From Gonapodya sp. JEL0774 (taxonomy: Eukaryota): a stretch of DNA of 64,000 bases. Below, piece after piece: positions 1-64,000 of this stretch. Both the position numbers and the translations under genes were made by a program. The stretch spans positions 1 through 64,000 of the forward strand of contig JADIIX010000044.1 of assembly GCA_027604505.1 (NCBI GenBank). The letters are read 5' to 3'. Positions within the stretch are counted from its first letter, which is position 1. Each line of letters opens with the position of its first letter. Below the pieces are notes generated by a model. The model was not told the DNA's origin and did not search any database. It saw only the letters and a program-made list of their open reading frames with translations.

Positions 1-1145
1 TTGCTTATCTATATTTTCTCTGTGCACACAACTGAGTTTACAAATTATGCCCTTCACCACACCCAGATTGACATACAAGCCTTTTCCCACACTCTTTAGT
101 TTCCTGAGAACAACCAAACTTGACATTACGTGGCTTCCTTGGATCCCAAATTTTCAGATATTTGGTTACCCATACGGTCACTATTGATAATGAAATGAAG
201 ATTACAGCTCTCTTGGAAGAATTTGGAATGTTGGATTGCCTACCAATGACCACTCCAACCACACAGGGTGCATTGTTATCTCGTGCTGATTGCCCTAAAA
301 CTGAAGCCAAACGTGTCAGTGTTGATGCAGAATTATATCGTCATGGAGATGGTGCTTTGAATTACATTGTTATCACTAGTCAACCTGACTGTGTTACAGC
401 AAACCGTGTTTTAACTGAGGCTCTATAAAATCCTAGTTGCAAACATTACAATGCTTTTATACACCTGTTGAGCTACTTGAAGGGTATGTTACATTATGGG
501 ATCACTTACCTTGGAAAGAATGATCCTTGCAGGAGCAACACCCATACAAATCTTTATGGATATTATGAAACTTTGTATGCTTCAGACAAATTCAATTTGA
601 AATCCCGACAGGGTTATGTGTTTATGTTGTCAGGGGGAGCAATTAGTTGGAATTTGGGCAAGAATAGCTAGCTGATTCAACAACATATGCTGAGTTTGTC
701 TCTCAGCATAATGCAGTGAAGGAGCTTTTATGGCTCAAGAATGTTTTTATGGAATTTGGACAACCTTTGCCAGATAATATTGAACTGATTGGACAGGCAA
801 ACCAGAAGAAATATTTGGTGACAACAAAGGCGCAATATCTTTGGCGCACAATCAGAAGAAACATAATATGACCAAGCACTTTGAAATTAAGAATTTCTTT
901 GTTTGTGAAGAGATCAAGAATAAGACTATTCGATTGCTTTACATTCCTACAAGTCAAAATACTGCTGCTCTCTCAACTATGTCCTTGCCAAAGGAATCAT
1001 TTGAGAAGCACCGAGGTGCTATGGGAATGAATATATATGGTGTTGTGTGTACTATATATTTGCATGATACACCGCAACACATAGATGGGGGTGCCAGCGT
1101 GGAATATAAAGTGTTGCACCGCGAGGACATCCACATTCCTTGACA
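1..1145 (+). mobile_element. Degenerate Ty1/copia retrotransposon, 3' end (RT/RNase H remnant plus 3' LTR)
   Basis: Frameshifted ORF pieces YLKGMLHYGITY, KSRQGYVFMLSGGAISW and TKHFEIKNFFVCEEIKNKTIRLLYIPTSQNTA match copia RT/RNase H motifs. A TG...CA-bounded block follows at 1041-1145. Confidence 0.9.
1041..1145 (+). repeat. Putative ~105-bp LTR
   Basis: Starts TGTT and ends TTGACA just after the pol remnant. Aligns by eye with 3178-3281. Confidence 0.65.
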
Positions 1146-1499
1146 ATAAAACCCCTGGAATGGTGCGTTTAAAAACCAATTTCTCTCCATTGAACACATC
1201 CTGCTTTTTACTGCGACCTTCTGCAGAAGATGTTGATTCATTGGACACTAATCCAATTTCAATGGGTTCATTTGTCAAACTTGAGAGAAATTCCCTGTTC
1301 AGACAGATTGAATGGGAAGCAGCAGTGTCAACATGCACCTCCAGCCCTTTATTCCAGTCAGAGAATGACTCAGAGTTAGAGCTAGGATAATGAAATTGAT
1401 ATTAATATCAGCGAAAAGAGGAGAATATGACGCTGGTTTCTCCTGTATCTTCATACCACCTCACTCAATGGGGTCAGACTGAATGTTCCCATTTGGCCA

Positions 1500-2860
1500 G
1501 GATGGCAGGTGCTCCACTTCAGCACGCTTTGATCCCTCTCCATTCACTGGAGATATTGCGAGACGTACTGGCCGCGGAATGCCCCTGGACTTTGGTTTTG
1601 GACAGTGTAGGCAGACTCTTCAAATGTATTGTCCTCCAAATCTACATTGTGGTGTACAATCTCTCCTCAGCCAGGATTTTTCCCATGTGTTCCGTGGCCC
1701 CTCACCCCTCCCCTTTCACGCTTGGTGGTGTTTACTGTTGGTTTCTCTTTTGACTTCCCATCAGGGCAAGCCCTCCTTCGGTGACATGTATCCCCGCACC
1801 TCTTGCACTCCTCTCAGCAATCCGTTGCATTATGTCTGCGTTTTCTGCAGTTGAAGCATCCCTCGGAACGTGGGGTGCGCTGGTTAGGGGGGGTTTTTGG
1901 TTTGGATTTTGTTTCGCTGCTGCAGCACTAGCTAGAGCTCTTGTTTCTTTCCTTTTATCCTTGTATTTCATTGACGCTTTGATTTTATCAATTGATACCC
2001 TCGCAGAATGTGCAAAGGCATTATAAACCGTCGGGTATTCATCTTTGATTGAGGTGAGGTACTCTTCCAGTAGGTTGTCCTCTGGCCTTTCCCTGCCCAT
2101 TGACTGGTACTCGCAAAACATCTTCCCCCATTTGTTATCAAACACAATGGCTCTGCACCTGTCCGTTCAAACTGCCAGCCATTTCTTGCCAACAAGTTCC
2201 TTTGCAACATGGGTAGGCATCATGAACCTGGCCTTGAGCTAGTCCCATATGTCCTTTGCAGTCCAATTGGCCACATCCCCCATCTGGTTGTTGAGGGCCT
2301 CGTTGATGGCAATGATGAGGGCCTTTGAGACCCTGTCGTCCAGCCCACGATGTGGGTGCGTAGTGATGGTGGCGGTTCCAGCGACTATTGGTGCCGGTGG
2401 TTCATCATCTGCAGCCGATGCTACAGCACGGGGTACTGGTGTGAATGCTGGGATAGTTGTTGTGGTGGTGAAGGCGGTGAGGTCTGTGGTTGTCTGTTGG
2501 CGTCAAATGCTCTTTCAATCCGAACATTTTCACTGCCCTCCCCATCCTCAGCTTCCAAACCCAGTATTCTGAATGTCTGTTGTGCTTAGTGAGCTTCTCT
2601 CCTACAACCTTCAGGAGGTCCATCGGTTTGAATTCCCTGGTCATAGTGCCAGTGGAATTGGGTTGCAGCAGTGAAGGTAGGAATCTCCAAAAGATTCTCC
2701 AACCATCGGATTGTCCACTGATCACAATTTCAAGACAATTAGAACTGTCCCGGGCTCATACCCTGTTGGAACCGTGGCTCTCTGTCTTATGTGCAACGCA
2801 ATATATTACAGTCGGTGCCACTCATCTTTGATGACAGGCTAATATAGTTTACCCACTAAA
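1500..2860 (-). mobile_element. Degenerate Ty1/copia element, 5' part (LTR, PBS, gag remnant)
   Basis: On the minus strand an LTR-like block ending CCAACA (2764) is followed by GGGTATGAGCCC (2763-2752), a Ty5/copia-type PBS. Broken gag-like ORFs follow (KLTKHNRHSEYWVWKLRMGRAVKMFGLKEHL; ORF 1732-2145). The left boundary is approximate. Confidence 0.75.
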
Positions 2861-3177
2861 CATATAGAAAATATACACTGTGTCCATGCACCAACAAGAA
2901 GCCACCACACCTGTCTGCTCCCCCCTCGTGATGGAACAGGCACTGACCCCATACCCCACCACTGTTGCAAAACCAGTCTTTTGCCCCAACCTCCACCAGC
3001 ACACACAGATGCTCTCCCAATAACTTCCAGTGTGTGAGTACTGGGTACAACCTGCCTCCCACTTATGGGATCTCAGATGGTAGGTGTACCAGTCCACACA
3101 CCAGCACAGTGGGGAGCACAACAACTGCACACCGTGACACTACCCCCAATGGGCCAAACACAGTATGGGACAGGAGC

Positions 3178-3700
3178 ATTAGGTGTATTATATATTTGTA
3201 TACTAGCTGTGACACATAGGTGAGGGTGGGGTGTTATAATATACTTAGTTGCACAGACAAGAACATCTTTCATTCTTGACAGGTTATGTGCCCAAGGAGT
3301 GCTCTTTCAAGGATCTTGGATACTTGGGACAATCACAGAATATCTATTCCACTCCTGATCTCCATGCCCATGGCAACTTCACTCAAAACAAATGGCTGCA
3401 ATCATGGCAAACAAATGCAAGCCAAACAATGTACTTGCATGGTAGGAGAGTTGGTGGTGATGGGAGGGACTTTGGTATGGACCTCCACTGCTCAGACGCA
3501 TGAACTTTGAAACCCACAGTCTGAAACCATCAAGACCACCTTTTACAATTCAGAGGACCCCCCTCTGATGCCATTTGTTGAGCATTACTGGTACTGCAGC
3601 TGTTTTTTTGTCTGAAGAAAGAAGTCAAGAGGACTTTGGCACAGTGAGCAGTGTAGGTTAATCTCTGGGATACCAAAACTATGCAGTATTACTCAAATCA
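3178..3700 (+). mobile_element. Truncated copia 5' end: LTR (3178-3281), PBS (3282-3293) and decayed internal sequence
   Basis: LTR similar to 1041-1145, ending TTGACA and directly followed by GGTTATGTGCCC. The right boundary is approximate. Confidence 0.65.
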
Positions 3701-3709
3701 TACATAACA

Positions 3710-6700
3710 TTACAAAACTAGCTCATCTTCACTTTCATCTCCAGCAAAATAGGAAAAGTCCATTGCATTTGTAAGACGTCTTGAGCTCTTCTGTCCTTGC
3801 TTCTTGTTTTCTTTATTTTCAGGACTGATAGGTACAGTAAGAGGGTCCTCATCACTCTCAAGAGTGGTGTCCTGCAGAACAGTGGCATTGATGTTTCTCC
3901 TTGGTTGGTTGGTACAGCTGGCAGTAAAACACAAACATTACTACTCCAAAGTCACACCTCACTGGTCACAGACTTTGTAAACACACCTGGCATACTTCAC
4001 AACATTGTTAGAGTGTGATTTCAACCTTTGTTTTGCATTCAAATTTGGTTTCCCAAAACCTGATTTAGAGCCTGCCTTGAAAATTCTGCCAACCTTCCTC
4101 CGCTTGAAATCTGTGGTATCCTCTGTAAACCATTCTTCTCTGGAGCCATTCTTGCCCAGAACATCTCCTTGGCAGCTTCTCCTCTGTTGTAATTCTGAGT
4201 AAAGAGTCAACTTTGTATTAGAGACATGTGGACCTCCAGGCACATATTCCTTTAAAGGCTGCAAGTGGTAGATTGATTGAGATTGAAGCCTCAATAAGGT
4301 TGAAGCATCTATGCCTGAATCATTCTCCTCATCAGGATTTGCGGGTTCCCAAGCTCCAGTAAAAGCATCACGAATCCTGTAACACCAGTCACCAGTGGAT
4401 GGAAATACTTAGGGTTTTGGATTAGGAACACCTTTGATATGACATACCACTGTCTCCCTAAACTCCAACCAACATCATTTTCTGACAAGTTCCTCATCCC
4501 CATTTCTGCCTGTGTTTCAATATCTTGCATTATGTCCCACAGATGTCCAAGCTCTCCACATCCTTCCACATATTCCAGGAGTCTCAAAGTGAGGGCATAT
4601 GACCCTCTTGGAAGAAGTATGTCTCTTGCAAGCTCAAGCAATCCGGCAGGAGTATAAACACCTTCAAGAACAGTTGTACCTGCCCGCTCCAGTAGTGGTG
4701 TAAGAACTGGTGAAGGGTACTGATTTGAATAAGATGATAAATTAAACTTATGATGAACAATCAGTGTTCCTGTTTTGGTAAGTATTGACTCTATGTGGGC
4801 AGCTCGGACTGTAACTGCGAGCAGCAAAGATGGTGAAGCTCTTGCAGCCTGAAAAAATGCTGCCCCATGTCGAAGAGCTGAGCATGCATCATTCAGCACT
4901 TGAATAGCAACACTGACAAATCTAGGAGACCCAGCAGGATTAATATCCACATTCTGTTGAGTCTGCTCTTTCAGCTGGTTCAAATGCATGATTTGGAGGT
5001 CAAGTGACTTTGACATGAGTGCAAAAGTGAGGTTGATCAAAAATTCCTTGACTTTTGGAGCCAATGTTATCCAAAGTGACTGTAATGGACCCATATGGTC
5101 TGCCTCCCCATCTGAGTCCACCAAAACAATGTCATTTTCCTCTTTCACAGTAGCATCCTTGTCATGAATACTATGCAAGAAAGAGTTATCAGACTCAGAG
5201 GAAGATACAAACACTCTGTGTTTCCAGAAACAAATTGGCTCTTTAGTTGTTTGGAGGAAACCTGTTGTCTGGTTTATGATGTCCTGGCTCTGCAAACTTG
5301 CTGATGATGACCATCCAGATCTCACATCTGATATTTCCACTAATACAAAAGACAGGACTGGTGCAAGTACCTGCACTGCATGCAGCTCTGTCCAAGAATG
5401 GTTCACTGCTTCCACAAGGTTGATTAATGATGGCAGTTGCAGTGTTAGGCCGGCTCTAGATTGTGTGTCAATGATTCCCTCTAAAGATAGTTTATGCATG
5501 GAGAGGGCTGCTCCATAAAGATGTTCACGAATCCAATAAACAAAAACCTGTCCACCTATAGAGTATGCCCAATCAAAGATTTGTGGATCCCCTGTGTGGG
5601 TTCTGTCTGCACCCAGAAATTTATTGCCAAGGACTTGGTGTTTACCAATACTTAATCTGCCTCCTGGTGAAAAGCCATTTGAAGGTGTACTTCCACATTT
5701 TGGGCCATAATGCATGTCAAGTACCAATGTCATGGCAAGCTCTGCCTCTCTATTTAGACTGTGATTGATAAGCAGTTCAATTATGGATTTAAACAATGGG
5801 AGAAAGGTGGGAATTGCAGGAGTGAGTAGGATTGTCAAGTGAAGGTGATGAGATAGTAGTACGACTCTAGTGAACATTGTACAAACAGGCACACACTCAA
5901 CACTGTTTTGCAGCATCTTTGAAACTTGGATGTTCAGTGATGCTCACCTTCTGCATTGTGGTGGTAACTCTTCATATGATTGATCAATGCTTAATCCACA
6001 ACTTCTCTCATCCACGAAGTTTTCTGTGCACGCTTCTTCAAATTGACTCAGCTCTGTATTCGATTTGGCTGAATTCTTCGCAAATGTTTCATGATTTCTG
6101 GCAGTTATTTCCTCAGGACAGGCAGTTGTTTCAGAGTTTGCAAAATTGCGACCAACTTGGAAAGCAGCAAGGTGCATCAAGGAAGCGACTTCAGAAAAAA
6201 AATTGGGTTTGGTTTTGGTGTCTTCCCAGAATATCTATGCGTTCTTACCGGTGCCGCGCTGAGGGCATCTGAAGCTATCTTTGGTTGCGTTGTTACGGGA
6301 TACATCCCCTGCCAACTTGTCCACTACCGCCTCGGCACTTCCACTTCGGGTAGGATCGACATAGAGTTTAACCAAAGCGTCCTCGAAAGAGTCCAAAAGG
6401 GAAGCTGACAGTTTCCCGATAGATCCCGTTATTTGCAATTCGGATTGGATAGCGCTCGGCGTTCTGTTGCGCGGTGTTCCGTTCAAATCCATGCAGCGGA
6501 GACGATTCAAATCACGAGAAGAACGACCGAATTGGGCATCATTTAAATCTTTTCCATGCGATATGACTTGAGCCTTTCGGCGCGATTTGTAAGTTGCCGG
6601 TCTGGTTGATTTGGCGATCTCGACGGCGTCACCATGCTCGTGTGAGTGGCCATCCACAGAATGCCGTGCCTCAAAACTCTTGAGAGCAGATCGTGAATGC

Positions 6701-6837
6701 GTGCCAGTCTTCGAACCGATCACTCCTGGACCTTTGACCTCCGATGGTGCAGTTTCGACAGCTATTCGGAGAGCACCCAGTTTCGACCTCAAAAATCGAA
6801 GATGTCGGCGGATTCGCGATGGATCTTCATAATCCAT
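3710..6837 (-). CDS. Multi-exon hypothetical protein
   Basis: Successive minus-strand ORFs 6235-6918, 5944-6180, 4309-5916 (535 aa), 3959-4294 and 3710-3934. The first two junctions read as GT-AG introns (e.g. YEELPPQCR|RVVLLSH); the 3' junctions were not traced. No recognised domain. Confidence 0.6.
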
Positions 6838-7043
6838 ATGCAGAGACTCCGAAACCGCAGTGGAAAATGTTGGGAGGGACGTATTGGACGCAAGGAGCCG
6901 TGTGTCAAACTGATTCACCTACATATCAATTGATTCGCTTCTGTCCATCAATCTGGCGATTGTACTTGACTTTCTGGCAAGATTCGGTAGAAGTCTGATT
7001 GCTTTCTACAATTCAGGATTTTCTCAAAATGACAATTTATAAG

Positions 7044-9814
7044 CTACGATTCGGTGGGGAAGTCAGCCCTATCCCGCTGTGCGCTCTCTTCGCCCTGGCC
7101 AGATGCTTGCGCCTCTATGGAGTCTATCATGCTCACCAATTGTCCACTCCGAAGGATCCATTGTGTAAGTTCCGCCTCCATTCGCTGCGCCTCCTTTATC
7201 CTGGCCACAAGCCGATCGCGAGACCTCCCTTCGAGTGCGTGAATTTCGTCATCCGAAAGTGATGGAAAGGGTGAGGTGGACACAAAAGGTGAGACTAACG
7301 GGATTGCCCCAGAAGGAACGGGAGATCCATTGATGTTCGAAGTTTCACCCTGAGCTGAGCGCGCGCCTTCGGTTGAAATGGGTTGCCAAAACGGTGGGAA
7401 CAGTGGTATTAAAATGGGGACGGTGGGGTGAGATACGGGAGGCGATTGAGAGGGAGATATCCCAGCAAGATCAAAATTTGAACGTGTCGAGGCGAAGGAG
7501 TTTCCACTTGCGGGATTGCTCATACTCAATCGCTCTGATTGCGTCTGCGGAACGTAAGGAGCGTGTGGCCACGCGAAAGGAAAAGGAGCTGGTGGGAGAT
7601 GATAAGGAGGGGCCTGGGCCGGGCCTCCTGGTTCCTGATTCACCGGTGCTCCGCCACCTGATCCAAAATCCGCCCTGCCAACATTCGATGGTAAGACAGA
7701 AGTCGAGGAGGAAGAGACGGTGGAAGGCGCTGTTGAATGCGGAGGTATGTGGTAATGATTTTGTAATGTCGGATATTGGGTGTACTGGTGAGCATTGAAG
7801 GACGGGCTTGTTCCTTGCATTGGCAATGGGGGGCGGTTTGTCGATTCTGAGTTGAAGCCAGGAGTTGCTGGTCCCGGCGGCACTTGCTGCGGCTCTTGCT
7901 CTTGTGTGCCCACGGTCTGCGCTGGTGCTTGTTGGTTTGGCGTTATCACAGGAGGAATTGCCTGCACGGGGTCGGGGAGGACGGACCGACGGCTGCTCGA
8001 GGCACGGAAATCAGAAGTGGCGTTTTGAACTTGACCGCGGTACACCATTTACCAGGTCGGACAGCTTTGCTGCCTTTCCAGCCAACTCTTGAGACACCCA
8101 AAGTGAAAAACGTGCCCACACGGCAAACGCTTTGGACGCCTCGCCCTCCCTTGCGACTCTGGCAATCGCGGCTGCTCAGCAGTCTCATGTGCAGAGCCAA
8201 CACCTCCTGGACTATCTGCAACCATTTCTTCCCTGCAAACCACACACACTCCACCTCCACGTTCTACTTCCTCAGCAGTAGCATTTGGGTATCGAGAGTC
8301 CATCCCACTTGTCGCGCGGCGATAACGAAGAAGATCGCCAGCTCGGCGTAGAAACGAACGGAGGGTGAGATAGAGGTCCCGAATAGTATGCAAAGGGAGG
8401 CCGCGAGACGGCACCGTGACAGACAATAACACTGAATAGGAGAGCAACTTAAAGAAATCTGACAGATATTTCGATGTTTTGTGACGCTATTTTTACGGCA
8501 AATACTCGCAACCTCTCGCAGCGATTATATCACTCACCCACGAACAATTCCAAGTAGAATATGTACATGCTTTTGTCCTCCCACGGTTCCGAACGGTGAA
8601 GGTCCACAGAGTGCAGAACATATTTAACCCCACAGGCGAATATTTGCACGGCAAGGATGGAGTACTGAAAGAGAAACGTTGTCCAAGAGGCTGCCTTGAG
8701 CGTCCGAAGGACACAAAATCCCAACCCACCTCGAAACCGAACACCATCACCATTCCTGGGCCTCTTCGCAGTGTTGCATCGATGGAGTAGAATAGCATGC
8801 CGATGTCGAGGGAGAGGAGGATCCCGGTCAGAACAGATGTACGCAAGTGTGACAGGAAGGATGGCGGTTGGGGAGAATTGTCCATCTGCACCAGAATTGA
8901 GACATAAGTTAACAAACGAGTGGCAAAAATACTCCTGTTAAACGCCTGGCTTCAAAAGCGTTGCTTCACCCGAAACTCGAACTGAGGCGGTCCGTGGCTG
9001 ACCTAGCCGGCCAACCCCACCAAACTTGAGCCCGGCGTTGCATGAGCACAGCTCATTCAAGGATCTTACAAAGTGTAGGCTCATACGAGTCGTTCCCACC
9101 TTGAAGGAACCCTGGCCCTCGGTTTTCGTTTCGCCGACAACTTTACCGCGCTCTCCGATCGAAGGAATATGCCCAGAATGAATGAGATCAGCCGACACTT
9201 AACACTCACAAAGTCCACTCTGTCCTCAGCAACCCAATGGAATACCTTGAAGAACATAAGAAGCCCAAAAAAGGCGGCGAATCGCATGTCGAGTTCATCT
9301 CGAAACATAGTGGCGGCGAGGCATGTCTCCGTGACCGCGTACCAAGAACGCTCATATAAATGCTAGTAGCGCATAGAGGTGCGAGCTAGTTTTCGTGATT
9401 TCGACGTTCCAATTACTCACCTCCACTTCAAGTACCCGCAATTGGCCAAAAAAGAGACGCAAGAGACCCCGTCCAAGTACTATTGCGATGAACAGTAGAA
9501 GATTCAGGAGAATCTTGGGCAGAAACACTGTCAGTCGTGGCCTAAAGTATCCCGCCCGACAAATCTCTCCGAAGACATTCAGTCATCTTTGAGCGAAATC
9601 CAACAAGTGAAATTTATGTCCGCTAATTCCTCTCCATCAATTCAAAGCTCTTTTGTCCGTTTTACTCGCTCCAGACGCTCACCAACACAGAGCCACCCGA
9701 ACGCGAAACCTGGATTGCAGCAGGAAAGAATGCACCGCGCTCAAGCCACGCATTAACCAAGACAGTGGCAGAAAGAACGACTGATGTGACGCCAAATAGC
9801 GTGAGCCTCATCAT
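7044..9814 (-). CDS. HRD1: ERAD E3 ubiquitin ligase HRD1/synoviolin
   Basis: N-terminal TM segments (FRDELDMRFAAFFGLLMFFKVFHWVAEDRVDF), GLPLHTIRDLY, RING-H2 CVVCREEM...LPCGHVFHFGCLKSWLERQQSCPT, and a Pro-rich tail. Confidence 0.95.
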
Positions 9815-9917
9815 AGTGGGAGCCAGCTGAGCTGTTCCAAAGGACATCGAGGAGGGCATTCTCGGGTATTACTATTTACGCGCACCGATAGATTTCACAT
9901 TTTTAAGTGCCATTACA

Positions 9918-12900
9918 TTAATCCATAGATGCAAGAGACTTCCTCTTCACTTTTCTCTTCCTTTTCTCTCCTCCTCCCCCCGAGGTCATCTCAGCGAAGC
10001 CCACCCTACCGCAAACAGGAGCAGTGTGCATTTCCTCCACAGGCACTTCGGTTGCACGGGGTACACCCCGTTGCTCTGGAGTTAGTACGCCGCGAGACTC
10101 GGGTGGTAAATCAACCGTAACTTCGCATGATCTGAATGTGGTTGGTGTGTAGCTGCCACTGGATTCTGTTGCAGCCTGCACCCTAACACTGGCCACCATA
10201 CCACGAACTTCGGGACCAATTTTGGGGCACCTTGTCAAATCCACTCTCTCTAGCTTCGGAGCCGATCGAGCCAGCCACAAGGCAGTCTGCGGAGTCAGTA
10301 GTGGGCAACCTCGCAAAAACACTGACCGCAGACCGGAAGCGGCATCAGTACCGAGGGACTCTAAGCGGTCAATCTGAGTGCAAAATGACAGATCCAAGCC
10401 TTCCCACTGGCCAGGAGCAACGGACGCAAGGTTGGCAAGGCCGATGTTGGTAACTCCACCACAGAAACGGAGAGACAGAGCTGCAAGCTGCCGACAGGAG
10501 CTTGCAACCCATTGAAGTGATCGATCTGACCGTCCAAGAAGACAAGGACGAAGGAAGATGAATACACATGATGATGGTGTACAATTTGAATGAGTACATA
10601 TGCGAAAACAGCGTATTGAAACTTGTGGTCGCAGACACTCCTCACCTGTGACAAAAGCACAATCTCCCAGGTCCAGTACTCTTAAATGAAGGCAGTTCTT
10701 TGCAAGTGCGTAAAGCGTCTGTTCTGTCAACCTCGTGCATCTGCGAAGGTGGATCTCGGCCAGATCAGGAGTTCCCGGGAGTAGAGCTTGTGCGATGTTT
10801 TCATCCTGCAAATTCTTGCAGTGACTCAAGTCTAACCTCCGCAGGGATTGCATGCCGTGATCGCGAAAACAATCTCCAGTGAGATGCCCCAGGTAGCTCA
10901 GATCCAGTTCTCTGAGCGCTACGCAACGTTGTGCTACAATAGTTACGGCACCGTCTGTCAAATGCCAGCAATTCGAGATGCTTAACTTTGTAACATTAGG
11001 GGCCAGATCAGCAAGGGCGTCCAAATCGCCGTCGCGAAGGAGATAGCATGAATGCAATCTGACTCGCCGGATGCCATGGCCCCCCAGCCGCGCTAATGCA
11101 GCGAGAGAAACACCATTCAGTTTGTGTCGTAAGAGGCGATCACCGCCATCAATTTTGTTCCACAACAGATAGTCATCTAAGAGCTTTGCCCAATGTCGTG
11201 ACGTCAATGAGAGGCGGACACGAGAAATTACGTCAAGATTCTGAACAATGCGGCCAGCTACACTCGCAGGTAGATTGGTGAGGAGATCTGGTCCCAAAAC
11301 CTTGCTATGTTTGTTGTATCCGCCGCGGACCCCGAAAGACCTTGCGCTTCGAACAATAGCTGTCCGTGGTTTGGAGTTGTCGGATTTGCGCCGAGTGGGA
11401 TGCTTGTTGTTATTATTAATTAATCCCATAACGCTTTAGAGAAGCGGCACAAGACATACTGATGGTGAATACGCACCTCCGCTGGAATATCGATTGAGTC
11501 TAAACTGGATTGTCCACCGGATGGACGTATTTCATCGGCATTTGTGGAAGCAATCTCATCAACTGACGAATTAGAGCCGCGCTCGTCGCTGGAGGAATCT
11601 GACGTATCATCATCGCTTTGATTTCGCCAGCCGAGAAACTTCGGCAGCTGGAATCCAAAACGGGAGGACATAGCTGTGTTTGAATTAAATCAGAGAGCCG
11701 TTAAGGTGTTGATACATGTACAAAGAACAGATCCAGAAGCGAAGCAACCGAGAAGAGTACGTACTGGGACTTCGAGCTTTATCGGGACCCCTTCTATCCT
11801 TTCCGCGTACCTTTTCCTTTTTGGAACCATCAGATCTCTCTTTCTTCCTCTTTCTCTCTCGCTCTCGCTCTCTCTCCTTCTCTCGCTCTTTTTCTTGCTT
11901 TGAGTTCCTTTTCTGGCTGGCTCGGAATCGCGACTCCGCCTCAAGCGCAATGGATGCGTAAAGTTCCTTGTACTGCTTGATCACTCGTTGAAAATTTGTC
12001 CTTGATAACCTCAACGTATCACAGCCATCTTCTCCTGCTCTCAAGGTTGCAGTTCTCGTGCATTTCTTGATCACCCCGACTTCTCCGAAGTACGATCCCC
12101 TCCCCATGGTGTCGTGGACAGTAAAGCCGATCTCAGCAGAGCCCGTCACCACTTCGACTGATCCACGAACAATAAAATACATATCGTCAGCCGGATCTCC
12201 TTTATTGATAATGATAACGCCGGGCTCAATTAAGTTGATCTCTGTCGCTAAAGCGAGTTGCCGTAGAAACGCTTCCGAGCAATGTGCGAAGAGTGCAATC
12301 TTCTCCATGAATGAGCATTCGTGATTTCACTTTATTGTAATTGGATGGGTGGCCACTCACTCTTTTTAGGTTTGAAGCGGTCGCTTCCAATCCATATGCT
12401 TCCACCTCTGATATTTTGCGCCCTTTGTTCTTCTCTTTCTCCGCGAAACTAGTCGGTCCCTCTTGCAATGCTCCGCCTTCCCTTTGTTTGTTCTGAGCTT
12501 CCGCTTCTGGCTGTTTCCGCGCCAAAAGCTCCTTCTCTCTTGAAAGAAAGAGGCGGTAATTCTCGTCCGTGGTTTGACGCAAGGTCTTCTCAAGAGCAGA
12601 ATGTTTACGGAGGACATCAAGGAGGTCTACATGCCGGGCAATTCAAAGACGTAACAAGGTTGCCGTAGACAGAACTTGTACTGAGCAGTGTATAGTGACA
12701 ATCAAATATGCTGTCGATAATCACGCACCATCCTTATGCAACTCGAGTAAGGTACACTCCTGTCTGACCATTACTGTCGCAGTACGTGGCACGTCGTAGA
12801 AGAGGGCAACTTCTCCAAAAAAGCTTCCTCCCCGCATTTGCGCAAACGTCTTGAATCCATCTAGAAGGCACGGATTTAAATATGGACCAACCTCAAAAGA

Positions 12901-14673
12901 AACAACTTGAAACGTTTGTTGAAAAACTTACCTTCGCTCACGACTTCAGCCAGTCCTTCAACGACAAAGAACATGCTGCTCCCCCTGTCCCCTTTCCTGA
13001 CCACTGGCTCCCCAGCTTTAATGACACCAATTTTCATCCTCAATGCAATCTCGTGGAGCACTCCAATTTCCACGTTGGAGTTTCTGAATAGGTCCACCGA
13101 CTTGAGCTTTTCCCGCACAACGTCAATTTCGGTTGCAAGGGAAGTGCTCTCCCGTTTCCGTGCCACTTCCGCTGCCTGAGCGAACCGGGTTCCGTCATCG
13201 GTGATTGGTGATGAGACATCAGATTTCATTCGAGATGAAGTCTCTTGTTGCTTTAAGCTCGCAACAAGTTTCTCTTCTCTGGTTTGTGAATAGGCGAAAC
13301 GGATTTTGGCCTCCTCCTTAATTTTGGCTCGAATTTCGGGGAACTGAGACAGCACGCCGTCCAAGCTATCCTTCGATAGTCGAAAAACGAGACATGTCCT
13401 GCTTGTGACTCTGACTGATGCTGTCCTGGGCATGTTGAACAACAAGGCGAGCTCCCCGAAGAAGGACCCTGCGGTAAATGTTGCGTACACTTGTTCCGCT
13501 CCGGATCGGTCTGGATGATCTCCGTAGACCTCACAAGTGCCACGAATAAGAAAGAACATGTCGTGACCTTCATCTCCTCTCCGGAATATGACGGAGCCGA
13601 GAGAGTATTCAGATGGTTCCAAAGTCAGTGCGAGCATATGAAGAAAGCCGACTTCGGCGTCTCGAAACAGCGGAACCTTAATTTCATAGGGATAAAGAAC
13701 TTGTATGAAAAGGGAAAGAGTGTCCATCGATCCCAGAGAAGACCAGGGAACTTTCATTACGGACCTTTTGAAGATCCTCTTTGGTCATTCCGAGTTTCAA
13801 TTCTTCTCCGAACGCAACGTTAATCTTTCGTTCTTGCTGTTTGATGTAGTTCTGAAATCTTTCAGCGGCTATCAATCTCAAACTTTCAGACGCCTCCGGA
13901 TGACTCTCCAGCACTTTGGCGAGCTTGTCCTTCGTAAGGGACATGAGGATACATCGTCCGCGCGTCCTACAAGAAACTGTTCGTGGCACAGAGAAGAGCA
14001 CTCCAATTTCACCGATGAAATTTCCTTCTCCGACAATGTTCAGAATCGTTTCACCGTCCTCTGACACTGCCTCAATCTCCCCTCTGACGATGAAAAACAT
14101 GGCCCGTCCTACTTCTCCCTTACGGATAACAGTGTGATTTGGTTCGTGAACGCGTATATGCATCTCGGAGATAAGATTACGAAGGAAGGCTTCGGATAGG
14201 TTTTTAAACAAAGAGTGGGATTTGAGGACTGTGAGGAGAACTGAAGTCATAGTCGCAAGATTTGAGTTAGAGAGGCTTTTCGATGAGAGTTTTGTGGATG
14301 TCTGAAGCGTATCGTTCTCAGGTAGGAGGTCATTGGCAAACCCAGCTCCAGATTCTGGTAGTGATTCATCAAGTCCCATCCCAGAGCCCAAGCCACCGGT
14401 TCGCTGTTTGGACGATGGGGAGCTTTTCGTTGTCTTTCGATCCGGTGTGCCGGTTTGGATCGCCCCATGGTCTGTTAGAAGGATTCTTGAAACAAGAGCC
14501 TTTGAGGATGGGGGAGGTGATGGAGAAGGCTGGGGGAGATCGTCTGCGGCAAAGAAGCTTGCAGACTTCTCAACAACTACTTGGGATACAGATGCTTTAA
14601 GTTGCTGAGCGTTTGGTGTTTCGTGCTGGAGCAGATTGTCGAGAGGGGACTTCGGTGGGGATTTTGTGACCAT
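9918..14673 (-). CDS. Protein with four cyclic-nucleotide-binding domains, an F-box and LRRs
   Basis: Four cNMP cassettes (GEIGVLFSVPRT, GELALLFNMPRT, GEVALFYDVPRT, GEVGVIKKCTRT), F-box LLTNLPASVAGRIVQNLD...SRHW, and Cys-containing LRRs. The two halves join in frame through GT-AG introns (KARSPT|MSSR; DIPAE|HPTRR). Confidence 0.85.
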
Positions 14674-14973
14674 TGCGACTTGCGCAAGAGTCTTTGCAAT
14701 TACTTAAGAAGCGATTGCGGGAATGTGTCTCTATGTCTTGTGCGCTTGTTCTGCTGTTGATCTGTCAAGGCACCAATCAAGTGGTGATCACGTCCCATCC
14801 TCCGAGTGCCTGCGGAATACTCCGTCCAGAGGGAAACCTCACTTGCCTCAAACAGGTCTTCATCAACGTTGTAAGGAGCTAAAAAAAAATATCAATCTTT
14901 CTCAAACGGTCTTTTCCGGGCAGGTGAGTTGAAATGGATACTGGAACTTCGTTTACGCGATACATTTTTTGGC

Positions 14974-17379
14974 TTATATGCTTTTCGTTATCATACTGTC
15001 CCTCGCAGCACCGATTCCAATATATTCCACTATGAGAAGATTGATAAGTGTCCATATATTAAGAGCACTCACTGCAGGAAGAAAACGACTTGCCTTTCAC
15101 TCCTACGAGCTCCTGAATCCTCTCAACATATTTCTTCGCGTTCTCTGGCAATTCCTCCCACTTTTTGCACCTACCGGTGCTCTCCTTCCACCCAGGCAGG
15201 TCCTCGTAAACCACATCGCACTCCTCAAGTGTATGAAGGTCTGCAGGAAAGACGTCCATGATCCTGCCACTCGGCCGATGCTTGTAGGCAACACCGATGC
15301 GGATGGTCGGGAGGCCGTCGAGAATGTCGAGCTTGGTTATATTTAGCCTGGAGGCGAGCAAGTCCAATCACGTCGAACTAAATGTGAGAAGCGGGTGATA
15401 TGCTCACGAATCGTATCCATTGACCATGTGACTCCACTTCAATACCACAGCGTCCAACCACCCGCATCGTCGTTTACGGCCAGTGGTCACACCAATTTCG
15501 CCACCAACGGATTGCAAGTGTTCGCCGATCTCCTACAATATCGTGGAGGACAGCGTAGAACAAACTCAAATCACTAGAGGAATAATGTCGGGTCCCATGA
15601 CTCACATTGAGCTGTTCAGTTGGAAAAGGTCCACCGCCAACCCTAGTCGTGTAGGCTTTGACAACCCCAATGACCTTGCCAATGTTCTTCGGAGAAAGTC
15701 CCAGTCCGGTACATACGCCCCCAACTGTAGTGTTCGAAGATGTGACGTAAGGGAAAGTGCCTTGAAACGGGGAAGTTGAAATCGAACGTTTCCTTCGCGA
15801 GGAACTGTAATCTCAATGATAATTCACCGAAATCAATGTCAAGCATGACTGCGTTAGCTCCTTCAACGAGCACCCTCTTCCCGCTTTGGAGAGCTTTGTG
15901 AATGTAGCTCACAGAGTCCACAACATAAGGTCTTATACGCTCTCTGTATTGCCGATACCGGGCCACCTCTGTGTCAACATCATAAGAAAAGTTGCCGTAG
16001 CGGATCTTCTTGTTTGCCACCATTTGTCGAAATCGGGTCTCAAACTGAAAGCGATTGTGCGATAGCGCCGTCAGGAAGCAGATCGTGGTGCGACGTGGGG
16101 GGACGTTTAAACCAATTAGACGAAGGTTTGGAAGAAAATACTCATCCTATGATCATGCAGCCACCGACTCACTTCATTGAAATCATCCGCAATCAAATGA
16201 TGTACCCTCACACCCCCCCTGCTGGCCTTACTGGAATAAGCCGGACCGATCCCCTTCTTCGTGGTACCGATTTCCTGTTTATGAGAGGCCAACTCCCCTT
16301 CCTTGAGCCCATCAATAATTTGGTGGAGATCAAAGACGAGGTGACAGCGGTCTGAAACGAACAATCTGTTCTTGCAGGAAACGCCTGGGGAGACAATTTC
16401 GGGAAAGACGAGAGTTTAAACTGAAAGCCGCTTCTCCCCGGACCACAAACAAAACAAGCTCCCGCAGTGTGGTTTGTGAGTCCACGAGGGTGCACTTTTG
16501 TGCATTTCAATCCATATATCAAGAACACCTCTGACAAACCCAACGTCGCAACTCTACTGCATCCTGTCCTGCGAGTGCGTACCCTGTACAATCAATGCTA
16601 TGCAGCAGCACGGACCTTTTCCTTCGGTGGTCTCAACCTCGGCAAAAAAGCTGGGCAGGTGAAGAACAACCCCTGACCCGACGAGCGATACCGTGCTTGG
16701 AGCTCCAAGGAGGCCCGATGGCAGCATATGGAAGTCAAACTTCACGCCATTGACGACAATCGTGTGACCAGCGTTATTACCACCCTGTGACACAAGAATA
16801 TGGTGAGCGACCAATGAGCAGTGCAGTTGGCAAGTGCGGTGAATAAATACGCAGAAGCCGACCCAACAGAATGCTGCCCTAGCTTCCATCATCTCCGCCA
16901 ATCCAAAAAGAATTGGGATGGTATTTCCATAATTGGTACATATTCCATTCCATGATAACTGTACTGAAGGAAACCGCTGGGTGCTGAAGGGACCTCTCAG
17001 GGATTTGCGTTCCTGTTTGGCACCCTCTGGTCCGTTTCCACGTGACACACACCTGGCATCTCGCAACAAGATCTGCGTCTTGGGTGAGGATGTCCACAAG
17101 CTTTCCCTTTCCTTCGTCACCCCATTGTGCACCAAGAACGACGAGTGCCTGTCGATTGAAAGCACAAGAGGATGATGATGAGCGATACCAGCAGATTGCA
17201 AGGACGGTTTGGGCATCGTGATAGCTATCATGTTGACGTTGAAAATCAACAAGATGGCGGAAGCGCGTACAAGATCCTGTGTGCTACTGGACAGATCCGT
17301 TCCCCGCCACTCAAACTTCCCCATCAATCCTCACCACCCTTACCTTGTTTTCAGCACCGTGATTACCGTTAGTCGCCAT
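14974..17379 (-). CDS. ADE12: Adenylosuccinate synthetase
   Basis: [51 protein letters not shown] and TKLDILD motifs across exons. Ends [18 protein letters not shown]. Confidence 0.97.
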
Positions 17380-17916
17380 CGCCGCTCCTTTGTCGTGGGG
17401 AGCGTCGATTAAAGAGAAGAAGGTTCGGATCCGTGCCACATCAGTCGGAACTGCCCCAGAAACTTAACCACGGCAAATTTCTTCCATCCTAATTAGAATT
17501 GAGCTGTAATTTCGAAACCAAGAGTATGGAATTAGACAGTGTCCATTGTAGATAATATTTGGGCCGGCAGACAGTGGTATCACAGATACGTGGTCTCACG
17601 AGGAATAAACAGACGCAAGTTCAAGCATTGTCTAGTCTGCCACAAATCTTTTGTTCATTTCAGAAGCAAGTGGTCAAATGGGGATGACGTAACAATAACC
17701 TTGGAGGGTGAGGGGTTTAGAGGATGCCTGTGGTCGCAAGTTGATGGTTTGTGAAACGACTGAGTGCGCGGCGAAGGGACTGACAACGCAGCCAAAACGT
17801 TTGGACTTCTCCGCAGACTTTTTCCGTAGACATAATACAGGTACATGTGACATCCAGGTTTCGCGCTCCCCGCTGAGAACCAACTTCTCAAGAGTACGTG
17901 AACATTTTGAAAGGAC

Positions 17917-20900
17917 ATGGAGCAGGGCGTGGTGAAACCTGTGGTAGGACGCAATTCCAGACGGAGTACCAAAGCTTGCGGTAAGAGGAGTCACGATTAA
18001 CGTGAGAATATGTCGCCATCATGAGCTAACTTTGTGATCTCGACCTCAAGACTCATGTTCACGTCGTGAGTTGAGTTACCCGAAAGGAAACCTGCATCGC
18101 AGACAATCATAGCAAAGAAAGGTGAATGATCGCTCGTAGGCAAAGTCCGTTGTGACGAAGGGCATCCATGTGGGCCTTGCATATCTAATGGTGGTGAATG
18201 CACTTGGGAGAGAGCTGCACTCAAGGTAGGTCTACGAGCAAGTCTTGTTTGTCAACGTATCTACTAACTCCTCCTCTCCAATGCACAGCGCGGACCCAAA
18301 AAGGGGCAGCCATCTCCATTCTTCCGGAAGTTCAAGCGTCTTGAAGCACTGGTAATGGCGTCGATTGCGACAAATTCCGCTCTCGCTGGCGCAACTCCAG
18401 ACTCTCCTGGAGTATTCGTTTCCGGTGACCCAACCCTCCATCATCCTGTGCCAAACCTTGACAAGATACTTGATTCATTCCAAGATAAGATCGTGAATCG
18501 TGGGTATCCCGGATCAACGGGAAAGTCAAGCATGTTCAGTAATAGAGTCCTATAAGATTCGAGACCCCAGAGCGATCTTTTACCGATTCAATCGAAGCCA
18601 ACTCTCGGTGTCAGTCAACCATACTCGAATACCTCGAGTGTACCGTCCGACACCACCACTTTGTTCATCCCTGATCTTCTGGGTACAGTCGCCAATCCAG
18701 GTGCTAACTTCCCTCTCTTGGGCGAGCAGCTGCGGAGATCTTTAACTGAAGGAGCACAAATGCTTGCATGGCCACCGCCCGGAGTGGCTCCTCTCAAAGA
18801 TGGTGGGCGAGAGTTCTTTGACACCGAGGAATCGGCGGTTGATCCACGTATGTGGGAATCAGCTGAGGCGATTGTATTTGGTATCGAGTCTGGTATCGAC
18901 TTGACGGTCGATGAAATGGACTCGGGGTACGATTTTAATGCGACATCGTCCATCTCGCCCAACGGGAGTACATGCGATCGTTCACCCTCATCAGCGGGCA
19001 CGCCGAATATCGTAACAGTCGGACAATCAGCTAATGCTGTCGATAATGTCGGCGCCATCGGAACTATAACTGGTCTAACGCGAGATGTGGAGTTATTGCT
19101 TCTCCTTGAATACTTCAAATGTGTTTACCCCCAGATGCCCATTGTACATCCGTATACTCTCATAAGTGAATATGCGAGTGGGAAGGTTGAGAGTGTTCTA
19201 CTGCTGTGGTGAGCCACGAGTCGTTTCATTGAGCTCAAAGGAGGTCTCTGTTTTATCTTGGTACTCTCTCTCTCTCTATCACAAGCATTTTTGCTAGTGT
19301 TTCTACATTTGTAAGCGACCCCAGGATTGATCAGGAACGTATCTTCCAGCTCGCTCGCTCCGTGCTATACAGCCGTCTTGAGCAAGGTCCTTCCGTGCTT
19401 CTCGTACAGGTGTGTTCTTACAAACTTATATGTGACTGCTTTGTACAATCACGTTGAACCCTGTTTCGTAAGTCCCTCCTACATGCAAACCTTTACGCTG
19501 CTAGCACAGGTTCGCGTGGTACTCTCTCGTATCTCTACACGGGGATGGCGATAAGTATGGCTCAACAAATTGGTCTTAACTTGGACCCGGACGACCTACG
19601 TCCGTCTGAAGCCTTGTCTGACTCGCTGACTTGGATTGAGAAAGAGACCCGCAGACGATTGTACTGGGCTGTGTATGCTCTCGACAAGCAATCGTCATTG
19701 ATTGCCTCTCGCAGTTGCATGATTCGAGATGAAGACTGCAAAGCTCGTCTCCCTTGCAAGCAAATAGTGTGGGAGACGGTGGCCGTGTCAGGTCCCGGAA
19801 ACGCCCCGTATGCAAGCCAACCGGGCTTGAACGTTAGCCAAATAGTGCAACTTGCCGCAACTGGACTCGAGTCATGGCCATCACAATGTGTTGCCAAATC
19901 TTTATCCCTGAACTGGGGGATTATTTTCGCAAGAAACCCTGAACTCTTGATTGACTCACAAGTAGAGAAACGGAATGCAGATGCATGGCCAACCGTTGTG
20001 AGTTTTGCCCATATATTCCTTTCCATTTACCAAAAATGTAAAACTCATGAAACTTTCATGAACCTCCAGCGATGGTCGGAACTTACACGCGATGAGAGGA
20101 TGCTGTTCGACAAGAACCGGCCAGGCCTTGTATCGTTTCCTGAGCAATCCGACCCATTTGGCTGGCTGGTAATACTGGAGAACATCTTCGGCAAGGTGAT
20201 TGCCTATATCCGCAACGAAGATGTTTTCATGAGAGAGAAAACCACGAGAACCTCTTTCAGGTCGCCGGATTCCATTCACAGTGTCTCTCGGATTCAGTAA
20301 ATGTATTCCGGTCTCCTACGACACCAGAGGAGCGTTCCGCGGCCGCACGTCTTCTATTCCTTGATCAAACTCTCAATGACTGGCGATCATCCCTTCCGTC
20401 TTGGAGCGTGGACTTCACACGTGGGTTCAGTCGTGTACTAGTCGGCGAATCCGATGCAGGATCATTATCAGATATCCAGACACGAAACGCACCGCGCCTT
20501 CCATATTATTTCCTGTTCTTGCAAGTCATGTATCGCAGCGCTGCAATTGCATTACATCGCCCGCCTGACATTTTGACAATGGCTCGAAATGACAGCTGGG
20601 TAGGGAGCGAGAGCTTTGTTGTGGCCTGCGTTCACGCTGCGGAAATGACGGAGTTGGCTGAGCTATCGATGCGAGAGGATCCGAGTTTAGGCTTTTTACC
20701 TCCGTTCGCATCATTTTGTTTCTTTCAAAGTGCCGTTGTACATCTCGTACACGTCAAGCGTCTCTCCTCAGTTCTCACGTCCTCCTCAACTTCCGACCCC
20801 GCGCATAATCTGAATGTAGTCGGTGGCCTAATTGTGGAAGCGCGGCGCAAGGTCCACGTTATTGAACGTGTGCTGGGTGTGATGGGCAAAAGGTGGAAGA

Positions 20901-20944
20901 ATGCCGAGAGACTTCAAGGATTGGTACAGTCAATTATGAATTAG
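17917..20944 (+). CDS. Zn(II)2Cys6 fungal transcription factor with Fungal_trans domain
   Basis: Spliced N-terminus ACDSCSRRKVRCDEGHPCGPCISNGGEC...KRGPK. Middle homology region MAQQIGLN...WIEKETRRRLYWAVYALD. Confidence 0.92.
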
Positions 20945-21577
20945 TCTCTTTCGTGTATTGAGAAATTATTACTTGTGAAACCGAATGCCGTTTTGAGTTT
21001 CCTCTTGTACCAGAAAATTGGCACGGCGCACCAAAGCGTGGGCAAGTGGGTGGCAGTTCCTTTCACTTGTTCTCCTTCAGGCGTAGACTGTCAGTCCGCG
21101 CATTGTACAGGCGAGCAAACTTTTGAGCTATCAGGCGAGATATAGTGAGTGAGACGCAAAGGAGTTGCCCTTAGGTTCTCCGGGATGGCTAAGGAAGAGA
21201 TAAAAGTCGACGAGTTGTGACCAGAATCAGGCCGTCGGAAAGTGCATAGTCTGTCTGTGGTGACAAAGGGAGCACGAGGCTCTCTAGGATACCAAGCAAC
21301 GAGTTGTTGAAGGATAGCGGATTTGGTGCTTAGGGAAGATGACCGTCAACGTCAAAAAGGAGGAACTTTGTGCTTGTACCTCATTCGCGTGGTGATATCA
21401 AAACGCTAAACTTCTTATGCCTTACGAAAATTTACTCTTGTTTTCAGCTCTCCCGCTTCATAGTCCTCATTCCATCGTATTGCCGTTCTTCTTTCCCCCT
21501 GTTGGTCGACACCACTCGCTCGTCCCATCCACAAGCCCCTTTCTAATTCGCGCCAGAGTTTCCGCCAGAGCTGCCTT

Positions 21578-21766
21578 ATGCTTGTTTTCCATCATCGGCA
21601 TAGAAGGTCTCTTGTCTCACTATCTCGGCAATCCCATCCTAGAGCTCGCGCACGTGCAAGTTCCCCCAAGCATTCCTCTTCTTCAAATTTGCTCCATCCG
21701 CCGGCCCCGGTCTGAATGATTCGAGCGCCGAAATTCAAACAAGAAAAAGCATTTCTCCATTGGTAG
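21578..21766 (+). promoter_or_regulatory. Candidate poor-context uORFs in the eIF5 leader
   Basis: ATG 21578 (C at -3) opens 45 codons ending TGA 21715. ATG 21716 (T at -3) opens 16 codons. The TSS is unknown. Confidence 0.45.
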
Positions 21767-21923
21767 CATTCCCCGCAGCTTTTGGGACACTTATCCCACT
21801 ACCAAATCGACGAACCATTTCGATTCTTCGCGGTTCCTTTTTTGCCTGTTGGAAACTCAAGAGCAGCATTACTGTCCCGTCTTCCCATTTTGATACAAAA
21901 ACTCTGCACGCTTACTCGCAGTC

Positions 21924-23488
21924 ATGGCTACCATCAATATCTCCAAAAGCGATGATCCCTTCTACAGGTACAAGATGCCTAGAGTAAGTCTTAGACGAGA
22001 AATTTTTTCTTTTCCCTTTTTCATATTCCGTATTACCACCTCATTCCAGGTGGTTGCCAAGATTGAAGGCAGGGGTAACGGCATCAAAACCGTCATTCCG
22101 AATATGCCCGAAATCGCAAAAGCCCTGGCGAGAGATCCGTCCTGTAAGTTCTGTTAAACATCATTACTCCTTCAATGCTAGGGCAGATGTGATGAATCAC
22201 GTCCGTTCGTTCAGACCCCACCAAGTTCTTTGGATTCGAACTCGGCGCACAATCTACGATTGACATCAGGAACAGCAAGTACATTGTCAACGGCGCTTTC
22301 GATGCCGGTCGGCTGCAGGAAGTGATGGACAAGTTCATCGAGAAGTACGTCCTTTGCGGCAAGTGCGGAAACCCGGAAACGGATCTCATCATCAAGAAGG
22401 ATGACACCATCATTCTGAGGTGCAAAGCTTGTGGAAGGGACTCCCTCGCTGACAAGACGCACAAGTGCACGGGCTACATTATCAAGAATCCACCTGTGGA
22501 CTCCAAGAAGTCGAAGAAGTATGTCTTTGTTTTGTAGTAATCAAGTCGTTTGAATTCCTGACTTGGCCAACATGAAACAGGGACAAGAGTGCGAAGGGAG
22601 GACCCACTCCTCCAGACTCTCCCAAACACGACTCCGGTCCTGATGATGAAGATCCCGAAGCTGACGCGGCCGCGGACGAAGAGCTCACTCGCCGCATCGA
22701 GGCAGAGGCGAGTGAACTTCATGTTTCAAATGGCAATGACCACGCCGACGACGACGACTGGGCCGAAGACGCTACTCCAGAGGCCGTGGCCAAGAGACAG
22801 GCTGAGCTTAGTGAATCGATATCAAAGTTGTCTATCGCCGGAGAAGATGAAGGGGATGACGAAGGTGCGTCCATTTACATGAGATTATGAGGGATATCCC
22901 GGATGTACTTGCTGACCCGGTTTCATAATCACTAGAGTCGAGCCTTGCTGAGCTCGCCTCGTGGATTCGCGCAAATGGCGATGCTTCCGATGATTCGGTT
23001 GTTGAGCACGCCAAGAAACTGAATATTAAGGATTACAAGATTTTGACCGTGCTCCCTGCCGCTCTTTTCTTCTCTGCTGGCGTTGATGGTCCCCTCAAGG
23101 AGACTCTTGATACGCGCAAGGCGTTGTTCGGTCGTCTGATCAAGTCCGAGAAGGGGCAAAAGAGTGTTTTGGGAGGATTTGAAAAACTTTTCAAAGAAGT
23201 GCCCGACTTATTGCCCAAAGTGCCCATTGCACTCAAGTGGCTTTACGACGAGGATTTGGTGGAGGAGAGTGTGTTCTTGGCGTGGGGCGAGAAATCCAGC
23301 AAGAAGTGAGTAAGGAACAAAAAATTAAGTTGTCACCAGGACTAATGTCTCAACTGCAAATGTTCGCTGTCCTCAGATTCGTTGACAAGTCTACTAACAA
23401 CAAGATTCGCTCAAAAGCAGAGCCTTTCTTGGAGTGGCTCAGACAAGCAGATGAAGACGACAGTGATGAAGAGGAAGATGAAGAGTAG
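21924..23488 (+). CDS. TIF5: Translation initiation factor eIF5
   Basis: [20 protein letters not shown], zinc ribbon CGKCGNPET...CKACG, and W2 domain (LYDEDLVEE...[12 protein letters not shown]). Confidence 0.97.
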
Positions 23489-23584
23489 GGAATAGATTTC
23501 GTAGAGTTCAGCTTTCATGAGATGCCGTTGGGTCAGCGTAGTCAAATGAAAATGTTATATCAGTATGCAACGATTACATAAACT

Positions 23585-24481
23585 CTAAGGAAAGAAAAGT
23601 GTTTTAGCTGCAAAGATCCGTCGACTCTTTGCACTTGCATCTTGAACAAATACAACACATTTCAAAGATGGATCCTCCAGGACCCCAAAATTTTGCAGCT
23701 CCAAAAGTATTGTCGCTCTCCCAACCCCACCAGTCCAATGGACATCTTTCGACCGAACAGACCTAAACGCCACCACCACGGCATCCTCTGTCACAGAGAG
23801 ACCAGAGTTTTCACCGCGCATTATGTTGGTGGTGAGGCGATCTTGGGTGATGGCAATGTTCACCACGATCTCTTCCTTATCACTCGGCGCCTCAACCGTA
23901 ATCAATGCAAGCACAGAGTTGCTGGAAGACTGGCGTTGGACTTTTCCTGAAAGTACATAGAGAGCAGAAGAATTTGCAGTCGTTTGGAGCTCCTTCTTGA
24001 TTATGCTGCAGACTTCTTGCCTTCGCGAGCCAACCACATCCTCTCGATCTCCGTTAACAGTTATCATTGGAGTGTAGACGGATCGTTTTTTATAAAAGTC
24101 AGATCGGGCCCGTTGGCGGTCTGAGAAGGTTGAGTTAGAGTGTGGATCAGCCCAGCCAAGATAGTTCCAATAATCAACGTGATACGAGAGATAGATGATT
24201 TCTACATCTTCCTCCGGGAAAGGAGACTTTTTGATGAGATGCTTCGTTGGACAAGTGTTTGATCAGGTTTGACGGAACTTGCAACGGTGTCCTGAGGGGG
24301 AACTCACGCTCACAACGGCATCGGCTGGTGGGCAGGAAGAGCATCCCTGCGAAGTGTAGAGCTCCACCAGTGCGAATCCTTGATTGCGGGTCGAATCATC
24401 GTTCTTGGGGATCGCTACTTGATTTACAACATAAGCATCACCTGTTGTCGTTCGAGCGGGTTTTGATGTGTCTGATCCCAT
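23585..24481 (-). CDS. DUF1223-like thioredoxin-fold protein
   Basis: VELYTSQGCSSCPPAD, YHVDYWNYLGWADP, VYTPMITVNG and GENSG motifs. One intron. Confidence 0.85.
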
Positions 24482-24982
24482 TCCACTATGTTATTTTTAC
24501 GGCTTGAATATCCGAAATCCATGTGTTTTTAATGGGTCTGTCCAGGGGCGGTGTGTCACGATCGTGTTACGATATGGCTGTGTGGCGTCTCTCGGACATG
24601 CACAAAGCAGATTTACATCGCATCGGGGCATTTTGGATGCACGTGAACCAATTGCCCTTCAGCACACAGACTAGGCTTACTGAAGCTTGCTCTTCACACT
24701 GAGGGGTTTCTGTGGTTCGGAAGGTGCAATCATGGCAGGTTGCACGCGATGATGTCCCGAATGCACTAATTCTAATTCACGTACATATCATGAAACGTTA
24801 GAGGTTTCCGGCAAAAGTGGTCTGGGTTCCGAGGGGGAACGTCCCAGCCTACGGCAAAAGGTACAAAATTGCATCGCGGGCCTTCGCAGTTCCGCCATCG
24901 GAAGAATCTCAAATCAATACAAAAACCTCACAACTTCAATTGATCACTTGTCGAATTCTGATTACACACAAGTACAAACACT

Positions 24983-27380
24983 ATGCCTTCCGAAACTCTA
25001 TCCACCGAGTAAGCAGCACTTCTAGTGTGCATGGAGTCCTCTCGACGGAAGCAATTGGGAGCATGTGACGCACCTCCATGAAGTCATAATCAATTCGTCC
25101 TCCCTCCCACTCTCTCCTAGAATCACCCGCATGTTCAACATCAAGTACCCCATCCTGCTCGCCGGGAGTGAGTGATGGAAATGTTTGCTGGCTTTCTGAT
25201 TTCTCTCCATAATGGCTGTACTCTTAGTGAATGTTGCTGCTGGGCCTGAACTCGCTGCTGCTGGTGAGCCTTGAACGTGTGATACGGAAATGCTTGTGTG
25301 TGAGCTGACATTTTTGTCGTCAATCACCAGTCACCAATGCCGGTAGGTATCACAAGTTGTCAAGTGAGAACGATCACAAAGTATCTCTCCTTCCCCATAA
25401 TTATATCTTTAGGTGGCCTTGGAGTTATTGGTGGTCTTGGCTACACCCCAGGTGTGTTTGGAATGTCAGAGCAACTAGGCAGAGATGATAAAATTTCTTT
25501 GTGCCATCAGAGAACCTCCGCAAGCAGATCAACATAGTTAGATCTCACCTTCAAAACAAGTCTGCTCCATTCGGTGTGGATCTGCTCCTTCGTAAGTCCC
25601 TGCGGTGCGACCTGTTTCGTGCACCAGGAACTGAACAGTTCTGTATTTCGTAGCCCAAGTTGGCGGTAACGCTCGGAAGACCAACAAAGATTACACCGGT
25701 GGCATGTTGCCCGGTTTGATCGATGTGATTATCCAAGAGAAGACAGCGCTGTTCGTTTGTGCTGTTGGAGTGCCTCCGAAGTAAGCGCTGTTTTCCCTTT
25801 CCCCATTCCACCCTTAATCCACCCCCCCACCCCAACCCCACTTCAATTATACAGGTGGGCCGTAGACAAGCTGCATGCCGCGGGCATTCCTATCAGTAAG
25901 TACATTATCTGAAAGTTAACCTGGACGACAAGAGGAAGTAACGAATTGCGTCATTCTTCCGATTCCCCTCTTTCTAATCTTTCAGTGAACATGATTGGAG
26001 CACCCAAGCACGCAATCAAAGCTTTGGAAGTTGGAGTAGAGTAGGTGGTCAATTTTGTGTCCCGAAGGTAATCAACGTAAATTGATCCGTTGTTCCAACT
26101 CGACCAGCATTATCTGCGCTCAGGGTGGAGAAGGAGGCGGTCACACCGGCGAAATTGCCACCAGCATTCTGATTCCCAAGGTGGTCGACATTGTCAAGGG
26201 TCGCAAGTCCCCTTTGACTGGCCGACAAGTCCCCGTCGTTGCAGCGGGGGGTATTTTCGATGGGCGTTCATTGGCGATGAGTTTGTGTATGGGTGCTCAC
26301 GCTGTTTGGTAAGTCGATTACGTAGCTCTTTCAACTAACATGTCTTGTTTTAACGCCAGTATCGCTTCTTTCTTTTCCAGGGTTGGGTACGTGTTTCTAA
26401 CATATAATGGAAAAACTGAAACACTCACGGTGGTTGCACTTGTAGTACGCGCTTCGTTGCTTCGGTTGAGGCTGGTGCTCCTCCCAGACACAAAAATGGT
26501 GTTGTCGGAGGTGAGAACATCTTTTCGTCCTCGTCGGTTCGGGTCTTCTCTGAACACAACCCGCCACTCGTTGGGATTTGCAGCTGGATACACCGACACG
26601 ATTCGGACAATTATTTTCACCGGAAGGCCCATGCGTGTCCTCAAGGTGAGTCGATGTCTGAGCACAGCACTGGAGCTCTGATATTCGATCACTTTCCGTG
26701 GGTAACTCACCCCCACCCCACTCTCTGTGATACGAAGAACCCCTTCATCTTGGACTGGGAGGAGAACAAGCAAGATCAAATAAAGCAACTGTGAGTATCA
26801 GTTGTCGATGCAGCTGTTTGAACAACAGTGACTGTAATTCGCTTGCGCAATGATATCAGCACTGCCAAGGGTGTTCTCCCTGTTGCATGGAACATGGACC
26901 AGATTGCCAAACAAAATGATGGTGTGATTCCTACAGACATCATGATCCAAGGCACTCCCTTGCTCATGGGACAGGTGAGATCAAGAGTTTGAATGTCATT
27001 TGTACCCGGAAATTTGTGCTTACGACTCATTTGTTTCAAGGTTGCGTAAGTGGACTGATCTTTTAGGTTCTATTTCGATGGACGCTAAGCTATCCTTTGT
27101 TCATTTTCCATCCCACTACAATACTAGTGGAGCGTGAGTTGGAGATATTGCGGTGTTAATTACAACTCTCTCCGGGCGAGCCCCTAACATGCACCTATCG
27201 CTTTATACAGAATCAATGACATTCTTCCTGCCGCGCAGATTGTTGACGAAATGGTGTCTCAAGCAGTTGCGGTCTTGAAAGAGACGAGTGGCTGTGAGTG
27301 AATTCCTTCTTCCTCTCCCGGTTCGAGTGAATATTAACCAATATATCTATCTAGTCATCAAACCGACTCCGAAACTGTAA
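24983..27380 (+). CDS. Nitronate monooxygenase / 2-nitropropane dioxygenase family flavoprotein
   Basis: GGLGVIGG, PFGVDLLL, AQGGEGGGHTG, VVAAGGIFDGR, VWVGTRF and MGQVAGAI motifs, assembled from many small exons. Ends ...PTPKL*. Confidence 0.93.
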
Positions 27381-27686
27381 ACTTTAGTTTACCTGACGAT
27401 CTGCAGTGCATGAGTTGATATAACCGTTTACTCCAATACATTGCCTTCACTTTGTTTTGTTCCTTCTCCATCATTCCTCTCTTTTCATCTTTTTTTGTCT
27501 CATTATCAAGCGATTCACCCATGGAACGCAAGTATTTGTACCCCTGCTGCATAAATCGCAAATACCACATGGTCAATTTGTCTGGAGGGGGAGGGGAGTG
27601 ACTTTGGACGATCAGCAGGGTCGATCGATCATGCTCGGGGACACCACGGTCAAGACACCAAGACGCTCGCTTGAACTCTCTTTCCC

Positions 27687-29984
27687 ATGCGGACTTCTGC
27701 GATGGAGGGCAGAACACCAATGGGCCCACAATCCAAGAGACATTGCACTGATGGTATGGAATCTATTCTGTCTTCTCTCCCCTCGTTGTCGCTTGCCCTG
27801 CTTTCATTTAGTCTTTCTGTCCACACACACACACTCCCCCCTCCATCACTCTGCCTTGCTCAGTGCTTTGGCTCATTCTTTTTGTTGCCTACTGGCTGGG
27901 GATGCTTGTCGTTGCAAATATGGCTGTCAAGGCCGGTGATCCAACTCGGTTACTGTGAGTGCGTTTTGAGTGCCTCTTCCCTGGGTCACATGTGACTCCA
28001 GTTTGCTCCCCACATCTCTTCGTCGTCGTCAAGATATGGATATGATTCAGCAGGTAACCTGTGCGGAGTGAACAACACACGTTCCAACTCCACTCTACGT
28101 GATATGACGACAAAGCCCAATTTGTACTACTGGGATCCACTCGCGCTCGCCTCCTCGCTCACCCCTTCCCTTAACTTGAACGTGTCGTGGTCCGTATGTG
28201 TAGAAGAGTGCCCGCATGTTGATGGCCAGGTTGCTCTCCCATCAGTTGCAAACCACACTGGTTGCAAGTACGACGTGAACATCACGACAGCACTTGATCT
28301 CACAAATGCGATTCTAGCGGGAAACTGCCCGTCTTTTTTCTACGCCACGAGCCCTGTCGTGAATCGATGCTTTCCGACCGTTGAGGTCTCCAGCAATGCG
28401 ACGCAGATTTGGAACAACGGCGCGGTAGACTTTAATGCCCTTCTCAACACTGGCAAGGATATCTTCTCGAAAGCCATTGGTGATATCGTGACCACGTGGC
28501 CCGTTCTTGTGGCTGCCGTCGGTGTCAGTCTTGTCATGTGCTTCACCTGGCTCATTATTATGCGTGTCTTTGTCGCACTGTTTGTCTACTTGTCTATTCT
28601 CCTTGTTCTGGTCGGATTCGATGGTGGTGCGGTCTATCTGTACTTTTTCTGGCAAGCCAAAGTCACGGAGTTCAATGCGACTCCGGTAGCGTCGCAAACA
28701 GATCAGATGCGATGGACCAGAGACCTCAGCATGGGTGCTTTCATTGCCGTCGCCATCATTGGTGGCCTTCTCACCATCATAATCATCGCTATGCGCAACC
28801 GGATTCGTATCGCTGTCCAAGTTATCAAGGAGGCGTCTCGTGCCTTACAAGCAATGCCCTTTGTCATCGCCTCTCCTCTGATCGCTTTTATCTTCGAGAT
28901 CGTTCTTGTCGCGTACACCCTGTGGATTGGCCTGTTTCTTGCCACGGCCCAAGGGCCCGCCATCTTCAACGACTTTGGGGTGTACCTCTCTTCGCAGCAA
29001 CTCATGCAAGGCCTCCCCTATTACCATCTCCTAGGATTTTTCTGGACCTACGCATTTTTTGTGGGCTGCAACCAAACCGTCATCGCTGGTTCGGTGGCGT
29101 GCTGGTACTGGACGCTCGACAAGAAGCGACTCCCGGGGTGGCCGGTGATGGATTCCATCAAGCGCACTGTGGTGTACCACCTGGGATCGATCGCTTTGGG
29201 GTCTTTACTGATTGGTTTGACGCAACTCGCTCGGTACATCGTGCTCAAGGCCAACGGTTGGGTCAAGGACTCGGCTGGTGCCAAGTACATTCAGTACATA
29301 TTGGCCTGCGTACAGTGCTGTCTCGCGTGCCTGGAAAAGTTCCTCAAGTTTCTGTCCAAAAACGCCTACATTGAAATGGCCATCTACGGCAAACCCTTTT
29401 GCACCTCTGCCAAAAACGCATTCCAAACTCTCCTCCGCAACGCATTCCGTCTCATCGCGGTGGATAGCGTGTCTATGTTTGTCCTCCTTATTGGAAAGCT
29501 CTGCATCACAGCCGCGGTGGCCTTTATCGGGTACATTTATCTGGACAAACAATCCGCCGTCTACCAAGTCCAACTCCTCCCCGTTCCCGTGGCGGTGATT
29601 GCGCTCGAGGCTTTCATCGTGGCGAACACTTTTCTGGGCGTGTATAGGATGGCCATCGACACCATCTTTTTGTGCTTTTGCGAGGATTGCGAAAAGAACG
29701 ACGGGTCGCCTGAGCGGCCCTTCTACATGAGCGCAACTTTGCAGGGAATTACAAACAACAACAACCAAAAGCTTGCACCGACGAAAATGAGGGTGAGAGT
29801 TTTGTCACCGTTTTCGTTTTGGAACGCACCCTCCACCCCACCGTGGTGCCAGGCGTGCTCCTGGTGGTGGTGTCCAAGTGCAGCCCTCTGAGATGATGAT
29901 TCTCCTCTAACACGTTTGACTCTTCTTGGTCCGACCTCACAGATTGTCGCATCCAGGAAAGTCGCGATCGCGGACGAGTACTGA
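27687..29984 (+). CDS. Choline transporter-like protein (CTL/SLC44 family)
   Basis: RHCTD near the N-terminus, CVEECP, many TM segments, YHLGSIALGSL, SKNAYIEMAIYGKPFCTSA, IDTIFLCFCED...PFYM. The start is uncertain. Confidence 0.92.
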
Positions 29985-30300
29985 ATTTCTTGATCGTCGC
30001 ACGCAGTTTCTAACCCACCAATCGCACGTGTGCCATTATCATCACGATTTTGTAGAATGTTTTTGATTCATGCCTAGTAATACATTGTGCTTGCAGATTT
30101 ACTCTTGTTGAGATCACTAAAACAAGAGCGATCAAAAAACGATAATGAACGAAGTGACTCCACCGTGATGTGATTGTTCTCATTCCGTTCTTTCCCGACA
30201 AACGGGAACCCAATAACACCACCCGACTCGTCCCACCCTTACTTTTTCTCACTGTTTTCATCGCACGCCTTTCTCACCCTCGACACAGGCCGCCATCGAT

Positions 30301-32572
30301 TCAGAGAGCTTGGTTCTGATAGCTTCCGCCGTAGCTGCGATCGCATTGGGTTCACAAGGTACCGAAACCATGGCCATCAACGCCACACACAACACAGCAC
30401 AATAGCAGAAAAACGAAACAGGAGCAAACAATGAGCGAGGGAATAGGCGTTGGGCATCCAACAGAAAGAACGCAGCAAGGCAAGAGATCGACTCACTGTC
30501 CGTTTCCTTCCATGGTCAAAAAGATCATCTGCACACCAAATGGGAAGGGGGCAGTGGGGAAGTGGGGAGGTGAGAGCCGCGGAGCACGGTGAGAGGGGGG
30601 CACTTTCCGTTGCCTTTGCGAAATGACGTGATGCCGGGTCACGGCCACGTACGTGCCGCATCATCCCCCCGCCACCATTCCCACCACGCCCCACCGCATC
30701 ACGGCACCGGCACCGGCGGCAGGAGTTGGAGTTGGCCACGACTTGCGGACTTGCGATCGCGATCGGAGACCACGACCACCCCCACGGTGAACTCCCGGTC
30801 CGCCCGCCCTACCCCGCTCCGCCTCCCCCCTCCGCCCGCTCCCACCCCCCGAGCCCCACAAGATACCCAAATCTACTCACCTGACAAATCTTCGTCCCCG
30901 GGTACAGTGCCAGAGTGAGTGAGCTGGCGTTGAAGATTTCAAGCACGGTTTGGTTGTTGACGCCGGGGTTCTGGGGCAAGGGGGTGGGGGGGGGAGGGTC
31001 GTGGGTGGTGGGTGGTGGAGGGTGAGGTGATTGATGCAAGGAAACATGGGACGTCGAACGTCATCGTGGGAGACGGGCACAACCGCCACCCGTCGTCCCC
31101 CACCGAATCCGCCTCCCCCCTCCGCCCGCCCCACCACCGCAAGACACGACCAACCACCGACCCCGAACGTACAATGAGCGATGCGGTGATGTGGACCGAG
31201 AGGCCGAGGCGGGCGAAGCGGGAGCGGCCCTCTACGGGGGTGGTGGGCACATGGTGTGGGGTGGGGTGTGTGGTGTGGGGTGTGAGTGTGGGCAAAACAA
31301 ACATGGTGAAGAAAATACGGTGAGGATGGGGGGATGGTGAGAACCGGTAGGATATGACCATATGACCCGCCCCGCCGCTCGTCTCCGAACCATGTTCACA
31401 TTGACGTGACCTCCGCGTGGTCGCGTCTGCGCGTCCGTCCCGCTGCCACCGCCCCTCGCTCGTCCGCCCCCACCATGCCCACCTCCCTCCCACGATGTCC
31501 ACCTCAGCCTCCCCCTCCCTCCCAGCCACCTCCCCCACTGCCCACTCCCCACACCCCACTACCCACCGACGAGGGCACACAAGTCGTCGGGCAGGTGGAC
31601 GCGTTCCCTGGTGATGCCGAGGCACATCTGGTTGGGGCCGAGGAAGTAGGGTTCGCCGTCGTTGAGTTTTGTCTGAAATGGGGGGGGCGGGGGGGGGGGG
31701 GGCGGGGACGATGAGACGACAACAGCATCGAAAAACCAAAAAAGGAAGACGGAGACAAAACAAAACAAGAAGAACAAGAACAAGAACGTTGCTGTCCTAC
31801 TCGCCGCCACTCCCTCTGGCCCTCCGCGGCCTTGTGGCCGTGGGTTAGCACCTCCGATTTTCCCCTCGACCGTCCCCATCATCCACTGACCACGCACACC
31901 CGCAGACCGCAGACCACGTCCCACACCAGCAGCTGGACAGGTACACGTCGGGTACTGACCACAGTTGTGAAGTTCTGGTAATCCCTTGGGTCTGCCGAGT
32001 TGGAAATGGGGACTGCGCCGTTGTGGTGGATGAAAGAGCGGAACTCGTTGTCGAGAGTGAGGTCGATGCTGGGAGTTGAGGGTGTTGAGGGAGTGTTGAG
32101 GGAGTGTTGGGGGTGAGTGTGGGTGGGAGTGGAGGGAGAAGGGGGGAGTGGGGTGTGAGTGTATTTAGAGGGGGAGCGGAGAGAAGAAGGAGGGATGGAT
32201 GAATGCAATGGAGTGTGGAGTGTGGGGGGGGGGGGATGGGCAGAGATGGCGTTACCTGGCTGCGCCGATGGCAGAGATGTCTGGCATTGGATTGATGACA
32301 AGCTTCCTATTGGGTGTGGGGGGGAGTGCGGGGGAGAGTAGGGGGCGAGAGGGGCGTGGGTGGGAGATGGGGGGAGAGTGGGGGGAAGGGCGGAAAGGAG
32401 TGCGGGCCAGGGACAAGGGAGGGGTTGGAAGGGCGGAAGGGAGCGCGTCGAAGGGCGGAAGAGAGTGCGGGGGAGGCGCCAGAGTGGGGTGATGACGGGG
32501 ATCGATCGATCGACTGATCTCCCACTTTTGATTCAAGTATCGTGATATTTCTGCACCGCTCAGCACTCCCAT
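30301..32572 (-). CDS. dcd: dCTP deaminase (trimeric dUTPase-like fold), 8 exons, 175 aa
   Basis: Exons 32572-32526, 32306-32256, 32068-31960, 31672-31567, 31231-31173, 30970-30881, 30528-30497 and 30334-30301 are all GT-AG bounded and sum to 528 nt in one frame. Translation includes VLSGAEI, ASIDLTL, EGRSRFARLGLSVH, NPG..VLEIFN, YPGTKICQMIF and YGGSYQNQ. Confidence 0.9.
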
Positions 32573-33226
32573 CCTGACTACGGCCCGTCAATGGCGGAGA
32601 ATGCAGAGAGCGGGGGGGACACCTGTGCGGGGACGGGCCACGTGATCGGCGGGCACCGTGCTGACTCCCCCCCATATACCCGTACTCCTACTTTCATACC
32701 ATCAAACTGTCTATCAAATCACCCCACAAATCACGTGCTTCAGACAAATCTTTGCCCACCAATGACTCTATCTTTTATACATGCCACTTCAGCGTCTTTA
32801 AGTGACGTTTAAGTGGCGCAGGGATACCAAGTGTACTCAATTTGAGTTTCCAGCACTGGAGACTCTGGAACACACTTGTTGGTTTTCTGGAACTTGAGTC
32901 AGTTCGCCATGGAGGGGGTGTTGATTCATTGCCGTGGAGGATGATGGTTAGGCTGAAGCCTTATGGACGGAGAAGGAATAATTTGATGGTGCTGCCGGGA
33001 ATGCAGGTCTTAAACGCGTTCAGACACCCTCGTTATGGCTCTCTCTCCACACTCCATGTATACACTAATAGGAAGTAAACTAAGAACACTTATTGACAAT
33101 ATATTAGCATTAAGTATAGTTAGAGTACAACTTGGGCACAAATCAAGTGCTCAGTTTTAAGGTCAGTCTTGACTGGCCACTCGGCACCACGGGAAAGCCT
33201 TGAGGCCCAAGACAAACCAGCAACCG

Positions 33227-34670
33227 ATGGGCGTGCTTGAATCCGTCCTGCTCATCTCCTTTCTTCTCGTCGCAATCGAGTCAATCGGCTACTCAACCAT
33301 CATATCTTTCGTACGTTCCAATTCCCCCTTGTTACCTTCCCTTCTCCACCTCACCCCTCTATCCCTTCTCTTCGTTCCCTCTCCCTAGCTATGGTCCATA
33401 TACTCCTTCTTTTCATCCGACAAGTCCGTCCAAATCATCGCCAAGCTCAAAGCTGAAATCGTCAAGCTCAGGAAAGACCTCGCCAACACCAGCAGTCAGG
33501 TGATCCAACCCCCCATCTATCCCCTCCTTCTTGGTGCTCCTTCCTCAACGCTCTCGCTCCCCATCACCCCCCCTTTACACCCCCCTTTTTTCATTCCATT
33601 TCGTCTTTCTTCCCCCTCGAACCACCAGGACGAGTTCGCCAAATGGGCAAAGATCCGCAGACGTCTCGACGCGGCCACGGCAGACCTCCAGGCCAAATGT
33701 GAGTCTGAGTCTGTGTGGTTTGTAGGGGCCCCGGCCTTGGGGTTTGGGCCAGGGTTTGGGTTTGGGTAATGGATGGGGGTTCGGGGAGGGGTACCGTGAA
33801 TGGCTCGATTGACGCGTGACGCGTGACGGGTGATCACGGTCACGAGCACTCACTGAGGAGTGGGAGACCGGTTCGCTCGTCACAACGGAATCCGGACATC
33901 CAGCCGTCCCAAAAAGCGGCGTGAAGATCAGGGTCCGAGGCGATGCAGGGGGCCGACAGACCTCCCGGTTTTTTTCATCCGTCGTCGGTGGTAACCCGGC
34001 GGGGGGCTCATGGTGTTTCCATGGGACCGACACCCCCGGCCGCCAGTCTCCTCACTCGCATGCAAACCCACCTGCATGCACGCTCACTGACCGGTTCCCC
34101 CCCCAACTCGGCTCCCACACTTGCAACCTGCACACCTGCCACGATCACGTGCCCGCCAACCGGTCCCACCGCTCTCCTCCGCCATCCACTCCTCCTCTCA
34201 CTCATCCACCCCCGCCCTCCCCGTTCCATTCCCCCTTTCCTTTTCCCTGCTCCCCATTCCCCCTCACCCACCCACTCCTCATCTTCTCCTCCTCCTCCTC
34301 CTCCCCTCAGCCCTCCATCTCACTACCCTCCGCACCCGCTTCTCCTTCCCCCTCTCCCTCCTCCTCTCCCTCTTCGTCTACGGGTCCCAGCTCGTCATCG
34401 TCCTGTGGTTCAGAGGCACGGGGGCGTTTGTGATGCCCAGCGATTGGATCGGCACGGTACCGGCCTGGGTCGTGGGGATGGGGGGGGGCGGCGGGGGTGG
34501 GTTGCGGGGGGAGAGGGGGGTGGGGGGGTGGGGGGGCTATGGGTGGTGAGGCGGGGGAGAGGGCTTGAGCGGGGTTTGGGGTGCGGTCGTTGGGGAGATC
34601 AAGGGATTGGAAGGTGCAGAGAAGGAGTTGGGTGGGGTTGGGGTGAGGGTATGGGGGCTTGAAGGTGGTT
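33227..34670 (+). CDS. GET1: GET pathway receptor GET1/WRB
   Basis: N-terminal TM, coiled coil LKAEIVKLRKDLANTSSQ|DEFAKWAKIRRRLD, then a TM and FVMPSDW. The 3' end lies in G-runs and is uncertain. Confidence 0.85.
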
Positions 34671-35335
34671 TGGCCGTCGTGCGGTGGTTGGTGGAGCTCC
34701 AAGTTGCGGACGGTGGAGATCGAATTTCCGCCGTTCCCTTGTTCTGCGGCTCGGAGAGGTGGAGGTGGAGGAAAACTTTTCGCCCAGCCCCCCGCGCCCC
34801 TTTCGTCGTCGTTCTTACCCCGTTTTCTTCCCCGTCTCTTCCACCACACGAACCAACACCAACTCCCCACCCGTACCCCATTGTCCCACTTTTTCCCTGC
34901 GTTCCCGCTGTCTCTCACACCCCAAACCAGGCTTCGTGTCTGTCACCTTCTTTCTCTACTCGTGTAGGAAAGTGTTTAGGAAACTGTTCAACGGGATAGA
35001 AGCTTGAGAAAACTACACTGTGGTTTTTTCTTTCGTTTTGATGTATTGCTTGTACATAATTTTGTTTTGGTTGACGCTCCCATGGTGCTGGTCCTACGCA
35101 ATGTTGTACGAGAAGAACCAGAGAAACTGTGACCTGAGTCCGTTGGAGCAACTCCACTGACCCCCCCCCCCACACCCTTCCCACACACTCGTTGCATTCC
35201 TCCAGCTACCCACCGCACCATTCCATTCCACTCCCACCCCTCCTCCATTCCCCCATCCCGCCGTCCGCCTTTTCTTTTTGCGAATCCCCGCTTGTGAACA
35301 CCCCCAGATCCCGACAGAATCATTTCCAATCCCGA

Positions 35336-36647
35336 ATGGCAATGGTGGACATCGCAGAAACCAGGTGAATACCGCTTTTCCATTCCATCTCCCTCGGTGC
35401 CCCCTGTATCTCATCCTCACATCCGCACCTTCCCGCTCCCCGCTTCGCCCGCCCAGCGTCAGCGTCGCCGACCTCGACCCGATCCTCCCCGACTCGGAAA
35501 CGCACACCCACACCCACACCCACACGAAACGCCAGCGGAACGAAGACGAGGAGGAGGATGGGATGGTCGTGGACGGGGGGGAGGGCGCCGCGGCGCAGGC
35601 AGAGGGGGAGAGGGACGGGGAGGGGGAGGTGGTCGTGCAGGTGGGTGGTTGAGGAGCGGCGGGGCCCCGCGGGTTTTGTTTTTGTTTTTTTCTTTTGCTT
35701 ACTGTTCTCTGCTTTCGTGGTAATGGGGTTTTTTGTTGGTTTTTGTCGGTGTGGATTGTGGACCCTGGGCGGATTGATTCTGTGGATTGGATCCAGCATC
35801 AACCCGAGAAGCGGTCCAGGTTAGACACCAACAACGTGGAAATCAAGCAGAGGAGCAAGAGGTTGTTTGGACAGCTGTTGGGGACGTTGAATAAGTTCAA
35901 GGAGCAGTCGGGGACAAAGAGCGAGGCGGTGAGTTAGGGAGAGGGGGGACGGGGTGAGGGCGAAAAGAACGACTCGCGTTTCCTCAACGATACTTTGCTT
36001 CCGTGCTTTCGTGCATTTGCTCGCGTGTCGACTTTGTTGGAATGGACTGGACTGGCTGGTACCTCCCTCAACGATATTCCCCCGGTGCTTTTGTCAATGG
36101 GTTCACTTTGTTTGGACTGAACTGGACCTCGGGATCGCGCTCGGACGAACTCTTCCCACCCCGCCAGCAAATCCGACGAGAGGAGTTCGAAGCCCGGTTG
36201 GCCGAAAAGCTCGCCAAGGAAAAAGCCGAGCTCGCGTCCAAAGTCGCGGTGGAGAACGAGGAACGGCGCAAAGCCCGCGAGGAGCACCGGAAGAAGGAGG
36301 ACCAAGAGCGACGGGTGGCCCTCAATGCCCTCCACCGGCGGTACAAATCCAACATGTCCAACTTTGTCAAGACAAAGGCCGACCCGCCCATATACTACCT
36401 CCCCGCCAAGCTCACCGACCCCATACTCGAACTCCTGGCGGCTCAAAAGCGGGAACTGGCGCTGGAGACGCTCGAGACGACGAGGGACGGGGAGGGGTCG
36501 CCAAAGGAGGGCGAGGCGAACGGGAACGGGAGGGGGGACCACCACGAGGATGGGGATGGGGTTCGGGAACGGGAGGGTTCAAAAGATGATGCGGGGGATC
36601 CGGGGGGGCGGGACGGGGAGGACGAGGATGGGATGGACGATAAGTGA
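35336..36647 (+). CDS. Pinin/SDK/memA domain protein
   Basis: KQRSKRLFGQLLGTLNKF, charged coiled coil, and NFVKTKADPPIYYLP. Confidence 0.88.
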
Positions 36648-36811
36648 TGGGCGGATGTGTAATAGGGCGAACAACGGGTGTCCATGTTTTTTTTCCAGAC
36701 CGGAACCACGTCACGAGGAGCTAGGCATTCGGTGGTTTTCTAATAGTTCTAGTCTTATGATTGGAGCTTTCTGCACAGACATGTTTTCATTTCAAGTTTC
36801 ATCCTCCGCAC

Positions 36812-38632
36812 ATGGCAGAACCAGAACGCGGAGACGGTGAGAAGCAGCACGCTTTATCAACAGATGTCATTCCACCTCTGCATCGAAACCCCCTCCTTGC
36901 ACACTTCGCCCCAAAGCCATCCACGAAGACGAACCCTTCAACACGCTCGTTCGCGCCCTGCAACCCCGTCTCTCCGCCGCAGGCCTCCCTGTCCCCACGC
37001 TTACCCTCGCGCGTTTCCCGTCGACAGGCCGTGGTCTGATGGCCACCCGTGACATCGATCCGGGCCAGGCCATTGTCTCCATTCCCCACAAGGATCTCAT
37101 CACCGTGGCCACGTTGAACCCTGCGTCGATCCGGACGCTCGAGCTTCCCGAGCATCTCTTGCTGACGGTGTGGATTTTGATCACGACGGGGCGGCATAAA
37201 TTTGTGGACGGGCACGAGCCCGTCCCCAGCGTTTACTCGTACGAGAACGTTTTCTGCACGCTGTTGCCGAGATCGTTCGAGACTGTCGCGATGACATGGA
37301 AAGAGGAATGGGTGAATTCCTTGTTTGGTAAATCTACGTCTGGTTGGTTTTCGGTTCTGCTTCGTGTCGTGGCACTGGCTTCATGTAACTTACTTACTTC
37401 CCCCCCATGAACCGGCGTGTAGCGCTCATCTTGCACCGCCGTAGCGAGCTGCTCAAAGACTTTGAATTACTGTCTCATGCACTTTCTCAAGCAAAAGAAC
37501 TTGAGTTGGCGAATCTTGCGACGGATTTGACCTACCAACGCTTCGAATGGAGTTGGATGTGTGGTGCGTCGATAAACACAACCACGCTTGGTCGAGGAAC
37601 CATATTCTCATTGAATCTCAGTAAACACGCGGTGCATATCTCTCAAGGTACCTTGTGCTGAAGGTAGCACAATATCACCATATCGTCCACCGTGTGAAAT
37701 GGCGCTCGCGCCGTTCCTGGATTTGCTCAATCACACATCGACAGCGCAGGTGAACTTGCACAGATGACCAATCTTGTACTGACTTGAGCTTTCTTTGTTT
37801 TCTTTATTGATATATCGTTTGTGGCTTCATTTTCATTTAGTGCACAGCTCAACACGTGAGATTGACCGATGGAACTCGGGCATTCTCGATTCGTGCAGAG
37901 AAAATGATTCCTCGCTCAAGCGAAGCTTTCATCCACTATGGAGCGCACAGCAATTTGTTTCTTCTCACAGAGTACGGTTTCGTGGAGCGTAAGAATGTTC
38001 ACGATGCTGTGGTATTTGAGATGGACATGGTTGAAGTGGTGGTGTTGCAGTTGTTGAGAGGATCAGCTCCGCTTCGGGAAGCAGATGCGGCCCAAATCGC
38101 CGAAAGAATTCTGGAGATTGCTGGTCGAGAAGTGGGAGCAAGGTGAGCTGCAGTACTGGAAGATGTCAAATTTTGAGACTGTGTCACTTCGCGTGTTTCA
38201 AGTGATCTGGCGTTGTACTATACGGAACCGTCTTACCAGCTTCAAAATTTGATGGCTCTGCTGAGCTTTGTTTTGTCCGCTGTGAGAACCCCTCTGATGG
38301 CACATACGGGCTCCCACGGGTTGACTGCTACTGTCGATAAAGCAATCAGGCAAGCACAAGCATTCTGGAAGGCATGGGCACTTGGTCAGCACGCTCCTCT
38401 ATACAAGGATTTTCCGATTGATACGGCTATTGCGTCATCCTTGGTGGTTTGGCGTGCTGTGCAGGAGGTTGCACTCCGTTCAGTCACCGCATTCTCCTCT
38501 AGAATCATGGATTTTCGAAACTCAAATTATTCCTTCACTATCCCACATCATGTTTTGGAGATGTGTGAAGCCTTGTATGGCTCTCAAAGAGATCTCATTG
38601 AAACATGTAAATGGGAGCTGCAATTGGAATAG
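36812..38632 (+). CDS. SET-domain protein lysine methyltransferase (SETD4/Rkm2-like)
   Basis: FPSTGRGLMATRDI, VNTRC, LAPFLDLLNH and FIHYGAHSNLFLLTEYGF. Confidence 0.88.
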
Positions 38633-38777
38633 AAACGTCTTGATGACGTACCCATTAGCTGTATGCAACAAAAAGTCATCAGTGAGCGCAGTTGTGAATA
38701 ATTGCCGGATGATGAAAGGCAGCAGCAACACATCACATGAGTAAATCAAACCTTTGTTCTGTCAAGCCATTATTTAC

Positions 38778-41762
38778 ATGACTTCTGCTCCAACAATCAT
38801 GAAGCGTGCGGCAGACACGATTACTGATGGTGAACCTTCAGAGAACAAGAAGCAACGGACAGAAACGGACGCTCGTGGAGCTGATGCAGTCACAAACCTC
38901 GAAATGGGCAACACAGAGGTGAAGCCCGAACTCGTCCAAGAGCAGGGTCAGGATGTCGATCACGAGATGCCCATTAATCCCGATCCTTATCCGCTTGGAG
39001 GCGATGATGGTGGTGCGGGGGGAATGGAAGAAACTGGTGGTACTGTGAATCTATCGACCTCATCACCCCAAGTTGACACTGGCGCTCGCTTCAAGGTGTG
39101 GTCGGAGACCTCAGATTGACTCATTGGCTTTATGGTTATGTGTGTCTGGAATTCTATTAAGCTCCAATTGGGTAACGTCTACAAGTTCAGTAATCGAAGT
39201 GATGTGGAGAACTTCTGCAAAAAGAATGGGGTGAAAACCGCAAAAGTGAAGAAGATTCCGAGTCTGGAACACGCATTACTTACGTTTTTGGTGTGTCTGC
39301 TGTGCATTATCATTTTTCGCGTGATTCTTGTTGCTGACCGTTTGTGTTTTTGACCACAAGTCTGAAAGCGAAATGATAGCTGCCATGGAGGCACTTCAGG
39401 GCAAGGAGATGAAGGGTAGAGCCATCTCCGTATCCATTCTTGGGGTCAGTGGGCTTACATGAAACTTTGTGTGATAATTATTCCTCAACTTTGACCACCC
39501 AGGTCAATACCTTTAACCGGCGTAAACCTGCGAAGAATGACCAAGCACCTGAAGACGATCGATCACCCGCGGAGCGCCTTGCTGATCAAGTGACTGTATG
39601 CATTCTGTTGCTTGCAACTCCGTTTTCCAAAAGCCTCATCCCTGACATGTTAGCCCCTATGGAGGAAATCTTATCAAGAACAATTGGTAACAAAATCAAA
39701 CGACTTGAAGAGGATTCTTGGAAAGAGGGGCTTTGTTTCGGAACTTCAAGCAATTCAGAAGGCTCGAGATGGTCAAGTGTCAGACCTTGAGTGGTTGGAA
39801 ACGAGGTTTGCCGATATATTTGCCGTACACAACTGATGTACTTGTTCACTTACCTGCATTTCTCTGGCTTGCAGCTTAAAAGCAAACGATGGTCTTCCTT
39901 GTCCCTTCCTTGATATCGTCCCATCTCCTGTCACAGAGAGTTATCGCACCAAGTGCGAATTCTCTGTCGGCCGCAATTTGTCACAGGAATTGACGGTTGG
40001 GTTCTTGCTTGGAGGATTCAGGGACGGCGACATGGCTGTCATGGTTCGTCAACAGCCATCATCAATTAAGTTAACCGTCAGGGAGGTTTTAATCACACTC
40101 CTGCACTAGGACCCATCCGAGACAAAGCACGTCAGCAAACCTGCACTGGCACTTGCTCGAATCATGCAGGTGAGAATCTGCTTTGGAATCCAACGCGAAG
40201 CATCCGGTTAACTGTGATTACTCTCCTTTTCAGAGCCATGTTCGGGAGAGTGAATACCCACCGTATGAGCGAAAAGCGAAATCGGGTGTTTGGCGACTTT
40301 TCGTCTGCAAAACCTTCCTTTCGGGAGAAAGTGAGTCCTCTCCACTGTAATTGTTACATTAATTAAGGACTTATGCGGTTGTTGAAAGACATGTTGGTTG
40401 TTCAAATCGACCCTCGCGGCCTCTCGGAGGAAGAAAGGCAGCTTGAGAAATCACGCTTGCGGCACCGATTCGTGGTGGGCGCCAGTGAGGCGGGCTTGAA
40501 ACTCACAAGTCTCATGTATCAAGTGAGATTAACGTTCAGTTTCTGATTTTGATCTAAACCGAATCGTATTGTAACCAAAGGAATGGTCCGGAGTGTTTGA
40601 CGGATTCACTGACAAGGCGCCTCTGGAACTCCTAGAGGGACAACGTTATGTCCATGAGGTTATTCGTGGTATAAAGTATGTGTGCCTGATGACGTACTTG
40701 GTTTGTTACTGACAGTTGTTCCTTAGATTCCGTATTTCTCCGTTTGCGTTCTTTCAAGTCAACACCCCTGCGACAGAAATACTCTATGGCATCATCTCGG
40801 ATTGGTGTGGTCTTTCGATTGCAAAAGACACCATCGTTTTAGGTGAGCTGGAGCGCTTGGCAGCGTTTTCACGATCTACAATTGCGAGATGCTCGTTGTT
40901 CCGTGGCCCTTCAAAGATCTTTGCTGTGGAACCGGTACCATTGGCCTCATATTGGCAGCTTTAGCAAATAAAGTGTATGGGGTTGAAATTGTGGCAGATG
41001 CTATCGCAGATGCACAGTACAATGCTCGTATAAACGGTGAGTCTGGTTCAATCGTTCCGACAATGTTCGTATTAAACATTGAAGAGTGCTCATGAGCAGG
41101 GATCACAAATGTGGAGTATATGTGTGGCAAAGTTGAAAACGTTGTCCCTGGTTTGATGAAGCGATTGGCCAAAGACGCAAAACTGGTCGCTGTGCTGGAT
41201 CCACCACGGGAGGGTGTTCGTAAGTTTATATTCACGCCATCCTTACTTCCTGCGGGCTCAAATCCCGTTCTGGCACGTTCAAGATGCCAGTGTGATTGAA
41301 GCGATTCGCGGATGTGCCGACCTGAAGCACGTGGTGTACGTTGCTTGCAATGCGGCCGCGGCCGCGCAAAACTTCGTCGCTCTCTGTAGACCGACCTCCA
41401 ACAAGTACAAGGGCAAGCCATTCCAGTTGTTAAGGGCTCAGCCAGTGGATATGTTCCCTCACAGCAAACCGGTTGAATTGATTCTGGAGTTTCGGAGAGA
41501 CCAACCGAGCCGCCAAGCTGCCACTGTGACAGCATTTGGCCAGGTCACTGGTGTGAGTGCAGGGCCTAGGTCGAATGCAGATGTTGGCGCGTCTACCGTC
41601 AGTGCATCGGTGCCATCGGGTGGAGGAAGTGGAGAAGAGCAGGCAATGGTTTCAAATTCTGCAACAATCATTAAGCTTGAAGCTGAGGCCGATGCGAATT
41701 CACCATTGGTTAAGCTTGAATCAGGAGTTGACACTGAATATCATCTCAAGGAGGAAGCATAA
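38778..41762 (+). CDS. TRM2: tRNA (uracil-5-)-methyltransferase, TRMT2A/Trm2-like
   Basis: RRM-like N-terminus, ERLADQVT, YRTKCEFS, FRISPFAFFQVN, DLCCGTGTIG, LDPPREG, VYVACN and PVDMFPHS. Confidence 0.93.
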
Positions 41763-41897
41763 TGAAAAATAGATGAGTATTTAGAAAGAGAGGGAAACAT
41801 TGATGAGGAATATATTTGGAAGACAGCAGAAGAGAGGAAATGGCTTTCACAGTAAATAGCTGGCTTTCATGTAAGTGTGGAATTGATGCAACGATGT

Positions 41898-43845
41898 TCA
41901 AACTTCCCTCTGTTCTAGTGCTTCCACAGAACGGACGAATGCGAGCGTACATCTGGCACTCCGTTCATCCGCTCTGCCACTTCCAAACCCCAGTGTTGTT
42001 GGTGCGAATCCTACTGCACAATGCCTGCGCGAGTCCCATTGAATGGCCGAACCACCGAGACCCCACCTACATAGAACGAGTGAAGGCCGAATAATACAAA
42101 AACAAAATACGAAAAGAAGAACATATTTAGCCCTACGAACCATCCGCACCACGACCAACCCTCTCCCATGTATTCTGTGGGAAAATAGAAAGTAGGTGGC
42201 AGTGTTTTCATGTCCGCTTTTCCAAAAACAAAAAAAAAAAAACACAGAAGCCGGAACGGATGTTTGAAACGATGGATACTTTGATACAAGAGAGCATAAG
42301 ATTGCAAACCTCGACATTGTGGTACAATAGTTCCAGGGGTGCTAAGAGCCCAACCACCCCAGACCGTTCGGACGGGGGCATTTGAGACCGCATCTGCAAA
42401 AGAGTTGAGAAAATGGCCGAGAGCTCGCAATCCCCTGACAATTCTTACCTGGCTGATCAATGTTGAGAGTCTCAATATTGTGTGCTTCTTCAAAAGTCTT
42501 CCGGTTTAGGAGTTCGAAGCCGTTATGGGAACCCTCCATCGCCATGACATTGGCAAAAGCAGCAAGCTAGAGCGCGTTCGTTAACGAGAGGGATATCAAG
42601 CTGTGACCGGTAAGACTTCGAACGACAAACAAATGCGCACACCCGCAGCATTGGTGAGTGTGAAAGCGCTGGGTGTTTGGCAACGCTGCACTTCTCGAAC
42701 GTTGCTATAACTCATAGTGTAGCACGTCAGTCAAGTATGGCGGGATTCCACCTGAAGCTCATTTCATGCCTTTGCAACACATTCTCCTCGGGGGCTGCCA
42801 CGTCTGCAATTCGAGTCCCGATTAGAGATTTGTAGTGTGGGAGCTGTGGTGCCCTCTTGGAAATTGCAATCATTTCTTTACATAGTGGCGACCAAAAGAG
42901 GTCGACAACGCGAGACTCCGCGGATTCCGGTAGCCCAACAAAAACGCTAACACCAAGCTTCTCACCCCAGGTACGCATGAGGTCACCTTGAGTAGTGTGC
43001 ATGGTGCGGCGCAGAACTATAGGTGTGTGGTTCGGCAGCAATTATTTCGGGGATCAAGGTGATCCTTTGTCACTCTCCGCGAGTGGTTCTCACGTTCGTT
43101 CAAGTACCACCCTCTTGTAACAGCGTGGTAGCATTTGGTTGTGACACCACCATAATTGTGTGGTTGCGGCGCGATGCGACGTGCAAGCGCGTCTAGGTCC
43201 TGCAACTCAGAGAGGGTGGGCTGATATGGGGGATCTAACCACGCAACACCCCCCTGTAGAGAGTGGTTGGGGGTCCATGAAAACGACGAGTCTTGAGCGA
43301 ACACAGCACGCGTCCCTCGCACGCACCATGTGCTCCAGCAAATCCTTTACAGAAACATCGCCTTTACCGCCTTGAGCAAATTCCGGCCATAGATCCCCCA
43401 CTTTTTGCTCCCATTTAAGTTTTCCCTCCGAAATAGCGTGGCAAACAGACATAGACATGAGAGCCTTCCCACCTGTGAGAATGACCATCAGTAAAACGGT
43501 GGAGAAACAGAAAGGACCCGTCTGGGAGCACTCACATGAATGAACAACATGAACTTTATCCTTTGTGAATGGTACAGAGTGCATTATGTCAGACCAACCT
43601 CCGACGAGATCAACGACTTTTTCCCCCATATCTATTTTCCGAGAACGGCCAGACCGTAAGCTCGGTAAAGCTCCTTGGGAAGAAAGAAGGGCACCAGGCT
43701 TACAATAGGCACAGAAACCCGCACCCCCCAGTTCCAATCCATCCTGAAAGATGGAGAGAAATGCTTCTCGAACCGCTTCGAATCCCGGTGCTAGTGTGCC
43801 GGAAACGTTATGCGGGTTGGAGGTGGAGTTGGTGCTTGTCATGGC
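41898..43845 (-). CDS. Beta-lactamase-family serine hydrolase
   Basis: GFEAVREAF, VVDLVGG, spliced SxxK (HSC|GKA), WPEFAQGGKGDVSVKDLLEH, YHAVTRGW and WGGLGGS. Confidence 0.9.
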
Positions 43846-44152
43846 GATGTTTCCTTGATTGGATACTGGAACCAAATTAAGAGAGGTGGAGCAGGATGGA
43901 GCTCGGAGAGAGATTCGTAAAACTGAATTCTATGAAAAGTTGCAGTGACACACTACGTGAGGGTGTTCGCGAAAATTAGTAGTATCGGCCAAATCTTTGC
44001 CGAAGACCTCGACCCATCGCGGCCGCTCCCCTTTTGCGAGTATCAGCGATCGCAAAGTAAATATTCGCGCAGGAACAGCATTTTTGCAGTGACTGTCTAG
44101 TAATTGGCAGTGTTGAAAAACGGCTCCAGCCCTCCACTTCGCCATTCTTTGC

Positions 44153-47100
44153 ATGTTCCCAGTGAGTCATCAATCGCGCATATATTCTTCTTAGTGACGG
44201 TTTAACGTGCCACAGGCGTTTGGTGCGAGCTTCCCACCTCACCAGCAACAACAGCAGCCGGGAAAGGTAGAACCGTTCAAGCATTACTTCTCACAGACCT
44301 CGCATGTATGAGAATCTCTTCTAACTCTGCAGGAGCCAAAGAGGAAAAGGAGTACGAAGGCATGTGACACCTGCCACAGGAAAAAGATCAGGTGCAATGG
44401 GGACCTGTGAGTAAACTGTGGATAAATGTCCTGCTGTAATGGTCACACAAGAGCGCAAGTCCTCATCTGTGGAATCAGCTGTGAAAGAACGACCTTCATG
44501 GAATGGACTATTGTGAGCAGATCGCTACTTCCTCCTGAGGATGATTGAGCAGATCGGAATGAGTGTGCGGCTATGTGGATCAGATGAGCGTGGAAGTGAG
44601 ATGGACGGACTGCCGCTCAGGGACTCGAAGCCTTTGCTATAATAGATGGCGTGGGGGAGATTCATTTTGTCGCAAGATCGTTGTGTTGTGCTTTCAAGGG
44701 TGCTCAAACGCTCGCTAATCAGTCCATTTCTTACTTCCAATCGAGTCCCTGCTCCAACTGCACGCACTCAAAGCAATCCTGCGCCTATACCCCGTCAGCG
44801 AAAAAGCGTGGTCCTCGCGTGGGGTACATTGAATCCCTCGAACGCCGCCTCTCGCAAATGGAAAACCTCCTCTCCACCCATGTCGGACCTCAATACCGCG
44901 ACCAACTTGCTTTAGCAGACGGAGACATGGATGGTGTCGATATGGGTGGAGCTGGAGACTACGGAGATGGTGATGATGGCAGGGCGAGTGTTGGAGACAC
45001 CACGAATATGAACGGGATGGGTGTTCCCAACATGCACAATTACTTGGATAGGATGGACGCGATGAGAGTCATGGGAAGCAACAATCCGCTCGGTGTGGAT
45101 GTTCCCCTCTCCATGCCAATGAGCCGCGTGGAAGACATGCAGACTCTGTCCAACGTGACCGCTGCTTCTGGCGTACAAAGTGGGCCAACAGGACCTGGAG
45201 GCGCCGAACCCTACGTATATGGCCCGTATCGGTTCCCTCATTTTATAACTCCTGGTGCGGGTAACTCACATAACCAGGAACCGATTGAATACTCTGACGC
45301 AGCATCTGAGTCCGCCACGGATCCACCTACAGAAGAGGAGGATGGCAATATCGGTGGAAGTGACGACGAGGTCATTCCTGCGCAGGCGAAGCGATTGCAA
45401 GGGAGGGCATCCGCGCCTGCTGTGGTTCGTACAGGGACCCAGAGTAGCGGTGGAGGGAACGGCAGAGGGAGTGGGAGAGGCGGACGCGGAAGGGGTAGGG
45501 GCCGGCCAAGAGGCTCAAGGGGGGGACGAGGTGCTTCGCAAGCGACTTCAGGAGAATATCCTCCAGAATCGGATGACATTCAGCGACGGATTCGGGTGAG
45601 GGGTGGTGGCCGGCTGGGTGGCATCATGCCACCGCAGATGAATGGGAGGAGCAGGGGAACCGGCGGACTGATTGTCGGAGAAGACGGTCAGCATTTCTCA
45701 GGAGGGAGTGCCCACGGGATAGGCGATGGTGCTTCTTCCTCTTCCGTTTCGTCCACTCCCCCAAATCCCAACTCGTCTGACTCAACTTGGCGTCCCCACG
45801 AAACTGCGGATGACATTGGAGGATACCCGTACACTTTCGGCAACCCGTCGTACAGTGGATTTCCTGTTCCTGTCCATCCACTCCCGATTCAACTCGGCGC
45901 AATTCCTCATTCCACTGTTGCATCTACACCACCGGACGGTCGAGAACCAAGTGTCACTTCAACCCACTCTGAGATGGGGAGCGGCTCTGTGCGTGTGGGC
46001 GGGAATGCCGGCTCCAGGAACTACGGGGCTGGGGGGACTGGTGCGCCCTCAATACAAGGGCTGGTGGATGCAGTAAGGTTGCAGTCTGGAATTGGAGTGG
46101 TTGGACATGGTGGCAATGGAGGCGGTATCCTTGGAGACGTTTCAGCTCAGATGCCACCAGTGGTTGTTCAGCCACAACCGGTGATTGAAGAAGAAGTGCA
46201 AGTGATCATGCCCTTGATCACGTTGTTTTTCAGTCATGTGTATCCGATTCTGCCGTTTGTACATAGGTGGGTGTTACTTTCCCTTGGGAGTAAGGGAATT
46301 GGCAGAGGGGTGTCCGAAGGAGACAACTCACGAAGAGGGTACTTGATCGGGAAGAAGATTCGTGCATTTGTTTGAGAGGACTCATCCCACCTCATAGGAA
46401 GTTAGATACCGTGTCGTTATCTCACAACGCACACGTACCCCTTCGTAGATCGTCCTTCTACGAGAAACTCATCCCCAAAAATCAACATCACCTCCTCCTC
46501 CTCAACTCCATTTACGCAGTATCCGCCCGATTTTCGTCCGATCCCACATTCATGCGAGATGTTCGCCGGCCCTATGAAGCTGGCGACGAGTTCTTCGCAA
46601 GAGCCCAGTCCATCCTTGCCACTTGCATGGACGTATCCACTGTGCCCACAACACAGGCGTTGTTGTTGTTGAGCTTACATGCTTTTGGGAGGGGCAAGTT
46701 CAGTCAGGGCTGGCTATATACCGGAATGGCGATCAGAATGGCGCAAGAGTTGAAGATGAATGTAGATTACGAAGATTTGCCGGGCTTGGATAAACAGGTG
46801 GGCTGGATTGAGAGAGAGACCAGGAGAAGGGTATGGTGGTCGTGCTTTGCATTGGTGAGTTAAATATTTGAGGGACCAACTATGCAATAGCTGGGCTCAT
46901 TATACCTCATACGGATCACGTGCCGTACAGGATCGTCAATCCGCCGCGGCCGCCGACCGCCCCTACACTATCGATGAACAGGATTGTCATCTCTCCTTGC
47001 CTTCGGACGAGACCATATGGGAACACACCAATCTATCTTTTCAGGACGATGATGGCTTGAATCTTTTTCAAAACTCTCGACTTCCCCGGATGCCATTTTT

Positions 47101-48724
47101 TAAAACTCTACCGTACCAGTTACCTGGCCCTAGCAGCCCACAATTGTCTCATTTTGCCCTCAACACAATCCTCGTGTATCTCTTCGGCAAGATACTTCGC
47201 CACATCAGCCAAAGCCACAAACCTTCTCGGCTTGCCCACCAGCCGTTCAGTCGCACTCCTATCACCATTGCTGCCGCCTCCCAGGGCCTGCCATCTTCAA
47301 GTCCGTCCCCTCAAGGTGTTGACCCTGAACTGGGTCTTCTGGACACCAGCTTAAGAAACTGGTACCGGGGCCTGCCGCCCGAACTAACTCATCCACACTT
47401 GTCGGGGCATTTGGAGAGCGTGTGGATTGGAGCATACTTGCAGATCTACTACCACGCGGCAATGATTGCGCTTCACCGGCCCAGTGCACATTACCCTCCC
47501 CAACCTTCAGGGTTGGACTACCCATATGGATCAGCACCACCGGGGGGGCCCAGAGTGCGTACGCCCGCTCCATTGCCTCTTGGAAAGGGATCTACCAGTG
47601 GCGGTGAAGCAGGAGATAACGGGGCCGCGCAAGGACACGTGTCAACGGATGAACGAGTGAATGGTGCAGTCGAGAATGATGGCAGGATAGACAAGAAGAG
47701 TGATGACCGCAAAACTCCGTCTTCCTCGCTTGGCGCAGGAAGTTTGAAGCAGCTACCCGTATGGCCCACGCCACTTTCGCGGGACATTTGTACCTCCTCC
47801 GCCGAGCGCGTGGCCAGAATAATTCAGGACTTCGTAGTACCGAATCCCTGGTTAAACCGATTCAATCCCTTTGCAGCGTATTGTATGTTCCACTCGGGAG
47901 TCGTTCATGTGATCAACATGCTGCACCCTTACGAAGTTGGTTCGGGTAGTGGTGCGTCTTCGTCCACTGGGTTGGGACTCGCGAACTTGGGGCTAGCGAC
48001 AAAGAAGCCAGAAGAACTTGTTGCATCCTCTAGGCAAAATCTGATCTCGCACATCATGGGACTCCGGCGGATGGGGAACTATTGGAGTTATGCCTTGAGG
48101 TATCTCGAAGCACTTGAGCAACTTCTCAGAGCAACTGGACTTCAAGATTGTATTCAGGACGCTAAAAATCAAGAAGAGGGGCATTTAGATGATTTGGAAG
48201 TGCAATCTGCCAAAGACGACGATGATGGGTGGGGCCGGGGCCTTCTGAACTACGGATTGGATGTCTTTGGCTTAAGTGTGGATGGAGGCAATCCAGCAAG
48301 TGCGTTTGCGTTCGCCCCGCCAACAATTGCACCCCTCGCCTTTGGGACATCGGCTCCGGTTTCGCGGCCGCGCTTGTCTTCCATCAGTCAATATGCTTTG
48401 CACCTTAACGGAGCTGGAGCTGGCCCCAGCGGGTTTCCATCAGTGGCTTCTACCACTTTCCCGGCGGCCAGTCTCTTTGGAGAGTCAAGTGTCTCTTCAC
48501 CAGTGCAGTCTGTCAGTGAGAAAGCCAATGGTGGGGAGGAGGTTTGGACTGAACGAGGTGGACAGGAGATGGAGCGTGATAATGGGGGAGCCCGTGAACC
48601 AGACCCCACCGATTCCACCAGGAGGCAGCTGCAGGAGCTCGCTTCGAGGTATCAGATGCAAATGCAGGAGCACGATAAACGCTCTCGCGATAATGTGAAG
48701 GAGGAACCAGCCGCAAACACGTGA
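44153..48724 (+). CDS. Zn(II)2Cys6 fungal transcription factor with Fungal_trans domain
   Basis: KACDTCHRKKIRCNGD|..PCSNCTHSKQSC..KKRGP; GWLYTGMAIRMAQEL...ERETRRRVWWSCF. Confidence 0.93.
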
Positions 48725-49966
48725 TCATTTTGTAATATTTTGATGGGGTTACCAGAGGAGTAAATAGGGACTCATTATCATGCCCATGTACTATGGCAAT
48801 TTCTCTCGTCTATCAATGTTTGATCTTTGGCGAACTGCTTGTTGCCCTGCGCTCCTTGTTCATAATGTTGGATGGTTGTGTAGCGACTAAACACGATTCT
48901 ATAACGTGCTGACATAAATAGCCGCGATCGCGAGGATAATGGCAACGACAGAGCCTATGACAATACTAATAGTGTGCTCGGACACAGCAGCCTTATCTTC
49001 TTGACCTTGTGAAAGATATCCAGACCCTTGAAGGCGACGAGTTGACAGGGAAGCGGAGGATGCATCGAAGTCGTATGAGCTCGACCGAGAGAGGTCCTGT
49101 GTATCAAAGCATCCGGCACAGCTAAATATCAAACTGATCCAAAAGCGCGGATATCTGGGCAATGCATCCTCACCGATCCGCTACCTACTGTCGACGAACT
49201 CGATCCCCGAATCTGGTCAATTCTAGATTTCAACAGCTTATTCTTGTAGTCATCAGAAGACCTCGAGGGCGAGAGTCAGTTACCCGCCAGGTGACAAAGG
49301 TTGGAAGAATCTTCCACTCACTCAAGACCAGTAGACGAACCAGCTGGAGTCCCGAACGCACTTCCCAGGTTGCTCGACGTACCGTCCATAAACTGATTTC
49401 GTGCCGCTCTCCTGGCCTGCCAGGTCATGAACCAGCATTTACGGAGACGTGTGATTGATTCATGATCGGGTTTGGAAAGTCAAAGGGAGCATCAGAGGAC
49501 GGTTTCACAGCCCCGCAAGTGAGATAAATCTGCATCGGGAGAGACCTTGGTGTTGGCAATGCGGCTCTCAAGACTTGCGATGGATAGGCTTGACATTGGC
49601 TGATATTCTGAAGTGGGGATGGCAGATGAAAGGTCTGAAAAGTGGTACCTGAGGGAGGGCTGCTGATGAGTGGCGAAGAAAGGCCGAAAACCAACCCCGA
49701 AACCCATCACGCACCTTGCTACACCAACTTATATCACGCGATGGGATTGTCCTTCGCTAAACGGGGTCTTTCTCTCCATGACTTTGCATCTCAGAGCCTG
49801 TGACAGACATATTTTTCAATCCTTTCCCCTCACAAAAACGACTCACGTTGTCATAATTCTTGTTGAACTTCCACTACAGGAAAGCGAAAGAACCCACTTT
49901 GGTAAAGGATGCTAAAAATTATATGTGGGTGCAACTACATAGTGAAATTGTAAATATCTGAATATG

Positions 49967-51489
49967 CTAATACTGTTCATTTTCGATGGGGCTGAACCCC
50001 TGCGTGGCCATATCTGTTGCGTAATTGTCTGATTTCATCGCAGGTTTGTCAGTTTGCGCTGAAGACTCCCACAAGAGACGGAAAAGATTGTTAATTAGAC
50101 AGAGTCCCACGACTGACATGCCGACTGAAAATACAGCAACTGAGTCAGCGTGCGTACACATAGTGAGACACAGTGAGAAAGCTGACTCACAAAACAGTGA
50201 GGCCATATCCAGTTGTGTGCCGATGGGAGGGATGCTGGGTGTGGCATTTCGTACGATGGGCATCGCAAAGAGCAGTCCCGGACCCATTGCTAACAACGGC
50301 CGATTGTTTAGGAAGTATTCTCACGAGGCACCATCGCAAAGCGCTTTACCCACCGAGAATAGGGAGGTCTAGCTTCCTGCCTTTGAAACGGATATCCACA
50401 GTGAGAAGTCCATAACCAAGAGAAAGTCCCCACTAGTGGTAATTTGATTTCAGGCGGATTTAGAGAGCAGTAGTACTCGGGACGTTCATTAACAGTGTGA
50501 CTTACGAAGATTGCAGACACTAAGAGAGCAAAGAGTTTGGTGGTTACACCACGAGTGATCTTGATAGCAACATTGTAGCTGAAGACCCCGGTTCGTTTGT
50601 CCGTGTCCAAGATCGACGCTTCTGCTTTGTAAGCGCCCGTAAACCCAACAACTTGGAATCCAAGTGGGATATAGCGACCTGGGGTTGCCGGTGGGAGACC
50701 GGTGAACGCATACACAACAGCGGTACCAGTGTGGACGTCAAAGGGGAAAGCGCTCGCTGTTGTTTATGAGAAATCAACATGGTTGTTGTTGGCACGACAA
50801 TGATAACGGACACGCACCATCGCCGTCATCGGAACTCATGGTTCCATCCACTCCAGGAGAAGTTGCGGTTAAATCGAACCTAAAAGTTTAAGAGGAGTTG
50901 CGGTCAGGTTTCGCTTTATGGTGAGGATTACATGTACGCACGTCTTGGAGGTATCGCCAGCAACGATTGTGACGTTGTTCAGGTTGTTGGCGTAGATTCC
51001 TGTTCCATCGAGCTGCAAAGAGACGGTTACGGTATGTACTCTTCGGGTGCGGGGCTGACTGTACTCACCGTGAGTCGGAAAGATATTTTCTCTGCGTTTG
51101 TATCCAAGCTCACCTTTAGGGGGGGTAGGAGGGCGCGTCAACTGATACTTCCCCTCCAAAAAAGTCCCTCTAAACTTGTCCCACTCACGAAGTGAGCAGA
51201 CACCACGATCCCATCGGCATAATTGTTCCCGTACGTTGTTATCACATCGTTTCCATTGGCATCAGTGCAAGGGGTGTTTGGGACACACTGCTTCTTGGGT
51301 TTCAGTTCGCTTTGCCCTTGCTTTATCGAAATGACGTTGAGAGCTACAACGATGGCGATGTAGAAGAGCCTGCGAATTGGAGTTCAAGAACTATTATATA
51401 GGATCGAGAGGATGAAGCAAGATAAGCAGCAACACCTACACCCAGCCGATTGGGAGGAGTCGCCTCCAGAGCGGTTGTTGAGATGACAT
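49967..51489 (-). CDS. DUF4436-like membrane protein, copy A (alpha type)
   Basis: MSSQQPLWRRLLPIGW, N-terminal TM, CVPNTPCTDANG, SAFPFD, IKITRGVTTKLF, LLFAMPIVRNATPSIPPIGTQLD, final TM. Family assignment is from motif recall. Confidence 0.8.
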
Positions 51490-51624
51490 GATGGTAGGGA
51501 AGTTGCGATGGGGATGGAAGAAGATAGGGAGGGATTTGAAGACGCAAGATGAGCGGGGGAAACTTGGATAGTTATAAGCAGAAATGTGCAGGATGATAAA
51601 ACAGAGTCTGTTCGCATTGGGAGG

Positions 51625-51899
51625 GAACAGTTTTGTAACTGTGGAGGATTTGTTAGGAGGGCAACTGTGGCAACTGTGGTCACAGATCAGGGATGGGCTG
51701 ACTGAGCAACCCCTGTACTGATATGAAACTGTTCTTGTGTTGTTGCTCCTTTCTGTTCCTTCTGTTCCTTCTGTTCCCGACCTCAGCCATCATGCCCCAA
51801 CTGATCCAAAGGGTTTCCCGTTCTGCTAAATCTGCCCTCTCTATAAGCTCTTTCCTTGTCAGAACAAGCTGTCCACTCTTTCTCTGGCATCCATTCTCA
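51625..51899. promoter_or_regulatory. Conserved block in divergent spacer, copy 1
   Basis: Non-coding DNA between head-to-head genes, alignable with 56199-56450. Contains ACAGTT-N4-AACTGT. Confidence 0.7.
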
Positions 51900-51925
51900 G
51901 TTCTCAACCAACTCTCTCCAGCTCG

Positions 51926-53239
51926 ATGGTTTCCCTCGATCCTTCAGTACCTCTCTGGAGAAGGTTGTTTGCCGTGGGATGGTTGTGAGTGTCCCCGATT
52001 CCTTGCTGCTCATTGCTCTTCCCTCTGAACCATCGTCGTCCGTTGCAGCCTCGTAATACTCATTGTCGCGGCCGTTGCCAACCTGTATTACAAAGTGGAC
52101 AGTGAATATCACTTCACTTCCCAACGGTGTACTTGAGATTGGGACTAACACTATCATTATTTCAGATATCGTCGTGCAGGCAAAAGGCCTCGCTCTTTGT
52201 GCCGACGATGCGGTTTGTGTGGATACAGCCGGGAATCCCGTCATAAACGGATAGTGAGTAGAGTTGACAGACGATGTTTCCCTTGTTGATCGCGCAAACA
52301 TGAAATACTTCCAATCACACAGCAACCGGACTTTTGCGGACGGGTTGATTGTGGCATCGAAATTTGCGGGGTTGAACGTTACAACATTGGGAGTTTCCTA
52401 CCGCATGACGGTTCAGGGTCTCGGCAAATATGCGAGCTTAGATGGTTTAACGGTTGTGGCGGGAGACACCACACTGAAACTCAACGGAACTTCGGCTTCG
52501 GTGGGGTTGGACGTTGTGGTTACTTCCAATGTGGAGGGTAGGTGTCAAATCGCTTCTGCTTGTTCCTCAGTCGTCTTGGCTAGACTGACGAGCTTCCCTT
52601 CTGTTAGCCACCTTCTTCCCCATGGATGAATACGGTGGCGCCATCCCCATATTTGCGTTTGAGGGCAACGTCACCCAACCAGGCGCCAAAATCCCAATCG
52701 GGTTCCTGTCTCTGACTGGCAAGGGTGCATTCACTGTGTACTCGACAATCGCGGAGACGTTGGCTGCTCCCAATTATTCATATGCCCTACTCTTTCTCGT
52801 CAAGCGGAGTGGGACCACCAAGTTCATCTCGTTCCTCTCCGCCGCCATTCAGGTATGTGCAGCTCAAGTGTCTGGACCTAATGCTGTTCCCTCATGACTC
52901 AAATTTTCATATTCGCGATTGGTCACACCGTGAATGTAGGGTCTTGCAACCCTTGGATACCTTTTGATCACAACTGATGTTCGATACAAGGGGCAGAGGT
53001 TGTATATTATGCTGATCTGTGAGTTGTCTCGGAACGGAACTTGTCTTGATTGATGCAGTCTTTTACTTACACCATCTCGGCTGACAGCGCTTGGGATACA
53101 ATTGCTGTTCGGGTTGCCAAACCTCAGCACTGCGCCACCAACGATGATCATCATTTCTCTTGTCGTAGTAGGCACTTGCGTCATTAACAACATGTTCCGC
53201 TACGTTTGGGAAATCCAACCGCCTGTTAAAAATGCTTGA
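51926..53239 (+). CDS. DUF4436-like membrane protein, copy B (beta type)
   Basis: MVSLDPSVPLWRRLFAVGW, CADDAVCVDTAG, FFPMDEY, LVKRSGTTKF, LLFGLPNLSTAPPT, ends WEIQPPVKNA*. Confidence 0.8.
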
Positions 53240-53412
53240 TCGACACACTTTGTATTTGAAATGTCACTTCTCAATACTATAATTGTCTCAAATTGTTGAT
53301 ATGAGCACAAGTTAGATGCAAATACAGCTAGTATGCTATCGCGAAGCAAGACTTGAATCACTGATGGTTTTCGCTCCGTTCCGAATCCCTTACGGTCCCA
53401 GGAAACTTGGAA

Positions 53413-53940
53413 TCACCTCGCGACAAATTTCCTTTTTCCATCTTTCTCATTGAATGAGTTCTCAAGACGTCTTTCCAGCACCGTGATGAACGTATCGTAG
53501 TGGATTAGCTTCGAGATGAAGCCCTCCATGGTTTCCCGATACGTTTGAACATCGTGCTTGGTAGTATTTGCGGTGAGAACGATAATCAGTGGTTGCGGAA
53601 ACTCCTGTGGGAAAGATCGTATAGCTTGTGCGGCTGTAATCAAGGGTGGACTCTAGATCACCAAGCGAATTTTAGTGGTGATGGCATGTCGGTGCCACTC
53701 ATGATAGGCCTCAAAAATATCACACCAAGGAAAGGTCAAATCTATGAAACAAATGTGATCGGAGGTTCGGGAATAAGTACGGAGGCCCGGAGTCGCTTCA
53801 CTCACGGATCGCCTTGTTCGAAAGCCGGAAGCGCTTTTCCCGTCGCTTCACGGCCGTCTGCAGCAGTTTCTGGCACAAGGAGGATCTTGGACAGAAATTC
53901 ACCACCATCTCTTGATTGATCGGTTTGTCCTCTAAAGATA
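53413..53940 (-). pseudogene. Degenerate response-regulator receiver fragment (hybrid histidine kinase type)
   Basis: LEDKPINQEMVV, a frameshift near 53898, then ETAADGREA, FDL and AIRS...PLIIVLTAN...MEGFISK. No kinase domain seen nearby. Confidence 0.7.
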
Positions 53941-54369
53941 CTCCGAGTGATGGGATATTATTGACCGGCATTCCCTGCTCCCCGTTCGCTGACCAACGAA
54001 TGATCTACCTGGTATCTTGGAGATTCAGATCCACACCGAAAAAGGCTGTGTTTGTCCGACACGCACGAAAAATGCTTCCAAGTGCTCCCTCTTTCCGAGA
54101 TTCAACGAACGACTGATGAACATCATCCCGTCTTTCGGTTCATTTAAACACTAATGGATCGAATTTGAATGGTCATTTGGCGATCATTCCAGGAGTAATG
54201 CTCGAAAATTAAACTCAAATTGCATATAAAATCGTGGTACTAAGTATACTAACAATACATTTATTCCTTCACCAGCACTTCGCGCTCTCACCCTCATCAT
54301 TATGTCCCCACAGTTCCGTTTCACTCTGCGCTCCGAACACCGTGTTAACTCTTAAACCCACGACACATC

Positions 54370-56091
54370 TTACCGCCTCTCTTGCTCATTCCAAAACCTC
54401 GAAGCGGCAGCGGTAGGATACTGAACAGGACGGTATCCTGGATTACCCATTTCGATGTACTCGGGTTTGGCTGGGGGAAGCGAGGGGCGGTTGGGAGGTT
54501 GTTGGTATGCGCTGGGGATGGGCAAGCTTGCGGGTGTTTGCTGGTGGATCACGGGAGGGATGTGATGAGTGGATGAGAATGCGAGTGCCGTGCCGCAACA
54601 AACAACATACAGGTTCAATCTCGTACAAGAAACGGAAAATGTTGACCACCACGCAAACCCCGATGACGGAAAGTGCAACTAAATGGGTCAAACGAGGAGT
54701 TTGCGGGATCAGGGCACTGGGTAGAAGTAAGAGAGAGTCACATTCAAGACTCACAGAACAGCCCTGCCATGTCTAACTGAATCCCAATCGCTGGAATTCC
54801 TGGAGCGGCATTGCGAAGGCCTGTTAAGGCGAAAAGGAGAGCAGGTCCGGCGGCTGTGCAGTTGCACGTAGAGCAGGAGAGAGAATTGAACACAGATCAG
54901 TAAGAGTCCCTCTTGCCTGATCGCACAAATTAGGTCACATACAGACGACAGTATACTCCAGCTTTTTCCCCTTAAAACGTATGTCCACCGTGAGGAACCC
55001 ATAAGCAAGAGCCAGACCCCACTGAGGGAAGCGAGAGAGGATTCAATTAGAATTATGTCCGCGCGAAAGTCTCAACTCAAGAAACCGACCTGGATCACTG
55101 CTGTAAACACTGCAAAGAACTTGGTAGTCGAACTCCTCGCCACGGCTGCTAACACGGTGTAGGCATAGATGCCTGTTCTGTTGTCGGTCCCAATGATGGT
55201 GGCCGCGGTCGTAAACGAGCCTGTGGTTCCAGTGTTTTGAAAGCCCATGGGGATGTATCGTCCAGGAGTGGGGGTGGTACCCTGGAACGCAAGAACCGTG
55301 GTGGTTCCGTAATGGAAGTCAAAGGGGTAGGAGCTCGCTAGGAGTTTTAGGTGAGAAACGACCGAAGACGATTCCCAATGCGAAAGATTTTCGACTCACC
55401 ATCTCCGTCTGTGGAGCCAAACACCGCATCGATACCGACAACCGGTGCTGTACCGTCTAGAGTGACGAAACTGTCTCCCGCAACGATCGAGATGCCACCC
55501 AGATTTTCGGAGTACTTTCCAATGCCTCCGACCTAAGAGAGAGTGTGTTGAGCAAGAGTGACTTTGCTTGCCGAACGAAAAAGACTCACTGTCAGGCGGT
55601 AAGTAATTTTCTCGGTCAGGGTGTCGAGAGAAATCTGAAATGGGTCAAGACGATAAGCTAACTTGTTGCGCAGCGCCCATGAATCTTCCAACTCACGAAA
55701 TGTGCTGAAACTACCAGACCATCTGTGAATGTGGCATTGTACGTGTTGATTACTATTGCTCCAGTAGAATCCACGCATGGGGTGTTATTGAGACAAAGTG
55801 CCGTGGGCTTGGACAGAGCGGCACCTGCTCGGATGAAGAGCAGTTTGCGGGAGAAGGAAGGTCGTTTGCTTCTCGTTCGGCGGAGAGAGCAGGGAAAACG
55901 AACGACAAGTACCTTGGTTCTTGTAGGAGATGTTTGAAATCGCAGCTGCGATAAGGAGAACAAGCCTTCGATGGGAAAGGATGATGGGTTGAGAGGGAAA
56001 CGAGCAATGAGCTACTGGTAATCGGGGAAAACACTTACAACCAGGCAAGAGGATAAAGTCTTCGCCATAAGGGGATTGCAGATGCTGCCAT
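54370..56091 (-). CDS. DUF4436-like membrane protein, copy C (alpha type)
   Basis: MAASAIPLWRRLYPLAW, CLNNTPCVDSTG, SSYPFD, AVARSSTTKFF, LLFALTGLRNAAPGIPAIGIQLD, and a Pro-rich tail. Confidence 0.8.
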
Positions 56092-56198
56092 GGTACGAAC
56101 TTGAAAAGCAGAGGGAGGCAAAATGAAAGACAATGGACTGCAAGTTCAGTAAGTTCCATTTTGAGATAATATGTAAGTAAACCCTGCAGTGCTGGGTT

Positions 56199-56450
56199 GA
56201 ACAGTTTTGTAACTGTGAAAGGGTTTGCGCAGGTGCAAGAGGAACAGCTGTGGGACCTCATGAGATCAGGGGGGGTGGGACAGCCAAACACCCTCAAGAC
56301 CTGTTCTTTGGTCGTTCTGTTCCCGGCTTCAGCCATCACCCCGAACTGATCCCAAGGGTTCCTTCTCTGGTAAACTTGCCCTGTCTGCCAGGTAAAAGCT
56401 CATTCCTTGTCAGAACCAGCCGTCCCCTCTTCCTCTTGCCTCCATTCTCA
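56199..56450. promoter_or_regulatory. Conserved block in divergent spacer, copy 2
   Basis: Alignable with 51625-51899 and shares the identical 19-mer GAACAGTTTTGTAACTGTG. Confidence 0.7.
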
Positions 56451-56567
56451 ATCACCCGTCTACCCATCTGCACTTCCTATATCCTCAATTCACAATCTAC
56501 CTCTTCCTCTCCACTTGCTTCTCGCCATCACATTTCCACTTCTTCTCCCCTAAACACCTCCAATCTA

Positions 56568-57899
56568 ATGGCTATCGCAAATGTACCTCTCTGGAGAAGA
56601 TTGTGGAGCGTAGGATGGCTGTGAGTACTCCTTTAGCACCATTTCCTCTGGGAGTCTTCCCCTCTCCAACCCATCTCCGAATCGACTACAGGGTGATCCT
56701 TCTTCTCGCGGCTATCGTTGCGAATCTCTTCTACAAGAAAGACAATCTTTCACTACAAAACAGAGGGAATGAACTTTGTGTTCAAGATGGGCTATGTTTA
56801 GATTCTAATGGGGCAGTCACGATCACTGGCTAGTGAGATTTCTCGAATCCCCGGTGTTCCAAGCATGTGCTTGTATTTAACCGGTATCTCCTCAGCAATA
56901 CTTCTTTCACCGATGCCTTAATTGTTTTCGTGAAATTCGCCGGTGTGGACACCAATGCGCTCAAAGTTTTCTATCGATTAACAGTGAGCTTCCTGCCTTT
57001 CTCCTCACCGAGCAATTTTCAACACATCTAAATTCTGTACCTTGCTCGTACAGGTGTGGGGAAACGGCAAATACGATACCAATTTAGGCAATGTGACATT
57101 CGTAGGTGGGGACACAACCGTCCAACTCACTCCGGGAATAGCACGCGTCGGAGTGGATGTAACCGCATCAGCCCTTAAATCTGGTAAGATCTTTCTTCAA
57201 CCCCATTCGATGCTCAGTGACTGATCTCTGATTGGTCTAGTGGCCGCCATCGCCCCCATGGATGAATACGTTTCTTCCTTCAGCATATTTGCCTTCGAGG
57301 GCACCCCGAGTGCGAAGGGTCGGTACATACCGATTGGCTACCAGTTCCAAGGGGGTAAAGGTGCTTGGAACGTCCTTATGGGGATCAGCGAAACACTTCC
57401 CGCGCCAAGCTACTCGTACACTTTGGATATGCTTGTTAAGAGAAGTGGAACAACCAAATTCGTGTCGATCCTTTCTGCGGTTGTTCAGGTGTGGTCAACT
57501 TGTTTAACGTTGGAAACCCCAATTGTATTTGACTCGTTCGGCTTTTAGGGCATGGTGACACTTGTGTACCTTCTCATAACCACAGGCTCCAAGAAAATTC
57601 ACATCGCAATGATCCGTACGTGAACATGCTGGCTTGAAATGGGGGTAATTTGTCATCCAACACGTTCCACTCTTGTGTGATAGACTTTGGAATCTTCCTG
57701 CTATTTGGTCTCCCAAGTTTGGGCACCTCCCCTGCAACCATGATTATCGGTGGGTTTTAAGTACAAAAATCTCAGAGTTTTTTGTCTTTCCTTACACTTC
57801 TCTCTTCTAATAGTGACCCTTGGAGTTATTGGACCATGCGTGATATTCAACATGTTCAAGTATGTCTATCAAATTTCTCCTCCTTCTCAACAGTCTTAG
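56568..57899 (+). CDS. DUF4436-like membrane protein, copy D (beta type)
   Basis: MAIANVPLWRRLWSVGW, CVQDGLCLDSNG, IAPMDEY, LVKRSGTTKF, LLFGLPSLGTSPAT, ends YQISPPSQQS*. Confidence 0.8.
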
Positions 57900-58541
57900 T
57901 CGCGCGTCAGGGGTAGTGTAATTATGAGAACGCTTTAATTCTGGTGTAATTCTGCCACATATTATTACTTGGAACTTTTATTTTCACTCCAGAACAGCTT
58001 TCCGAGGCGGAAAAAGCAGGAACTGAACTTGTGCACATGGACTTTCGTGCTAGGAGTCTGTGCTTGCATGTAATTCGAGTTTGAGCACTGTACATAAGAG
58101 AGCAAACGAGTGCATTTCGGGGCAGTTTCGAAACATCTCCTGGCACATCCTTTTTTTTGGCTTTTGTGGTTCATATAGTACCGAACTTCATCATCCACTT
58201 TCCCGCAGAACACCTGAAAGAAAACCAGGCTCACAGCGCCAGGTAGCAATTTAGAACGTAAATGTGCGTCGACTATCCGTTGCTCTCGGCTTCAATTGCT
58301 CGAATCGAAAGCATTTGCAAACACACTTCCGGTTTCTCCACCCTTCTGTCTACCGCTCTGTTCTCTTCTGTAACTCGGATCGTCATTTGATCACATCTGA
58401 TAATTGTCTCACTAGCTCCCGTTTTGCTCCACTGGTGTAGTTGCTCTCCACCCAACTGGTACCACGCATTCGCCACTCTTTCCGCAGAACTCAAACAGAA
58501 GCTTATCTCCCCATTCTTGTGGAGCAGAATTCGCGCTGAAT

Positions 58542-61096
58542 ATGCAAGAGACTGGCGTCGCCCCTCCGCCACTCCCGGCTAATTCAGCCGAGCCCGATTT
58601 CAATGCAGACGCGTTTCTCTCGAACATTCTCGCTTCAGCCAAGACATACGAGCAGCACTCTGTTCCGATGAACAATTCCATCAACGAAGGCAATGGAAAC
58701 TCGAATTCTTCGGCCACACAGAATGGAATGCGCATTGCTCCAGCGCTGAAAACAGTAGAGGCGGAGAACCCCTCTCAGAAAATACAAAACCAAAACCCGG
58801 GTTCAAAATCAATATCATCGTCTGAACCTATTGGCGAGCGTGCATTGAACGGGGCGCTCGAGGCGTCTAGAAATCTTAAACAGGAAAATGACCCAGAAAG
58901 GCTCTCCTCTCACACCGACCCTTTGGTAAAGCCCGACCCAGATGCGGAAGATTCTGGCGCAGGTGGTCCTTCTTCGCGGCGAGCTCGTCAGCGCTCTTCA
59001 GGGAAATCCGGAAAACAGCAGCAGTCTTCTCAGAACCAGCAGTACCAACACAGTCAAGGTCAGAAGCCGGCTCGCGCAGGTGGGGAACGAAAGCAGCGCG
59101 ACCACGCTCCAGCCGGGGGATCAGCGCCAAAGCAGATTTGTCAGTACTTCGCAAAAGGGACCTGTGCGAAGGGTCCAGAGTGTGCTTTCTCTCACGACTC
59201 GGCCACGGCAGAAGAGCTTCGCAAAAAGCACGAAGCTGAGGAGAAGGAAAAATTGTCCGGTAGTTGCAAGTACTTCAGATCGGGGAAGTGTGAGAAAGGC
59301 GCTAGTTGTCCCTTTTCTCACGATCTGAGTCGGGAACCGTGCAAGGTCAGTTCTCCACGGAACACGGACCTTATCTTGTTGTCCATTGTTTACCCCAGAT
59401 TCCGTGTGCTGATGTCTAAATCCTCCATTTCTTCTTTTGTGGAAGTTCTATCATTGGTTCAACAAGTGTAACAACCCACGCTGTCGATATTCGCATGACC
59501 CTTTGACTGAAGACGAACGGAGAGGCGCGGAAATACAAATGATGAAAACTTTGAAGACACAGGTGGGATCAAGTTCATTGATTTTTCCGAATGATTTCTT
59601 TGACAGAATTCCTTTGTTTCATAAAACTACCCCCACAGCCTTGCAAGTTTTTTCACCTATGGAATTCGTGCAAATTTATTAACAATCCTGAAAAATGCCC
59701 CTTCAGTCATGAACCACTGACGGATGAAACTAGGGCAAAACTCAGAGCGGACGACCTCGAGGAACGCCAGAAAGAGCAAGCTCTCAAGGAGGACAAAGTT
59801 CGGGATCGGCACTGGAAACGTGACGCCAGTCCTTCTGGGCACGGTACTTCGAAGGGAAGGGACGGTGTACGGTCACCGAAACGAGAGCGAGAACGAAGCG
59901 AGCCAACAACCCGAAACGTAAGCAGAGAGAGGGAGAGGGACAGAGAGAGAGATCGGGATCGGGAGCGGGACAGGGAAGGGTGGGTCGGCGCAAAGCGGAG
60001 TCGTCGGAGCAGTCCCAGCCCTCCATACAGGGGATCTCGGCCAGGAAGTCCCACTCTGAGGTCTCGACCGGGTAGCCCTTATCGCGTCTCGAGGCCAGGC
60101 AGTCCTGTCTATCGTGGATCACGACCTGGTAGCCCTTATCGCATGTCGCGCCCACCCAGTCCCCACGGCTTTCGAGGTTCACGCCCCGGCAGTCCATACC
60201 CTCCGTCGCGATCCCGTCCACTGTCTCCTTCTGGCCCTCCTCGAAGTCGCAGCCGAAGTAGAGACAGGATCCGGCGAATAATGGGCGAAGAGACCCGTTA
60301 CCGGGACGAATTGGCAAGGTCCAGGAGGCCATCATGGTCTCCTCCGGGGAAGTCGAGATCGCGATCTCCAGGTGGCGGTCGGAGACCGATTGCTCGGTAT
60401 GAATATGAAGACTTGACTAGAGGCCGAGGAGATCCGATATCTCGTGGCCCAAGTAGACCGATTTCTCGAAGGAGTTCTGGCCGGAAGAGTTCCAACGTAT
60501 CACCAAGCAGAGATCCTCTACGAGATTGGGATCGCGGAGCTGAGAGAGGTGGTGATCGAGGTAGCTCGCTGTTGGACCGGGGTGGAATTTATGTCAAGGA
60601 GCGTAACGGATCCTTACCTGGCAGCCTGGGCAACTCCCCCACGCATGCGAATCCGTCCCAACAACAGTCCGGTAACGTGTCTCCCAAACCCCCACAGCAA
60701 GCGCCCAACTTGTTCATGGCTCCACCCAACATGCTACCTAACCAGCAGTTCATGGCTTTCATACAGGGACCGAACGGTTCAATGAGTGCGGTGCCGGTAG
60801 CAATACTGGGACCTCCTGGAATGCAATTAGCTGGCCAACCTGGACATTCTTTGCAAGGCGGCACGGTCGCTGGGTTCACACAAGGTGCAGCGTTGCCTCA
60901 ATTCACCCAAGCCGCGGGAATGCAGTTCCCACAAGGCCTGATATTGGCACCAGGCATGGGTATTCCGTTAGGTGGTTTTCCAGGAGTGACAGCGTCTGGG
61001 TCCTCATTCCCTGTGATGGCTCCTGTCGGTGGCCTGGCAATTCAAGAGACTGTTGGTGAAACTGTTTCCTCAAAATCGCATGAAAATCAATTCTAA
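58542..61096 (+). CDS. CCCH zinc-finger protein with RS/RD-rich region (ZC3H4/6/8-like)
   Basis: Four CCCH fingers across exons, two ending FSHEPLTDE / YSHDPLTED, followed by RE/RD and RS-rich repeats. Confidence 0.85.
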
Positions 61097-61231
61097 CATG
61101 ATTTGAATATGGTGCCACGATGTAAATGAAACGTGAAGGAAGGTCCATACTTTAAGGACACGTAAAGGTACTAACCTGGGTGGGGAAGTGGGGGAGGGGG
61201 GGGATGTAGATTACACATTCAATAAATTCAA

Positions 61232-64000
61232 ATGGAATCAGATGGCTTATACTGTGCGCGTTGTGGAGATGAGATTCGCAAACTGACAGAACGCATATCC
61301 GCATTAGAATCCGCAATGTCCGAACGGAGTTCATTTCCGAACGTGTCGATGAGGTTGCGAGACCCACACCAGGCACCAATGGTAGATAAATCTCCCAATG
61401 GCATGCGTTTTTCTTTCTGATCCCTTGTGTTGTTGTTCAAGGATCGCGACAACGATGGAAGTGAACCCCAGCAAAGGAAGTATATCCTATTTCGACTCGA
61501 AGAACATCACGATCTTGTTCCTGGATGTCAGACTACTCTCAAGGCAAGATTCTTACTGCACTCGAATCCTCTTAAAGCAACAGGGTACTGCATTTGGGGG
61601 TTGTCGTATCAGCGCATTCCTTTGTAGCTCTGACAACACTGTCAAATTGACGCAGGGGAAGTCTGGAGAACCAACTTCTTTTAGACGAGTTTCCTGAAAG
61701 AGCGCTGGACCATGAAAATCTCGTCATCGCGCTGGTAAACGCAAAGAGAACACGAAAACCCCAGCGATGGTTGGCGAAATCGTGCGAGCCTAGAACCACT
61801 CCAGTTGTTGCTCTTCGTGAACTCGTTCATTTGTTGAGTGGAAGTGAAGAAGCAGGATCTGCCACACAACGGTTGATGGGTTTGGTTGGTGTTGAGCAAA
61901 AGCCTGCCCTTCTTCCTCCATGATGCAGAGTTCCCATGCAATGGTGGTTCATTTCCTCCTCACTCCATGATCTCGCTGCAGGTTGACTATGTTGGAGAAG
62001 ATGACCGGGGCTCATTGTTTCTTTGCACTTGTAAGTGTTGTGGTTAGTGTGAAAGTCATTGACGTGGTGTCCCAATGGTTGTTCCGCCCAGTCCGTAAGC
62101 GGGTTTTTGTGATGTAGTGTCTTCTCACCACCCATTAAAAATGGTCTCAGATAACGAAGATGACCTGCTGCAGAAGCAGGAGCAATGGATCTTCCAACAG
62201 GTGCGCTGACTCCTCCAGGCTCCACCGTCTTTTGAAATTCAAACCACATCTGTATAACCAGATTCTTGACCTTATTCCTGTGTGGTGGGTTGGGTTGATG
62301 ATTGCTGAAGATCAAACATGCAAACAAAAAAGTACGTACTGCATACAGGATCTTTTGGAGTGACATGGAGGGAAACATAGTCTACACCTACGACAACATT
62401 TACTTCCGGACACTGAGTGAGTCGCTGGTCTACTATCCTTCTCTCGAACGTTTAGGAGAACTCTTTCAAATGAATCAAGGCGGGGTCTGTCCTAAGGATG
62501 TCCATGGGTGCGCTTCGGTTTCCTTCTCTTGTCAGTTCCACTTAGACAAACAATTTCCCTCGTTGCGTTCCCTCGTTGAAAACGGAATTGAAGTCGCGGT
62601 TGGGCGCGTTACTCGTCTGGGGATCCCGCTGCCATTGTACACGAAGCCATCAACATTGGTGTGGTGGACAGTCTATGGACTCAAACAAACGGAAAGGTTA
62701 GTCGTCGCTCTTACAAAAAGCGGAAGGAATCCATTCTGAATCTCAAACGTTGCTTATTGTTTAGGTGTCATATATTCGATCTAAAAGTGTGACTGTAGTG
62801 AACAATATCACGGAGAAACCTTTCCGATATGGTTATACAGTGCGTTTATATATTTTGGGAGCTACCAATACTGTCTTTAATCTTTTGAACTGCACAGGTT
62901 GATCGGGGAATTGAACAAGAACTTCTAGTAAAAAATGTGGAGCTCAAAGAAGCCCTGGAACGCGCGGAAGCGGCCTCGCATACTAAGGATTTACTGCTCG
63001 CGAATGTCAGCCACGAGCTCCGAACGCCACTGTGTTTATTTTTTTTTTTTGCAGAGTTGACTTTTTACTTTCGTCTAAGTTTCTTCTTGTATTTACTACC
63101 CGCTTCCAGGAACGGCCTTCTCGGAATGGCGGCATTGCTTAGAAACTCTGCCAATCTGACTAATGAACAGATGGAGTTTGTCGATGCTATTTGGGAAAGT
63201 GGATCTGGATTGCAGAAAGTTATTGAGGGTCAGTCACCGACATCAAACTCTCTCAGTATTTCAGCGCTTCATACAACATTTTGGACGAAACAGATCTTCT
63301 GCAGTACTCCAGATTGGAACTTGGCAAGATTACGCTAGAATCAACCCCTTATAGTATCCAATCTGTGTGCGATTCCGTTGTATCCACTCTAAGGGGTGCT
63401 GTCGTGGAAAAGCCTGCAGTCGCTTTTACTCTGGAGATTGATTCAAGAGTACCGAGTATTGTATTGGGGGACTCCGGTCGCCTTCGACAAGTCCTTCTGA
63501 ATTTGGTGAGTTTCTTTTCGTTGTCGAAGTCACGCTAGATTCGATCCAAAAGAAATTTGCCTGAAGGTGGGCAATGCGTTGAAATTTACAGATGAGGGGA
63601 GCGTCAGACTGTTTGTCAGACGATCTGATCCTGGAGATAGCGATGCAGTTCAAATAGATGGCGCCATTCTCTTCGAGATCTCGGATACGGGTATTGGGAT
63701 TCCATCTCCAATGCTGAATCGTCTTTTTAAGCCGTTCTCGCAGGTGTGTGTCGGACCAACACAGCCCTTTTCAATTGTTCTTCGGAGACCATCTAAATCT
63801 TCACATCATCAGGTAGATCCTTCAACAAAGTACGTGTTGGCTTGGAGTTACGGTTGAGTATATACAGTAACTTTCTGTACAAAAGTCGAAAATACGGTGG
63901 AACAGGCCTTGGTTTGTCGATTGCAAAAGAGCTTGTCGAGGTTCGTCGATCGCGAGTCCTGTTTCGAGGTTCAAATAATTGTTAACCTCAGGCTTAGATG
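61232..64000 (+). CDS. Hybrid-type sensor histidine kinase (partial, runs off the window)
   Basis: H-box ANVSHELRTPL, N-box GDSGRLRQVLLNL|VGNALKFT, G1 ISDTGIGI, F-box LFKPFSQ, G2 YGGTGLGLSI. The start and N-terminal exons are uncertain. Confidence 0.88.

What the first reader, a model, noticed from the sequence alone, without database searches (positions are those of the whole stretch)
49967..57899. Four fungal membrane proteins with pentameric ligand-gated channel hallmarks in a permuted topology
Seen: each paralogue has an N-terminal TM, a beta-strand-like ectodomain with FPFD/YPFD (A, C) or PMD (B, D), a conserved Arg just before the first of three C-terminal hydrophobic helices (KITR, AVAR, LVKR), and in A/C a loop RNATPSIPPIGTQLD / RNAAPGIPAIGIQLD. 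Known: pLGICs have a [F/Y]PxD Pro-loop, a pre-M1 Arg and an M2-M3 loop such as GABA-A RNSLPKVAYATAMD, and are generally considered absent from fungi. Inference: these DUF4436-like proteins are divergent pLGIC relatives in which an N-terminal helix replaces M4, possibly chemosensory channels.
Basis: partly seen in the sequence, partly recalled or inferred. Interest (0 to 1): 0.9.

Follow-up and report, generated by a model that had tools for sequence, protein, structure and literature searches.

The report
Fungal permuted neurotransmitter-channel relatives, paired
Four intact genes of an unstudied membrane-protein family (DUF4436), sitting as two head-to-head pairs in a chytrid-type fungus, encode proteins predicted to fold like subunits of nicotinic/GABA-receptor ion channels, a class reported missing from fungi, and they likely form ligand-gated channels, although no channel or oligomer was tested.

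Summary
Four intact spliced paralogues lie at 49967-57899 as two duplicated head-to-head pairs, A/B and C/D. A and C match DUF4436; B and D are their divergent paralogues. [quoted passage not shown] Differences: no C-terminal M4, an N-terminal helix instead, no M1 proline, a shorter ectodomain. Fold similarity is moderate (TM about 0.4; Z about 10). Oligomer, pore and the N-helix position were not tested. B and D form a derived clade lacking 11 residues of the M2-M3 loop, also present in Gonapodya prolifera; they are likely partner subunits. This scan already reached the DUF4436-pLGIC reading on four other genomes; my paper searches found no publication of it.

The parts
49967..51489 (-). Gene A, canonical DUF4436 subunit, 331 aa, 9 exons (stored protein P0001)
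50737..50748 (-). Pro-loop-like FPFD of A (residues 140-143)
   Evidence: position from exon map; column conservation
50551..50553 (-). Pre-M1-like Arg205 of A
50207..50251 (-). M2-M3 loop motif of A (residues 260-274), absent from B and D
51490..51925 (.). A/B divergent intergenic region; 51753-51899 is 78% identical over 154 columns to 56301-56450, and 51625-51643 is a perfect 19-nt match to 56199-56217
51926..53239 (+). Gene B, loop-less paralogue, 296 aa, 7 exons; no stored protein found for it
54370..56091 (-). Gene C, canonical DUF4436 subunit, 358 aa, 10 exons (stored protein P0004)
56092..56567 (.). C/D divergent intergenic region, duplicate of the A/B region
56568..57899 (+). Gene D, loop-less paralogue, 292 aa, 8 exons (stored protein P0156)

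Best explanation
The four genes encode DUF4436 membrane proteins that are predicted to be distant relatives of pentameric ligand-gated ion channel subunits and likely assemble into a ring-shaped, ligand-gated channel, with the N-terminal helix likely standing in for the missing fourth helix. Inferred working: the N-terminal helix anchors the chain with its start in the cytosol and threads a beta-sandwich to the outside or lumen. Helices M1-M3 then cross the membrane, leaving the C-terminus inside, so the N-terminal helix runs in the same direction as M4 (a circular permutation). M2 from each subunit would line the pore, with small residues on one face and Phe254 as a hydrophobic gate. A small-molecule or pH signal at the ectodomain would be passed through the conserved Pro-loop/pre-M1 Arg/M2-M3 loop cluster. 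A and C keep this whole cluster and would be the gating subunits. B and D, divergently transcribed from the same conserved intergenic DNA, have lost the M2-M3 loop and would be co-expressed accessory subunits. Shown: genes, motifs, conservation, sequence-profile match. Predicted: fold. Inferred and untested: oligomer, pore, ligand, N-helix position, heteromer.
For: Profile of 126 homologues against 177,635 PDB sequences: 2 of 5 listed hits are significant, both octopus CRT1 (E 2.5e-4, 3e-4), aligned from the YPFD loop through the pre-M1 Arg into M1. Model of A: pLDDT 89.6, pTM 0.81, strands 42-205 then three helices. All listed Foldseek hits to rank 50 are pLGICs, best E 8.6e-8, prob 1.0. VIA-align best Z 10.4, 224 residues, rmsd 5.8 with muscle nAChR. 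In the Foldseek-independent search of 48,161 chains, the 17 of the top 50 rows that align over 200 residues are all pLGICs. Columns F/Y140 99%, P141 100%, D143 90%, aromatic 179 88%, R205 97%, P264 98% fit six of the seven positions in Table 1 of PMC4795631 at similar spacing (P to R 64 residues against 72-75; R to loop P 59 against 55-57). Column entropy rises from M2 (1.65 bits) through M1 and M3 (2.2) to the N-helix (3.0), as expected for inner to outer rings. A shallow model of the G. prolifera B/D-type protein P0008 also hits only pLGICs (best E 2.9e-7). G. prolifera has four consecutive accessions with two canonical and two loop-less proteins.
Against: TM-scores are only 0.30-0.42 and rmsd 5-12. 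In the wide search the pLGIC Z-scores (8.6-9.7) are tied with unrelated three-helix bundles (up to 9.4), so Z alone does not single them out. A alone finds no pLGIC by sequence, and none of the 25 Pfam families listed for the 126 members is a pLGIC family. The M1 proline is absent, M2 carries a 90% conserved proline at 257, and the matched ectodomain (about 64-205) is some 50 residues shorter than GLIC's. Structural alignments start at residue 64 or later, so they say nothing on the N-helix, and its high entropy may reflect poor alignment. M2 size periodicity is weak (168 of 5000 shuffles, one of 12 tests). The P0008 model is poor in M2-M3 (pLDDT under 50 at 229-260).
Confidence: 0.62

Rival explanations
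1. True pLGIC homologues that no longer conduct ions: the ectodomain binds a ligand and the three-helix bundle signals or scaffolds as a monomer, dimer or closed oligomer.
For: M4 and the M1 proline are missing, the ectodomain is short and M2 has a proline; B and D persist without the coupling loop.
Against: The most conserved residues are the ectodomain-to-membrane coupling cluster and M2 itself, the pattern that PMC4795631 ties to gating.
Confidence: 0.2
2. A channel of three-helix subunits in which the N-terminal helix is only a signal anchor or signal peptide and does not occupy the M4 site, so there is loss of M4 and no permutation.
For: The N-helix is the least conserved helix, is absent from all structural alignments, and looks by eye like a cleavable signal peptide in P0005. 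Long M4 truncations are tolerated in some nAChR subunits (PMC9260303 passages).
Against: In A it is a long predicted helix (7-39) with mean hydropathy 2.4 over 19 residues and the same membrane direction as M4; in GLIC and GlyR the M4-M1/M3 interface is needed for folding.
Confidence: 0.3
3. B and D are not channel subunits but independent or relaxed duplicates, and the head-to-head layout is only a by-product of tandem duplication.
For: They lost W221, R260, N261, P267, G270 and D274 and sit on a long branch (0.91); relatives were found only in Gonapodya (3 proteins).
Against: Frames are intact in two species at 51-61% identity, and P141, D143, R205, F254 and P257 are kept in all four loop-less proteins. 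The non-coding DNA in front of B and D is 78% identical although the proteins are 52% identical.
Confidence: 0.35
4. Convergence: a generic beta-sandwich followed by a three-helix bundle resembles pLGICs by chance.
For: Identity 7-16%, rmsd 5-12, Z tied with helix bundles.
Against: Independent sequence-profile hit to a pLGIC at E 2.5e-4; both domains match in order; family-invariant residues coincide with the pLGIC signature.
Confidence: 0.06

Closest known systems
Cys-less pLGICs / Pro-loop receptors (GLIC, ELIC, sTeLIC, DeCLIC; PF02931 + PF02932)
   Same: Beta-sandwich followed by M1-M3 (GLIC 6hja Z 9.0, 221 aligned, rmsd 6.8; sTeLIC Z 8.7; DeCLIC Z 8.6); F/YPxD, pre-M1 Arg, M2-M3 proline; no Cys-loop disulfide.
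   Different: No C-terminal M4, an N-terminal membrane helix, no M1 proline, shorter ectodomain, a family-specific RN..P..P.IG...D loop, a proline in M2; oligomer and gating unknown.
Metazoan Cys-loop receptors (nAChR, GABA-A, GlyR, ZAC, cephalopod CRT1/CRB1)
   Same: Best sequence-profile hit (CRT1) and best structural hits; several paralogous subunits per genome.
   Different: 7-16% identity, no Cys-loop cysteines, no M4, found in fungi and bacteria.
DUF4436 (PF14494)
   Same: A matches above the curated cut-off (56.5 against 23.2 bits); C carries the family in the precomputed table.
   Different: D and the G. prolifera loop-less proteins have no precomputed Pfam hit and lack the family's most conserved loop; the head-to-head pairing was seen only in this window.

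Membership tests
DUF4436 (PF14494) | Score above the Pfam gathering cut-off | tested here: met
   A 56.5 bits against 23.2; 124 of 126 aligned homologues match at E up to 0.1. Whole B and D were not scanned; single exons gave no DUF4436 hit.
pLGIC / Pro-loop receptors | [F/Y]PxD Pro-loop with invariant proline | tested here: met
   P141 in 126 of 126, D 90%, F/Y 99%; aligned to YPFD of CRT1. D has Ala in place of the aromatic.
pLGIC / Pro-loop receptors | Pre-M1 arginine | tested here: met
   R205 97%, present in A-D, aligned to the CRT1 Arg before M1. The salt bridge itself was not measured.
pLGIC / Pro-loop receptors | Beta-sandwich ectodomain directly followed by M1-M3 | tested here: met
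   Predicted model matches over residues 64-311; moderate similarity, prediction only.
pLGIC / Pro-loop receptors | Beta-9 core aromatic | tested here: inconclusive
   Position 179 is F/Y/W in 88% after a Gly, like the GW of GLIC printed, but the CRT1 alignment places it two residues from the Trp.
pLGIC / Pro-loop receptors | M1 kink proline (77% of pLGICs) | tested here: not met
   No proline among the four commonest residues of any column 206-237.
pLGIC / Pro-loop receptors | M2-M3 loop proline | tested here: met
   P264 98% and P267 97% in the family and in A and C; the loop is 11 residues shorter in B and D. Which proline is the equivalent one is uncertain.
pLGIC / Pro-loop receptors | Four membrane helices after the ectodomain (M4 last) | tested here: not met
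   1 of 126 has a hydrophobic peak after the third helix; 103 of 126 have one before the ectodomain.
pLGIC / Pro-loop receptors | Pentamer with M2-lined central pore | not tested
pLGIC / Pro-loop receptors | Ligand- or pH-gated ion conduction | not testable with these tools
   Needs electrophysiology.

The most novel reading that the evidence does not exclude
DUF4436 is a circularly permuted branch of the pLGIC superfamily that gives fungi, from chytrids to mushrooms, neurotransmitter-receptor-type ligand-gated channels. Gonapodya has independently evolved heteromeric receptors: each gating subunit is co-transcribed from a shared bidirectional promoter with a dedicated accessory subunit that has deleted the M2-M3 coupling loop.
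Probability: 0.3. Interest if true: 0.9.

Novelty: new variant of a known kind. Interest (0 to 1): 0.76.

Why it matters
The survey of PMC4795631 detected no pLGICs in fungi and called metazoans the only multicellular holders. A fungal and bacterial branch with a rearranged helix order would revise that distribution, give a function to an unstudied family of at least several hundred clusters (747 representatives at E up to 0.001), and offer a natural test of whether M4 must follow M3 and of what the M2-M3 loop does, since B and D lack it. It would also supply candidate fast chemosensors for zoospore-forming fungi (inference).

Tried and rejected
No whole genome is held for the window. No RNA holder was listed. 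A alone against PDB sequences gave only GPR6 at E 0.33-1.2, rejected as chance. A deeper pLGIC alignment could not be gathered (1 of 301 genomes; 6 close loci; no plasmid match). ESM Atlas gave DUF4436 clusters and, with those left out, only two unnamed clusters at 0.80 and 0.79. Bacterial neighbourhoods (L001, L012, L013) shared no context. Helical-moment tests were mostly null (2 of 12 under p 0.05 uncorrected). The conserved intergenic block was considered as an upstream coding exon and rejected, as it is not in frame with B and has no Met in frame with D. With P0012 as guide the spliced models of B and D differed at some introns and scored lower; P0012 looks mis-spliced.
Full report
Observation. 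The stretch holds four spliced genes. Stored proteins P0001 and P0004 map exon by exon to A (minus, 51489-49967) and C (minus, 56091-54370). An automated spliced alignment guided by the G. prolifera protein P0008 gives intact models for B (plus, 51926-53239) and D (plus, 56568-57899) with GT-AG introns of 57-87 nt. As controls, the same method recovered 7 of 8 introns of A (it missed the first exon) and all 9 of C plus one spurious tail intron. The D model reads the same as stored P0156; B has no stored match. The stored proteins carry the source label Gonapodya sp., a chytrid-type fungus (my knowledge). A profile search of the whole window listed 15 segment hits, all within these four genes.

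Family. A matches DUF4436 above the cut-off. A search of 1.84 billion representatives gave 747 hits at E up to 0.001 and 199 at 1e-10. I aligned 126 of the 153 proteins then stored, dropping 27 outside 240-460 aa; the set is biased towards relatives of A. Of 30 proteins looked up, the named ones come from Gonapodya, Hyaloraphidium, Siphonaria, Chytridiales, Lobulomycetales, Quaeritorhiza, Globomyces, Synchytrium, Paraphysoderma, Umbelopsis, Neoconidiobolus and bacteria. Atlas clusters add Basidiomycota and Pseudomonadota, and 5 actinomycete plasmid records match.

Kinship with pLGICs. The only invariant column is P141; D143, R205, W221, F254, A255, R260, P264, P267, G270 and D274 are at least 90% conserved. 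PMC4795631 Table 1 lists F/Y-P-x-D, a beta-9 aromatic, the pre-M1 Arg, an M1 Pro and an M2-M3 Pro as the pLGIC core; six of these seven positions have a candidate at similar spacing and the M1 Pro has none. The profile finds the octopus receptor CRT1 as its only significant PDB hits (E 2.5e-4 and 3e-4; three other rows at E 0.087-3.1 are unrelated). The model of A is confident. Every listed Foldseek hit is a pLGIC, and VIA-align gives Z 10.4 over 224 residues at rmsd 5.8. In the wide search all 17 of the top 50 rows that span both domains are pLGICs, while the other 33 match only the helix bundle at similar Z. Similarity is moderate (TM 0.30-0.42). I put homology at about 0.9.

Topology. 103 of 126 members have a hydrophobic peak before the first strand and 1 of 126 has one after the last helix. 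Basic residues before the N-helix and in the M1-M2 loop, and glycosylation sequons in the ectodomain of A, C and D, fit N-in, ectodomain-out, C-in. The N-helix then crosses the membrane in the direction of M4 (inference). Whether it packs where M4 packs was not tested, since the structural alignments begin at residue 64. Passages of PMC9260303 show M4 is partly dispensable in some nAChR subunits yet needed for folding in GLIC and GlyR, so both replacement and plain loss stay open.

Pore. M2 is the most conserved helix. Small residues at 247, 250, 251, 255 and 258 share a face with F254, but the periodicity is weak after allowing for 12 tests. No oligomer could be modelled. Channel function is an inference from homology, about 0.6.

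What is particular here. A/B and C/D are head-to-head pairs repeated at about 4.55-4.64 kb. The intergenic DNA is 78% identical over 154 columns (E 1e-30), while A and C are 48% and B and D 52% identical as proteins. B, D and two G. prolifera proteins form one clade (100/100) inside the Gonapodya group (100/100), all four with 27 residues in place of 38 between the A254 and A292 columns, losing W221, R260, N261, P267, G270 and D274 but keeping P141, D143, R205, F254 and P257 (25-row tree). In G. prolifera the four accessions are consecutive in the order canonical, loop-less, loop-less, canonical, compatible with two pairs; orientation is unknown. The loop-less type was found only in Gonapodya (3 proteins; a word-based search of limited reach). 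A heteromer of gating and accessory subunits is the likeliest reading but is untested (about 0.45).

Prior art. PMC4795631 (passages and sections 5 and 7 read) reports no pLGICs in fungi. 'DUF4436' occurs in 1 paper, as a table label (PMC6616650, one passage). 'PF14494', 'IPR027948' or 'DUF 4436': 0; pLGIC + remote homolog + Foldseek: 0; pLGIC + lacking M4: 0. Searches listed 20, 3, 4 and 13 papers, none on this family by title or start of abstract. Subscription journals, structure-classification databases and all supplements were not seen and could hold a prior link. Four earlier AI notes of this scan reach the same DUF4436 reading on other genomes; I looked them up after my own profile and Foldseek results and do not count them as support.

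Verdict. A real feature and a likely permuted, M4-less branch of the pLGIC superfamily. It is not filed as a canonical member because the four-helix order and the M1 proline are not met and the pentamer is untested. New variant of a known kind; interest 0.76.

Noticed in passing
window 51926-53239: Gene B appears to be missing from the public annotation: the locus tags of A, C and D are consecutive although B has an intact seven-exon frame.
   Followed up: partly
window 51625-51734 and 56199-56323: The shared intergenic DNA has a perfect 19-nt match between the pairs, an imperfect inverted repeat of it in A/B, and three tandem TGTTCC-type units in A/B against one in C/D; candidate transcription-factor sites.
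   Followed up: partly
stored protein P0009 (Siphonaria, 631 aa): Two DUF4436 units in tandem, with the second unit's N-terminal helix directly after the first unit's M3, the position of M4. It may be a fused annotation of two genes, but it is the arrangement expected of a permutation intermediate.
   Followed up: no
window 46859-48724 (+): Long frame with a weak fungal transcription-factor domain hit (PF04082, E 0.0077, below cut-off).
   Followed up: no
window 58416-61096 (+): CCCH zinc-finger protein with an Arg/Ser-rich region.
   Followed up: no
L003 1090-3251 (-): A GLIC-like bacterial pLGIC gene overlaps by four bases an upstream gene for a predicted membrane-anchored sensor-like protein.
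   Followed up: no
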